DNA of 63,972 nt, the filler included, from Klebsormidium nitens (Eukaryota; Plantae; Klebsormidiophyceae), in NCBI GenBank assembly GCA_000708835.1. It is 4 parts of 4 records of this genome, joined end to end, with 100 filler letters (N's around TTAATTAATTAA, not from the genome) between each part and the next. Parts side by side here need not be neighbours in the genome. Positions count along the whole stretch, not along the records: positions 35,381 to 61,069 come from DF237834.1; 3 more parts are not named here. One strand, given 5' to 3'. The number at the start of each line of letters is the position of its first letter. Position 1 is the stretch's first letter. The notes under the pieces are model-generated. The model saw only the letters and a list, made by a program, of their open reading frames with translations, made no database searches and was not told the origin of the DNA. Shown here piece by piece: positions 1-63,972 of the stretch. A program made the translations under genes and the position numbers.

Positions 1-651
1 AAGTGAGATAAGTGAGATAAGTTTTTGCTATTTCACGTAGCTTATTACATAGGCATCATGCTTTTTCGCTTCGACTGCATATGTTGAGCGCACCCGACAC
101 GGCACAGCCTCGACTCATCACGGCACGACAGCAATTTGGTGCATGCGATATAGCACTGGGATTGGACATTGGTACTTTTGATGCACAGCGTGACATAACC
201 AAAGCTACATCGACCCGCAAATCACATGGGAGATGCATGACTTTATTGACATGTCTATGGCGTGCTGACATTCAATAGGGAGACTCTACGTGTAAAGGCA
301 ATCTACTGACATTGCCGAAGGGTGGAAGAGCAGTCGCTATATTAGTCTACAGCTACACGGTCGGCTCTAATCTGGACGCCTGCCTTGAAATTTCCGCGTC
401 TTTGCTCTGCCGGAAGGCATCAAGCGAGGGCTCGGAGGTCAAGCTCCTCAGCAGCGGTGCTGTCCGGGAGACTCGCGCTAATACATTCCTTCCACTCGAC
501 GACTCCGCTCTCTGATCCTCGCTATGCAGTGGGTGGTCTACAGTTGGGCCGGTTTGTCGTTGGAAACGACCAGGATACATTACCGAGCCCCCTTTACCAG
601 CCGTCTAACAATCACTCCTATTTCAGTCCCTGACCGCCGCTCCGTGCCGAC

Positions 652-3600
652 TTAGAGCTGGCGTGCGAGGGTGCGGAAGTCGTCCTTGCACTGCGCGAGC
701 ATGGCGGCCTTCTTCTGGAGGGCGTCCCTGTGCGCGCGCATGGCCTCCACCGCGCCCGGCGCCACGAACATGTCCATGAACACGCCGTCCGTGCAAGCGA
801 ACAGCTCCGCCGCCAACGACAGGCCCAGCCGCTCGCGGCTGCAGCCACGCACACGCGGATGATAGACGGTCAGCCACAAGTGCGCAAAACGCGTTGAAAG
901 TAAAGCCGTCCATTAAAATAAGAGGCGAAAGGTGCAAGCAGCGAAGCCCGTCAATGGAAGACCGCAGTGATTTGAGCTGGGTAGGCAGTGCTACCGGCGC
1001 TTGTGAACTTTTTTGTTTTCTGACCGTTGTCATCAACCAACCTGGAGTGCGGTGCCAGCTTGGAGCAAGTTGGGTCTGAAGCAAATCGCGGATCGACAGG
1101 TTTTCGTGGCCCGAAAGCACGCGGCTAGATACTTGGAGACACTTTTTCGAGCCCCAAATCGTGCAAGATGGCCGGAAGAGGCGGGGCTGGCAGGCTGACC
1201 AGGGCGTGAGGAAGCCGGCGTTGAGCGTGGCGGGTACCATTTGGTGCACCACCACCTCGCGGATGCGGCCGAAGTGCTCGCTTGCGGCCGCCCACACGTC
1301 GCCGTACACGCCCTTGGGATACCTGCGGCGGCACAGCGCAGACTCGGAGCATGTTAGAACCAATCCAAGCGACCCTTGACGGGAAGGCTCGCCTTTCGCG
1401 CACGTTCTTTCTTCCTCGGCCACCATCTCTGGAGTTACTGGCTCCCTAACTTTCGATAGAATGGGACTCGATTAGGTGCAGCTTTCGAGCGGCAGTCCCA
1501 TCCCTGGCAAGTATAGACATACTACAGGGATCAAGACGGACTCAAAGCTACTTGCATAGGTAGTGCACTGGTCCGCTCGAGATGCAAGAAATGCTGTATC
1601 AGAGTGCGGCTTACTTTCTGGCCGCGCGCGCCGCGTTCCCCGCGTTGGCGTGCTTCTTGTGCGCGGGCGAGTCGGAGAGCCCGCCGGGGCCGCCCGCCGC
1701 GAGGCTGAGCCGCCCGCTCGCAATGGCGTACTCGCGCTTTTTGTTCAGGGCGGCCGCGTCGTGGGCCGCCTGTAATAGATCGGCGAGACAAGTTGGCATT
1801 GAGGACAAGGGGAGATGGTCCGAGCAGGAATTCAAACGTATCAAGGTCACACCGTAACTCGCATACACTTCATGGAAGATTCAGAGCCACACCCACGATC
1901 ACACTTTGTATCTCAGGCAGATTGGGTAAGAAGCAATTTCTTGGAAAGTCAGAGGCGCTGATACATGTCATTCATGGTGTCTGACCTGCTCAGGGGAGGG
2001 CGTCTCGGGTACGGTGACCTGGCTCTCGCGAAACGGCTCTCGCCCGCTGCCTGAGTGGCCCTTGGGAGAGTGCGCCGTCCGCAGGCGCGTCAGGTGCGAG
2101 AGGGGAGGGGTCGACCGCACGCCTGCGCGCGCGGAAGCACTTCGGTTTAGGAGCAGAAGCAAGATGCAGGTATTTTCCTGGCTAGTGTTGCGTCCGAGTG
2201 TCTGCTCAAACCAGTTCCGCCTTCTCCTTACGATCGCAAGGGCTTTGCTCGGTGTTGGCCGCGCTCGTCGCTTTTTGCGTAAGAAACAATGCAAAATGCA
2301 GTCGTACCCGTGGACCCTAATCAGCGGACTGAGCAATATCCACAAAAATAAACACAAAACAAGGGCCCTTCTTTCCCTTTACTCCTGACTTTTATATCTC
2401 TGAAAGCTTTCGCGAGCGGGACCCCTTTCTGTCTACCAGTTTCTCACAGATTGAGCCATTTCCATGGCCGCTCACCTGCCCCTGGCGGCGGCATGTTCTC
2501 ATCGTCGCTGGTCTCCTCCACGGACCGCCGCCCCGACGACTTGTCCGACAGCACCGAGTCTCCCCCCAGCAGCTTCTCCCGGAACGCGCCCCCCCCCTCC
2601 CCGGAGTAGGCCGCGGCCCCCCCTGGCGCGGTGACGTGCACGCCGAAGGGGCTGGTGGCGGCCTCCAGGTGGTGGCACGCCATGGCGGCGCACTCGGCGC
2701 GGATGGCGTCCAGGAAGCCGTCGAACGCGGCCTTGAGCGCGGCGTGGAACGCGGAGTAGGGGGCCAGGCTCACAGGGCACGCGCCGGCCTCTGCGGTGGG
2801 GCGGCAAAAAGGGGAGTTAGTCAGGGAGCGAGGACGCGCAAGAATCCAGGCTTACGCTACGGGATGATTGGAGCAGCCGCATAGAATGGTGGAAAAAGGA
2901 CTCTGTAAAACGATTCCGGGATGCGTGCCTCCAACTAATACTTCATGCTGGTTTTGTCGTGCCTTGCAGCAAGTATCAGCAGAAAACTGTCGCAAAAAGA
3001 ACAACCCGCCTCCTCCCTGATCGTAGTGCGTGTTGTCAAAAGTGTCACAAGTATGCGCGCACAACTTCTTATGCAAGACTTTTGTTCCTGAAGAGAGTTC
3101 TGTAGGCCACGTTGCCAGCGCGTCCTAAGGGCCATAAGCGCCGTCACTGTATCTGCTCACCCTCCGCGCTGTGCTTGACCATGTCGGCCGCGAGGTCGAA
3201 GAGCGCGCGGATGACGTGCGCGAGGCGGTCGCAGGCCGTCTCCAGGAGCGGCGCCAAGAACGTGCGCGCCGCCGACCGCCCCAGCTCCGCGCCCGCCGCG
3301 GCTATGGCCGCACCGCTGCCGCCGAAGCCGCCCGCTTTGCACAGCAGCAGGTTGGCCACCTGTGGCCCAGCAGAGGACAACTCAGCAGCGGCCGGGGATC
3401 TTCAAACACGACTAGCGCGACCTTTTCGAGCAGAACGGCACGTTGGTACGTTTGTTCTAGCACGCGGTCTCCGCCTCTCGTCTCCGTACCGGACCATTAA
3501 AGGCGCTGACATGAGAACTTTGAAATACAAAATCGTGACAAATCCTCGTTGAGCGAATCCGTAGCGTCTAAAAAGTTGCAAATCAATTATATCGGACTGC

Positions 3601-6600
3601 AGGTACAGTGAAGGGGAAGCAGCATCAGTTCGAGACGGCAGGGAGCGCATGCGCGGTGGTGCTCGCCTTCTCCCGCGACACGGCGGGGCAGTCGAGGCTG
3701 CACGCGGCCGCTCGGAACTCGTCCAGCACCCGCTCGAAGGCGGCGCCGCCGTACAGCCGCAGGCTCGAGTTGCCCGGCTTCACCTCCGCTGTCACTCCGG
3801 GCCACGCCGGCACGCCCGCGCTGCAGACCGGAAACAAGGGGTGGGTCAGGACGGCCAGGTGGCAGCTTTCCCCGTTCAGCTTCCTCGTCGTAAACGTCAT
3901 GAAAGAACATTTTTTGAAGGTCGAGAATGGAATATATGCTGCACTGGCAGAGATCGGTTACGAAAATAGGAGTTGAGCAGAGGGGCATGTCCTATTTGGC
4001 TGCCTGGTGCTTATGCCCCTCGCCATTGCAGGACCTTCAAAGACCTGCTTTTTGCTCATTCGTTGAATCTAGGCTGACGCCTGCTGACTTCGAGAAGCTG
4101 CATAGCCTTTCAGATTTGACGCGGAGCTTCCTTCACAGATGCAAACAAGAACAAAGGCCGCGGTAAGGCCCGTGGCACGACAAAATGGCTGGCAAGCCAA
4201 GAACATACATCTTCGGTCCAGAGACTCGCAGGTTCGAGGCCCCGCTGCTGACCTGGCGGTGGCGCGCCTTTCCTCGTCGGTAGTCCTGCCCCACTCCCCC
4301 GGGTCCGGCCCACACGCCACCCCGGACCCGTCCAGCAGGCTGGTCACGTGCCGCGCCACCTCAGCGGCATGAATCATAGCGGCTCGCCGCAGCGCTGCCA
4401 CGTCAGCAGCCGAGGCGAGGCGCGCGGAAGCACGGGACACCTCGGTGGATAGCTGAGAGCAGCGCCGCTCCAAGAGGGCTAGAGTGGCAGGGGCCGCATC
4501 GCGGTACCTGGATGGACCGGGCGGAACCGAGTCCGTCTACGAAGAGTGGTAACACCCAAACGGGGTTCTTTCGAGTCAGAATCATAGTGAGCGGGGCAGC
4601 CACCTTGACGACCCTCCAAGTAGCTTCAGAAGCGGGATGTTCAAAGGTGATGGTCTCGGTGAAAAGAATCTGCAGAAGTCCTCGCTAAGATGGGGCTCGC
4701 CAACGACACAAGGGATGCCGGTCTCTCACAGCCGCTACTCCCTTCGCTCGCTGGGATTGAGGAGTAGGTGAAACGCAGTCATAGCTTTTGAGGCTCTGAA
4801 AGATCCTCAAGCTTCTACCTTAAACGTTTGAGAGACTCTGCGCCGAATCTGTACTTTGATGAAAGCGATCAGCAACACCTCCGATTGCTATGTTGACCGA
4901 GAAGAAACACCGGACAGTAAATGAGCAGCAGCATTGGACATCTCGCCCTTCTCGGAAGCTTCGTTCAGTATGCCCGTTTCTTTACTCAATGTCGCTGCCG
5001 TTGCCGGCAGGTAAGTGCGCAGGAGCGTGCGAGGCGGCGCACCTCTTTTGCAGCTCGAGCTCGAGAAAGTGCCGTAGGTTGCAGAAGCCAACACGTGCGC
5101 CATACTTGTCCTCGTCGAAGCCGCCAGCGATGCCCTCTCGAAGCTGCTTCAGAATCTGGAAGGCGACATACACAAGTCAAAGACGCTGCTGGATGTCTAT
5201 CGCTCCTTCCTCCGGGATACTGCAATGCAGCACAGGCGAAATGCTGCATCCCGCTGTTCTTGACGAACATCATCCTGCCACTGTAACCTGGTAGAAGGCC
5301 CGCCATAGAGATCACACCCAGGACCTCTATCAAATGCAAGCATCCATACAGCTGACTCTTCTACCAATGCCTGCTTCCCCTTCTTGTCAGCCCGCAAGCG
5401 ACGTGTGCGCTCACCTGTTTGTCGGTTGCCGCAATCTTGTGTCGGAAGTCCTCTGCTGTTTCTGTGGCTAGAGCATGCGTGCCCCGCTCGCCTTTGGGCA
5501 GCGCCACGAAGAAGGGCCGGGCCGTCTCGCCCAGGAAGCCAGACGCGCTCAGATAGCGGTCCACCTGGCACGAGCAGACTGAGCTGAGTGCACACACAAG
5601 CTGTTTTCATGGGCGGCCTTAGGTCAACCTATTGTACCGCCCATCTTGAGGCGGTTAGTATAGTGCAGGAGGAGAGGTCTTTGGAACGGGTCGAAGATGA
5701 AACAATCCTTACCTCTGGGGACAAGCGGTGGCAACAGCTTGCTTCTGATACTGCTTGACTCGCTGTTGCCACTTGCTCTTCCCGTGACCCAGCCTTCCTT
5801 ACGGGTGTGCACCCTCTTCTTTGCATTTATATTGAGGGCCCTCTGTCTGCTTTAAGACACCCACTAAACAACAGGAGAGACAGCCCTGTTGCTGAATCAC
5901 ATTTCACATAACAGCACAAGGCTCACCTCCCAGCGTTCGGCAAACTCCTTGAGGCGGTTGTCAAACTTGGAGGCGACGATGACGGTGCGCTTGAGGCCGG
6001 GGTCCACCTCCTGCGCCACCTTGAGCCACAGGCTGCTGCACCACTCCACGCTGCTTTGCTGCGCGCACACCAGGGGAAACATGCTCACACCACACCGCCA
6101 AAGCACGCCATGCCACTCACTGCCCGCTCAGTCGCAACAGCATGTGACTGGTCCCTTGCAGAACGTCCCGCCCTTCCACAAAGAGCCTCTCGAATGTTGC
6201 TGCATCAGATGGTTTCTAGCTTGCCAATAACCCATCAACTCAGGCCGTCCATGATTCCCACATTGAAGACTTTCCCACAGGAATTTCCCACAGGAAGTGT
6301 TTCTTTGTATTTCTTGAAAAGGACCCACCAACCACAACATGCAGAATCGTGCATCTTTACGTGCACGCACCTGGAGGAAAAGGATGAGGCGGTTGGGCTT
6401 GCCCGCCAGTTCCTTGACCATCGCCTGAATGGCCTCCGGCGTGTTTTCCGGCTCCCCTTTCTTGGCCTGCACCGCGGTCCATGGGTCACCTCAGAAAGCA
6501 GCACACCAGATTGTGGGCTCCAAGAGCAACTTCTTGCAACCTGTTTGTCTTGCTATGAGCCTAAAAAGGTCCACAGGATGGCATTGGTTCATACAAGTTT

Positions 6601-7962
6601 CTTCCATCCACTGAGCAGTGGAGACCAGTCAGTGCGCCGTACCTGGAGAACAAAGCCGGGGGTGTCGATGATGGTGAGGTTGGGGCAGTACGCGTACTGG
6701 GCCTTGAGCACAATGGGCTTGGCGCTCACCGCGCACTTCACCTGCACACTCAATGAGCAGCCTCAGAAATGTAGGCCAACCTGCTCTCGGTAGCTGATGC
6801 TACAGATTGTTCTAGGTAGTTCTTTGCGTAGCCCTGCGTCTGAACGTATAAGATGCTTCAATGTGGCTGCACAGCAGTGCGTGTTTGCTCTTGTGCTCAG
6901 TTCAGTACCTTCTTGAGGTGCTCTTCCGTGCGTGCTCGGATTGCTTCCGCCACAGCGGAGGCAGGAGAGATCTCCGGGCCGTACTCGTCGCTGTCCTCGT
7001 CCTGTGCAGAAGAATTACGCCCATGAAAAAGCTTTCTCACAATTTCCATATGGAAGTGGAGCTGCCATAAGCAAACGCAGGCAGCTGCATCTAGCAGAGA
7101 AGGGTTGCTCGACATGTTGCACCCGGTTCAATCTCTGGTCAAACCAAGAGGCGGTTTTGCCGCAGCGTGCAGCGTACCTGCAGTGCACACCGCGGTTCCA
7201 GTGCTGTGGGGTCGTGGGTCATCTGGACCATCAGGGGCCGCCGCGTGCCCATCTCAACCTGCACAACTTTCGTTGTTGTCAAGGATGCAACTACCAATAC
7301 GGCCACCCACGAACTCCTCGTAACTTGCACAAAAGGTGAATAACAGACATGCAGAGAGGTCCTATGAGAGTACTTCAGCTAGCCTCCTAAGTCATGAGAA
7401 GTGACTGACCTCTCGCACATTGAAGCGGAACCCCAAGAGCGCCTCCAGCAAGGAGCTCTTGCCGTCAGACTGCCCCCCAATGGCCACGATCTCAGGGATT
7501 GGAAGTTCCTCCTGACACATGAGTAAGCGGATAAACGCATTAGCTATTTGGAAAGCACCTAAGACTGGGTTTTGGACTCAACAAAAGGGCCCCAGTATTG
7601 GCTGCTGCCAGGAAGGCACTTCAATGGGTCAAGTTGGCGGCCCAGATTTTGCATCCAAATGCTCTCAATGAGCAACTGGTTTGCAAAATGTCTGCTCAAG
7701 AAGACAGCAGTCATGTTAGCTTGCAACAAGCACATGGGGCACAGGCTTTGCCGCAGACAGCTTCCATTAAACGCTTAGACCCTCAGCTTCTTGCATTCAA
7801 GAGACGAAGAGAAGCAGAGCTGCTCACCCCAAACGCCACAGCACTGGCCTGCAGCTTTGAGTATGCTTCATATCGCGCCTTGCTGTCCTCGTTTGCAAAA
7901 GGGTCCATGTTCAGCGTGCCCATCGTCCTCCTGCGCTGCTTTCCAGTGTCTGTGCGGTCCAT
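652..7962 (-). CDS. DRP5A: Dynamin-related protein 5A (cytokinesis-type DRP5), 17 exons, ~841 aa
   Basis: Exons assembled on the minus strand: 7962-7828, 7511-7410, 7258-7178, 7001-6909, 6741-6643, 6466-6371, 6058-5927, 5564-5415, 5155-5043, 4507-4253, 3820-3667, 3359-3161, 2790-2476, 2122-1986, 1769-1615, 1322-1200, 838-652. Total is 2526 nt with consistent phases. Motifs: G1 GGQSDGKSS, EMGTRRP, G3 DTPG, SKFD, and plant DRP5A-typical RLYGGAAFERV, VPETPSP and C-terminal FMDMFVAPGA. The start ATG at 7962 is the least certain part. Confidence 0.93.
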
Positions 7963-8709
7963 GTATTGGAGCAGCCACTGATTGGGGCCCAGAGACTTCT
8001 TTGACAGTATGGTCAATGGGAGCAATGCTTAATTGCGAAACAACGCTGTCTATTTGCCATCCGCTGTTGGGCCACTGCTCACAGCTATCCAGACCATACT
8101 TAGAGTCACTGGGAAGCAATCCTTACCATTCCTGATCAAACTCTGGGCTGCATAGATGCCCAACCCTTACTCCTCTTCTCTGAATCCTCATAGATTTGGC
8201 AAACACCGCTCGAGCAAGCGCTGTAAGTATTCCTCACAACTCAATTAATGTCAGCCAACTACCTCTCTTGAGTCATTCTTCGCCTTTGTAATGGCCTAGC
8301 ACTTTTCCTTCACCTGCTTGAAGCTTCTGCAAGCAAGCAAGGGCTAGCGCAGTCAAGTGTGATGTGCCTTTTCGATTTGCTTTGTCCTGATCAACAGGAA
8401 TTCATTGTTCAGGACGCGTATCAGCAAATCAAAGTTGAATTCGTATTTCGAAGTTTGTTGTTCCTGATTTCAGATCGGACGGCGACGATTGGCTACGAGG
8501 GTGGATCGAACGATGCCAAGGTTTCAAAAGCAGGGGCCTATCATCGCCTATGACAAGCGCTGCAGATGTTACCGTATGGTTATATTAAATGCACATAGCA
8601 TATGATGTTTTGGGGTCTTTTTTTTTTTTTTTTGAGTGTATAACCTGAGCATACCGAGCTCATCAGCTGGAGCATCGGGACTGCTATACGCGTTACCGCG
8701 ATGGCGAGT

Positions 8710-10296
8710 TTAGGAAAGTCGTCGTCGTTTGGAGCGTGGGCGGCGAAGGAGCCAACCTGCTTCGAGAAGGGAGGAAAACGTGGGCCGAGTCACAAAAGCG
8801 GGGGGCATAGTGACAAGGCCAATAGGAGGGTCAACAGGAGGGTCAGGTGGACGAGGCGGGGGTTTAGGAGGGGGCCGATCTGAGGGGACATAGTTGTGGC
8901 GTATATAAGAAGGGGGCCGGCGTGCACGTTTGGGTCTCATAGGGGGAGTCTGACTTGCTGCGGCGGAAGCTGGGGGGTGCAGTAGAGCGTTTAGGAGCGA
9001 AGAACATGTACGCACATTTGTGGCCAAATCCAATAGAAGGGTATCATAATGATTGCCAGAGTGCAAAAGGTGTAAAGCACCAGATTGAACCGTTTGAGGG
9101 CAGAAATTCAAACGAAAACCATGTGTCTGCGTTTGGGCGGACCAGATAAGCAAGGGACGATTGTGAATAACAGCAATAGCATGGGCTTCAAGGTCGGAAC
9201 CCCAAGGAAGAGGCTGACAGGAGGTCATCCAATCGTAATAGGCTGCCGCTGAGGAGAAGCGGTTGACAGTGGCCGAGGCGATGGATGTATTGCGCTTGAT
9301 CCTCATATAGTGGCCAATGTGAAGCAACATAAGCGGCAGCTTGAACCCGAAGGGCGACATGATCGACAGCAGGTAGATCAAGTGCAACTGAAAGCGCATG
9401 GAATAAGCAATTGCCATCACCTGGGACAGGGTGAATTGTAAAAGTGGCTGGAAAGTCCTGAGAAGCGGATTGAAAGAGAACAACAGAAGACGTACGAGGC
9501 TGAGGTGGTGAGGAAAGCTGAATTAGGCGGTCTGCAGAGGCACAAGCGGTGGGTGGTCGTGAAATAGCTGAAGGCGGTCGGGGATTTGATGGTTGTGAAG
9601 GCAAGGGGTGGGGAAAAGTGGGTCTGTGCAGAGACGAATCAGGTATAAGTACTGTGCATGAAGCTGAACCACCGACTGGGGGGGAGTAAAGTGCAGAGCG
9701 GCGAACAGCAACGGCCTCCGCATATTGAACGTAATCATCGTTGGTCATTTGATCAAGAGGCTTGGGGTTTGAGAACAGTCGCATGCGATCGCGGAAGAGT
9801 AGATGGCTAGAGCGGAGGTGATCGCAGCGAACCAACCAGAGAGTGTGAAAACCGGACAGAAGAGAGAGATGTAACTTTTGTCCAAGTTTAATGGCGTGTT
9901 GTGTGTCGAGACATGATTCTAAAACGTCGCGGAGAGAGAGAGGGATCTGAGCAGCTGAACGAAGTCGAAGTGTGAGCATCGATAGAGAACGATCATGCTG
10001 GAATCCTGTAAAAGGGAAATATCAAGCCAAAGAGAACGAACAATCGCAGAAGGCAATGAGAACTTGGAAAAAATGGAATCAAAGACACAAGCAAGCATAG
10101 CCGAACGATGAGAGTTGAGGAAAGAACATTGGAAGAAAAGATGCTCAATGGTTTCGCGTTCAGAGCTCTGACAAAGAGCGCAGGACACATCCGGATAGAG
10201 GCGCGGTCGAACTTTATTCAAGCGATGAAACGTGGGAAGAGTACGACCGATAATTTGAACCAGAAACTTCCGAAATAAGTTGTGATTGTGGGACAT
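8710..10296 (-). pseudogene. LINE C-terminal region: CCHC zinc finger followed by OTU-family cysteine protease and Pro/Arg-rich tail
   Basis: LPT..RL..LYP..CALC...ETIEHLFFQC (ORF 9919-10296). LWLVRC and PGDGNCLFHALS lie in one ORF (9188-9979). WGSDLEAHAI and SGNHYDT lie in ORF 8710-9483. Confidence 0.85.
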
Positions 10297-11030
10297 CAGG
10301 ACACTGGACGATGGGCCAAGCCAGATGGTTGGCTGTACAATCGAGTGTGCCAGGTACTCGAAAAGGTGTAGCGATGAGCAGGATGAGCAAGGATGGATTT
10401 GAGTAACTTGGATGGAGCAACATCCAGATGAATGTTAATCGGAGGAGATACGAACGACATAGTAACAATGTTAGACGGTGCGGCGGATGCTGGATACAAT
10501 GGCTCGGCAAGGCGAAAAAGAGCGGGCGGACGGAACGTAAGCTCGTCCGGAAGGAGAAAACGACAGGCAGTGAGGCTGCTTTTCGCAGGCGGATCAGCCA
10601 ATCGGTTGAACTCCTGATGAAGTGCAGCCCCACGTAGGGAAGCAAGGTCGAATGTCAGTGGGCAGTGATCCCGCTCATGGGCTTTGACGTGGCATAAAGT
10701 TGTGGGAGCAACCCGCGTGCGGATCTCATGAAGTATGCGAAGAATCAACGACCGATCCGAAAGACGGAAGAGACGCGATTGTAGAACTGGAGTGGTTAAA
10801 AGCCGATTGACTTGATCAACCAAAGACAGTCGATCACAGTGAATGGTTAGGGAAATATCGGGTCTGGTAAGTAGAAGGGCACCCAGAACGGCAAAACCCT
10901 CAGCGCGGCTAATGCTTTGCTCGCCAGGTGTGCGGGAGCGGAAGGTACAAGCAACGGTTGTGGATGATTGATCTGCGTTCAGACAATGCTGAATCCAACA
11001 CGTTGGCTGGTCTCAAGAGCGCTCCCATCG
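10296..11030 (-). pseudogene. RNase H domain of the LINE (frameshifted)
   Basis: AYTDGS (ORF 10979-11602), then in a shifted frame PGEQSISRAEGFAVL, IHCD, HVKAH and FNRLAD. This is the D-E-D-H-D pattern of RNase H1. Confidence 0.85.
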
Positions 11031-11652
11031 GTATATGCCACAGGATGGCCGAGGGAATGTTTGCGGACACGACCCCAGAAGAGTGGGGTTTCAGAGCAGT
11101 CTGTTGCAGGGTATAGTGTATGGGCTCGAAGAAGAACGTCCTCAAGAAAGAGGTTGACCAGTGTTGCAAGTAAGCGGGTTTGAGGTTTTGTGAGACGTAA
11201 TTGTGTGCGTATTCCGGCGCGCAGAATGTGTTTCCAAGCGGAGGAATTCCGATCGCTGAACTGGCTGATGACACGCAATGGAGGAACAATCTGGCGGCCC
11301 TTTTGCAATTCCCAGGGTTCGACCGGGCCAGAAGGATGATTGGTTGCAAAGTGAGTCAATGGTATCATTACCGAAAAGGGGAGAAATGTCGTCCAGAGAA
11401 GATACCTGAGGTGCAGAAAGAACTTTGGGGAGAAGAGTACCGAGAGTGAGGGTGGAAAAACCGGCCGAGGTAAGAAGCGGGCCATGAGTGTCGAGAATGG
11501 AAGGAATGATCCTGGAAAGGGAGCGCTCGGTTGCAGAGGGTATGGACGCAAGCTGTAAATCCAAGCTGGCGGTAAGATGGTGTAACGTGGGGCGGATGGC
11601 ACGGAACAACATTGGTAAGCGTGTGTCTCTGCGACGAATTTGTAATCCTCGA

Positions 11653-13251
11653 CTACTGAAAGGGCAAGCGCCTGAGACTCGGAGGACTGTACCGAAGATG
11701 CGAGTAAGCAATAGTTGTGGTTATGCGACAGGGTTCGTCCACGGAATCAAATAAAGAAATAAGAAAGTCTGTGCGCACAGTACGTTGCAGATTGGTGACA
11801 TTGAGGAGACCCTGACTGATGAGAAGGTCTGTTGGAGTGGAGGAGGCGAGTTTAGCCAAGGCTTTAACTGTGTGTGCTAAAATGGTCTGGAATTTTTTCA
11901 GATACTTCTTGGGGAAAGTGATCAGGTACATACGATAGCGCAGAACAGATGCCACATCTGAGTTTGTGTAAAGAACAGCTTCCGCAAGGGATATGTTGTG
12001 CCGTTGTCGAGCCAGCAATTGCTGGCTGGCGTGATGGAGACGATCAACAACATCATGATACTGATAGGTATAAGTAAGTGCCATGTTCACATGGAAGCCA
12101 AGGTATTTGTAGGGTGTTGTGCGGGATAGAAGAGGTATTTGGCCCCACGAAGTGAACAGGGGAGGCGGTCGATACAGAGGATTTGGATCGTGAAACTGGT
12201 AACCACATTTGAGGGGTGCAAGCGCCATATGATAGTACAGGAGGAAAGTTTCAAGCATTTTCAGAATACGAGCAACATGTGTATGTTGATGCGCAATGAG
12301 AGCGAGGTCGTCAGCATAGCCATTTGCGGGAATGCGTGATTGTTGTCGTAAGGGCGACCAATGATGATTGACGGTGAGATATCCAAGATTTTCACTGCGA
12401 AGCCAGATAAAAAACATGTTGAGAACGAGCGTGAACATGGTGGGACTAAAGCAGTCCCCTTCGTGAACGCCCATTGTTTTCCCGTAAGGTGCAGAGAGAC
12501 CGGTTGGACCTCGTGCAGTAATGGTAAAGTCGTTTTGAGTCTCAAGTATGAAATCCAGAAAAGGCCCATCCAAACCGATGCACTGAAGGGCGTCGGCAAA
12601 CGCTCGGTAGGGGACGCTAGGAAAGGCCCCCTTGATATCAGTGTAGACCACATGAATGGGTGCGTCATGTTGGCGTGCGTGCGAGATGAGGTTGAATAAA
12701 ACAGCGGCCTTGTGTGCAGCATGAACGCCTTTGCGATTGGCGCCTTGGTTACAATCCAGGCCCGCCGTATCAGCAAGTGCTTGTTGGAGACGTCCATTGA
12801 GAATCCCGGTGAGAATCTTGAAGAAGCAACTAAGAAGACTGATACCACGGTAGTTGCGGTATTCCAATGGGTCGCCGGATTTATGGATGAATATCAGAAG
12901 GGCGGCCTTCATCTTTTGAGGCAATTTCTTCCGGCTGAGTAAAATGTTGAGAAAGCGAAGGAGTATGCTTTGAATGTTTAGGTCGATAAGGTTCGTATCA
13001 TAGCACAAAAAACGGAGAACGTTGTACTGAACACCATCAAGGCCAGGAGAACTACGACTTTTGTTGAAGAGAATTTTGGAGATCAAATGTTGAGATAGGA
13101 GCCATAATAGCCGTTTCACGGCTTTTGAGTTCGGCGCGAAGAGACGCCCAGATGGCTGGCTGTAACCAGGGGGCAGACGCAGGATCCTTAGGCTGTGCGA
13201 TGGGCATTGTGCTGGGTTTTGCGGCTGCCGCGGAGGAGCCCGAAAGGTCAT
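11653..13251 (-). pseudogene. Reverse transcriptase domain of the LINE
   Basis: Motifs SPGLDG, IFIHKSGD, NYRGISLLS, TDIKGAFPSV, GVHEGDCFSP, GYADDL and YKYLG. The upstream PISTFDLQNSL segment lies in another frame (ORF 13052-13300), so there is a frameshift near 13060. Confidence 0.93.
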
Positions 13252-13345
13252 TGACTTCAGCGCCTGTAACGAGGCGAGTAGAGTCGGCAGGGTGCTTCAT
13301 GAGGGCAGGAAGAGCTGTTGAAGCGTTTTTTTGGACGAAGTGTAA

Positions 13346-13445
13346 NNNNNNNNNNNNNNNNNNNNNNNNNNNNNNNNNNNNNNNNNNNNTTAATTAATTA
13401 ANNNNNNNNNNNNNNNNNNNNNNNNNNNNNNNNNNNNNNNNNNNN
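13346..13445. other. Assembly gap with artificial TTAATTAATTAA linker
   Basis: 44 N + TTAATTAATTAA + 44 N; the same structure occurs at 35281 and 61070. Confidence 0.97.
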
Positions 13446-13991
13446 CTGCAAGAGGGCGCTTCCAGGTTTTCCATGGCTGCTGCATAGGCGACAGAGTTTC
13501 CGCTTCGTTCTCTGATCGTATTGCCGCTTTATAGCTGAGGCTTTAGGGCAAACGTCACACCAAGCATCTCCAGTTCGAAAAATTCGTTTTCGCACGTCGC
13601 TCACTTTGGTAGTCACAAATACTTCGAGTTTGGCGCGACAGCACTCGGCCGGTCACCGAATGTAGCCCCTTGGAAGGAGCAAATCCGCAAATGTTGGATC
13701 AGACATGCAGGTTCTGGGTACTGACCGGACTTCCGAACCGTCCGATCGACATAGAAAGAAAGTTTTGTACGTATAAGGCCCTGTTCCGTATAAGGTTCTG
13801 TTTTATGAAAAAGGACTGTACAGCCGGAGGCTGCGCGGGGTATCTTTGTACCGTGCCCGGGAGGCAACCGGGCCCTCCTAGGCTTGTGACATTTGGGTCT
13901 CGCGAGCTGCCGGGTGACAACCGGGCCTTCCCTGATAGGTATACCTACCTGGGATATTGAAATGTCGCTGGTCACTCACGCAAGTACGACG

Positions 13992-14523
13992 AAGCATTCT
14001 CCTTTTGTTAGTGTCTCAGGCTTCAAAAAGTGTGAAACATTTCACACGCGGGGTCATAGGCTCTCAAGGTGTCCGCGTGGAATATGTCAGATCAGGTCCT
14101 TCGATCAAAACTTTGTCAGAGTTGTCAGATTTTATTGTACAGTATGCGGTACGGACTCGGTACAGGTGGGGACCGGGTCAGAGAAAGTGGCTACATACAC
14201 TAAACCAAAAGGACTCTGCCCGGTTGTCACTGTCAGTGAGGAACCCTAATGTCACTGGGAAATGACGTAACCCTAACAAAACGCTTGTCGATTGCCCCGA
14301 CCCGTCACAGGTTTGCAACATAACCCTAAATGTCACAGTGAAGCCCCGGTCACTGTCAATGTCACTGTCAGCGTCATTGTCAGCGTCATTGTCACTGTCC
14401 TAACCACAGCCCGTAACCAATGTCAGAGTCACGACTTTGATGACTTCAGGTGTTTGCGTGTGCTTTACACCCATTTGGCGGGGCGGAGACACTAACAAAA
14501 GGAGAATGCTTTGATAGTTTTGC
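13992..14523 (+). mobile_element. MITE-like non-autonomous element with 26-bp inverted repeats and an internal (TGACAG/TGACAT)n microsatellite
   Basis: aagcattctccttttgttagtgtctc (13992-14017) is the exact reverse complement of 14486-14511. A second, inverted copy is present at 18356-18446 plus 20813-21493. Confidence 0.75.
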
Positions 14524-15329
14524 GTCACTGGATTGCTGTCAAACAGGAAGCTTCTGGACAGTGCAAGTCCTCAACAACCTCCGATGATCTGCCTTCCTTT
14601 TCTGCAGCAAACAAGGGGAAGCTTTATCGATACCTCTTCAACAAAGGGGGAGTGTTGAACAAGATCCTCGGAGTCGTAGCTGTACAGGAGGAACTTTTAG
14701 CGACCATAGCCATTCAATGTGGAAAACAAACGGAGCATGCTTAGAACTTGCTTTGAGCAAGTCTCGAGTGACTTCTGAGGTATGCACCGTCTTTCCTTAT
14801 TGCTCGTTCAGGTTAACAATGCACAATCTTGCCCGCTGTCAGGCTCATCAAGCAGACCCATTAAGTTCAGAGTCTGTGCACATGTTTCTTAAGTAGCTCT
14901 AGCGAAGCACGTCAACAGGACGTCGACTTGGATGATGAGTTCTGAGTAACATACTATTTGACTGGAGAACGTCCAGCTTCTTAGATGGTTACATCATCAC
15001 TGTGCACGATTGAAACACAGCTTTTTGTTGCACGACCCAATGCAAGCCACCCAATCCATGTCCATGTCACGTTTTTGCTTTCGCACAAGCGAATTTTCTG
15101 TGGACCGGCAGTATGGTTTGATTGCTTGTCAAGTGCTCATTCACAATGTTTCTCTTTCGCAGACGGTCATATGTTGCCTCCTCCCAGTTTTGTTATTGAA
15201 GCTTTTACTTGCCGATTCGATGCCCTCCCTGAAGCTTGAAGCCGCTATAAATGCTTGAGGCTTTGTGTGCAAAATTGTGCAGGACGAGTCAGATTGGAGC
15301 TTGTTCTACAGCCGACGTCGGCATCCCTG

Positions 15330-16200
15330 CCCCCTGCCCCACCAGCAGGCTGGTCTGACGCCCGCCACATCACAGCAGGGGCCCGAGCAGCCCGTGCACC
15401 CGCTCGCCCCTCGGCAGGACGAGGTGCCCGAGGTTGTGCACGCCGCACCGCAGCTGGGGGGCAGCCCGCCGACTCCTTCTCCCCCACCCAGGAACGGCTG
15501 CCCGGTGTCGTGCGCTTTGCGCCACAGCCTGGGGGGCAGCCCGCTCGCTCCTCCTCCCCCGCCCAAGACGCGCTGCCCGATGTCGTGCCTGGACCGTGCC
15601 GCAACATGGGAAGCGGCCCGCTGCTTCTTTCCCTTCCCCCCAGAACGTACAGCACTGCGGCGTGCGCACCGCGCCACAGCCGGAGGGGCAGCCCGCCCCT
15701 TATAACCCTCCCCCCCAAGACGGCATGCGCACTGCACCACAGCTGGAGTGGCAGCCCGCCCCTCCATTCCCTCCCCCCCGGGTCGGACAGCACCACGGTT
15801 TGCGCACCGCGCCGCAGCCGGAGAAGCAGCCCGCCCCTCCGTTCCCTCCCCCCCAGTTTGGACAGCACCGCGAGGTGCGGACCGTGCTGCAACTGGAGGG
15901 GCAGCCCGCCCCTTCCTTCCGGTCGGTCCGCCACAAGAGGGGGGGGGCGCACACTCTTTTTCCTCCACCCAGACTGGGCAGCCTTCCGACATGCGCACCG
16001 TGCTGGCCACAAGCGGACGGGCAGGCCGTCCACTCCTCCTTCCCCAACCAGGACGGGCTGCCCAGGGTCGTGCGCACCGCGCCGCAGTCGGGGCGCAGTC
16101 CGCCCGCTCCTCTCCCCCCACCCAGGACGGGAGGCTGCCTGGTGTCGTGCACGTCACGCCCCAGTTGTAAGGGCAGCCCACCCACTCCTTCCACCAGGAC
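15330..16200 (+). repeat. Degenerate ~70-bp GC-rich tandem array, reading as a Pro-rich ~24-aa repeat
   Basis: Recurring gtgcgcaccgcgccgcagc..gggcagcccgccc..tcccccc unit. It translates to (QDGLPGV)VRTAPQLEGQPAPPFPPP, with frameshifts in the C-runs. Confidence 0.8.
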
Positions 16201-18054
16201 GGGCTGTCAGAGACCACCTTGCAGGCTGCGGCTCGGGTGTCCCGCCGCAAAGAGCTTGGTGAGATTCCTCGCTCTCACTTTGCTGTAGTTCAGTATCGCC
16301 GAAGCAAAAAGGAACAGGTATACCCTTCGATTAAGTTCATAGCTCAAAACTGGTCCTAATCTTCCCTCGTAAAACTTTCATTTTGCATCTGTCTTCTTGA
16401 GGCTTCGAGTTGCTTCAGTGCGTGGACTTGGCTGAGTGACGTTTTTCTTTTTTGGTCCAGCGACGAAGAGAAAGCGAGTTGATCAAGGGAACAGCGCGCC
16501 TTCCAACTCCATACAAAGTGAGTTCCGATTTCGATCTCACCAGCACTGCACCTGTTTGACGTATTTATAGCTGGACTACATCCCTCAGATTCCGGATTCG
16601 ACGGTTATTTCACTGCGAACGATTGAACGATCTCGAAGCATCCAATGCCACATGCGAAGTGAAGTCAGTCAGAAATGTGCGCGCTGGATTTGTAACGCTC
16701 GGGTGTTGTCCGTCTAAACGGCAACAGCAGGGTGACCTAGGGCCTCATTTGAAAAGCATTGGGCATGCAAATCGAGTCCCATCTTTATGTTTCTTGCAGC
16801 TCCAGATATACATCTTCAACCCGACGTTGCAGCGCCATATCTTCAGCCCTCACCAAGTCAGTAAGCCTTAAACTCTAGCCTGTTTGTTGTGCACGCTTGA
16901 AGTCAGTTGGCCGTTTCTGCTCATGCACAGGTGTTCCCTTTTTGAACATCACCAACGTTACCTTGAAGCGGCGTGGTAGGAAGAGGAACCGAGCTGACGT
17001 GTCATCCGACCTCTACTAAGTGATTGAGCCTGGTCTTCTTGAAACTTTTGCAACCTCGTGACCGTTCCATTTGCATGAGTTTTGTGTTATGCTCTGTCGT
17101 AGCATTGCTGGACTACTTTCCTGTAGATTGTAGAAAAGATGCCTATAATGAAACGTCGCTTGAAGAAACAGTGTTCAAATGAAGTTCAAAGCTTTTCCAA
17201 ACCTCTTCAAGTCCCACAACGAAGGCCTTTCATACAAAAGACTTAGGCGGATCCACCCAACAGTCTGGTGGAAACGTGCGTGACCAGCACTCTGAGTCCC
17301 GCCAAGAGGTGAAACGAAACGGGCGGCTTCCTCTCATCAATAAACGTGGCGTACGACGGCCAGCGCTTAGCGACTCAGATCCGCCTGTGTCAGGCTTTTG
17401 AAAATGTACGAGAAGGGCCTGGTCAAACTCTTCTTACAGAAATGTTCACTCAACGAACTTATCCGCAGAACTCCGTTTCATTGCAGCATCCCAACCATGC
17501 ACCTTCGACTGCCACCAGCAATCCGTGACCAGTCACCGACAACAACTTCAAAGTGGCCAGGCGCTCTCTTCTCGACAGGCTAAGAATCATTGAGGCGGCA
17601 AAGGAATGAAAACCACTGCAGACAGCAGCCTGGTTGCGGCTTACCTAAAGTACAGTTACAGGTGCCCAAAAGCATGATTAGTATTTGTAAATACTAATTT
17701 ATACGCCACACAAATTAGGTGTACATCATCTGGTGACGGGGTTTGTTTTGGCTATTTTAAAAACTGATTGGAGCATGATTCTAATGGAATTTCAGTATTT
17801 CGGAATGAGTGTGAGTCCATCAAATCACTGCCGCTCACCATTCTGTACTGTGGAGCTAGGCGTGCTTTTTATACTCCTTCAAATTCATCATGATTTTGTC
17901 AGCGTTTCTGCTTTACCATGCCCGAAGTTCATCTTTGTTGTGCGCGGACCATATCTTTTCGAGTCAGTTCGAATCTGCCAGCGCGCAGACCGCTCGAACG
18001 CGCATGTTATGTTGGCGCGGAAGCGCGCGCGTGAAACCTTGACCGTGGTGACTG

Positions 18055-18129
18055 CCAGGGGTCCCTTCGGGCCCCCTGGCCCCGGGGCTTCGCCCCGTGA
18101 AGCCCCCTGGGGCCGCCTTCGGCGACCCC
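18055..18129. other. Three adjacent GC-rich hairpins, each with a TTC loop
   Basis: ccagggg-t-ccc TTC ggg-c-cccctgg (18055-18079); cggggc TTC gccccg (18083-18097); gggg-c-cgcc TTC ggcg-a-cccc (18109-18129). Confidence 0.85.
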
Positions 18130-18639
18130 GACCCCCCATTTCCGCTCAAAAAAACGCCCCGACCTGTACAATATTTTTTGTCTAGCTGGGGCCTCGTCGA
18201 GGCAGGTTGGGGCTGGATCACGGTGCCGTTAGAAGATTCCCGCAGGGGGGTTCCGAAGAATCGACCCAGTTGATCCATAAAGTAAACCGTGCCTAAATTT
18301 AACCGTGCCAATGGTCACTTCTTTGACTAGGAGACAGTACTACTAGGGACTACTAGCAAAAGCATCAAAGCATTCTCCTTTTATTAGTGTGTCCGACCCG
18401 CCAAATAGGTGTATTAAAGCACACTCAAAACACCTGAAGTCATCAGTAGTTTCTAGGAGAGGTATCTGTTTGGTGCTCGCCAGTGATTGCTTCATTAGTT
18501 CTGCATTATACTTAAGTTTATCTAGCTTATTTCTATGCTCGGTCCCTCTAGTTATTCCGCCCTCCTTGCTAGACTTGCTAGTTCTTTTATCTCCCGCTGA
18601 CCTGCCACTGGGCTCACTTGCGAGCTGTTTATTTGACAT

Positions 18640-18830
18640 ACTCCGCCGCACAGGCAATCCCCGCCATTCAGGCATCTCCCTGCCACGCAGGCAATCCCCG
18701 CCGCACAGGCAAATACTCCCGCCATAAATGAATCTCCTTGCCACACAGGCAATTCTCGCCGTAGTACAGGCAAATCCCCTTGCTGGGCAATCCAGGCGAT
18801 TCCCCTTGCCGCACAAACACCCTCAGCCGT
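18640..18830. repeat. Degenerate ~20-21-bp minisatellite (atcccc(t/c)tgccgcacaggcaa)
   Basis: About 8 diverged units are visible. Confidence 0.65.
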
Positions 18831-19743
18831 TCAGGCAAATCCATCTGACTTGCAGGCTACACTAGTACGGTCTCAAGCTGCATGAGTCTCGCCGAGACGC
18901 ATTGGCCTGCTGATTGCCACTTCAAATCTGCCGCTGATATTTGCATCTGGTCCACTTGTACAAGCCTATAACTTTTTTGCCGTACAAGCAAGCTTTCCTC
19001 CGGCCGGGTACACATCCGTGCCGCACATGCAACCCATCCTTGCTGCACAAGCTCAGGACAACTCAGGTCTGCCTAGCTCTCAGACAAGCTTCTCTGCCGC
19101 ACCTGGGCTTTGTCTCGTTACACGGTCCGTTAAACCATTTGCCCCCAAGGCGGCTCTGTAGTCTAGCGTGCCCCTGTGAGTTGCTGTAGCGCAATTCTTA
19201 TCCTCGTCTTACGGGCTTCACCGCTTGGGCATCCTGCGCCTGCACAAATGCTTCCATTTGCTGTTCCACTTGGCAGTTGGCGCTTTCCAACTAACTCCCA
19301 AGACGAAACTCTTGCCTCTTGTGCAGGGGCGCGTACAACTTGAACGCAAGCCTCAATTTACTCAACGAGCTCGAGAATCAGCTTGCTGCTGCTCAAGGAT
19401 TTCAATTCAGAGATCCTTGAAAGTACTTCCCTGCCCCCTTCTCATTCGACCCCAACTGAGGCGCAGCAGTCTCTAAAGTGCTGACTGACTCCGCTGATCA
19501 AGAGGAGTCGGACAGCCTGAATATCTAAGACGGCTCATCCCTTTTCGCTGCTAGTCAATATCCTATTAATTAGCAGCTACCTAATTGCTGATGCCTTAGC
19601 CGGCATACAAAGCTAGCGGCTCATTGGCAAAGCCGAACTTGGAAAAGGAAGTGCGCACTGGCTCGTTGAATGTTGCTCTCAAGGTTGCAGCTCAAACAGA
19701 AGCAGCAGAAGCGTTTGCAGTAATGCTCAACGGACTTGATGTC

Positions 19744-19790
19744 AATATCGTAATCATATCGTAATCATATCGTAATCAATATCGTAATCA
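19744..19790. repeat. 11-bp tandem repeat (atatcgtaatc)x4
   Basis: Directly visible in the sequence. Confidence 0.9.
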
Positions 19791-20461
19791 CAAGACTCAG
19801 GTGCAAACTCATCGCGCTACCTGCATGTCATTGGCTATGCTTGCTTCCCGGGCCTCAATGGAGCCTCAATCATCGAAACTTGGGCTTGATAATCCTCATC
19901 CAACTGGACTCGCGCGCATCGAACGACGCGATGTCCATGAGATGCTCTAGGTTAAACTCGCTGGCTCGGGAACTACATCCTGCACGGACATGGTCGCCTA
20001 TTGCCTACACAGTCACCAAAGCTGCTGCTGTCAGACTCTCGTTTTACAAAGAGAGCAAGCGGCTCTCAATCCTGGACCTGATCGGGCAAGGGCATGGGGA
20101 TCGAATGGTCCTTCCACCAAGGCGGAACTAAGGCCAAGCTGTGCGCCTCCACTTTGAAACCATGAAGGTTGCCGGTCTAGCAGGGAGCATCAGGCACTCG
20201 AGGCAACACCGGCAAGAATCCAGGGAGCCTTGCGATATAGAAATAGCGCAAAGAATCGAAAAGGACATGGTAGTCTAGCTACCATATTGTTAGGCTTCGC
20301 ATAATTTGGGCTCTCTGCATATCTGTAATACCTAGCTGAACTTCTTCATATTACCTGTAATTGCATAGCATAATTGTAGCCCAGTCACTTGTTGCATGGC
20401 AGTTCTAAGTAGGTAGAACGTTGGTACTCACAAACGCTGAACATTCCCATGTTTTCTTTCA

Positions 20462-20816
20462 TATGCGCTATGCACCCGGGTGTGCACGCGTTCATTAATA
20501 CGAAGTGACCATCGGGGCGAAGTCTGCACGGGGGGCATCACCAGCCGCCTAGAAGCAAGGGAACCTTGTAATTAAGAAGGTAGCGTGAAGGATCTAGAAG
20601 GACAGGCCATTGATAGTTGAGTCTGACTTTCCATGCAGTTAGGTTTTGCGTGATTTGGACTTTTTTGATTAGTCGTACGCGCGAGGGTTATCTGCATAAC
20701 ATGTACCTAGACCTGTAGGAAGATAGGATGCCAGTGCTTACGAACGCTGAATATTGCCCTGTTTTATGCGCTATGCACCTGGGTGTGCACGCGTTCATTA
20801 ATACGAAGTGACCATC
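20462..20816. repeat. 52-bp direct repeat pair with internal hairpin
   Basis: tatgcgctatgcacc(c/t)gggtgtgcacgcgttcattaatacgaagtgaccatc at 20462-20513 and 20765-20816, with one mismatch. Confidence 0.9.
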
Positions 20817-21084
20817 AGAGTCGTGACTCTGACAGTGGTAATATGACAGTGACGCTGACAGTGACATTGACATTGACATTGTTGACATTGACATTGACAC
20901 TGACACTGGACAGTGACCGGGGCTCTCAGGTGACATTAGGGTTATGTTGCAAACCTGTAACGGTTTGTGGCAATCGACTAGCGTTATTTTGGGGTTTTTT
21001 TATTTTTTCCTAGTAACATGAGGGTTACTCACTGACAATGACAACCGGGCAGAGTACTTTTGGTTTAGTGTATGTAGCCACATA

Positions 21085-21287
21085 GTTCTCGATTTTATGT
21101 TGACCAAGCGCATGTTGACTAAGTATAGTCGGACAGTGCTCGGGGGCACGAACAAACTTAAAACCCTAAACCGATAAACGACACCAGCTCCGCACCCGTA
21201 CCCAACCTAACCCCCATGCCAACCCTACCCGTCCCCCGGGTGCTTTCCCTTAGTCAACATGCCCTTAGTCAACATGAAATCGGGACC
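21085..21287. mobile_element. ~200-bp MITE with ~35-bp imperfect TIRs flanked by TA
   Basis: Left end gttctcgattttatgttgaccaagcgcatgttgactaag; right end reverse complement ggtcccgatttcatgttgactaagggcatgttgactaag. TA lies on both sides. The segment is absent from the paralogous copy at ~14190. Confidence 0.8.
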
Positions 21288-21507
21288 TATTGTACAATTG
21301 TAGCCACCTCCTCTGACCCGTTCCCCATCTGTACCGGAGGCCGTACTGCAAACTGTACGGTATATCTGACAACTCTGACGGAGTTCTGATCAAAGGACCT
21401 GATCTGACACTTTCATCCACGCGTACACCTTGAGGCCAGTGATCCCGCATGAAAATATTTTCACACTTTTTGAAGTCTGAGACACTAATAAAAAGCATCA
21501 CTGGGTC

Positions 21508-21856
21508 ACAGTAGGAATCAAGAGTCAAGACCCCCTTCCCACGTGCCAAGCTGCATCCTGAGGAAATTCCGGAAAAACGTGCCGCAATTTGCAGATTGGA
21601 TTTCCGCGTGAGTGCATTCTATGACCCAAATATTGTGCAGCATCTAAAATCCACCCAGAATTCGACCTGATGTGCCATAGGAATTAGGCCGATTATATTT
21701 AGATGCGCCCGGGGAGGAACACCGGTGTCATCGACCGAGCACAAAGACCTCATCTGCTTGAAAACCTGGCGGGCGGTTTGTCCTTGGCAGAGCCTCGAAC
21801 CCATTGAACCAGTACTAGAAGGATACCGCCCGGTGTCCCTCCTAGCCCATGTTGAT
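21508..21856. repeat. Dispersed repeat, second copy at 35452-36077
   Basis: Colinear high-identity blocks, e.g. caagacccccttc..cacgtgccaagctgcatcctgagga and atctaaaatccacccagaattcgacctga. Confidence 0.9.
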
Positions 21857-22117
21857 TTTATACAAGGTATTAAAGGCACCTGGGCCTCTGGCGCGGAAAC
21901 AAGCAATTTCGGAGTTCGTGCTTCATCAAATAATGTTTCTATACTATTTACCAAGCAGCTACTAACAACAAAGCAACATGCATGACTAACATGACATGCT
22001 ACCTCATCATGGCGTAAATACTGGCTATAAAAGTTACTTATCAATATCAATCAGAGGTTCAAAGGGTTTATCAGTTAGAGTTTCTCTAAATGATTAAATG
22101 TCAGGTTTTATGGCAAG

Positions 22118-22633
22118 CTAGTTTCCCTTCTTTTCTCCGCCCTTGTTGGCCTGCGGCAAGTTCTGGAGCAGCAGCTGGAGCGCCTGCATAACCGGAGCAG
22201 GCACTGCGGACGCCAAGGCTTGCGCCGCGGCTGCACGCCCCCCATCTAGCGCCGCATGCCCCGTGGCGGCAGTAGCCGCCTGAACCGCCCCGGCCCGAGT
22301 TGCGGAGGTTCCAACCCCTACCTCAAATGTGTTCGCCCCAGCGGCAAATCCGCTCCCCCTGCCTCCCGACTGCGCTGAGCCGAACTTACCTCTCGACACG
22401 GGTCCAAGACGCGCTAGCTTCTTCGCATAGTCCCCAAAAAAACGCTCCCCGGCGCAGAGGCTTCCCACGTCGGGGAAACACATGGCCCACGTTTTGAGCG
22501 GCAGACCAACGCGCGACATCGGCCGCCATTGTTGCGTGAGTACTTCACTCGCAATGCCAGCCTCCATCATGACATCCTTGACGTCACGCTGGAGATCAGG
22601 GAGGGGGCGGCCGACTGGGGTTGTTCTTGACAA
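22118..22633 (-). CDS. Uncharacterised ORF (171 aa), possibly TE-derived or 5'-truncated; Ala/Gly-rich tail
   Basis: Protein-like composition but no recognised motif; flanked by repeats. Confidence 0.3.
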   Translation of the reverse strand: MSRTTPVGRPLPDLQRDVKDVMMEAGIASEVLTQQWRPMSRVGLPLKTWAMCFPDVGSLCAGERFFGDYAKKLARLGPVSRGKFGSAQSGGRGSGFAAGANTFEVGVGTSATRAGAVQAATAATGHAALDGGRAAAAQALASAVPAPVMQALQLLLQNLPQANKGGEKKGN

Positions 22634-23232
22634 TCAACATAAGCCAATGCGAGGTCCGGTTGCAATTAGGCCACGCGAAGTCAATATACGGGGATTCCGG
22701 TCCATGTGTCCCCTTTCGGGGGTGGATCAGTCGGTCGGCAGATATTAATAACACATGATTTTCTGAACATGACACCGTGCCACGTCATCACTCTCTACCA
22801 TTACCGTTTCAAGTAACCATTACCGAGGGATGATCCACAGTATACAGGCTGCCTCTCTGTCTGTGGTTGGTCATTGCTGTATTATTAGGGACGGTCATTT
22901 TGTAATGGGGGCGGGGTCTGATGGGGGAGGGGGGAGGGGGGAACTTGAGCCCTCTGGCCGGGGCCCACTTTTTTGGTAGGTATAGGGGTAAAAATTCCAT
23001 TTTTTGACCCGGTTTTGCCACCGCATATGGTCAGAGGCTTAGGGCCCTTTTCCTAGGGCTCGGCTGGAGGGGAAGGGGGGCTTGAGGCCTCTCTAGAAAG
23101 GGGCCTGTAATACCTACCCCGCTGCCACTTCAAAATGACGGTACCCTAACTGGATATAAGTGGGCACCACATTCTCACCATTGCCCGGCAGTAGGGACAA
23201 CAAAGTGATTATGGCATTGTGCAACGGAAGTT

Positions 23233-23430
23233 GCGTCGGAGATATGCCTCCAAACCTAGTTGGTACCGGCAGCCCTGAACGCCCGCGTAGAACACCGAAG
23301 GGTCTTAAACCGGGCCTCATTCGGTGCCGGGACACACCGGCCGGGACTTGTTCGGTCCCGACCAATCCTTGTCCGGTACGTGAAAAGTCACCGGGTCCTG
23401 CACCAACACCGACCATGCTCCCGGAATAAA
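23233..23430. repeat. ~200-bp direct repeat, second copy at 25165-25370
   Basis: gcgtcggagatatgcctccaa..ccgaccatgctcc.ggaataaa is nearly identical in both copies; the first copy runs into the N gap. Confidence 0.9.
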
Positions 23431-23432
23431 GT

Positions 23433-23452
23433 NNNNNNNNNNNNNNNNNNNN
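23433..23452. other. Assembly gap (20 N)
   Basis: Run of N. Confidence 0.98.
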
Positions 23453-26400
23453 TCGTCACAACTTTAATAAGATAGCCAGCAAGCTACGAACTCCAACGGA
23501 ACACTCTAAAACGGAACTATCTTGACCCCGCAAATCGAAAGCCGAGAGGTGACAACCCACGGACTCAGATCGTCAGAACATTGTCACGCCAGTACAACTT
23601 TGAACAGTGCACCGGACTACAGGCTTAAAGATATAGAACTTTCCGCCCCCGGGCAACTCGCCGTGGTTTACAATTGCCACTCAAGCTACCCTCCAAAACC
23701 TGCAGCCATCTAGCCCCGGACTACGTGCCGCCGCTCGCCATCGCACCATCAAAAATACTAGTTAAGCTCTAAGTCGACCAGACGGGGACCAGACGTGGGG
23801 CATGCATGCTGGCTGGCAAGGTTCCGAGCGGTGACCAGTCACTGAGTCGAGGCGGTTGGCACCAGTGATGACGAAGATGATTTCTGTTGAAGCCCACTAG
23901 CACATGTGATAGATCTATATTTTTATCATTCGACGCAGATTGGGTAAAGAGTCAATCACCGTTCTCAAGTGAACGAGCATTGGCACCGTGAAGCCGTTTG
24001 AGCGAGACATGCCAGTCTAAAAGATCCCGTATGCCAATATTCACGTCACTGACACTAGTAAGCTGCTTGACTTGCAATTTGAACATTGGATCCAATCATG
24101 ACGCTCGTAGAAGTGATGCCACGAGATCTGTTCCTACCATAATCGTTCTTGTAGTAGCGGCTTGGACCAAGCATGCTCGTCAGTTGAGTATCATGGATCG
24201 AGCATGCATTTCAACCGTAGACGTTTCTCGTTGTGGCGTCCGTTTCGATGCCAGGCTCCGAGTCCAATGCTCCGGCCTTCGTATTCGGGGCCATAGTAAC
24301 TACTTGAATGTTACCAACAATTGTGCGCCCAGGCTGCGGACACCCTTTGCGGTTTAAGGCTTTCAAAGGTCAAGATTGAACCCCGTGCGACAGGATTCTA
24401 GTTGAGTACCTCCAGGTGTCGAGTATATATACAACGATGTGTGTGTCTCAGTTCGAACGCAAACAGGCGTTTCAATTCCTTTCACCACTGCAAGGTCTCG
24501 GCAAAAACCCATCATCCTAGTGTTCTGTGAAGTCGGATGGATCCGCGTTGAACAACAATCGGACGATGAATTCTTGGACGGCCCTCTCACCTCCGAAGCC
24601 TTTCTTGCCGTATAGATTTGCCATCATTGAACAGATTGCCAATCCTCGACTCGGAGCCGCTTTGCCAGCATGACACCGACCGCATCATCTGGAACAAACC
24701 GCTCTCAACACTCACGCTGACCAGTACACGTGTGCACAGGTTTTGTAGACGGCGTCGAAAATTGTTCAACCCGTTTGCCGCAGCGGGTCAGCAGCTTCGT
24801 TGACATCGTGTCAGTGCCCGGCTATGCATGCTTGGCAGGATTCAACGTCACTCGAGCCGATACAGAGCCTCAACCTTGCAACAAGCCGAAGTTTTTACGC
24901 AAGTCAGCGCTGGAGTAGATCTCGATCTGTACGATGCCTTTGCCAGCTAGCTAGTAGTGCTCCTGCTCACTGTGTTTAATAGTACGAGTTCGGACCTTAT
25001 ACCCAAGTCGCAGTTGAAGCAAAACATGGGCAGAAACAGTGGGATCATCCCGAAATGATTTGTTCAATGCGCAATCTCGACGCTCCGGGCTGTGCGGCTC
25101 AGGCCAATAGTACCGGCTACTACATGACTACTATTCGTGACATGCGTTGCCACGAATACGGCATGCGTCGGAGATATGCCTCCAACCCTAGTTGGTACCG
25201 GCAGCCCCGAACGCCCGCGTAGAACACCGAAGGGTCTTTAACCGGGCCTCATTCGGTGCCGGGACACACCGGCCGGGACTTGTTCGGTCCCGACCTGTCC
25301 TTGTCCGGTTTCATCCGGTACGTGAAAAGTCACCGGGTCCTGCACCAACACCGACCATGCTCCGGGAATAAATTCCGGAGCCAAACCGGGACCTCTCATG
25401 CCCCGGTGGAAAACTCGGTACAATTTTCGGTCCCGAGGTCGGCAGCTAGCCGGGATCTCAGAAACCGACTCGGACCTCATGGTCCCGGTGAGACAACCGG
25501 TACTGGTGTCGGTAGCGAGGACGGGAGTGGCATCGGGACGTCCGTCCCGACTCAAGCCCGCTTCAAGACCCGGTACTAAAATCGGTGCTGAGATTGGTCA
25601 AAACAACAGCACCGGGACTTGCATACCGTTGTGTTGTTCCTGATTGTGTACATGCGCCGGAACGGAGCGGACAATGCAATTAGCCAGCCTGTACTGATTG
25701 ATCGAAGTGCCCGGCCACAACATTGCATGTGGAGACTACTATGTCACATGCACACACTTTTTTTATCCGGGGCATGCTGACGCCCGTCGAAGTGCCATGA
25801 TTCTGTGGCATAACAACGACCTAAAGTACCCTAACACATCGTAAGAATTAGCCGTGGGTGGCGGCGAAGTTTTGAAGTTGTGGGGAATTGGGGCAGATTG
25901 TGACCATAGTACATGCCATAGCCTCACAGTTTCGCGAGCGAACTGCTTAGGTTACTAGTCCTTCTTTTCAATGAAGACGGTCGGTACTCATCGGACCTTG
26001 CACAATCAATCTATTGACCAATTTGTGAGATTTTGCAAGGCAAACACTTGATACCGATCTGGCCGTCATTGACACTAGGATTTGCAACGGTCCGAAATTG
26101 TACAGATCGCCTTTCTGGCGCCCAAGTACCGCTATGACGGGTGTGTGTTACAAAAGTATTAATCAGCGGCGACCTCGATGAGGCTGGCCTGGCTTACAAC
26201 CTGCGCACAATATAGCAAGAAACCAATTCCTACAGGGGAAACTTGAGCGGGTGATTTATCAGAACACGGACCAACTAAACTCGGTCTGATCAAAAGTAAC
26301 CAACTCTACTCCCGAGACAAGAAGCTTCGTGATTCCAGTGTTGCATTCCAACGTCATTATGCTTGCTGGCGGTATGTACGATGTCCACGCCGTCTTTTTC

Positions 26401-27600
26401 CTGCAAATCTAAGAAAGGGGGAGTGAGCGGTTGCGACAGTTGAGCCAGTACATTAGATTCAAGTGCGAGCTGACCGATAGGTGAAAGTGAGCTGATGGGC
26501 GACATCCTTTCAAAAGCTTCACGATGAGAAGCGACAAACAATAGATTCATCGGGGCACATACTCGAACAACGTACTGGAGCCGAGGACCCACAAATACCA
26601 GTAAGAGCGCAAGCAGTATACAAGTCCTCTACACCCGGTCCTGATCAGCGTGCCAGTTACCAACTTTACGAGGCGTCACGGTGGAGTAGATCCTAACGGC
26701 TTCACATGCTACATGTGAGGCCAATCAAATGACCATTCCAGGAGGCCAAACTTGGAAAAGGAATCGCACGCTTGGTTTCCTCTAGTCTTGTTTAACTCCC
26801 TTCAACATGGCCATACTATGCGCTTTCTCACCTGCTAGGTTCATGGCGACAGCATTCGTCGCTGCGGGCAGCTGCGACTATGAGCCTCCTTTGAAAGGGA
26901 CGACTGCATCTCCTGCAAACAACGAGGACCAAACCAGGAAAAATGATTGAGAATGAATATGTAAAGGATGACAACGAGAGCCAAACCAAGAGAAATGGAT
27001 AAAAATGATTGTGTAAAGCATGACACTTGACTCGGGCTGAGACAATGTCAGTCCCTGACATCACAAGAGCTTGAAAGCGGAAGGTAGTAAACAGAGATGC
27101 AGATGAATCGAAACCGCCGGTCTGCAGCACGCTGTCCAGAGAGTCAATTTGCGAGGACGCAAGCAGGGGCTAAGTGTGGTTGCAACTTAGCCTACAAAGA
27201 ACTCAAAAGAACAACCAAGCACCGGGTAGCAGTCCCTAAAAACTCTACAGTGGGCAGGCCTGCAAATTGGGCCAGCGGAAGCTGCTGTTCAGCGGAGGGT
27301 CACACTTCTGCAGCGGACTTTGAGTTTGGCAGTGCAAGATACTTCTGGTCCATGAAAGGCAGCAAGGGAATCTGCATAAACACAGAGGTTGAAGCTACGT
27401 ATCCTCTGCTGACTTTTGGAGGTCCCATCATGTCAATTGTTTCACCTGCTGACTCCATGCGGAAGGCCTTTTCAACTGAAAAGGAGAAGCCTGCAACTTC
27501 TTGGGACGCTTTCTAAGCATCTCCAAGACCCACAAGTTTCATGAAGACAACAGACTAGAGAAGGACTCACTGACCATGATCTCTTCTCTTGTGGCCCTCG

Positions 27601-28441
27601 CTAATTACAACCAATCAGCACTCCAGCCCATTGAACTTCTGGATTTTCCGGTAGTGCTCGCCTGTCCGAAGTATACCAGATGTAAGAAACACGGCGGTCT
27701 CCCCTGCCCGACTTTCTGTTCATGCACACCCCTTCTTCAGAACCAAGGAGATAACAATCTCCTCTAAAACGAAGCACTTCCTCCCTTGAAACAAGAAAGC
27801 GGAGCTCGTCTTTGTCCAGAAAAGCCAAGTCTTCACAGTCTTCTGACTGCAAAGCTAAGGGCTCGCAAGGTTCTCTCCAAAAGTGAAGGGACTCATGCGG
27901 CCCAAGACCGCATGCAACCTCGACCAAGGTGAGCTCTCGGTGCTGCACCCGTGCCAATGCACGTCGACCCCATTGCAGCCGACTCTGCTATCACACACCC
28001 ATCCTTCTTGCGGAGGCCGTAGGAGATCCGAGAGAAGACATGGCACTCATCGTTGTTCAACACCAGGTCAATACGCAAATTATCATGGGCAAAAATGGGG
28101 GTGAAGCAATCCAGGTCCATGGCGCTTGTATGAAGCGCCCGCTCAGATGGACCATGTGGGAGCAAGTTGATGCTCAAAGTGGACATGTCCTCGCTCAAAG
28201 ACCCCTCTGCTGCAATGAGATTATGTTCACTTGAGGAACAAATCAGGAAAAGGCTTTCCTTCTGCTGAGTGTTCAGGCGTTCCTCTCCATCCTGTTCTTT
28301 GACCCACTTGTTCCAGTCTCTGCAGACCAAGCCCAGGCCCCAGAACTTGTGCCCGTCCTGAAAGCACTGCCAGTATCGCCGGGGCACCCTACTCAAAATG
28401 TTATCCAGGACTTCTTGGGGCACAGCTTTTAGCGAACCCAT
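27601..28441 (-). pseudogene. F-box-like gene copy 1 (apparent internal frameshift)
   Basis: MGSLKAVPQEVLDNILSRVP...GLVCRDWNKWV is an F-box-like pattern. The C-terminal half (ORF 27601-27957) is in another frame and is homologous to copy 2. Confidence 0.65.
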
Positions 28442-29375
28442 CTGGCCGAGAACTTCAGCTGTTGGTTCTATCAGGCCTGCACAAAAGGGGGTCGGTTTTA
28501 TGTACCTTACGTTGACTTTCAAGAGAGAAAAATAAACTGACAAAGAAAAGTAGCAGAAGGACGGGTGGGGTTTCCTTTTGGGTTTAAGGCCGGGTAGCAT
28601 GCTGATCGTGCATGCAAACTTCATCGTTTGGGTTTTAAGTTTTGTTCAACTTTCCGGAGCAAAATAAACCATTAAACCGGCGTACGAGCTAGGAGTGTTG
28701 AAAAGTGGAAGCTTTGCGCTTTTATGCACAGCGGACCTACCTCGTATGGTACTGCCAAGGCGCAATTTTGAAATGGTCCGTACCTTTACTGGACTTTGGT
28801 ACGATTCACCGACTCTATTACCAAAATAATACCAATACCTAGCGCTGACTGGTCGACACGGTTCCAAGTTGAGGAGTCACAAAAGGTCACAAATAGTCAC
28901 ACCGATTTTTAGGTAGTAAGGGTACGGAATTACCTACTTTCCGGCAGAATATTGTTTTTGTTCGATAAATGATTGCAATTCCTTGTAATCTAGGCTCAGC
29001 ACAGGTTTTCAAATCAACAATCGTATATGTAGTCTGAATCTGGGCACAGATAAATTGGAATTACGTGTGTACGATTCGTTGCCTTTCTCAGGCCAAAATG
29101 ATTGACAAATGGGTTTCTGCTGTCGAAAAACTGGGCAAAATTTCTCAGTTCAGATAGATATTCGTGCATATCCGAACGTAAACTGCCCAAACCGGATGGT
29201 ACCTACACTGGGCAATGGGCTCAGCATCACCTAGTACCTACCTGAGAAAAGAGACCGTATACCGTAGGTAGCTCACAAGAGTCAGCCTATAGAACTTGAA
29301 GCTCAAACTGAAGCTCAACCAGAAGTGCAAGCTAGCGTCCTCCCTGCATGAACACAGTCAAAACTTGAAAGTTCA

Positions 29376-30282
29376 ATGGGTTCCCTGGAAACTGTCCAAG
29401 ACGGACTCCTGGATCTCATTTTGAGCAAGGTGCCCAGGCGGTATTGGCAGTGCATCCAAGATCTATGGCCAGAGTCATTCGGGCCTGGGCTTGGTTTATC
29501 AACGGTGGAAGGAGTGGGTCAAAGAGCAGGATGGTAAAGAACGCCTAGACACTCAGCCAAAGGAAAGGCTGATGATTCTTTGCTATTTCAATCTTTTCCC
29601 TGGCCGACTTATGGCAGCGGAGGGGTTCTTGAGCAAAGACAGGTCCACACTAACCATCAAAATCCTTCCACACGGTGTAAAGGAATGCTTTGCCAGATTC
29701 TATTTTCCTAATTGCGCTCCTGTATTTAGGGATGATCAGATGGAACTGCTGCTGAGTGGAAACCTGGACATGTCGGACAGTCGCATTGAGTATGAGAGGT
29801 GGGCGACTGACTTGCGTAGAACCGACAATTGGGGAGACGAGAGAATGAGTCGCAGAGGTGAGCAGGTTGAAGAGCAAGATGGCGGCGCAGGTTTTGGCCT
29901 GGGGCGGTACGATATCATCAACCTCAGGACACGCTGGCGGGGGGAAGCGACACCCCGGGGGTGGGCATTGCAACCGAGGGGAAAGCGGGAAACGATAGCC
30001 TTCCTTTCGGACGACTCAAGTCTTCTGCTAGACCAACCACTGGTTGACCTTCTAGACTCTCTGACGCACTTCAGAGGTGATGCTTACCTTTTCCTGGGTG
30101 AAGAAGGGAGGTGTATGAATCGAAGGTTGAGCAGGGGCGACCGAAAAGTGTCTTACAAGTGGGCCAACGCCAACGGAGTGCTGCTACCAGCACACCTCGC
30201 TGGGGACTTTCGGGTTCAGTGGCACGGAGTTCATGTTGTGCCGTCCCCTTGCGAGCTTCCAATGGTACGCACATCAATGTGA
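29376..30282 (+). pseudogene. F-box-like gene copy 2 (apparent +1 frameshift inside the F-box)
   Basis: MGSLETVQDGLLDLILSKVPRRYWQCIQD, then a frameshift into ORF 29491-30282 (GLVYQRWKEWVKEQDG..). Clear paralog of copy 1. Confidence 0.65.
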
Positions 30283-33200
30283 GACACGCACATCAGGCAA
30301 ACAAACGCCAACCACCAGGTGAGATGTGACAGGAGCCGGCCCAGTTTCAAAAAGCCGCAGGCCAGTCCAGTGCCAGATGAGGCACTTTTATAGCTTTTGA
30401 TTGGGCCACTGACCCGAAGGTGGGCCTTGATTCGAAAGAGGAAAGCCGCTTTTGATTTAGAAACCCGGAGTATACAAGCTCAAAGGGAAGCGTACATAGC
30501 TTGCTGAGATTTGCAAAGGGTCTATGCCGTTTTTTTTGCGGCCCGCTTAAGTGCGCTTTTTGATTGTCCGACCATTTCTGGCATCTCCGCCACGTCATTG
30601 AGTTGCCTTGTCCAACATCTAGTCACCGGCTTGTCTCCGGTCCGGTGGCCAGAGAGCCTTGACTAATTTCCTGTCACCAACAAGTCTTGGTCAGATTGCT
30701 ACCTGACGCAGGGTCTGAATCTACATTGTGAGCAGCGGTTGGCGAGTTTGGATTGCCTGAGAACTGTCCAAATTGCACTTGCCATCTTCTCTTGATAAAT
30801 GTTCGATTGATTGTCTGAATGTGTCCGGTCGCTCCCTCACGGCTCGAGCAATCCTGTCTCCCACCTTGCTTCACCCGTATCTTGACTCGTCCGAAGGTGT
30901 GCGATTGTGCGTCACTATCACCGCTGATTTTGACCAGTTTCTTATGGCTCACACTGCTTCAGTTGCGTTTCATGTCAAGTTTCTCCGTTGGCTCTGTCCG
31001 CTCATCGAAGCGTGTCCAGTTCGTGCTTTATTGTTATGCGTTGCCCTTTGGCTCAAGAGGAGCAAAGGTCCGATGACATATCATCTGGAGTCGCCAGCTT
31101 CTTTAATCTCAATCTTCCTTTCTCTGAACAGAAAGACTGTAGGTGTTGATTTCCGAACGTGGATAGCGCTGCCTTCTATGGAGCCCGAGAGTCTGAAGGC
31201 TAAGCTCGTCGTTTTGTCTGGCTTGCAGCTGAGCGAGCACACCTCTGCCGCTTTGGACCTTTCAGGACTCGCGCGCTGGCTGTAAGGAAAGGGTCCATCA
31301 CTGGGCTCTCACCGCTTGATCTTCAAATCCAGTAGACCTGACCGGGTTGAGCCGGAAGCATTGCGTAGCAGCGTTCCCAGTCAGAGTAAACAGAAGACCT
31401 GTTGTAGAGCATCGTAACTCTTGCCTTCGAGACCAGTCTTCACCCGTCGATTTAGTATGAGATTCCAGCAGATCGTGTGTAAATGTAAGAATCACTTGAG
31501 AACCTTATGTTTTGAGTTTCTCATCTTCCCGTCATCATACCGTACATGCAGTTCGGATCGTGCTCTTGCTGCAATCAGTTGTATATAGTATGGAATGCTC
31601 CGACCAACAATTTAGCCACAACCTCGAAGCCCGGTGTGTGCAATTTGTAGATAAATCTGTTGCTGAGGTGAACCTGAGATGCAGCCGCCGGCTCGATCCG
31701 AGGATCATCATGGGTATAGTGACTAATATCGGATGATGCACGCCCGGCCTGCTTGCACGAGGCATGGGGCCGGGATGGACCAATCGTGATGTTGGATGAC
31801 AGCATCAATTACTCCTTCACTGGGGGCCTGCCGCAAAAATGGGACAGAATTCTCCGATACTGTTATATTGACGAATGCAATCAGATGTTCGTTAGCAACT
31901 AACGTGACCTGCAATGCTATTGCTCATATTACTTTGTAAGAACCGGGGCATGCCTTTGTGCAAGTTTGACACCATTCTAAAGTACCATCACTCTGAATAC
32001 GCACAAGTTATACTGGCCTCCAGAGTAGTACTTAACATGATATCGATGGCTAAATGTGCCAGAGTGTGATCAACTTATTGCAAACTATCACGTCTCATGG
32101 AGTCTTCTTGGGGCAAGGGGGAGTCTTCTTGAGTCCTTGCCCTTCTGCACTACGGTTCAAATAGGAGCAGACATGTCACCTGCTCTCTGACACTGGGACG
32201 CTGATTCTGGCGCCGCTTGAAGGAAAGAAGCAGCTCAGCTCTCACGCGCTCTCCTTCAACAGCCATGTACCAATTCGAAGAATCAGTTCTCACCTCTTCT
32301 AGCTCGCATTCATTTGAGGCAAGCAGAAAGCTTTTGCGCACCGCCTCGAACGCGCTCTCTAGGGCCACATACATTAGAAAATGCTTTTCCGACAAGGGGA
32401 GAGGCGAAGAATCGACTTAAAAGGTCCAACTCAGGTTGCTCGTTCAAGACCCAAAGAGCTCTTCCATTTCCGCTTAAGCTCTTGTAGCGCCAACGTTTCG
32501 TAGACAAGGTCGAACTATTGTTAAACGTAGTGATTATTCAAAGCGATACTTGTGATGTTGAAGAAGGTCTAATTGGACCACTTTGTTGACAGACTACTGC
32601 TTAAAGCAGCGTACTGCACTTGAAGCAGCTCTGCCCTCAACTTCTTGAATTGCTCGTACCTTGATCTGCACTCGCCTGGGCACGCATTAGTCATGTGGAC
32701 AGCCTGGCAATCTCCGTCAACTCCACATGAGTTGCAAGAGCTGCGTAAAAGTGGCAGCCTAAGGGGCGGTACGAGTAGACTGTGTGCAGCTCGTCGGGGC
32801 ACACTGCGGAAATAGGATTCCCCCAGCACGAATTGTTGGGGAAGCTCTCTTCCAACAAGCTCTACAAGCGGCAAAGGCAAGGATGCTGAGAGTGAGTTCA
32901 TAAGTTGAAGTAAGCCACTGGAAGAGATTCAGCCCCAAGGAGCATAATCCTTATTTCCCAGTGGGAAACTACAACCCAGATTCTGGATGGTGCAGATTCA
33001 TCCAATAACCAGTTGAAATACTTCTGTCAAGGTATGAAAGAGAAGAGTTCTCAGTAATGAATGGCACCATCAGACGCGAATGTCAACTCCAGCACTCATG
33101 CAGCTCCTGGTGCGCCACAAATCTAAGCCAGCACAATCAGCTGTGGCGTCACATCAACTTCAGTGCATCTACAAAGAGTAAGCAACTGATGCAACACCAG

Positions 33201-35280
33201 GTTGACAACTTTCGGGAAGGTACATCATGATTTGTAAACAGCAGTAGTAAGAAAATTTGAAAGGATTCCATGCTCTCTCCGTTTTGAATGTTTGAGCTGC
33301 AACATGCCATTGACATATTAAAAGACGCACGTAACTTTGAAGGCCGTCCTGACGGTTCAATCCTGGACCAAAAGCAGCATTCAGATTAACTAAGAAAGCA
33401 GTGAGGTCGCCAGCAATCAGCCTGCCCTCGCTTGCGACCGCAGCTGTGGGGTTAACTGCGAGGCCCTCTGTCAACATCAATTGCTGAATCCAGGACGGAT
33501 GCCTGCACATTCTGCACATGAAAGAAAGATGCAGAATAGCATTGCAATATAAATCTGTGATGCTCTCACCGTAAGGAACTCTCGCAATTCCCTTCCAATG
33601 ATTAGAGTAGCTTAGATGACATTCTTCCGACCGGCCATCACCGCTCTGCACCTTGAAGATTACAACGTTTCTCCTCCAACAACCAGCGTACCTCCTACCT
33701 GACTCCTGAGGCTGTGCAACTTTAGTTATCTGTTCTTGATTTGATCTAATTTGATCTGTTTAATCTGCTGTTGATTTCTTGCAGCCTCAGGCTCGAGCCA
33801 GTGTTGGCGATTCTTTCAAGATAGGTAGGTACTAATACTACTAGGCTCCGCCTACCTCGGAGACGTGTGGTACTACTACCTACCTGTTATAATACTCTGG
33901 CACCTGAATACTGCACGGTATTTAGGTGCCAATGATTTGGGGGGGGGGTAGCTGACGCGGCAAGCGGAGATAGGCCCAAACACGGCCGATGATGATTCAA
34001 GCGACTTTGGAACCGGTAGATAATCTGAAAAGTTCCACATCACCTTGCCCCGCTTGAGTGGCTTTCAATTCCCGCCCGGGTGGATATCTATACCTATATC
34101 ATAGTATAGGTATGATTCTGAAGCTAGCAGTAGCAGTGAGCACGGTGGGAACTACCTAGGTGCTGCTTAGCCGCTGCAGCCTGCACACTGTCTGCACAAT
34201 GCAGATCATAGATGTGACTTTCCGTGACTTTTTGTGTTTCTTTGCTGATCAATCAATGATGACAATGTACCTAGCTGGGTAGGACAACCGAGAATTGTGT
34301 CCTGCGAAGGCGCTCTGCAAGGTACTGCAGCATGTCATCTACAACGTTTTGTCGGGGTTTTTTCCAGATCTGGCAATCTGGGTTGCATCCGACCTTGATG
34401 GGACCGCACACCGAAACTCACTTTGCTGAGGCCGCCAGCCTTGCTCTGTCTGCAGCAATAATCTGGAAGCACCATCGTGCTGAAGCTGGAACCTTGTTCC
34501 AAAGCCTAAGTTCTTCTTAGGCAACAATCTCACAGGTGACTGTGAGGAAATCCAAGGCCCTCCGTCAAGGGACCTCTGCCTGGAGTCTCTATGGTACAAC
34601 TCAGGACACCAAGTTCTTGTGGACCAGGTCGCTCAGCCAACTATCCAGGAATGGAAGAAAATGTGCGAACGAACCGGGGAGACAGGGCACTGGCTGGCAT
34701 GATCCAGGAATCATGACATACGGGAGTGGACCATTGAGTGCTGGAATGAGGTGAGGAAGGAACGCATTGGCTCTGAATTTAAGATGAAGTTATGCGCTGA
34801 CTTATTGATTGGGGTGCATAAGACATGCAAGTCTTCGGGATCCAAGTCAACTGAAAGACAGTAATATGTTGAGGCCATGTGCTCGATGTCCTTCGTATGG
34901 TATTCTTGAATGACCGCATTTGCAGTTTCAAGGTTATATAAACGCCAGCTTCAATCGCTCAAGATTCCATTTTGAAAAGCCGTGAATTCCAAAATACTTT
35001 TTGGGAATGGATTGGGGGTTTAGGTTTTGTCTGACAGCACAGAAGCACTTGCGAAGAACCAGTACCATGTGCGGTCCTCATTCACCAGACACTCCCTTCA
35101 AATCATGCAGTCTAGCCAGAAGGTTGGTACATTGGAGTGTCAATTCCTTCTGCTGAAGTGATTCAAACGATGTCTTTGCAAACAGGATTACCTGGACGGG
35201 TGGGCAGAGCTGACTGGATGGAGAAATGTCCCCCGCATGATGGCCAGCTTCCTTCGAAAAACCATCATCAAACGGATGAT

Positions 35281-35380
35281 NNNNNNNNNNNNNNNNNNNN
35301 NNNNNNNNNNNNNNNNNNNNNNNNTTAATTAATTAANNNNNNNNNNNNNNNNNNNNNNNNNNNNNNNNNNNNNNNNNNNN
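35281..35380. other. Assembly gap with artificial linker
   Basis: 44 N + TTAATTAATTAA + 44 N. Confidence 0.97.
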
Positions 35381-35835
35381 TAGATACGTAGACTTTGAAT
35401 GCAGACTCCAGAGTCCAGACTCCAGAGTCAGTGGGACTAATTGGCTAGGAGACAGTAGGAATCAAGACCCCCTTCTCACGTGCCAAGCTGCATCCTGAGG
35501 AGATTCCGGGAAAACGTGCCGCAATTTGCAGGTTTGATTTCCACGCGAGTGCATTCTATAACCTAGATTTTGTGCTCGCGCCGCAATTACCCGCTGAAAG
35601 CAATTCCTCGACTTCTGCAGCAATCTAAAATCCACCCAGAATTCGACCTGATATGCCATCAGAATTAGGCCGGTTATACCTAGAAGCGCCCGGGGAGGAA
35701 CACCGGGATCATTGATCGAGCACAAAGACCTAGCCTCATCAGCTTGGAAACCGGGCCGGCGGTTTGTACTTGGCAGAGCCTCGAAGCCACTGAACCCGTA
35801 CTGGGAGGATACCGCCCGAAGGGCGGTGTCCCTCC

Positions 35836-36053
35836 AGGGATTCCCATGGACTTTCGTCCCGGCCAGCCAGCCACAGGCAGCCCCCCGGTCATACCAGCTG
35901 GGGGGCAGGCGGTTGGCTCTACCGGCCAGCTGAATGCCCTACGGACCTGTTGATTTTACCAGCTACCGAGCTGGCGGGGTGCCTTCGGCACCAGCCAGGG
36001 TCCCTTCCCGGCCCAGCCAGGTCCGCCCCAGGCTGCCAGTTGTGGGAATCCCT
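35836..36053. mobile_element. 218-bp insertion with 11-bp TIRs and a 10-bp target duplication (MULE-like MITE)
   Basis: gtgtccctcc|agggattccca ... tgggaatccct|gtgtccctcc. The paralogous repeat at ~21832 has a single gtgtccctcc (empty site). Confidence 0.75.
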
Positions 36054-37764
36054 GTGTCCCTCCTAGCCCACTTTGATTAAAGATATTACCTAGAGTCTAT
36101 AACTTTGTAAGTCTCAACTTACGTGACGTCGATCCCGTGTCACCCAGACCCGGTACTATACCGTAACGTTACCATCGTATGGTTAGTACCGGAGTCACTG
36201 AGTTCCGTTCGGCGCAATTTATTCCGGTTCGCGCGCGATGTCGGCACCGTTGCACAACGACGGAACCCAGCTGCCAAGCCTTTGCTGCAAGCATGGTGTC
36301 CGTCGAACAGCTGACAGTCCTTGAACATATTGAACGTAGCTTCGATATCGAATGCATGTTTCATGTAACGCAGCAGCTTCGAAGCAGGCCGCGACAAATG
36401 CCAATTGCTCGAGGCCAGACGTGACCTTTACCGATCGTTACCGGCGAGCTTTGCAAAAGACGGTCCGAGAAGGCCGATCGTACGGCTGCAAGAAGGCAGG
36501 AAATCAGAAACCCTCACCCATCGACGGTAGGCTTGTGCACGAAGATTCTGCGGTTCCGGATCCCGGCTTCAGAATCTTCCACATTCACACTATCTCATAT
36601 TTTGCTCGTTCATGTCCATGACTTTGCTGCTGTGCTTGTGCTGTGAACAGCCTCCTAGCCTTGAGGAGAGGGGAACGAAGAAGAGGCTGCAGGCGCTTTG
36701 GAGGTACCACCACTCTGGTGCTGCCACAAGGGTGGACATTGTGGTCACACAACTTGTGCTTCTGATCAGGGTCACGTTGCTCAGACTCAGAGTGAGTTGA
36801 GGGGAAAGGCAAATGCAGGCCCTTTCCAAGGAAGTTCTCAGCCGGGAGGAATGCTTGTCATAAGATCGTAGTGGCAAAGTTGTGCGTTCGGCATTGGAGT
36901 GGAGTGGCATGTCTCTGTGTGACGGTGTTATCAGCACCCTGTGAACATCACCCTGTTGGCGATAGCTTTAGAGTGCACTTTGGAAACGCCTCACATATGC
37001 ATTTAGTTGAGGCTCGTCAATAGAAATCGACGCATCCAACTGTAGGAACCACCATCAGGTCTCAGGTGAGATTTGTTGCCGCCTTTTCCGAAGTGCTTTG
37101 CCAGAAATCTAGTTTGACCTTTGAAAGTGAATGCAATGTATCCCTCAGAAGCTTCTCAGGAAGGGACTTGGTATAGGCAGGCCTTCCTAGCCACCTGGTG
37201 TCACCATACCGGTGCTTGTCCAGAGGATTGGAATGAGAATACTGAGTATCAGACGGCCTTGACCCTCACTCTTTCTATTGCTTTTGAGCATTCAACCTGG
37301 TCAAACTTCGTGTAGGTTTGGTGTGTGTTGGAGCAACTGTATGGTCCAGGTCTGGCCGTCAGCCTTCTCCCCTGGTGTTGCAAGGTTTGCTTACCAGCGA
37401 CAACAGACGATATGACGACCTTGGTTTGCTTGCAGCAGTCAGAGAAAGTGGACGCAAGAATGGAGTATACTCCACTCTTACTCCTGTTCGTTTCATAAGC
37501 CTTTTGGCATTTACGAGACGCACAGTGACGACTTTGCTTGAGAAAGAAGGTTGCTTTTGACTCATGTCTGTGGCTTGCTATCACAATGAGTGGTCCTGAT
37601 TGGCTGGGTTGATATATATTCAGACCTGTTGGCAATAGAGCTTAGTGGAGCTGAACATCCTTGCAAACTTATTGCAGGGCGTCCCATCTGCATCATTCAA
37701 GGAGCAAGAAGACCCAAATCAGACGCCTTGGGGGAAAAGTCCCGCCCCTTCTTAGACAGTGAGC

Positions 37765-40700
37765 ATGGCGGACACCACAGATGAGATCGCCGAGGAGATG
37801 TCCTTCCAGCCACTAGAAGATGACTGCAAGCTCCTGGGTTCTCTGCTCGATGATTGCCTCAGGCATGAAGTGGGAGAGGAATTCATGGCGCGGATTGAGA
37901 AAGTCAGATCACTGGCTCATGTGAGTTTTTCTGTCATCTCCTGATGTGACCTCTTGTGGATTCTGAAGTTTGGAAATGCATTGCATTGTCGCAGTTCCAA
38001 AAGCATCTGCGTCCGAGTTGTGGCCTCCTCAGGCGATCTTCATGGACATACGGCCCAAGGCAGTCACTGACATTCAGGCTTCTATGCAGTGAGATTCCAG
38101 AAAAGTCCAGACTATCAGGTAGAAAGTTGTTTCCCGGTTTTCCATGCGCTTCCGATCGCTCATTCCTGTGTTTTGAAACTGATCTGATAATTTGACACCG
38201 CGGTGTTGCCCTGCAGAGTGCGTCAGACCTGAAGGCGTCAGGAGTGGACGATGCTGCTAGCTACCTATTCCAAATTCTGGACAAAGAGCTGACGAGCATG
38301 GACATCAACGAAGCAGTCCCGCTCACACGGGCCTTTTCGCATTACCTTTCCCTGACTGGTATTGCAGAAATGCACCACAGGTAAGGCAATGTGGGACGGA
38401 TATGGCAGATAATCCTGGATGCAAAGGTGAATAGCTAATGCAGATGTCAGAAGAGCAGTGTGTCCAGCATGGTTGGTCGTCCTAGATTGAGGCAGTTCCT
38501 CTCAGAACATATGATTCATCGGAAGACTAAGGCCTTCATGGCCAGAAGCGAGCTATCATACATCTTGTAAGTCACGGATTCGTTAGGCAGTGGACGCTAA
38601 GTCAATTTCCTTGTCTTTGACTTATGGACTGACCACCACTGGTTCCTGGTTCACAGTGTCTTTGTTTCTGGAGGTCTCTCGCTAATTCAAAAGGTCAAGT
38701 GCTATGGTTAATCCTATCTCTTGTGGTTAGAGCAACAACTCTCGAAAGTGCCCCTTTGAAAGTAACTCTGTCAAACGGTCTTACAGTCCCCTTTTCTGTC
38801 CTGCCAGCTCTTCAAATATCTCAATCAACCGCGTTCGGCGCTTCACATTGACCCTTAAGCAGAGAAACAAGTTCCAACTCTGCACCCTCTGATGAACTGC
38901 ACGGTTTTACAGAGTCCGTAAGACAAAGACTGGCGGCGTTCTCTCCAAGTCCTGCGACGACGTTTTTGGCCGGCTCATCGCAAGCGGCCTGTCTCCGGAG
39001 GAGGTCTTCGACGCCGTTCTGAAGCAAGAGGTGGAGATCGTCCTCACTGCGCATCCGACACAGATCAACCGGCGCACGCTGCAGTACAAGCACCTCCGTA
39101 TGGCGCAGCTGCTGGAGAAGAACGACAGGACGGATCTGGCGCCAGAGGACAGGGAGCTCCTGATTGAGGACATGGTGAGGCGCCGCTCGCAGCTCCAGCT
39201 CACGAGAACAGGAGCCAGCACATCTTCTGCTTGTGAATCTACTTAGTTAAACATCTTGCCCATCTGTTCTTCTTTCCAAGAATCAGAGCTGTTTACAAAA
39301 AGGCTTTGTTTCGGAGCCCTTCTGCTTTTCAAGCTGATTGATCAACAGCCCTCAAAGCTCGGGGGTTGATGGCCCAAGTCGCTCTCGATATTCATGCAAA
39401 AAAGCTTTTCTGCAATGAGCAATGGTTCATTTGTGTGATATTTTTCCAATCTGCTTATTTGGTTAGCCCACACGAGAATGAGAAACTGAACACAAATACG
39501 CGACCAGAAAATTACTCGAATTTCCATGTTACCCGCCAAGAAGCTCCAAGCACTCTTAAGGAGGGGCGCCGACTTTGGAATATACACGGTCACTGTATCT
39601 CTCTGGAAGAGAAAGAGTTATCAGGAAGGGTGACGGTATCTTTCTCTCTTTCTCTAGGTGCGTGAGATCGTTTCCCTCTGGCACACCGACGAGCTGCGGA
39701 GGTCGAAGCCCAGCTCTCTTGACGAGGCCCGTGGCGGCCTTCACATCGTCGAGCAGTCCCTATGGAAGGCCGTCCCTGCATACCTCAGGCGCGTCAGCAA
39801 CGCACTGAAGAAGGTGAGGCTTTGCCGGAACGCTTTCCTTGTTGTGGATTAAGCGCTCTGCCAATCGAACGATTTCGAAACAATAAGAGGCGCCAATGGT
39901 CGAAATAAGAAATAATCAGACGAGCTATTCGTGCTTCGTTGCCCTCGTCCTCGAGTTTGAGAGCCCTGCTCAAGGTCCTGTCCGTGTCAGATTTGGACGT
40001 GTGCATCTGGGTTCTGAGCCGTCAATGTCTTGAAACAGCCTGTTCCGCTTTTCATCCATCTACATTCTCGTGATCTCCATTGCCTTCCAAAGAGAACCTC
40101 CTTTTCTGGTCCCTCGTCTTCCGGTCGCTTTCCTTCTATCTTCGAACGCCATCAATGCATCCCAAGCATTCGAGCAACCATTCCCACCTCGTCCCCTCTC
40201 ACCTTCCCCGTACTACGACCTGCAGCACACGGGCCGCCCTCTCCCGTTGACCGCGGTCCCCATCCACTTCGGCTCGTGGATGGGAGGCGACAGAGACGGT
40301 AACCCCAACGTGACCGCCAAGGTGACCCGGGAGGTGGCCTATTTAGCCCGCTGGATTGCAGCGGACTTGTACCTCCGCGAGATTGACACGCTGCGCTTCG
40401 AGCTGTCCATGGACAAGTGCAACGAGAAGCTGGCGCGACTCGCGGAGGAGCTTCGTGCAGCGGGTGAGCAAGATTTTCTTGTCCGCTTCATGAGATTGTT
40501 GCCGGGTTTGGTACCTAATAACCAGACAGAGATTATCCGATGATCTCATATGAACCCGCATGTTCCTCGCCAAACTTTTCAATCCTCGATCAGAACAGTT
40601 TCTCCAATTGTTTGGTTTACAAATTCGACATACGAGCCTACTTTTTCTCTGCTTGATTACCAGCCCAGTGCGCAATCCGTCGTCCAACTCAATTGATGAA

Positions 40701-43700
40701 GTGCCCCTTTTGACAAAGGAAGCAAAGGATCCGGAGCTTAGCTTTCACGACTCAAGCTGTACGGCCCTGAGATGGTGGCCTTGTCTCATACTTAGCGACA
40801 CGGTTTGGAAAGTCATCCCTTCCAAATCTTTACCTTTTCGACATGTCTTGGTCGTCGTTTAATATTGACGTTTGCACGATTGCACCCAGTTTGGCAAGCC
40901 CGTGACTACCCGCTTTCGGACCTTTTTGCTATCATTATTGGACGCTGCGGGCAAGGACTTCCAACATCTTCGAGAGTCGGGTTGCCGTGACCTCCGCTTG
41001 CCGCACCTTTTCGAAGAACGGTATAGCCAGAGCTTCAGAGAAATATGTACATGGTCTCCCGTGCTAAAAACCTGCTTTCGGACGCTCTCTTGTTCCAGAT
41101 TTGGAGGATGCGGACCACCACGGACACCACGAGCACAACCACGACTGGGGCCACGTGCCGAACGCCAGCAAGCTGGGCACGGTGACGCTGCCCCCAGGCG
41201 TACACCTGACGTCGGACCTCAGCATCAATGCTGATGAGTTCCTCGAGCCCGTGATCGAGCCGCCAATTCACTCGGAGGCTGTAAGTCTGGAAGCGCATGG
41301 TGAAGAGATACAATTTGAGGAATCCTTTGCCAGACAGTAGACTGTTTTAATGCTTGCCGTCCCACTTCTGCTCCTCGTTTCTTACCCCTCTTCGTTCTTC
41401 CTCGCTTAAGAGCAAAGGCATGGAACTCGCTGCGGCAGTACCTATGCTAGGGGTGCACAAGCAGGAAAGTCCAATCGGCATCCCTCAGGACTGACGCCGG
41501 CTGACTCTCAGTGGACAGCCGCCACCGTCCCGGCTCACTCCCCCAAACTTGCTGCTTATCTCTCACTGACGAAAATGTTCCGCTCTGCAGGAGAGGCCTC
41601 AGGAGCCGACGAGCAGCCAGCCTTCGCCTCGCGAGCCCACCCAGCCTCCGACCAGCCTTTGGCCCGCCGCAACCCCGGGCCCCCCACCCTCTCCCCGGGG
41701 TCCGTCCGCAATCACGGCGGCAGCCCTGACGGCCCCCCCGGCGCTGCCCCAGATCTCCACCACCCGGACCACAGCCCCCGGGATCACGAACCCGTCGCCA
41801 AAGGGCGGCCCGTCGCCGAAGACGGCGCCATCGTACCCGGTCGCCGCAAACGGAGTCGCGGCGCCGTCGCCCAGGGTCTCGACTGCGACTGGCGTCTCGG
41901 CCGGGGTGGCAAACAGCCCGTTCGTGCAGGCTCCGAACCTGAAACCGGTGTCCGCACCAGCGGCCGGGGGAGCCCCCTTAACCGGGGGAATGTCGTCGGC
42001 AAAGCGGCGCCCGTCGGACCCGAACTTCAAGACATCCAACGTAGAGAAGATGCTCAACCCGGGCAGCCAGATGTACCTGGCGCCGTACCGCGTGGTCCTT
42101 GGTGACGTCAGGCAGAAGGTGAGGCGAGATGAAAGGATGGAAAAACATTGCAGAGGATATCACTGCTCAGTGCGGTGTCGTTGCTCAGATTCAGCTGCCT
42201 GTCACCTTCAATCGGTGGTTGGGGATCTCATAAACGACGGAACGAAGACGAGGGCTTTTTGCATAATCAAAGTGCTGCACCAAGTGTGTCAGAGGTCACT
42301 TTATGCTGGTCCTTCTTCGCTTTCTTTGAATCATAGGAATGTTTCCTGGGTGCGACTACAGACAATCTTGTCAGCGCAGTGCACATAAAGCGAGAGCGTA
42401 TCCGTGCCCCATGATCTCCGGGTGGGGTAGAAGCATAGGCTCTGTCGGACATCGCTGTGCCTCTTTCGACAAATCTGTCATTCGCCATTATCATACTTCT
42501 TTCCCTGTACGTTGAGGGGCCCTTCGTCGCTCTGGCCTCTATCATTGGTCCTGGTTGTTCACTATCTTGTCCGCATGCAATCCTCACGCCCGTGATGAAT
42601 CCCAAAGTAGATTCTCACGGTTGGCTTCAAATCAAATTTAGTCGCCGTTGCTTCCGTCTCCCCTCTCAGCTCGTGAACACCCGCCGGCGCATGGAGCAGT
42701 TCCTGGACCACCAGCCTCCCTCTACCGAGGAGGAGTACTACGAGACCGGAGAACAGCTGGCAGCACCTTTGCTGGCGATCTACGAGTCGCTGCACCAGAC
42801 GGGGGCGGGTATCATTGCTGACGGAAGGCTGGCAGACACCATCCGCCGGTGCCACACGTTCGGAATGAACCTGATGAAGCTGGACTTGCGCCAGGTGAGG
42901 AGCGAGCCGTCGGAAGCTCGGTCATTGAAAATAAGATTGGTTATGTTCGCAAGGACATATGTCATCTGTTTTGGTGGCCATCCAAAGACGCCGTCTCAAC
43001 CTTTGTATTGTTTCCTGCACATGAGTGCTGCTGACAGATGAATAGGGGTGCCCGGGACACTTCCACCCAAGCGCGCGGCTCGCACAGAAAGACGTTCATC
43101 ATCGAGCTTCGTGTAGCCCGCTCTTTCTTTTGCGAAAGACAGAATGTGAATTGAAGGAGCTTCGTTGAGGGGACTGACCAGGTCCGTTATTCTTTTTGCA
43201 TCAGACGTCATCGTATACTCTACGGCTTTTCATCCGAGGTCAGCAGAAATCCATATTAAGACCTTCAGTCCCCAGTCTTTCACACCCTCTCTTTATAAGG
43301 CGGACCGCCATACGGAATTCATCAACTGCTGACCGTTTGCCCTGAGTTAGGCTTATATGAAAAATAAACACTCACCAGCACTCCAGGTTATAGATTACAA
43401 GGGTTGCTCTTCAGATACACCCCTTAAGCTTCATCTTCCTTGTGTGCCCGCAGGAAGCGGACCGCCACACCGAGGCGATTAACGCCCTGACCGAGTACCT
43501 GGGGATGGGCTCCTACAAGGAGTGGACCGAGGAAAAGAAGCTCGAGTTCCTGGTGAGCGAGCTGCGTGGAAAGCGGCCGCTGATCCCCAACAACATCGAG
43601 CTCAGCGAGCCCGTAGCGGAGGTCATCGACACGTTCAAGATCGCCGCGGAACTGGGCACCGGCTCGCTGGGAGCGTACGTCATCTCCATGGCGTCCGAGG

Positions 43701-46700
43701 TAAGAAAACACAGTGCGATCGAAGGCCTACGGAAAGCAGGAAGCTCCGAGGAGTCCTCAAGCATTGCCATGAACAGTCTTTGGCAAACGATCGCTCTAGT
43801 CGAAGCTACGAAGATTCAGCTGAGGATACCACGATACGAAGAACGACGTAAGTGAGTCAGAAGTGGCCTTATCTGGAACAGTGCAGTCACTCCCTGTGTC
43901 CGAAACGTTTTCCGCGAATAAAGGCCCATTCGCAGGAACTAGGCTACAAGCACAGCCTTGAAGGTTTTCGCTCGAGATTACCCACAGGCAATCTGGATTA
44001 TTGGTGTGGCCGGTCCTCTCTAGTCCCTTCTCTTTCATGGCCGTTCGGCGAACCAATCTGTCACCGTTTGGGCTTGCGACACGAGGACTTTTGAGGTTCT
44101 TCAGCTGAAGCCTGGATGGTGTGCCCTTTCAGTGCCCTCTTTGAACGGAGCGATTGACTCGCCCACCTACGTCGAAACGCGAGACCCACTTCTCAATACC
44201 TTCAGAGCGCTCGTATGCTGGCACAGTCACCAACACGCCTGTTGATACTAGCCCTAAATATATTGGACAAATGGTAGCACGTACCTGGTTAAATATCACA
44301 AAATCGGAATTCTGAACCTTGCGACCTTCAAAGATTCACCCCTGAAAGTCTCGACTTTTCGGATCTTTGAAACCAGTTAAACTGAAACCCTAGATTTTGC
44401 TTCGCAGGCGAGTGACGTGTTGGCGGTGGAGCTGCTCCAGCGCGAGGCGCGGCTGATGCAGCACGGCGACTCCAAGGGCGTGCGCAAGGGCAGCCTGCGC
44501 GTGGTGCCCCTCTTCGAGACGGTCGCCGATCTGCAGGGCGCGGGCGCCGCCATGCGCCGCCTGCTGTCGGTCGATTGGTACCTCCAGCACCTGATCGACA
44601 ACCACGACAGCCACCAGGAGGTAAGAGACTTCAATATGGAGTTTGAAGATTTTAACCTTCAGAAAGTTTAACCTTCGGAAAAATAAGCGTCTAGGGTCCT
44701 CATCTTGGAACGGGTGGGGTTAGGTAAGGGGATCAGGGGGCGTGAGGGTGCAAAACAGGCTAAGGCTGAGTTTAGGAATTGTAGGGATGAGCACAGTCTT
44801 GTTCTTCGTAGAGCTCAAGGCTCTCCGGCAGATCATGAGGCGTTTCCTAGAGCCCGGTGCCACCTTGAGCTCTGTCGCTCTGGCCGTCCAACATGGCCGC
44901 CTGACCGAGTATATTCTGTGGTACAGCGCAAGATTTGTCGGTTTCCAACCTGGAAACTCTTGCTCCCATCTCAGATCACGCTCGCTGTGCCTCTCCGCTT
45001 TTTTTCTTCATGCTGCTTCTTCTGAATTTCTGTCTGCAGATTTCACTTTCAAGCAGAAGAGTGAAATCTTCGGCCGCTCTGGTTGCAGGTCATGCTGGGC
45101 TACTCCGACTCCGGGAAGGACGCCGGCCGCTTCACCGCTGCGTGGGAGCTCTACAAAGCGCAGGAAGACCTGGTCGCCGTTCTCTCCGAGTTCAACATCC
45201 GGCTCACTCTTTTCCACGGGCGGGGCGGCAGCGTCGGCCGGGGGGGTGGTCCCATGTACACCGCTATTCAGTCCCAGCCCCCCGGGTCGGTCCAGGGGAC
45301 AATCAGGGTGACTGAGCAGGGGGAGATGATCCAAGCCAAGTTTGGGCTGCCGGCGGTGTGCCTGCGCCAGCTGGAAATCTACACCACGGCCGTGCTGCTG
45401 GCGACGATTCACCCTCCGGAGCCAGCCAGGAAGCAGGTGGGCATAAAAAATGGAAATGGAAAACTGGAAAATAAAGGCCTGTACAAGCGCCGGCTGTCTG
45501 TACGGCTTTCATCTCACTCCCTCTTCAGAACCAGTGGTTGTCCTCGAGTTGCCCAGAATCGTTGGATCGCAGAGGCAAAGCAATTAGCGGAATCGTGCTT
45601 TCGAGTAGCTAAGATTAGCGGTCCGACCCTTCCAGTCACCTCTTAGAAAGTGGTCCGTGAATGAAAGCACACCACTTCGTTGGAAGCAGGCTACCAACAC
45701 CTCCGCCAACATCACAGCGCTCTCTTGGAACCCAACTTTTGCCGTCACCAACGCGCTCTATTGACACAAAGCCCGCTCAGCACCCAAGATCTACCGTCGG
45801 TTGGTAAACAGCCCCTTCTCTTTGGTGCCTTGCAGAGCTGGCGCCAGGTGATGGAGGAGATCTCCGAGTCGAGCTGCGAGCACTACCGGGACGTGGTGTA
45901 CAAGAACGAGGACTTCCTGACGTACTTCAAGGAGGCCACCCCCGAGGGCGAGCTGGGCAACCTCAACATCGGAAGCCGCCCGACGCGCCGTAAGAAGAAT
46001 GGCGGCGTGCGCCAGCTGCGGGCCATCCCCTGGATCTTCGCCTGGACGCAGAACGTAAGGAGTCGCCCGCCATAGCTCGTTTGCTTTCTTCGGACCAGAA
46101 GCAGTCTTTCTAACGATCCGTTGCTTCTGAGCCGTTTAGTCGACGCCTTTTGTAGCTTGCATGGGCACTCAATCCGAGACTTCCGAGGGTACAACCTACT
46201 TTTTGCGTCTGAAGAGACCCGTGTATCCCGCAAACGTGCTGAACGACTTCTTGCATGCAGTTCGCCGATACTCTACTGCTTTCTTTGTGGTAGCCCGCAC
46301 ATTCTCAGATTAGAAACTGTTCCTGAATCGCTCAAGACCGGAAAGGTGGTAATAGGAGACTGTTTTGCTCACGCCATTTGACAGTCTGCGTGCACAGACT
46401 CAGTACGGAACCACGGCTCTTGAAGCTCAACAATCGTGCTCCTGTCCGCAGCTTCTAGACTTGCCGTTCAGGCTGGGCGTTCCCCGCCAGGAAAGCGTTG
46501 AAAGATACTGGCACAAATCGTTCGGTGATATTTTACCTGCAGCGGCTGAACCTGCCAGCGTGGCTGGGCGTCGGCGCGGGCCTGCGTGCATCGATGGCCA
46601 AGGGCCACACGGAGGAGCTGCAGGCGATGTACCGCCAGTGGCCCTTCTTCCAGTCCACGGTCGACCTCATCGAGATGGTGTGCGCCAAGGCCGACATGAC

Positions 46701-48143
46701 CATTTCGCAGCACTACGACGACGTGCTCGTCGCCGGCGAGCGTAAGAGCCTGGGCGCCAAGCTGCGCGAGGACTTCGACGCCACCGTTGCGGCGGTGCTG
46801 GAGGTAAAGCATTCCGTTACGCTTCCTCTTCTTATTGATAACTACTTTGTTCTTTCTTTTATCGTCATTCATTGGAAGGGTCAATAGTATAGTTCACTTT
46901 AATCTTCGTAACGAGGACGTTTGGCATCTCAGCCCCAAGCTGCGCGAGGACTTCAACGCCACCGTTGCGGCGGTGCTGGAGGTAAACGGTATTGTGCGCT
47001 TCTGCTACTCGTCCTCCTGCGGGAATGTCATATGTTGTTATCGTTTGTGAGAGTATCAGTCTTTCGGACGGCTTCAATGGAAGCGACAACGTGAGCCCTC
47101 GTGAGGGTTGGCGCCAAGCTGCACGGAAGTTCATGCCACCGGTTTGGTTGTGCTGGAGGTAACCGGTCCATTGCGCTCTGGATACTTGTGCTTCTGCTGG
47201 GGGTACACTTTGTTCTGTCTGTTATCGTGCTTCATCGGGAGTGTCAATATTTCGGAGCGAACAGTCCACTTCAATCGAAGCAACAATGCCAGCGCAACGA
47301 GGTTTGGCGCTGAATGGTGCGAGGCGTTTGATGCCACAGTCGCGGCGGTGGTCGAGTTTAATATGCGGTTCTTCGCATTCCTGCTGCTTGTGCGTGGCTG
47401 TCGCACAGTTCTTCTGACGTGTTTGCTCAATTCTGTTTTCATTATTTTTATATTCTGGAGTCCCTCTGGTTCACGATCGGAGGGGCCAACCTAGGGAAGG
47501 ACTCCATCGGCCGTATCGGTTGTAGCGGTACCGGAGTTGAGGTGCTTCTTCTTCCTTCCGACTTCACCTGCTAGCTCTACTTTCGCGTCAGCTGTCGTAA
47601 TTTTGTTCGTTGTCAGTTCAACAAGGCGGTGGCGTTGAGCAGAGAGGAGGATGCGGGCAGATTTTGTTGTTGACGCGGCAGCGCTGCTGGCCGTGGCCCG
47701 CCCACGTCGGTCTCGTGCTTTCCCTCTTGGTTGTTCTTCCTGGAGGCACCACGATCGCAAGTCACGACCTTGCTTTTGATTGAATCATGTACGTTATTCC
47801 TGTCAACCAAAATTAGTCTGCGATCAGCTGCGAAGAAGCGGACCCTCAACAAAGCGTTCACTCATTCCTCGATAATCTTTCAGTGACCGAAAGCAACCTG
47901 CTCTACTCTTCTCTCATATTACCGCCGTTTTGTTGCCAGGTGAGCGGCCACACGAAGCTTGCCGAGAACAACAAGACGCTGCGCCGCCTTATTGACACGC
48001 GCAGCCCACATCTGAACCCCATCAACATGCTGCAAGTCGAGATCCTGAAACGGCTGCGACAGGACGAGAGTAACCAGAAGCTGAGGGACGCATTGCTCAT
48101 CACCATCAACGGAATTGCGTCTGGGATGAGGAACACGGGTTAA
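37765..48143 (+). CDS. PPC4: Bacterial-type phosphoenolpyruvate carboxylase (BTPC, PPC4-like), 14 exons, ~1133 aa
   Basis: Exons: 37765-37920, 38217-38380, 38913-39174, 39658-39813, 40226-40463, 41099-41280, 41591-42118, 42670-42894, 43454-43699, 44408-44620, 45089-45436, 45836-46054, 46543-46803, 47940-48143. Total is 3402 nt, all GT-AG. N-terminus [15 protein letters not shown] lacks the plant-type phospho-Ser motif. Motifs [43 protein letters not shown] and [11 protein letters not shown] are present, and the C-terminus is RNTG. Confidence 0.96.
46758..47450 (+). repeat. Four ~180-bp tandem copies of the PEPC exon-13 end plus intron start
   Basis: gccaagctgcgcgaggacttc.acgccaccgttgcggcggtgctggag|gtaa recurs, with donor positions at 46804, 46982, 47159 and a decayed one at 47357. 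The intronic parts also align. Confidence 0.85.
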
Positions 48144-49111
48144 GAACAAGTTAGGAACACAAAAAGATTGTTAGCGTTGCTGAACTACCGGAACTTTGCT
48201 GGGCTTGCAGCTTATGGAAGCTACGTAAGTAGTAAGAAGCGTTATGTTTAGAAACGCAAACGGGGTATGGACGGCTGACACTCTTCATTGAGAGATTGTA
48301 ATGAGAACGCTGGCGGACGAACAATTGCTCCCCGTCCTTCATAAGCCGGAAGCTACTAACACCCGGGCGATCCATTGGAACTGGGCTATTGAGGTAGAGA
48401 AAGTAGGAAACGATTCATTATATGTGGGGGCCGCAACGTGGGGGCCGCCAAGGGGTTGCGGATGCACGTCTTAGTCGCGTCGAGAGGTCTTCAGTTGCGT
48501 CGAGGTCATCACAGAGGAGGGTTTTTGTCCAGTAGACGAGGCAGCTTCTTGCGTGCACTTTTTGACAATTTGTTGCGATCTTATTGTGAGCTAGGGACCT
48601 CTGTATCGTATTCGTAAGCATTGGCAGCTTGGTTGCAATTTAAGCCAGGACGATCGTTTGATGCATGACCCAATGTTCAATGAGCAAATTGCCCATAGTT
48701 CTTAATACATCATCGAAAGCTATGCTGCATGAGCGCTCCATCTGACCATGTATTACATTCAGCATATGACGAGTCATGTCAAAAAGGACAGTGCATGCAT
48801 AGTGCATGCTCTTCTTGTAAGGACGGTATACTTGCAAGTATATGATCGATTCCTTGTATAAATTTGGTGGAGATCAAAATATTGCCGCCACTAATGACCT
48901 ACGTCGCGGTGCACATGTACATAATAAGTAACCTTTGCGCGTCACTCATGAGCCACGACTTAAAGACGGGCTTAAGACCAATTCCAACTGTCCGCTAGGC
49001 CGTTCCCTGTATCGTGCATCCTTGAAACTGACTCGCTTCTTCATTACTTCCATCCGACAGATCTGCATCCTGAACAAGAAGGCAGCCTGTGGGTTTCACT
49101 ACGCCTACATC

Positions 49112-50137
49112 TCAAGATCTCTCTGAGGTCGTGGTGTTGGAGGCCCACGGAGGCAGCTTCTTTGGGATCTTCGCCGCAAAAGCCCGGGCTTCCGCCACGT
49201 TCTCTTTCCGCGCTTCTCGAAAGTCCTCAAGCACTCTGCCAGTAGCCGTTCTTCAGGAATGGACCGAGCAGATCCTTCCGCTTTGCCTGCCACAAGGAAA
49301 GGTTGATCTTGAGAGCTAAGCTGTCAAGATTCCCAACCTGCACCGGGTTAGGGTTCGTTCTTGCCTCTACCAGCATCTTCGCGACCACATACCCCAGCAG
49401 CTTGGCCCCCATTTTATCTCCCACTGCTAGTTCTCCATCCACCAGAAAGTTAGCCACGAAATCGTTCAAACGGTATTCCGTGGACTGCCCTGCCTGCAGT
49501 TTCATGAGAGCATCCCAGAACACACTCTCAAAAGTGTCCGGGTACGCGTCCCAAGACTTCAGCAGCTCCTTAGCAAGCGGTGTGTACACCAGGTCTCTGG
49601 CCCTTGCGTCCACGCTCCCACTAGCATCGTACCCGCGTTTGCACAGCTCCTGTACCTGCCAAAGACATAAGAAACGGCCTGCGCAGGGGTGCCGGCTGTG
49701 TCGCTTTCCGACTTCTCTGGATCAGGCTGACTGTCGATGGCTTCAGGAATCGTTTCAGCTGCTCTCCAGGCGAATGAGAAAGTGTCGCTGGTCCACGCTT
49801 TTCCATTGTCATACAGACACGTGTACCACGGGACTTTCAGGACGTCTGCGCCGAGGAGCAGGCAGCTCTGACCGTCGCTCAGGACACCCCGGATGACGTC
49901 AGCAGCCGCGTCAAGCCCTTTGATGAACAATCCTCCGTTAGCCAGTTCGTGCGCCGTTTGTGCTGCGTGGAAGCTCGGAGGGAAAAGTGAGGCGTTTTGT
50001 TCAAAACAGGTCTTGTCCGTCACAAACTCTTCCTGGTGCACCAAATGCTGCCTTCCGGCGAAGCATGTCACCGCCAGTGCTGCCGGTGCTGCTAAGAAGA
50101 GAGCGCGCCTCGCAAAACCGGCGCTGCCTGCAGCCAT
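49112..50137 (-). pseudogene. Frameshifted paralog of the unknown gene at 52216-53376
   Basis: Three frames together align with the intact copy (e.g. ELLKSWDAYP..FESVFWD.LMKLQAG and KENVAEARAFAAKI). Frameshifts lie near 49660 and 49250. Confidence 0.8.
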
Positions 50138-50836
50138 TTTGTTCAGCAAGAGGGCTGTGAAACTGATCGGTGGGAATGCGGTTTGGAGGAAGAGAAATTC
50201 CACTACCTCCTGCCGAAGAATGACTTAGAAGGGTGCGTATACGGCATGACGTGCAGGCGCCGCGCTGGCACGCGGCCGCGCGCGCCCGGTTGCGTGCCTC
50301 AACTTCCCAGGGTTTAAGAATGATTTAAAGTCGGCACTGGATCGGACGGTCGCAGCGGGCGGCCGCGAAGCAACGTACCCAGCGGCCGGGCATATTCTAA
50401 AGCTCAAGTCCCCTGGAGTCCCACAACGTCAGTCTAGAGCGAGCCACATCAACTGAAAAAAGAATCAAACTTCATGGCAGAAAGGGCCAAGGTAGGCGAG
50501 CAATTGCCCGTGCAGGCACTTTGGCGGTGCCCGAGGTGAGGTGCTTCTTGCCAACGACCTGCTAGCTCCAGTACTTCGAATTCCGGATCCGTTCGATCTG
50601 TCATTCATACTTTCCTAAGTTGATTTCTGCTTCTTGAGGCTATGACTCCAGTCGGCAGAGGGGAGGATGGCGATATCTCCGACGCCGAGTCCGACGCCGA
50701 GGCGGGGCGGCACTGCGAATGCCCTGCTCAACTGTTTCTACTCTTACAATGTGTTACCTGGAGCCGTTGCGATTGCGACTCCGAACGGCCGCAGTTTCTG
50801 AGCTCCTTGTAAGGGTCAAGCAGGAGTCAAGTTTGA

Positions 50837-51010
50837 GACCTTCAACGGAGCGTATTAGCGGGCCAACGAATTGCCGAATCACTCCGGTCATCAAAGTAGG
50901 GATAGCAACCTGCTGCGCGCTCTGCTCGCTTCTCATATGAGCACCGCCTTGTTACTGGTGCCAACTGAACGGCTGGCAATTACCAAGCTTGCCGAAAATA
51001 ACAAGATGCT
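50837..51010 (+). pseudogene. Decayed duplicate of PEPC last intron end and last exon start
   Basis: 50985-51010 matches 47955-47980 at 23/26 nt (KLAENNK). Upstream blocks gacc.tcaac..agcgt, agcaacctgct and tctcatat match 47841-47920. Confidence 0.7.
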
Positions 51011-51547
51011 TCCGAGGCTCCGAGTAGCGGCTGGGACAAGTCAGAAACTAGAAGGCGTCACTAGTTCTGCCAGATCAGCGGAAATAGCTGACTTTTAGGT
51101 CCATTGCAGGAGATCTGTGATTAGAAGCGTCACAGATTAAAAGCGTAAATTTGAGAACGCAGATCGGGTGTGAGCGGCAGTCACGACGTGTTGAGAACGC
51201 TGGTAGTGGTGGCGGAACTATCGCTCCACGTCAATAGTCACTAGTAACACCCTGGCTGTGCGTTGAAGACGGGCGCATGAGACAGCGAGATTTGGAGTAA
51301 TCGAGTCGGTTATTCTGCGGTGGTGCCGCGCGCCAAGGGATTGGGGATAACCTTCTCTGCTCGAGGTCACCATAGAAAAGAGGCCTTCATTTGGGATACG
51401 AGGCGGAAAATGCGAGCATTTTTGGCAACTTCATCCATGACTTAGCGTTAGGGGCGCTGCAGTTATTTCGCAAGCATTGGCAACCTGAAGACTCTCGTAA
51501 TTAGAATCAAGACGCTTAACCGACCTTCATCTGATTTTCAAGAGCAT

Positions 51548-51663
51548 ACTGCCCATGCGTCTCAGGTTGTAAGCTGGCACTGTATGAGCATTCTGATGGT
51601 GACATACACTGCCCATGCTTCTCAGGTTGTAAGCTGGCATTGCAGGAGCGGTCTGACGGTGAC
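51548..51663. repeat. 60-bp tandem duplication (2 units)
   Basis: actgcccatgc.tctcaggttgtaagctggca occurs at 51548 and 51608. Confidence 0.85.
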
Positions 51664-52215
51664 GTAGTAATGATGCTTTCAATAGGCGGGACGACAATCG
51701 TATCCACAGTGAAATAACCAGCCTAATCTGGCCATGCCCTCTATTACATGCATGAATTTATGATTGGTTGAGCCGGACAATCCATTATAGACTTTAGACT
51801 ATTCATGGAGTCATGCCTCTGTATCAATCGGATTGTCGGTCGACGCAACCTTGGCGGGCAGAACTTGCAAGGATGTCGTAGTGTTAGCTTGTATTCTAAA
51901 CATGCTGCCGTTAATCGGCCGGGATGACTTGACATGCAAGTCGTTGAAACAGCCACTAGTTTGACATGTCGATAATGGATTTATGCCACTTCATTCGTGC
52001 ACGCTTAAGCCTTGCGGTTCAAATGCTTAAAAAGGTTGCAACCAGCTGATTAGTGTCTTATTCAAGCTACATTGCAGGCCTCCAAAGTAAAACATCATAC
52101 TGGACATTGACATATGGCGATGTTTTGTTTCTACAAGTCAAGACAGGGGAACGTCACTTTACTTTGGAAACTTACAATCCCTCGCGTCTTCGTTCCCCTG
52201 TTTGATGCTTTTCTT

Positions 52216-53376
52216 TCACTTCCATCTGCTGAACAAGGAAGTAGCCTCTTGAAACTTGGCTATCCAACGTCTCAAATCGAATGAGATTGGGGTGTGAGAA
52301 ACCCAAGGAGGCGACTTCTTGGTGATCTTCGCTGCAAAAGCCCGAGCCTCCGCCACATTTTTTTTTCTCGCTACCTGAAAGTCCTCAGAAATATCGCCAA
52401 CAAAGCCGGTCTCCTTCAAGAAAGGACCCAGAGCCTCCTTCTGCTTCCCGAAGTATAAGTTAAGGGCGATTTCACGAGCCAAGCTGGCAAGATTCTCGAC
52501 CTGCACCGGGTCAGGATTCGTCCTCGCCTCTACCAGCATCTTCTCGCGCATCTTAGCCAGGAGCTTGACCCCCAGTTTATTCCCCACTGCTAGTTCTCCA
52601 TCCACCAGAAATAGAGCCACGAAGTTGTTCACACGGAATGACGTATGCCGCCCTGCCTGCAGTTTCATGAGGACATCCCAAAAGACACTTTCAAAGACGT
52701 TGGGGTATGCGTCCCAGGACTTTAGCAGCTCCTCAACAAGTGGTTTGTAAACGGGTTCTTTGAGCCTTGAGTCCATGGTCCGACTGAGTTCATACCCGTG
52801 TTTGCGCCCCAGCTCCTCTATCCGGTCGAAGACAAAGCGAACAGCCTGCACAGGGGGGCCGGCTACGCCCATCCCTTTCTGGGACTCATCCAGAATGCCA
52901 ATAGTCATCTTGTCTGAACCAATACCGTTTTCCTTCGAAAGGCTGTCCCGCTTCTCTGAACAACTCTGAGTCTCCGCCTTTTGAGGACTTAACTCTGCTC
53001 TTGTAGAGAAGGAGAAGGCGTTGTTGCTCCACGCTTTTCCCTCACCGGGCAGATTTGTGTACCACGGAGCTTTGAGAACACCTTCGCCAAGAAGCACGCA
53101 CCTCTGACCACCTTTCAGGGCACTTCTGATTGCTTCCGAAACCACGTCAAGCCCTTTGGTAAACAAAACCGGCCTGGTTGCAGACTCCTGCGCCCTCAGA
53201 GCAGAGTGGAAGCAGCTCGGAGGAAAAGGCGGGGCACTGTCTTGGAGATTGGTGATTTCCACCACAAGAGTTTCCTTCTGCGCTGCAAGGTGTTGACCAG
53301 ATAAGCATGGCACCGCCGATGCTGCCGGTGCTGTTAGGGATAGAGCGCGCCTCGTGATGCTGATTCCGCCTGCCAT
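52216..53376 (-). CDS. Intronless hypothetical protein (386 aa), unknown family
   Basis: Uninterrupted ATG-to-stop ORF. Conservation against the neighbouring paralog supports coding status. Confidence 0.75.
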   Translation of the reverse strand: MAGGISITRRALSLTAPAASAVPCLSGQHLAAQKETLVVEITNLQDSAPPFPPSCFHSALRAQESATRPVLFTKGLDVVSEAIRSALKGGQRCVLLGEGVLKAPWYTNLPGEGKAWSNNAFSFSTRAELSPQKAETQSCSEKRDSLSKENGIGSDKMTIGILDESQKGMGVAGPPVQAVRFVFDRIEELGRKHGYELSRTMDSRLKEPVYKPLVEELLKSWDAYPNVFESVFWDVLMKLQAGRHTSFRVNNFVALFLVDGELAVGNKLGVKLLAKMREKMLVEARTNPDPVQVENLASLAREIALNLYFGKQKEALGPFLKETGFVGDISEDFQVARKKNVAEARAFAAKITKKSPPWVSHTPISFDLRRWIAKFQEATSLFSRWK

Positions 53377-54518
53377 TGCGTTGGACGAGAGGACTTTCGT
53401 TCCGATCCAGGAGGCTGTGCTTTTCAGAAGTACCCGACAATCTTTTTGAAGTCCAACTGCAGAAAGAACTTTGTTCTGCAGCTATCCAGAGGAGCTACGT
53501 GACGGACATGCGATTGCTACAATCGGCACGCGGCCGCGCTCGCATGGTTGCGCGGCGAGATGCAGGGTTTTACAATGGTTCGAAATTTCTGTACACGGAC
53601 GAGCGCAGCGGCCGCGACGCGACGCCGCCCGCTAGAACGGCGCCACGCTCGAATACACTGACATTCTTTACTGATACGCTTCAGTGTTTAGGACCTGCTA
53701 GATAGGAAGACAGGAAGACAGGATGACAGGGATTCAAATCAATCATTGCCGGTCGTTTGCCAGCTTCTCAGCACACGTCCGGCCGCTCTAGGACGATCTT
53801 GCGGCGTGATACTTCGAGCGATTAGGCTGATGACAAAATATTCGTCGAGGTTTCCTCTCACAAGCTCCCATTCCTTTCAAGCCGATCATCAACAATTCCC
53901 TCTCAAAAGTGTGCTCAATTGTCGATACACTCAGAGCTTACCCTGAGCTTATCTAAGGGGTGAGTTCGAAGGTGCTGGTCCCGCAAGTGGTCGGACAGGG
54001 CTACGATGCTTTTCTGCTAGTCCATAATCATATTCTGCTGGAAGTTCGACTCGAGGGGCGCCACTGAATAAACGGGACATCTTCTGAACTACTACGGCTT
54101 TGACCCGACTTCGTCTCGTCGTTTCGGTCACTTTGGTAGCTAGTCTGACGGTGTGGGCCGGGCTGTCTCCAGTGACTCAGAGTCCTTACAGCAATCTACT
54201 TACATAGTTGGGATCCCTGGGAATGTCCTGCAAAGTCACGAGATGTATCCGAGAGTTCAATCATTATACAAGACAGATGACTTATTCATCCCGATTCAGG
54301 AATTTAACGGAAGGAACAAGTACATGGGTACTCAGAGTCATTAGTACGCGCGCATGACTTCCTGACATTCGCAGGCCCCATTGACGCACTTGCCCACAAA
54401 GATGTGGCGCGAACATCAGATCGATCGCCAAAGATCCAGGGCTTGGGCTCATGAGCCGTTGTCTGACCCCCGAAAGTAAGCCATTCTAAATTCTCTTTCC
54501 GCGCGGCTTTATGTGCAG

Positions 54519-57500
54519 ATCAGACGGTGACACGACGTCGTGGCCGCGTTCTTGGAGGACGCAGCCGCCCGGCAGGACCTCCGCTTCCAGCTCAAGCGGA
54601 TTCCGGACGTCGAGCGCCTCGCGCGGAAGCTGGAGACCAAGCGGGCCAGCCTGGCGGACCTTGTCAAATGAGCTCTCTGAGGCTTTCCGGTGCTCGTGAT
54701 GGCTGTTCTGTGTATTCTTTCTGCATTCTTCTGTATTTCGAGGGAGTTAACAAAGCCACATAGGAAGCACAAAATGCGGAAGGGGACAGACCTAGAGCGG
54801 CCTAGGTGCTGCCGATGGAACGAAGTCCGCGGAGGGCAGCCAGAATCGATCGCCGGATTTTGCTCGTTTGTGCTTCTAGTCTAAGTCTCCAAATGTTTCT
54901 GGCTGTATTATCTATGCTTGCGAGAACATTGTCGGATCATGCAATATCCTGAGAGTTTGCAATCCTGGGATTTTGCAATCATAGACCGACTGCAAGCTGG
55001 TGCGTTCCGTCCGCTCGATTCTTCCTCTTCGTTACAATTACTCCTGGCGCATACAGCTGACGCTGATCACGCGTTCACCTCGGCTGCGGACTGGTGTCAA
55101 TATCTCTGCGCCGAGGACCAGAATGACGTCAGCTTCATCAGGAATGGCTGCACTCATCATATCATCAATGCCCTCGCCGCGTCAAAAAACTATTATTGCG
55201 AGCTCCATTTGACCACGACCTTCCGATCCACGCCGTTACGTGGTGGAAAAAGCTATCAGAAGGCCGTTCAATGCCCCTGAAATTCGGGTTCCCTAGCTAA
55301 TTCTATTAACCCTGATCCAGGTGCGCGGCAAGAGTAGTTCTAGCTGGTCACCGGCCCCAACATGGGTGGCAAGTCGACTATCATCCGCCAGGTCGGTGTC
55401 AACGTGCTCATGGCCCAGGTCGGCTGCTTCGTGCCCTGCGACTCTGCGAACTTCAGCGTGCAGCGACTGCATCTTTGTGCGCGTCGGCGGAGACTGTCAG
55501 GTGAGTCAACAAGCGGAGGCGGAACGTTTTCCAGTGTTGCCGGGGTTATCAGGAGTCTGCTGGCTTTGGACCCCCTCCATCTGCCTTCATCGGATTGTGT
55601 CGAAGCTCAAGCGTAAATGATACCAGAATCGAAGCCTGTTGAAAGGCCGTGACCCCTTTGTTCGATTGCTCGTTAGACGTGCGGACTCGTTTTGTTGAAT
55701 TCAGTCAAGCATGTTTCTAGGCGACTCAGTTTGTTGTGCTGTTGCAACTGCGCTGCCTGTCGTCTATTGCAAAGGCTGAAGTCAACGTCAAAATCTGTCT
55801 TGTCCAAGACTCCCCTTTGAAGACTACAACTTCAACGTCGACATGCAGTCACGTCATTTCCTGACCGTCCGCTTTTCCCGCTGCGCCATGAGCTGCGCGG
55901 CGTGTCGACTTCTTGGCGGAGATGCTGAAGATGAGCGCGATCCCTAAGGCGGCCACCCAGAACTTCCTCATTCATCATTGACGAACTAGGGCGGGGCACG
56001 TCCACCTACGACGGCTTCGTGAGCGGACTACGACAGTCCCGTTCGCTTCTGGATTTCAGACGTAAGCGGCACTGGCCGTGGAGTGATGCAGCACAATCTC
56101 TTATTGCGTGGCTTTCGACCACTTGCCTGAGGGCGCGCGCAAGCAGTCTCTTTGAGATCACTTGAATTGGAGGAGCGCTCTGCCCTGACTTCGAGGTGGA
56201 TAGGTTTGTTTTCAACCCTTGTTTCAGGCCATCTGCGAGTGCATATATATATCATCTGCATATAGCATCTGCACGCGCATGCTCCGCTCTTTCAGACTCG
56301 GTTTGAAATCCCACCGAAGCTTCTCGCTCGTTGTTTTCTCCTTACACGTTGTTCCCTGAACGAACGAAGCAAGGCCAACCCACCGGGCCAGCTTTTCTCG
56401 GGTCTCGCGTTGGCCCTTGTGGATATTGTCGGATGTCAAGCGCGTCGCAAGTCTGTCTCCGTCTCACAGATTAGTGTTCTCGCCGAGCCCGTTGACTTCG
56501 TTTTGACAATCTGCAGGTCTCGTCTGGGCTGTTTGCGCTACCTGCCTGACATCAGGCGCTTCTCACTCTGTTCGCAACCCACCTCTAAAAACCATCGTTA
56601 TCGCTGTTGTCCTAAACCTTGACTTTCGGCAGGTTTCGCGACGTGGACCATCCGTGAGTATCCGACCAAAGTCACGCGCGCACCGCTCTATTCGCGTCCT
56701 CAAACTGTCACCATTCCCGATCCTGGGCCAGACTATCGCACTTGCTGACTGTGTTCACCATTTTCAATGCACTGCAGGTCTTGCGTGGGCAATTTGCGTG
56801 TATCTGACCGAAGTCACACGCGCGCCCACTTTGTTCGCGGCCCACTTCCACGAGCTGACCCCCCTCGCCAGCACCGCCCCGGTGCACGGGCCTCCGAGGG
56901 GTCCCCCGGTCGGGGATAGGCCAACTGTTACGTCAGCGCACATCTTGACGAGGAGACGCAGCTCACGATGCTGTACAAGATGAGCGCCTCGGTGGTGTGT
57001 TTTTTGCGGGGAACGATCTCAGAGTCATTTGATCGAAGTGGAGGGTAATTGTCTCCTTTGGGGCAGCACTCGGGGCTAGTAGCAGAGTCGGGGTTCTTGC
57101 GCTGGCCTCCTCTTTGTTGTAGACGTTTTCGGGGAAGAACCCGGAGAAAGGCCGCAGAAGACTGTCCGCCCCAGATGAATCCCGCTGCCTTTCTTCCTCA
57201 GTCCATTTGCGCCGAGCAATTACTTCACGCCAACCTTGGGCGGGCCGAAATTGTGTTTGGAGGATATTGTCAAAGACAAGTGTGCACCCCTTAGTGCTAC
57301 TTACGTTGCCGCGAATCACATACTCCAAAGAAAGACAAGTTTCGTGAGCCGTACTTAATCAAGCTCCTTTTGCTTCGCTACCAGCAGGTCGGTGTCAAAC
57401 GGAAACGAGTGTCGGGGCCAGATGTCCGCACGAAGATCCGCCCGCGTGCGCAGCTTCCTGCGGCACTTCGCCGTTCTGCCAAACGACAAAAGGAGCCCCG

Positions 57501-57619
57501 ATGAGGCAGCGAAACCCGCAGAGGACCTCAAAAAGTCGTTGGAGCAGGACGCGGCAGCCAACCCAGGGCTTCAAGAAGGCTTCAAGAGGGCTACAACAGA
57601 TCCTGTGGCTTGCAAATGA
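54519..57619 (+). pseudogene. MSH2: MSH2 (MutS homolog 2) unprocessed, truncated pseudogene
   Basis: Exon remnants in MSH2 order: HDVVAAFLEDAAARQDLRFQLKRIPDVERLARKL (stop before and after); DVSFIRNGC; [38 protein letters not shown]; LRGVST; IIDELGRGTSTYDGF; GLAWAIC..APTLFAAHFHELT; LTMLYK; FLRHFAVLP..LEQDAA. Multiple stops and frameshifts. Confidence 0.9.
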
Positions 57620-58417
57620 CCAAGCTTTCAAAACCTGCCTATACTAAAGGCCCGTGGTTCGACCTTCGGCTTCCTATCCTACACGGGCAGGGTACACCGA
57701 AATTGGCGTCTAACTAAAGTCTGAGGAAGGCCCAGCAGTCGGGCAGTCGGAGCAGCCTGCTTAGATGCTAAGGGCTTTTGTCTACAATAATGATCCCGAG
57801 CTCCGATTCGGCGCTCAACCGTCGTGATCCCGAACGCGTAATATGTTTGATCCTATTCAGCCAGCAAGCAACTTGCGAACTTAACATGTGCTACTGACAT
57901 GTCCATGCAATGTGCAAACGAGTAAATGCATCCGTCGGATGGTGAATATAATCTTAACTGAGGAATCGCAGTCAACGAATGTGCATGGATTGACTGCATA
58001 GCAGAGCTAATCAAACGTATGTATAAACATATTCACATGCATGCAACGTGGATCTATCATGTGTTTGACCCACTACCAGCCTGAGACAACCCATGCCTTG
58101 GATCTGCGTAAATTTGGACGAGGCACGTGACCTGAATTTTGCCAAGTCGATCAATTTGCTAGGTTTGAAACGGAGTACTGACAGTGAGCAGGCTTGACCA
58201 ATAGCGCTTGAGGCACATCGAGTGGAGAGTTGACACGAGGTTGACACATCATATCAAGAGTCGCTTACATTCATTATGGCTTGTGATGGAACTTGTACGT
58301 ACATAAGTTAGGACGCAATTGAGGTCACAAATGTAAGGCAATCACCATGCTGAAGATAACCGAAAGCATATGACGCGTGATGGATTAGTGCAATCCTTGC
58401 TTATATCATTCACTTTC

Positions 58418-60856
58418 CTACCACCACCATGCCTTTCCAACTTTCAAGTGCTTTTTAGCAATGCCATCGCCCTGCGCAGCAGCTTTTGAAAGCCACGCCT
58501 TTGCCTGCACCAGATCTTTTCCCACTCCTATACCATTTTGATAGCACAAACCTAAGAGAGATTGCCCTTTCACATTTCCTTGTTCTGCGGCTCTTCGGTA
58601 CCACAGCACTGCCTTGCCACTATCTTTGTCCACGCCCTTCCCTTCAGCATACCAAAGCCCTAAAGCCAGTTGTGCTTCTGGTTTCCCTCCGTTAGCGGCC
58701 TCATGATACCAATACACTGCCTCCTTCGTGTTCTTTTGAAAAGGGGAGTAGCCGTCAGCATAGCCCTTGCCGACGGCATATTGAGCGTCTACATTGCCAT
58801 TTTTGGCGGCCCTCAGAAACCAGTACAGCGCCTTTGAATCACTCCTGCTCACACCTTCGCCCTTGGAGTACAACACACCCAAAGCATATTCAGCATTTGA
58901 AAACCCTTGCACTGCGGCTTGCTGAAAATACCGCAGAGCCTCTGTGGCATTCTTATGAATGCCCGCATCTTCGCGATAATGGACGCCCAGCCGATACTGT
59001 GCATCAGAGGCTCCTTGGTCGGCGGCCTTCTGGTACCAAGCAATGGCCTCCGTCAGGTTTGATTCGACACCCCAACCATTTTCGTGACAAGTGCCCAAAT
59101 TTACTTGTGCCATTGCGTTGCCCTGGTTGGCAGCCCTTCTGAACCAAGCCAACGCCTTTGAGGGATTTGCATAAACCCCCCATCCCTTCATGTAGCAAAC
59201 GCCCAAAAGTTGTTGTGCCTCCGCAAGGCCCCGCTTAGCAGCCCTGCTGAAGCAAGCCGCTGCCTTCAAAAGATCCTTGTGCACACCAGAACCCTTGAAG
59301 TAGCACGCGCCTAGTTGGAACTGTGCCTCTGCAAGGCCCTGATCAGCAGCCCTCATGAAGCAAGCGGCCGCCTTTGCAGCATCATTACGGTCAACCCATC
59401 CTTGCATGTAGGAGAGGCCTAACTTGAACTGTGCCTTTGCATGGCCTTGATCAGCAGCCACCCGGAACCAATTCACTGCCTCTGAGACATCCTTCCGCTC
59501 ACCCCATCCGTCCAATAAGCAGACGCCAAGCTTGAACTGTGCCTCCGCAACTCCCTGGCTGGCGGCCCTTCTGAACCAAGCCACCGCCTCTGAGGCATCC
59601 TCGTCTACACCCCACCCGGTCTCATAGCAGACGCCTACCTTGAACTGTGCCTCCGGAAGGCCTTGAAGTGCAGCCTTCTGATACCAAATCAAAGCATTCG
59701 ATACATTTTTGCCCACAACCCAGCCTCCTTCGTAGCTCAAGCCCAACATATACTGTGCAGCCAACAATCCCTGGTTCGCGGCCTTTTGATACCAAGAGAG
59801 GGCCTCGAAAGGATCTCTACTCACACCCAAACCACCAGCATAACATAGGCCCAACGAGAACTGTGCCTTTGCAACCCCCTGCTCGGCTGCCTTCCGATAG
59901 CACACCGCTTTTTGCTCCGGGTCTCTGCCCTGACACTTGCCAGGATTGGTAGTAGTGCCCAAGTGAACGGCGATCGCAATCACCACAACCACTAGGACCC
60001 CTGTCACCGAAAGAAACGACTTCAGAAAGGCAGACGGCAAAGTCACACGCATCCCCGGACCCGCACTGACTTCGTCAGAACCCCCGACTTGCGGTTCCTT
60101 CTTTGCATCACCGCCCTCCTCGCACACGCTTGGCTCAGACCCCTCCTTGACATGTTCTTCCCGGACCGCCTCCGAGCTTTCCAGCAATGCAATGAGCTGG
60201 TCCAATATAACATCCTCAGCAGCAGCCTTCTTCACATAGTATTCCTCTTGCCCCTCAGCGGCCATTGACATGAGGCGGTGCAACTCCTCATTCTGGTGCT
60301 TGAGCTTTTCCAGGTCCTGCCTGTAAACCTCGACGTCAGCATCTGACACGCACCCCTCCTGTCTCAACTTGTTGACAGTCTTAATAACAGCCGTCGGTTC
60401 ATTCCGCTGCAACTTGGGAAACTCTGCCGCGTCCTCCGGCACTTCTGCAGGATCCGGCTCTCCCACGCCCATCAGGAACTCCAATATGAGGGCTTGCAAA
60501 TCACCGTTCTTCTGCTGTTGAACAAAGTGGATGTCCACCAAGGAATTGGTTATGTCCGTATTCACCTGGATGATATCGTCCATAATGCTCTTGTAATTCA
60601 AAATCCTCGACAGCTTGCTCCCGCAACATTTCAAAAAGATGTTGTGAGCATTCTTAAGGTGAAGTTGGAGGGAAGAGAGGGCTGTGGAGTAGGAATCAAG
60701 CTGTGGTTCCTTGAGGATTGTCTCTACCTGTGGTTTGAGCAACTGGATCCGCGCGTTGAGGTTCTTTCCTTGTATCTTGTGAAACCTGATACCCCTGCTC
60801 GCATCGTTCACCTCCTGAATGAGACTCAAGATCAGGGACGCCGCACTTGCGGCCAT
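58418..60856 (-). CDS. Intronless 812-aa protein: MLKL/MCAfunc/PUB-N-like helical bundle + transmembrane helix + 13 SEL1 repeats
   Basis: Open ORF from the likely ATG at 60856. It has 13 complete 36-37-aa repeats of the form AQF.LG.CY..G.GV..D...A..W+.KAA.QG. A hydrophobic segment FLSVTGVLVVVVIAIAVHLG lies at ~59960-60020. The N-terminal helical pattern resembles four-helix-bundle death domains. Confidence 0.88.
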   Translation of the reverse strand: MAASAASLILSLIQEVNDASRGIRFHKIQGKNLNARIQLLKPQVETILKEPQLDSYSTALSSLQLHLKNAHNIFLKCCGSKLSRILNYKSIMDDIIQVNTDITNSLVDIHFVQQQKNGDLQALILEFLMGVGEPDPAEVPEDAAEFPKLQRNEPTAVIKTVNKLRQEGCVSDADVEVYRQDLEKLKHQNEELHRLMSMAAEGQEEYYVKKAAAEDVILDQLIALLESSEAVREEHVKEGSEPSVCEEGGDAKKEPQVGGSDEVSAGPGMRVTLPSAFLKSFLSVTGVLVVVVIAIAVHLGTTTNPGKCQGRDPEQKAVCYRKAAEQGVAKAQFSLGLCYAGGLGVSRDPFEALSWYQKAANQGLLAAQYMLGLSYEGGWVVGKNVSNALIWYQKAALQGLPEAQFKVGVCYETGWGVDEDASEAVAWFRRAASQGVAEAQFKLGVCLLDGWGERKDVSEAVNWFRVAADQGHAKAQFKLGLSYMQGWVDRNDAAKAAACFMRAADQGLAEAQFQLGACYFKGSGVHKDLLKAAACFSRAAKRGLAEAQQLLGVCYMKGWGVYANPSKALAWFRRAANQGNAMAQVNLGTCHENGWGVESNLTEAIAWYQKAADQGASDAQYRLGVHYREDAGIHKNATEALRYFQQAAVQGFSNAEYALGVLYSKGEGVSRSDSKALYWFLRAAKNGNVDAQYAVGKGYADGYSPFQKNTKEAVYWYHEAANGGKPEAQLALGLWYAEGKGVDKDSGKAVLWYRRAAEQGNVKGQSLLGLCYQNGIGVGKDLVQAKAWLSKAAAQGDGIAKKHLKVGKAWWW

Positions 60857-61069
60857 GCTTGCAATCCACCCTGTGACAGGAGCTCCACATTGAACCGTAC
60901 ATTGACCTCTGCTGCAGCACAAGTGGCTGATACTAGAGTGATAGATTAAAGGGTGAGAAAGTTCAGAATCAGAGTGTCAAAGGAGAGGACTTCGTGAACA
61001 ATTGCCTGGAAAGAGTTTATTAGGATAATCATAATATTAATATTGTAAAGATCAGAGGACTGTCGGAGC

Positions 61070-61169
61070 NNNNNNNNNNNNNNNNNNNNNNNNNNNNNNN
61101 NNNNNNNNNNNNNTTAATTAATTAANNNNNNNNNNNNNNNNNNNNNNNNNNNNNNNNNNNNNNNNNNNN
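61070..61169. other. Assembly gap with artificial linker
   Basis: 44 N + TTAATTAATTAA + 44 N. Confidence 0.97.
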
Positions 61170-61699
61170 CCGCTGCCTGCACTAATGAATCCAGAGGTTC
61201 ACTCAGTGGAGCTCTCAGGGACTTGTAGGGGTTCTGCCCCATTTTGCCTGCGATTGGCCAGCTAATAGGGAATAGACCGTAGAGGCCTCGAGTTTGAATT
61301 CTGTTGCACTCCGCACTTGTATTATTGAGCCTCGATTGTGACGAGTCCCCACCCTGGTGCGGTCGTCAGCTGCGGATCGTGCGAAGTGGTCGGGCGATAT
61401 CTCCGACGAGGGCCGACACGCTTCGGGGAGGCTCTCGGGAAGTCCGACCAAGCGTGCAACCGCCGGAAATGATTGCGGAGCTCTCCGCACCCTGCAAATC
61501 GAGTCTCCGCGGAGACTCCAATGTACGGATTTGTACGGCTCTGCCCTCCTTATATTCAAATGTTTGTTTTCTCTGACGGCGAGGTTTTTGGACCCGCGGG
61601 TTTTAATTCGCGGCCGCGTCTCCTCCTGTCCCTTGTTTAAAGCTGCCGCGTCAGGGACTTCGATTGCGCCCAGCTGTGTTGTTTTACGCAATGTTGTAC

Positions 61700-63800
61700 T
61701 ACTCCCCGACCGCTGCCTGCGGCTCATAGGGGTGTAGCATAACAATGTGGCGCGTCCAGCGCTGCCCATTCTGGTCTTCCAAGTACCGCGACCTGCGCGG
61801 CTTCGTCGAAGAAGTAGGCGAACTTGTAAGGTCCTTCCCACCCTGTATCGAACTTTTGCTCGCGCTTAGCCTATTTCATGATGACCAGCTGTCCCGGTTT
61901 GAGGTTGGCGACCCGGTAGACTCCCCTGTGCTGGCGCCTTTGGTAAGCGGCTTCTGCTCGGACCTGCGAGATGTCCCTGTTCGAGCGGCAGTCGCGCGCA
62001 TATTTGCTTGGTGCGCTTGTCTCAGTAGGATGTTGACTCGCCGGATTCCGCAATTAATTCCCTGCACTGCGGCGTCGAACTCGCGCTCCGCCCTCTCTTC
62101 CCCTTCAGAGGTAGAGGATTGGCTTATCCGGAACCGTGCCACGAGCAGTCGCTCCGCTGGCAGGACCGGCTGTCTTCCGTAGATTATTTCAAACGGAGAC
62201 ATCCTGGTAGCTGTGCGGTAGCACACCCTGATGACCAATAAGGCCTCGTAGATGTGAGAAACCCAGTCAGGTCCGTATTGAATCACCAGCTTGCGGACAT
62301 TCTTGGTGAATATCTTCACCGATGATTCCGCTCCTCCGTTCATCCAGGGAGAGTAGGGGACGATCACCTGCACTTGAGTCCCTATTCGTTGGCAAAGGTT
62401 TTTCACCTCCCCGACGTGTGCGTCGTTGTCCATGCTTATAAGCGCCGGGCAGGCGTGGGCCGCAAAGAGATCCATTTTAAGGAACTCCGCGACTCCCGCA
62501 GACTGCTTGGTCCTTCCCAACCCTGCACCAATCCAGCCGGAGAAGTAGTCGTACCAAATGTAGACGTACTCGTATCCCTCTGTCGTTGGTGGGAATGGCC
62601 CGAGCAAGTCGAAGCCGACTTTCTCAAGGGGTAGGTCCACCTCTGTGCTCGTCAGCTTTCGGCCGTCCGTTCGCTCTGCTGTGGGTTGGTTGGCGAATTG
62701 GCAGCGACGCAGGACTTGATGAAGTCGCGCACGTCCTCGTACATCCTTTCCCGAAGAAGCTTCCTCGTCTTCGGAATAGAGGGGTGCCCTCCCTGATTGT
62801 GTACTTTTTCCAAGAGCATTTGTTTTTCTTCCTCCGTCAAAACGGCACGCCTGCGGACCGGCCCCTGCACTTGATTCTTGCGCTTTGGGGGCGCGTCCAA
62901 TTTCCAAAGCCTGCCTTCTTCGAATAAGAAGCAGCGAGCTCCGTCCCGGATTTGGCGGCGCGCTTCTTTGCGCTGTTTGGCCATCATTTCCTTGAATGCT
63001 GGAAGTTGTCCGCGGCACAGCCAATCTATGACTTCTGCGTTTCCGCACAGGAAGTGCTCCGGTTCGGGCCGGGGAAGGTGCTCCTGGGAGAATGTTTCCA
63101 TCTGGGCGGCGCCGGCTTCGTTGGAGTTGTCCCTAATCCCCTCGCTAGGATTCTGGTCACCCCGAGATAGGAGGTTCTCCCGCACTGCTGCAATCACGTT
63201 CTCCCTGCAGTCTTGCCGCATGTTCAGGATGGCCTTTTTGGCCTCCCTCAGAACCTCCTCTGGGTCCGCATTCGGGCAACTGGTGAGGATCGTTATGGCC
63301 ATTCTTTCCACCAGAATGCTCTCCGCTAAAGGGGTATTTACTCCCCCGTTTCGCAGAAAGTTCCTGCGCCGAGTTCGGACCTGCAGAACGTCAGCATCAA
63401 AGCCATCTGGCTCCGGAAGTTCCGCTTCCCATTCGCGTGTTGCTGCTTCCAGGATTTGTTGTGCGTCCCAGCCAAGGTGCCTGTCCAGGTCTCGTGTCAG
63501 CTATTCTACCATTTCTTCTTCTTCCAGAACCGTGCGTGCCCGAGCCGGGATTCCCGGAAGTCCCTGCATTTGTTCGGGGGGTTCCAAAGTCGTGGTCTCC
63601 CCTGCAAGGATGGTCAAGACCGTGAGCCCTTCCGGAGCCGCCCAATCCTGGAAAGTGATTTCCTCCTCCATGATGAGGAGTTCCTCCTCTTCTTCGAACA
63701 GCTTGCGCGGTTGGAAAGTCATCTCCTCCCGTTCGCTAACGCTGTCTTCTCCGGACTTGTTCTCCCAGTCGCTTGCGCCGTCGTTCACTATTTGTAACGG
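61700..63800 (-). mobile_element. Degenerate Gypsy/Ginger-type DDE integrase element
   Basis: H2C2 zinc region HNQGGHP..KT..FIKSC (ORF 62652-63311). Core GFDLLGPFP, SMDND and MNGGAES plus SPFEIIYGRQP (ORF 61876-63048). LKPGQLVIMK and KFDTGWEGPY (GPY motif) follow frameshifts and a stop. Confidence 0.88.
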
Positions 63801-63972
63801 CGCTAGCTTTCCGAGCCCCTCGCGGGGATCCCCCGGTAGCTATACGCGCGCGGGTCGCGCGGACTAATGTCATTGACGCGCAGTGCGGCCGCGAGTTAAA
63901 CCCCGAGCCAGATCCACCGTCGGATGGCCGGATCCGATTGAATTCAAAACGGACATACTGACTGAGTCTATG

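Follow-up and report, generated by a model that had tools for sequence, protein, structure and literature searches.

The window analysed here, the whole 63,972-nt stretch of Klebsormidium nitens DNA, contains on its minus strand what is probably a decayed copy of a multi-copy, APE-type LINE family in which an OTU isopeptidase forms an integral C-terminal domain; going by the established biology of OTU enzymes, in live copies that domain would be an active deubiquitinase or ubiquitin-like protease serving the element. In open reading frame (ORF) and Pfam scans the element extends between position 13345, where the contig stops, and a run of 16 A at 8618-8633, and comprises the following parts.

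13055..13345, minus strand: segment between the endonuclease and the reverse transcriptase (RT), cut by the contig edge (tblastn match to locus L003, residues 744-840 of its ORF with the APE domain, 73% identical)
11653..13251, minus strand: RT ORF, 532 aa (Pfam RVT_1, E 4.2e-18)
10329..11320, minus strand: RNase H region, spread over two reading frames (tblastn; the corresponding ORFs of L001 and L002 are 38-48% identical)
10012..10326, minus strand: CCHC zinc finger of the zf-RVT type (Pfam zf-RVT, E 1.8e-7, 32.2 bits against a cut-off of 27.5; tblastn)
9680..9988, minus strand: all-helical conserved module after the finger (alignment A3; AlphaFold2 model)
9473..9679, minus strand: Pro/Ser-rich linker, poorly conserved (alignment A1)
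9016..9472, minus strand: OTU cysteine protease domain (family HMM; Pfam OTU, E 0.0019; alignment A2; tblastn)
8713..9015, minus strand: Pro/Arg-rich C-terminal tail ending in KRRRLS (stop codon at 8710-8712)
8634..8709, minus strand: family-specific 3' UTR, 76 nt (alignment with the UTRs of L002 and L008)
8618..8633, minus strand: poly(A) run, 16 A long, closing the insertion on its 3' side (read directly)

An earlier note on this DNA had described an RT-RNase H-CCHC LINE, and this reading is borne out, with RVT_1 and zf-RVT identified by Pfam and RNase H by homology to L001 and L002. The RT ORF is 82-83% identical to L003/P0001 and 51-54% identical to L001 and L002, and the zf-RVT match lies in the ORF at 9919-10296. 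Pfam returned no RNase H match in the window ORFs; the related RNase H ORF of L001 (38-42% identity to the window region) passes Pfam RNase_H (PF00075) at 28.1 bits. The segment at 13055..13345 is in a different reading frame from the RT ORF, and the APE domain and the 5' end of the element lie beyond the contig edge, outside the window. Within the post-finger module are the motif LWLVRC (9824-9841) and a second motif, LLFRDR...KPL..MT.DDY. As the note had observed, the frame of LWLVRC runs on into the Cys loop of the OTU (PGDGNCLFHALS, 9389-9424), which follows 134 residues later in the same ORF (9188-9979) and contains GDGNCLFHA, matching a D-G-N-C-L-F pattern, with the catalytic Cys codon at 9407-9409. 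The remaining elements of its description are likewise all present on the minus strand: a single frameshift within the OTU (between about 9269 and 9300), WGSDLEAHAI (9175-9204, the central W-G-x-x-x-E motif) and the His loop SGNHYDT (9040-9060, His codon 9049-9051), both in the ORF at 8710-9483, and then the Pro/Arg tail, stop codon, short UTR and poly(A).

The codons for the catalytic Asp, Cys and His are all intact in the window OTU. The window copy itself is a dead, non-functional pseudogene; when proteins of related copies are matched to it by tblastn, the reading frame changes at least six times from 13345 down to 8710. Single-exon Pfam and PDB searches for host genes in the window gave Dynamin_N at E 0.18 as the best match, and no dinoflagellate spliced-leader relic was found in the window.

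The match to the OTU fold in the window is far beyond chance. A family OTU HMM, from which the window rows had been removed before building, was searched against 392 six-frame segments of the window and matched only two of these: segment 10021-9191 at HMM positions 5-79, the N-terminal half of the domain (E 2e-19), and segment 9522-8713 at positions 85-185 (E 6e-23), which supplies the C-terminal half. These segments complement each other and together make up an entire OTU domain that one frameshift has divided. The same split explains why Pfam OTU, applied to the N-terminal piece alone, gave a weak match below its cut-off (19.2 bits versus 23.3), while intact relatives score 30-52 bits for this family (PF02338). 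Against the PDB, the family OTU profile matched nairovirus L-protein OTUs best (E 3e-18), followed by OTUD3, OTUD5 and yeast Otu1 at E 1e-15 to 1e-12. An AlphaFold2 model of residues 222-400 of the family protein P0049 was predicted with high confidence (pLDDT 92.2, pTM 0.88), and its Foldseek matches in the PDB were all OTU deubiquitinases at probability 1.0, led by OTUD2, OTUD1, Otu1 and the CCHFV OTU, with OTUD3 and viral OTUs also among them. Profile, Pfam and structural comparisons therefore answer in the affirmative the note's question of whether this is an OTU fold. The ESM Atlas fold search returned only clusters of cellular eukaryotic OTUs (nearest TM 0.71); a feature search of the same resource with the finger-to-OTU ORF yielded no usable match. 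The domain is compact, at about 170 aa, and in alignment A2 (30 rows) the catalytic triad is conserved in 24/26 rows for Asp, 26/27 for Cys and 23/23 for His, with Asn in place of the triad Asp in two of the more distant rows.

Evidence that the OTU belongs to the LINE comes from related copies. Searching with the RT ORF turned up relatives exclusively in assemblies of metagenomes and SRA runs, and the loci considered here come from JGI 3300060284 and 3300060285, ENA ERZ26165376, and Logan SRR23617307 and SRR12417992, with domain order mapped by tblastn on the fetched contigs. Seven further independent loci from at least five datasets have the order finger, helical module, OTU, and the identity between query copies and these loci across the OTU is 26-72%. 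L001, L002 and L007 carry APE, RT, post-finger module and OTU in that order; L004 and L005 carry RT, post-finger module and OTU; and L006 and L008/L009, which are 5'-truncated, carry the post-finger module and OTU. Wherever a contig extends far enough, RT and/or APE is found upstream of the OTU. The note had reasoned that copies ending at W..RC would speak against its proposal of a C-terminal OTU as part of the LINE; instead, most copies continue through the linker into the OTU.

Finger and OTU are also encoded together. In L001 they share a single intact ORF of 610 aa (Pfam OTU, 30.4 bits), as they do in P0047/L004 (zf-RVT 31.7 bits, OTU 46.5 bits), P0044 and P0154. An exhaustive HMMER search of 1.84 billion representatives with the finger-to-OTU segment of L001 produced 105 matches (38 at E < 1e-10), many of which cover the post-finger module and OTU together. 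The search for copies with one continuous ORF, which the note had proposed, was thus successful from finger to OTU; a fully intact full-length ORF was not found, the longest family proteins among these representatives being at most 723 aa. Scanning metagenome contigs with the OTU alignment gave 41 loci, none of which had the family RT, APE or post-finger module. Because the arrangement recurs in several independent assemblies, a chimeric assembly artefact joining RT to OTU is unlikely.

The 3' ends of the copies place the OTU inside the element. The 3' UTR can be aligned among the window, L002 and L008, and has a CGCG hairpin directly before the A-run plus a second stem; RNAalifold predicted 15 pairs, 5 of them with compensatory changes, from three sequences only. 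A-runs terminate the L002, L004 and L008 copies, the UTR of L004 aligning poorly. Upstream of the UTR, a terminal basic motif of the KRRRL type, a possible nuclear localisation signal, is common to the window, L001, L002, P0043, P0044 and P0055. The 5' truncation of L006 and L008 and the frameshifts in other copies are decay typical of LINEs. The 3' end proper to the family thus comes after the OTU, which rules out both 3' transduction and insertion of the domain next to the element, in agreement with the note's view that the OTU loops are inside the poly(A)-delimited element.

These observations bear on the suggestion that the window OTU is a one-off, acquired by 3' transduction of a host gene or belonging to a nested or adjacent OTU transposon of the Helitron or Ginger type. 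OTUs are known cargo of Helentrons and Ginger1, and the weak outgroup matches of the family OTU include the Helitron proteins P0120 and P0139. Nevertheless, we consider this origin extremely improbable: the same junction recurs in the seven other loci, which are divergent and have differing flanks and so are not copies of one chimeric locus; in some copies one ORF encodes both finger and OTU; LINE parts flank the OTU, and the family 3' UTR comes after it; and the trees described below are concordant. A Helentron or Ginger1 element was rejected as a candidate, since neither the window ORFs nor L001 gave a Pfam match to a Rep/helicase or integrase domain.

The OTU and the remainder of the ORF have been passed on as a unit, and purifying selection acts on the domain. 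Maximum-likelihood trees were built for the OTU and the post-finger module from the same nine copies, with the two halves of the window OTU joined by XXX at the frameshift, and were concordant at every supported node. Both group L004 with L006 (support 100/99) and recover (P0044, (L001, L005)), with support of 90/87 and 99/98; the window falls with L002, L007 and L008, the order among these being unsupported. Between L001 and L005, dN/dS was 0.098 for the OTU, 0.076 for the post-finger module and 0.36 for the tail; dS is saturated (about 1.7) and not computable for the L004/L006 pair, so these ratios are approximate, although dN itself clearly differs between the regions. The amino-acid identity of the same two copies is 73% in the OTU and 33% in the linker between module and OTU, and among close copies generally the linker is 28-33% identical versus 58-73% for the OTU.

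Two relatives do not have the domain. P0051 (Logan) and P0053 (L010, JGI), which are 59% identical to each other, are collinear from the finger through to the basic C-terminus without an OTU, and the 3' end of L010 has the same 3' UTR motif as the family, followed by an A-run. In an unrooted tree of finger plus post-finger module they group with subgroups A and C, opposite subgroup B (100/100); midpoint rooting favours loss of the domain in this sublineage, with late gain as the alternative. The OTU is not indispensable for the persistence of every sublineage, and may be dispensable or supplied in trans. Together with the Asn found at the triad Asp in the two distant A2 rows, such copies might suggest an OTU without catalysis, either an inert relic or a module that binds ubiquitin and is retained for structural reasons. 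We regard this as very unlikely, as the Cys and His are near-invariant and the Asp largely conserved across three deep subgroups, dN/dS of the OTU is about 0.1, and the domain is confidently modelled as a canonical OTU. An OTU that is catalytically active in live copies therefore continues to be our preferred reading.

The related copies give a family plan of N-terminal region, 2A-like peptide(s), APE, RT, RNase H, CCHC finger, helical module, disordered linker, OTU, basic tail, 3' UTR and poly(A). The APE domain is present in L001, L002, L003 and L007 (Pfam Exo_endo_phos, 28.8 bits in L001). Directly before the endonuclease, all four loci that reach the 5' part have a 2A-like sequence, in which a Leu-rich helix is followed by GD(I/V)xxNPGP; L001 has two such peptides, L003 and L007 one each, and L002 a degenerate NPGQ. 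The order RT, RNase H, finger is seen in L001, L004 and the window. Compared with the PDB, the RT of L001 is about equally distant from R2 (E 9e-13) and human L1 ORF2p (E 1e-9). The post-finger module, of roughly 130 residues and aligned across 19 family members (A3), was modelled by AlphaFold2 as helices only (pLDDT 83.5). It had no fold match in the PDB, and the profile search gave only E 0.11, to the finger region of R2; no PD-(D/E)xK motif is visible in alignment A3.

We also attempted to assign the family to known LINE groups. The position of its RNase H does fit Dualen, but membership in Dualen/RandI was rejected: the defining feature of that group is a restriction-like endonuclease after the finger in addition to the APE, and a helical module with no PDB match indicates that this domain is missing here. 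Nor does the family have the arrangement of plant-type L1 elements, in which zf-RVT is followed by a C-terminal RNase H of archaeal type (RVT_3): its zf-RVT finger comes after the RNase H, which in L001 matches PF00075 more strongly than RVT_3 (28.1 against 16 bits). An L1-like LINE on the L006 contig (24% RT identity, without an OTU) proved unrelated and offered no useful sister group. Next to L002 lies a stearoyl-ACP desaturase exon of plastid type, close to the castor-bean enzyme (E 7e-34), and next to L007 a U-box plus Arm-repeat gene; both neighbours hint at a host that is photosynthetic and possibly of the green lineage.

Several mobile elements carry comparable proteases. Dualen/RandI elements possess an N-terminal Josephin-related protease (Chlamydomonas, Haematococcus) or C48 peptidase (cryptophytes), and Dualen has the order APE, RT, RNase H, CCHC finger (PMC5029228). 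They share with the present family this domain order, the combination of a LINE protein with a ubiquitin or ubiquitin-like protease and, in some members, 2A-like peptides before the APE; here, however, the protease is an OTU at the C-terminus, and the all-helical module follows the finger where they have a restriction-like endonuclease. NeSL and Utopia-1_TSP are also non-LTR elements with a cysteine protease of a ubiquitin-like-protein system, but these nematode elements are target-specific, of the restriction-like endonuclease (RLE) type and have an N-terminal Ulp1, in contrast to the APE-type family with its C-terminal OTU. Helentrons and Ginger1 similarly pair a PF02338 protease with a mobile element, and the OTU of Ginger1 is likewise C-terminal on the transposition enzyme, but both are DNA transposons with Rep/helicase or integrase.

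In the literature searched for OTUs in non-LTR or LINE elements, the sole relevant statement found was one sentence of a 2026 preprint, in which an ORF2p model from Symbiodinium necroappetens is said to have an 'N-terminal' OTU together with a second RT and a 2A peptide. It shares the combination of OTU, 2A and LINE with the family described here, and differs in its dinoflagellate host, in the 'N-terminal' position given for the OTU and in being reported without a family analysis. The Symbiodinium protein is absent from the family matches among the 1.84 billion representatives, and is thus probably of a different lineage; a more speculative alternative is that the gene model runs two adjacent elements together. 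The note's impression that the arrangement had not been described therefore stands for the family: the literature searched yielded no other LINEs with APE, RT, RNase H and finger whose OTU is C-terminal, an arrangement documented here across three deep subgroups. As to the pairing of an OTU with a LINE protein, the impression is qualified by the preprint.

What the OTU might do for the element can be considered in light of its viral counterparts. Nairovirus OTUs are deubiquitinases and deISGylases. In the L protein of CCHFV and its relatives, the best PDB match of the family profile, the OTU is similarly fused to a polymerase polyprotein, but it is N-terminal to an RNA-dependent RNA polymerase and only about 20% identical, and a common origin is not implied. 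Other viral enzymes, arterivirus PLP2 and tymovirus PRO, process viral polyproteins, and the LINE OTU could by analogy be mainly a processing protease that cuts the element protein, of roughly 2,300 aa, into functional pieces and acts as a deubiquitinase only secondarily or not at all. The element protein is indeed very long and multi-domain, with disordered linkers, the best PDB sequence matches of the OTU are viral OTUs fused to polymerases, and Helentron OTUs have been proposed to process the Rep/helicase/endonuclease protein. However, inspection of alignments A1 and A3 by eye revealed no conserved ubiquitin-like (LxGG-type) site in the linker adjoining the OTU, 2A peptides already separate the N-terminal part of the protein, and the fold is equally near to cellular deubiquitinases (OTUD1, OTUD2, OTUD3 and Otu1) and viral OTUs. 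We consider a mainly processing role unlikely on balance, and continue to favour a protease directed at ubiquitin or a ubiquitin-like protein.

How such a protease would serve the element is a more tentative matter. By analogy with other systems, the family may be a counter-defence LINE in which the OTU, translated in cis as the C-terminal part of the protein that also holds the RT, strips ubiquitin from that protein or its RNP and so protects them from degradation. It may instead remove ubiquitin from the 40S subunit of ribosomes stalled at the element's own 2A site, an idea we raise because 2A and OTU co-occur here and because a preprint links a viral OTU to the 2A stall, reporting that the OTU rescues protein loss there. 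Either action would allow the element to evade ubiquitin-dependent degradation by the proteasome or ribosome-associated quality control; this is a possibility that we hold to be distinctly less probable than the presence of an active enzyme as such. Chromatin or repair factors at the integration site are an alternative target, and such a role has been proposed for the OTUs of Ginger1 and Helitrons.

In conclusion, this family adds a third ubiquitin-system protease to those of LINEs, at the opposite end of the protein and alongside 2A peptides, in a lineage whose relatives have until now surfaced only in metagenome and SRA assemblies that lack annotation. Accessory proteases of the Josephin and Ulp1/C48 types are known from LINEs, but to our knowledge their function is unexplained. 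If the counter-defence proposal is true, retrotransposons, like nairoviruses and arteriviruses, would have recruited OTUs against ubiquitin-based host control, and the 2A peptide and deubiquitinase would form a functional pair. That proteases of the ubiquitin and ubiquitin-like systems have been recruited repeatedly and independently suggests that control by ubiquitin is a general barrier to retrotransposition.

All related LINE copies that extend into the 5′ part carry 2A-like ribosome-skipping motifs immediately 5′ of the AP endonuclease, in which GD(I/V)xxNPGP comes after a stretch rich in Leu. Large N-terminal regions, ranging in length from several hundred residues to over 1000 aa, precede the 2A peptide; those upstream of it on L001 and L002 gave no Pfam match, and we raise the question of whether they may be the equivalent of ORF1. 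On contigs from metagenome or SRA assemblies, these features lie as follows:

L001:92-1700, N-terminal region 5′ of the 2A peptide
L001:1727-1940, two 2A-like motifs in tandem
L002:665-4120, N-terminal region 5′ of the 2A peptide
L002:4133-7525, N-terminal region 5′ of the 2A peptide
L002:6272, degenerate 2A-like motif (NPGQ)
L003:1681, 2A-like motif
L007:209, 2A-like motif

Across the window element (8500-13000), strand asymmetry is strong: plus-strand GC skew is +0.19 to +0.39 and AT skew is mostly positive, and the sense (minus) strand of the LINE is therefore pyrimidine-rich, in contrast to the flanking host DNA. Downstream, on the same strand, lies an intron-rich host gene (~600-8100, minus), whose exon-like ORFs bearing TRRPLMVQMTHDP and VASKFDNRLKEF resemble a DRP5/ARC5-type dynamin; the sole database support for this identity is a Pfam Dynamin_N match (E 0.18).

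Related copies also have genes for neighbours. The copy on L002 adjoins a plastid-type stearoyl-ACP desaturase exon (L002:16619-16942) whose nearest resemblance noted is a close one to its Ricinus counterpart (E 7e-34), and a U-box plus Arm-repeat gene is near the copy on L007; each of the two hints at a green-lineage host. One OTU-bearing copy shares its contig with an unrelated L1-like LINE (L006:7164-11420, minus), whose 1418-aa ORF contains APE, RVT_1 and zf-RVT (RT identity 24%) and no OTU. On L008, a gene fragment encoding a Peptidase_C48 (Ulp1) domain (L008:18655-19044, minus) is separated by some 7 kb from the OTU-bearing LINE copy; this fragment may be part of another protease-carrying mobile element.

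The OTU itself is missing from a sublineage within the same family, comprising proteins P0053 and P0051, which originate from separate datasets and are 59% identical. This sublineage is collinear with other members through the finger, helical module, basic tail and 3′ UTR motif. The coordinates of P0053, and of the conserved 3′ UTR that sits directly 5′ of the poly(A), are:

L010:5966-7180, OTU-less member P0053
Window 8634-8705 (minus), conserved 3′ UTR
L002:13150-13221, conserved 3′ UTR
L008:11996-12068, conserved 3′ UTR

Among the three 3′ UTR sequences compared (window, L002 and L008), a CGCG/CGCG hairpin is invariant and a second stem shows compensatory changes. This conserved 3′ UTR may be what the RT recognises, as in a ‘stringent’ LINE.

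Follow-up and report, generated by a model that had tools for sequence, protein, structure and literature searches.

Necroptosis, plant helper NLRs and the MCA channel all use the MLKL/RPW8/MCAfunc bundle as their output device. SEL1L and Hrd3 begin with a signal peptide and are anchored at the C-terminus, with an extensive Sel1 solenoid to one side of the membrane. In Klebsormidium nitens, the only combination reported for the MCAfunc domain is MCAfunc with U-box and Arm, which is also the oldest, and MCA proper is specific to land plants (PMC8049495). In land-plant U-box proteins, the N-terminal UND has been assigned a part in determining substrate specificity, as in AtPUB18 (PMC8875423), rather than a pore function.

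Within a window of 63,972 nucleotides of K. nitens DNA (the whole stretch that was analysed), the minus strand encodes an 812-residue protein in which an MLKL-type bundle is joined by a predicted membrane helix to Sel1 repeats. Our literature search found this combination described nowhere, as the earlier note on this DNA had supposed, and we regard it as known domains in a new domain architecture. The best structural match is the N-terminal executioner domain of MLKL (PF22215; 6UX8, 2MSV, 4BTF; AtMLKL3 6KA4), and MLKL is also the sole significant match of the family profile among PDB sequences (E 5.9e-4). Like MLKL with its brace, the algal protein has further helices after the bundle. In contrast to MLKL, it has no Pkinase or pseudokinase match in Pfam at E up to 1, and lacking a pseudokinase domain it therefore has no switch of the RIPK3 type, while its bundle would be permanently tethered to the membrane by the protein’s own predicted helix.

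The true sequence relatives are U-box E3 ligases with a UND / MCAfunc / PUB10_N domain (AtPUB13 type; K. nitens KFL_002290150; and the proteins P0001 and P0006), and in P0001 the module is likewise paired with Sel1 repeats. Unlike these ligases, the algal protein has no U-box or ARM repeats by Pfam, and has a linker and membrane helix instead. MCA1 and MCA2, Ca2+-permeable mechanosensitive channels (MCAfunc with PLAC8), belong to the same bundle superfamily by language-model features and are also streptophyte membrane proteins, whereas PLAC8 is absent from the algal protein (Pfam). Similarity extends to the RPW8 or CC-R domain of the helper NLRs ADR1 and NRG1, with RPW8 topping the Pfam list for the isolated module and the NRG1.1 CC-R matching at Z 8.6. 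In contrast to helper NLRs and STAND receptors, Pfam finds no NB-ARC, NACHT or LRR, and the bundle module is separated from the repeats only by the linker and membrane helix, with no NTPase. SEL1L/Hrd3 and bacterial or fungal kinase-helix-Sel1 proteins likewise span the membrane once and have an extensive Sel1 solenoid to one side of it; the algal anchor (residues 276-300) differs from that of SEL1L/Hrd3 in lying before the repeats, in a protein with no signal peptide, and the putative cytosolic domain is an MLKL-like bundle rather than the kinase of the kinase-helix-Sel1 proteins.

Gene, transcript and domain layout

The open reading frame extends over 58418..60922 on the minus strand (ORF list), and its first ATG, at 60856, stands in a strong context (A at -3, G at +4) and opens a frame of 812 amino acids. 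The features are as follows.

61015..61050, minus strand: AT-rich stretch upstream of the contig starts, read directly from the sequence; a possible core promoter
60857..60955, minus strand: 5′ leader, present in contigs of presumed RNA runs, with contig starts at 60925-60955
58418..60856, minus strand: coding sequence, 812 codons and a TAG stop (58418-58420), intronless (ORF list and contigs)
60512..60856, minus strand: residues 1-115, four-helix bundle of MLKL_N / RPW8 / MCAfunc type, basic, pI 9.0 (AF2, profile and structure match)
60137..60511, minus strand: residues 116-240, acidic helical region, pI 4.53 (family alignment A1, AF2 model)
60032..60136, minus strand: residues 241-275, acidic linker rich in Gly, Ser and Pro, pI 4.25, D+E 7 versus K+R 3
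59957..60031, minus strand: residues 276-300, single predicted transmembrane helix AFLKSFLSVTGVLVVVVIAIAVHLG (Kyte-Doolittle)
58421..59965, minus strand: residues 298-812, Sel1 solenoid (Pfam, repeat spacing)

Contigs from three presumed RNA runs of three studies span 58371-60955 colinearly, with zero gaps, joints or loose ends; the runs are called presumed because their type is a guess by the tool. All sampled words of the gene are present in 18 presumed RNA runs (six studies), the presumed-RNA contigs have depths of 47-128, and a contig from a DNA run extends through the flanks of the gene. Because gap-free contigs cover the whole ORF, the N-terminal domain is neither spliced out nor skipped, and the transcript retains it. 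The gene is real and intronless, belongs to a streptophyte alga, most likely Klebsormidium, and is apparently transcribed. Its 5′ leader contains two upstream ATGs (60902 and 60890), out of frame and in weak context, which open a 68-codon upstream ORF overlapping the main start (listed ORF 60696..60920, minus strand).

An exon missing upstream, past the edge of the piece of the window that holds the gene, was rejected, since the presumed-RNA contigs begin at 60925-60955 without loose ends, and tblastn returned no tandem paralogues within the piece. Bacterial contamination was rejected on the grounds that the DNA contig continues through the flanks, that relatives of the N-terminal module with a recorded organism are from Klebsormidium, and that a phosphoenolpyruvate carboxylase sequence in the piece is a short, exon-like ORF fragment. 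An exact look-up of the 812-residue protein and of the neighbouring 386-residue ORF returned no record.

Every part of the order given in the earlier note, namely bundle, helical region, acidic linker, one hydrophobic helix and 13 Sel1 repeats, was found. The linker, with pLDDT below 50 in the single-sequence model, occupies the place of the U-box, for which Pfam gives no match in the protein. Residues 276-300 reach a 19-residue Kyte-Doolittle peak of 2.69, no comparable segment occurs elsewhere in the protein, and the single-sequence AlphaFold model (overall pLDDT 43) has a helix at 275-301, so that the hydrophobic helix is indeed single. There is no signal peptide, the N-terminus being an amphipathic helix of the bundle. 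From its sequence, then, the gene product is a single-pass membrane protein with a predicted helix.

The Sel1 part gives 13 Pfam stretches (PF08238; E 2.1e-118, 383 bits versus a cut-off of 30.7), and a motif scan places repeats at a spacing of exactly 36 residues from residue 331 to the C-terminus (812), which ends in WWW; the number 13 had been read correctly from the sequence. Mean identity between the repeats is 41%. The 13 regular repeats are preceded by a degenerate one, whose first helix is fused to the last part of the membrane helix, and residues 298-330 align with one whole Sel1 repeat of other proteins. The last residues of the hydrophobic helix run into this degenerate repeat. We considered whether the hydrophobic helix might simply open a capping Sel1 repeat and rejected this, since its length (25 residues) and its hydrophobicity (peak 2.69) are too great for such a helix.

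The N-terminal module and its relatives

The N-terminal part was modelled by AF2 with the family alignment, replacing the unusable single-sequence AlphaFold model (pLDDT 43), and the new model has a pLDDT of 79 and a pTM of 0.75. The bundle consists of helices 2-20, 27-48, 53-76 and 81-112, with pLDDT of 83-95 per 10-residue block. It is followed by a brace-like helix (118-129), a disordered loop, and helices 154-166, 172-199 and 205-239, the last of which terminates in EDVILDQLIALLES, the ending that had been assigned to the helical segment.

In a comparison with all 48,161 chains, made independently of Foldseek, the N-terminal domain of human MLKL (6ux8_A) ranks first with Z 12.7 (rmsd 3.1, 136 of 152 residues aligned), a score that helical bundles can reach through their common arrangement alone and that exceeds those of unrelated five-helix bundles (Z 11.3 and 10.6) by only ∼1.4. 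Other matches are 4btf (Z 11.0), AtMLKL3 (6ka4, Z 10.6) and the NRG1.1 CC-R (7l7v, Z 8.6). Foldseek gives 6zvo_A a probability of 1.00, with weak E-values (0.24). The top four rows of an ESM Atlas fold search are plant MLKL_N/DUF7792/MCAfunc clusters (rmsd 2.6-3.5), and an Atlas search by language-model features returns MCAfunc/MLKL_N/RPW8 clusters at 0.94-0.91, with an MCAfunc cluster at 0.94. When the A1 family profile was compared with PDB sequences, the best six matches were all MLKL (E 5.9e-4 to 7e-3), and profile positions 5-115 align with MLKL residues 4-118 over all four helices, with an H/C-K-K-x-G/C turn and a D-V-N motif in common. With the isolated module, Pfam scores RPW8 best (E 0.0042, residues 12-117, 17.2 bits versus a cut-off of 30.4), then MLKL_N (E 0.0056, 16.6 bits versus a cut-off of 27), and the best MLKL_N value among relatives, E 4.6e-5, is also below the curated cut-off. 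There was no MCAfunc Pfam match for the 812-residue protein, no match for residues 1-300 by word-index search, and none for a single-sequence phmmer search of PDB sequences. Four independent lines, namely the PDB profile, the model fold, the sub-threshold Pfam scores of several family members and the language-model features, place the N-terminal domain with MLKL; the four-helix bundle of the earlier note is borne out by the AF2 helices and by MLKL standing first in both profile and structure rank.

That the domain is a generic helical bundle with no kinship to MLKL, RPW8 or MCAfunc is highly improbable. Pfam scores under the cut-offs, weak Foldseek E-values (0.24) and unrelated bundles at Z 10-11 would suit such a reading, while features, profile, Atlas fold and chain search, as independent methods, all rank the same superfamily first, and the MLKL profile alignment covers four helices together with the shared turn and D-V-N motif.

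Searching residues 1-250 with phmmer against 1.84 billion representatives gave seven matches, and the relatives of the module with a recorded organism are Klebsormidium. The nearest, P0001 from K. subtile (39% identity), has a bundle, a U-box and 5 Sel1 repeats; P0006, also from K. subtile, has bundle, U-box and ARM; P0003 (K. nitens GAQ85324.1) and P0004 have bundle and U-box; and the short P0007 has a bundle and 2 Sel1 repeats without a U-box. Pfam detects the U-box in P0001, P0003, P0004 and P0006 at E 1e-14 to 1e-20, and it follows the module directly in most relatives, the exceptions being P0007 and fragments. In A1, residues 116-240 align with every relative except P0007, and the relatives’ cut-outs stop just before the Pfam U-box (from residue 229 in P0001, 308 in P0004 and 219 in P0006). 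Conservation covers the whole 240-residue module, up to and including the final helix next to the U-box, and not the bundle alone, with 22-39% identity to the U-box relatives, and the membrane helix is absent from all eight module relatives.

A word-index search with A1 recovered only the family members P0004 and P0128 and did not connect the family with land-plant MCAfunc or PUB proteins; for metagenome loci, A1 offered no stretch of sufficient conservation as a query and the single protein gave no relative, and a whole-protein Atlas search gave no usable match. An orthologue with the same architecture appeared in none of the phmmer, word-index, Sel1-homologue or metagenome searches. The suggested link to the N-terminal domain of U-box-ARM proteins is demonstrated directly, since sequence searches detect no relatives of the module other than algal U-box proteins, and residues 1-240 are the N-terminal module of this alga’s U-box E3 ligase family. 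The relatives and the MLKL matches together therefore identify the gene as a branch of the algal U-box ligase family that has become anchored in the membrane, in which linker and membrane helix have replaced the U-box and the 13 Sel1 repeats, as the presumed target-binding part, begin right at the membrane. We consider this architecture, with its bundle of the MLKL-type superfamily, and its ancestry in the U-box ligase family very probable.

Orientation and competing readings

The earlier note proposed a type-II orientation, with the bundle in the cytosol. Around the membrane helix, the 15 residues on the N side carry a net charge of -1 and the 15 on the C side one of 0; with 30 residues the values are -3 and +3. 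These charges are neutral to contrary for a type-II protein and do not favour a cytosolic N-terminus. The one argument for type II is that ∼240 residues are synthesised ahead of the membrane helix and, once folded, would be unlikely to pass through the membrane. We judge it probable that the bundle lies on the cytosolic side. Many Sel1 homologues (P0013, P0019, P0047, P0065, P0084, P0112 and P0124) carry a protein-kinase Pfam domain, a hydrophobic segment at about residue 300-470 and then Sel1 repeats, and their predicted layout provides a precedent for a cytosolic domain, one membrane helix and a Sel1 array. The three sequons that had been pointed out are present (NVS at 384, NLT at 600 and NAT at 636), but they do not support glycosylation: 3 were observed where shuffles of identical composition predict 1.17 (P = 0.10), and because this count is at chance level the sequons are uninformative.

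In the inverted topology, the helix would be a reverse signal-anchor, with the Sel1 repeats in the cytosol and the bundle lumenal or extracellular. The 30-residue charges (-3 and +3), the long (25 residues), strongly hydrophobic helix and the chance-level sequons would fit, and in P0001 and P0007, where the Sel1 array has no membrane helix and sits beside a U-box or bundle, the repeats presumably share the bundle’s side, the cytosol. Yet this would require a helical domain of ∼240 residues, already made and folded, to be moved across the membrane, the 15-residue charge difference is one unit only, and a basic bundle suits the anionic cytosolic leaflet, and we hold the inverted arrangement to be quite unlikely.

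With the bundle in the cytosol, we tentatively favour a receptor-like protein, a reading that is possible and somewhat doubtful. The ∼240-residue module would fold in the cytosol before the membrane helix leaves the ribosome and, folding first, would therefore stay there, leaving the Sel1 solenoid facing the lumen or the outside. A ligand or client bound by the solenoid would cluster the protein and gather the tethered basic bundles at the cytosolic leaflet, where they would bind membrane and oligomerise in the manner of MLKL, the RPW8-type domains of helper NLRs and MCA, causing ion flux or membrane damage. That the output of the bundle acts on membranes is, by this analogy, conceivable, though we would not count on it, and an ‘executioner’, pore or death activity is pure inference. 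In the closest relatives, which are ligases, the module need not touch membranes. The stronger proposal of a single-chain transmembrane sensor-executioner, in which outside or lumenal Sel1 repeats sense a ligand and clustering alone makes the MLKL-type bundle open or damage the membrane, appears unlikely.

The module may instead have kept its role from the U-box ligases, in interaction or specificity as for the UND, with the protein serving as a membrane-anchored adaptor that brings cytosolic partners to the membrane. U-box paralogues would possibly be such partners through like-with-like contacts, and the Sel1 repeats would hold lumenal or extracellular clients, as SEL1L/Hrd3 does beside an E3 ligase. 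The module leads straight into a U-box in all detectable relatives bar P0007 and fragments, it is conserved over its entire 240 residues including the last helix abutting the U-box, the UND is reported to determine substrate specificity in AtPUB18 (PMC8875423), and MCAfunc with U-box and Arm is reported to be the most ancient combination, and the sole one in K. nitens (PMC8049495). Having lost the U-box, however, the protein is itself unable to ligate, and it differs from SEL1L/Hrd3 in lacking a signal peptide and in having the membrane helix ahead of the repeats; such an adaptor seems somewhat unlikely. It is very unlikely that the gene is a young chimera, in which the 5′ part of a ligase gene was recently joined to a Sel1 array as a transcribed, lineage-specific accident of unsettled function. 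None of the searches found a protein of the same architecture, the exact protein is missing from a collection in which the K. nitens proteome is present, and the Sel1 array is closer to bacterial and fungal arrays (47-49% identity) than to that of P0001 (34.5%). The intact 812-codon frame with a strong context at the main ATG and the contig depths of 47-128 in presumed RNA runs nevertheless argue otherwise, and the nearest module relative is only 39% identical, so that the gene is not a very recent copy.

Significance for the bundle family

The protein bears on how the MLKL/RPW8/MCAfunc bundle was first wired to sensors, as its architecture is the simplest conceivable wiring, a bundle joined to a repeat solenoid via a membrane helix. 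Since the module occurs as bundle-U-box-Sel1, bundle-Sel1 and bundle-membrane helix-Sel1, it has been shuffled among partners in Klebsormidium, and these relatives provide a limited and manageable series of natural constructs with which to ask whether the N-terminal domain of U-box ligases acts on membranes as an effector or binds proteins. If the protein were only an adaptor, the gain would be a modest one for the catalogue of domain architectures. If the sensor-executioner reading were true, an alga near the base of land plants would have a receptor for cell death or Ca2+ with neither a kinase nor an NLR NTPase, and the N-terminal domain of U-box ligases would have originated as a membrane-acting module.

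The gene and its transcript

One long open reading frame (ORF) lies on the minus strand at 58418-60922, and its first ATG, at 60856, has a strong context (A at -3, G at +4). The product from this ATG is 812 residues long and ends with a TAG stop at 58420-58418, in agreement with the coordinates of the earlier note. All sampled words of the gene are present in 20 public runs, of which 18, spread over six studies and with 28-42 Mb of contigs each, are presumed to be RNA, the RNA type being a guess. Three presumed RNA runs, one from each of three studies, each gave a single contig wholly on the gene, with no mismatches, gaps, joints or loose ends, while a DNA-run contig extends through both flanks.

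Contigs of the three presumed RNA runs (contigs show neither true ends nor strand) and elements of the transcribed leader
58399-60936, contig
58371-60925, contig
58390-60955, contig
60902, minus strand, upstream ATG, weak context, out of frame with the main ORF
60890, minus strand, upstream ATG, weak context, in the same frame as 60902
60696-60902, minus strand, 68-codon upstream ORF opened by both upstream ATGs and overlapping the main start codon at 60856

This pattern is as expected of an unspliced mRNA of ~2.55 kb, so that the gene is apparently transcribed if the runs are RNA as presumed. Because the contigs lie unbroken along the whole gene, the message retains the N-terminal domain, which the earlier note had considered might be spliced out or skipped. 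The upstream ATGs and their ORF may serve translational control through leaky scanning. A collection of 15 billion proteins holds no record of the exact product, though K. nitens proteins (e.g. GAQ85324.1) are present, and thus the gene may be unannotated or modelled differently in the public annotation, or the window may stem from another strain. No protein in this collection exceeds 50% identity to the first 250 residues.

Two other features were seen in the window. An ORF piece at 42457-43041 (plus strand) corresponds to a central part of phosphoenolpyruvate carboxylase (Pfam PEPcase positions 335-418 of 919, E 3.8e-16) and resembles a single exon from a gene of several exons within about 40-46 kb. 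An ORF of 386 codons that begins with ATG, at 52216-53376 (minus strand), is a possible intronless gene, with nothing matching in Pfam and no identical entry in the protein collection.

The membrane helix and the Sel1 solenoid

The Sel1 repeats, hydrophobic helix and acidic linker described in the earlier note are all present by Pfam, motif scan, Kyte-Doolittle hydropathy and pI.

Parts of the protein behind the N-terminal module
residues 276-300, membrane helix, AFLKSFLSVTGVLVVVVIAIAVHLG, 19-residue Kyte-Doolittle mean 2.69
residues 298-330 (59867-59965, minus strand), HLG...G...D...A..CYRKAAEQG, aligns as a complete, degenerate Sel1 repeat of other proteins
residue 331 to the C-terminus, Sel1 repeats in an exact 36-residue register (motif scan)
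N384, N600 and N636, sequons
58421-58429, minus strand, three C-terminal tryptophans (…KVGKAWWW)

No other segment of the protein compares with residues 276-300 in hydrophobicity. The 35 residues ahead of the helix are acidic (pI 4.25), and the basic bundle (pI 9.0) adjoins acidic helices and this acidic tether. The Pfam match comprises 13 Sel1 repeats (383 bits, E 2.1e-118), with a mean identity of 41% to each other. Since residues 298-330 align as a whole repeat that includes the end of the membrane helix, this end seemingly doubles as the first helix of the degenerate repeat, and the solenoid, going by the alignment, must begin at the membrane surface, without a spacer. The first helix of a capping repeat may be the origin of the membrane helix, or the two may have fused. 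The three sequons noted earlier do exist, yet they are uninformative, with three observed and 1.17 expected from shuffling (P = 0.10). We know of no sorting signal of the form of the C-terminal tryptophans.

Among homologues, Sel1 arrays are joined to kinases, caspase-like and trypsin-like peptidases, TIR, dynamin-type GTPases and patatin (Pfam). A good number of them (P0013, P0019, P0047, P0065, P0084, P0112 and P0124) have a kinase, one hydrophobic helix at residue 300-470 and a Sel1 array in this order, so a signalling or effector domain followed by a membrane helix and a Sel1 solenoid is a recurrent plan; the novelty here is the kind of domain in first position.

Kinship and ancestry of the N-terminal module

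The bundle is of the MLKL kind at the superfamily level, as the earlier note had proposed, by four independent lines. In a search of all PDB sequences with a profile of eight family members, the top six matches are MLKL entries (E 5.9e-4 to 7e-3), and where profile positions 5-115 are aligned with MLKL residues 4-118 the two share a turn motif (F-H-K-K-x-G vs Y-C-K-K-Q-C) and a D-V-N motif in helix 4. AlphaFold, given the small family alignment, modelled four helices (2-20, 27-48, 53-76 and 81-112; pLDDT 79, pTM 0.75), and in a comparison independent of Foldseek the human MLKL N-terminal domain (6ux8_A) ranked first among 48,161 PDB representatives (Z 12.7, rmsd 3.1 Å, 136 of 152 residues). 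Mouse MLKL (Z 11.0), Arabidopsis MLKL3 (Z 10.6) and the NRG1.1 CC-R (Z 8.6) also scored, as did the unrelated five-helix bundles HIP1R THATCH (Z 11.3) and talin R13 (Z 10.6), and such values lie in the range open to helical bundles by arrangement alone. Foldseek gave 6zvo_A at probability 1.00 with a weak E-value, and rows 1-4 of an ESM Atlas fold search are plant MLKL_N/DUF7792/MCAfunc clusters (rmsd 2.6-3.5 over 120-128 residues). Of the eight isolated modules, four match RPW8 in Pfam (query E 0.0042), three match MLKL_N (best 4.6e-5), and DUF7792, PUB10_N and MCAfunc are matched by one each, all under the curated cut-offs. By language-model features, the nearest clusters to residues 1-250 are MCAfunc, MLKL_N, RPW8 and PUB10_N of streptophytes (0.94-0.87). 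Each line by itself is not decisive, and the sub-threshold Pfam matches and the scores of unrelated bundles count in favour of a generic bundle; taken together, the four lines make such a bundle, outside the superfamily, very improbable.

A word-index search with residues 1-300 found no match, and an exhaustive phmmer search with residues 1-250 against 1.84 billion representatives returned seven proteins (E 4.8e-26 to 3.3e-8); no orthologue was found in these searches.

Relatives of the N-terminal module
P0001, Klebsormidium subtile, 686 aa, module, U-box and five Sel1 repeats, 39% identity
P0006, K. subtile, module, U-box and ARM repeats
P0003, K. nitens GAQ85324.1, module and U-box
P0004, metagenome, module and U-box
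P0007, Logan assembly, 279 aa (contig L001:137-976), module and two Sel1 repeats
P0002 and P0005, fragments

Homology extends beyond the bundle over all 240 residues, and the last homologous helix (E-E-x-[FY]-L-x-Q-[IV]-x-x-L) adjoins the U-box in the relatives, none of which has a hydrophobic segment. The gene is thus derived from the U-box ligase family of the alga, and its acidic linker and membrane helix occupy the U-box position. The Sel1 array is 47-49% identical to those of the homologues P0008 and P0010 and 34.5% to that of P0001, closer to the consensus-like arrays found widely in bacterial and fungal proteins than to P0001's, although with repeats this regular, array identity tells little on origin.

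In the U-box ligase P0001, Sel1 takes the place of ARM in the target-binding repeats, and in P0007 the bundle is joined directly to two Sel1 repeats; a survey of MCAfunc partners lists neither arrangement (PMC8049495). In the metagenome contig of P0004 (L002:131-2423), a 363-residue ORF begins one base past the stop, and is probably the remaining ligase (ARM part), split by an intron or frame shift in a prokaryote-style gene call.

Topology, mechanism and novelty

No signal peptide is present, and the hydrophobic helix must therefore act as a signal-anchor. The weakest element of the earlier note was its type-II topology. Flanking charges (-1 on the N side vs 0 on the C side over 15 residues, -3 vs +3 over 30) and the long, very hydrophobic helix lean, if anything, towards an N-out orientation. 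A folded domain completed before the anchor leaves the ribosome normally holds the N-terminus in the cytosol, and here a helical domain of ~240 residues would be complete before the anchor emerges; the basic bundle also suits the anionic cytosolic leaflet. We consider N-in likely, and the inverted topology improbable.

Our leading reading, held tentatively, is a receptor-like protein with a membrane-acting bundle. In the mechanism we infer, the Sel1 solenoid would bind something across the membrane from the bundle, and clustering of receptors would concentrate the tethered bundles on the cytosolic leaflet, where they could bind anionic lipids and oligomerise, as studied superfamily members do, with ion flux or damage to the membrane as the result. 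As the main rival, somewhat less probable, we see an adaptor that would work like SEL1L/Hrd3, with a module that selects partners, as it reportedly does in U-box ligases, and perhaps recruits the U-box paralogues; for the UND of AtPUB18, a role in determining substrate specificity has been described (PMC8875423). That the protein is a young chimera without function we regard as less probable still than the inverted topology.

The protein lacks the pseudokinase of MLKL, the U-box of PUB, the PLAC8 of MCA and the NTPase of NLR proteins (Pfam), and differs from SEL1L/Hrd3 in having no signal peptide and an anchor ahead of the repeats; it belongs to none of these families. Its place is in the Sel1 repeat family and, at the superfamily level, also in the MLKL_N/RPW8/MCAfunc/PUB-N bundle group. 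The earlier note did not recognise the architecture as described, and we likewise found no description of it in the full-text literature on MLKL with Sel1 or with Klebsormidium; the partners published for MCAfunc in K. nitens are only MCAfunc with U-box and Arm, and Sel1 appears nowhere (PMC8049495). What is new is an undescribed order of known domains, so far in one genome, and it offers direct access to the question of whether U-box ligases have a membrane effector as their ancestral N-terminal domain.
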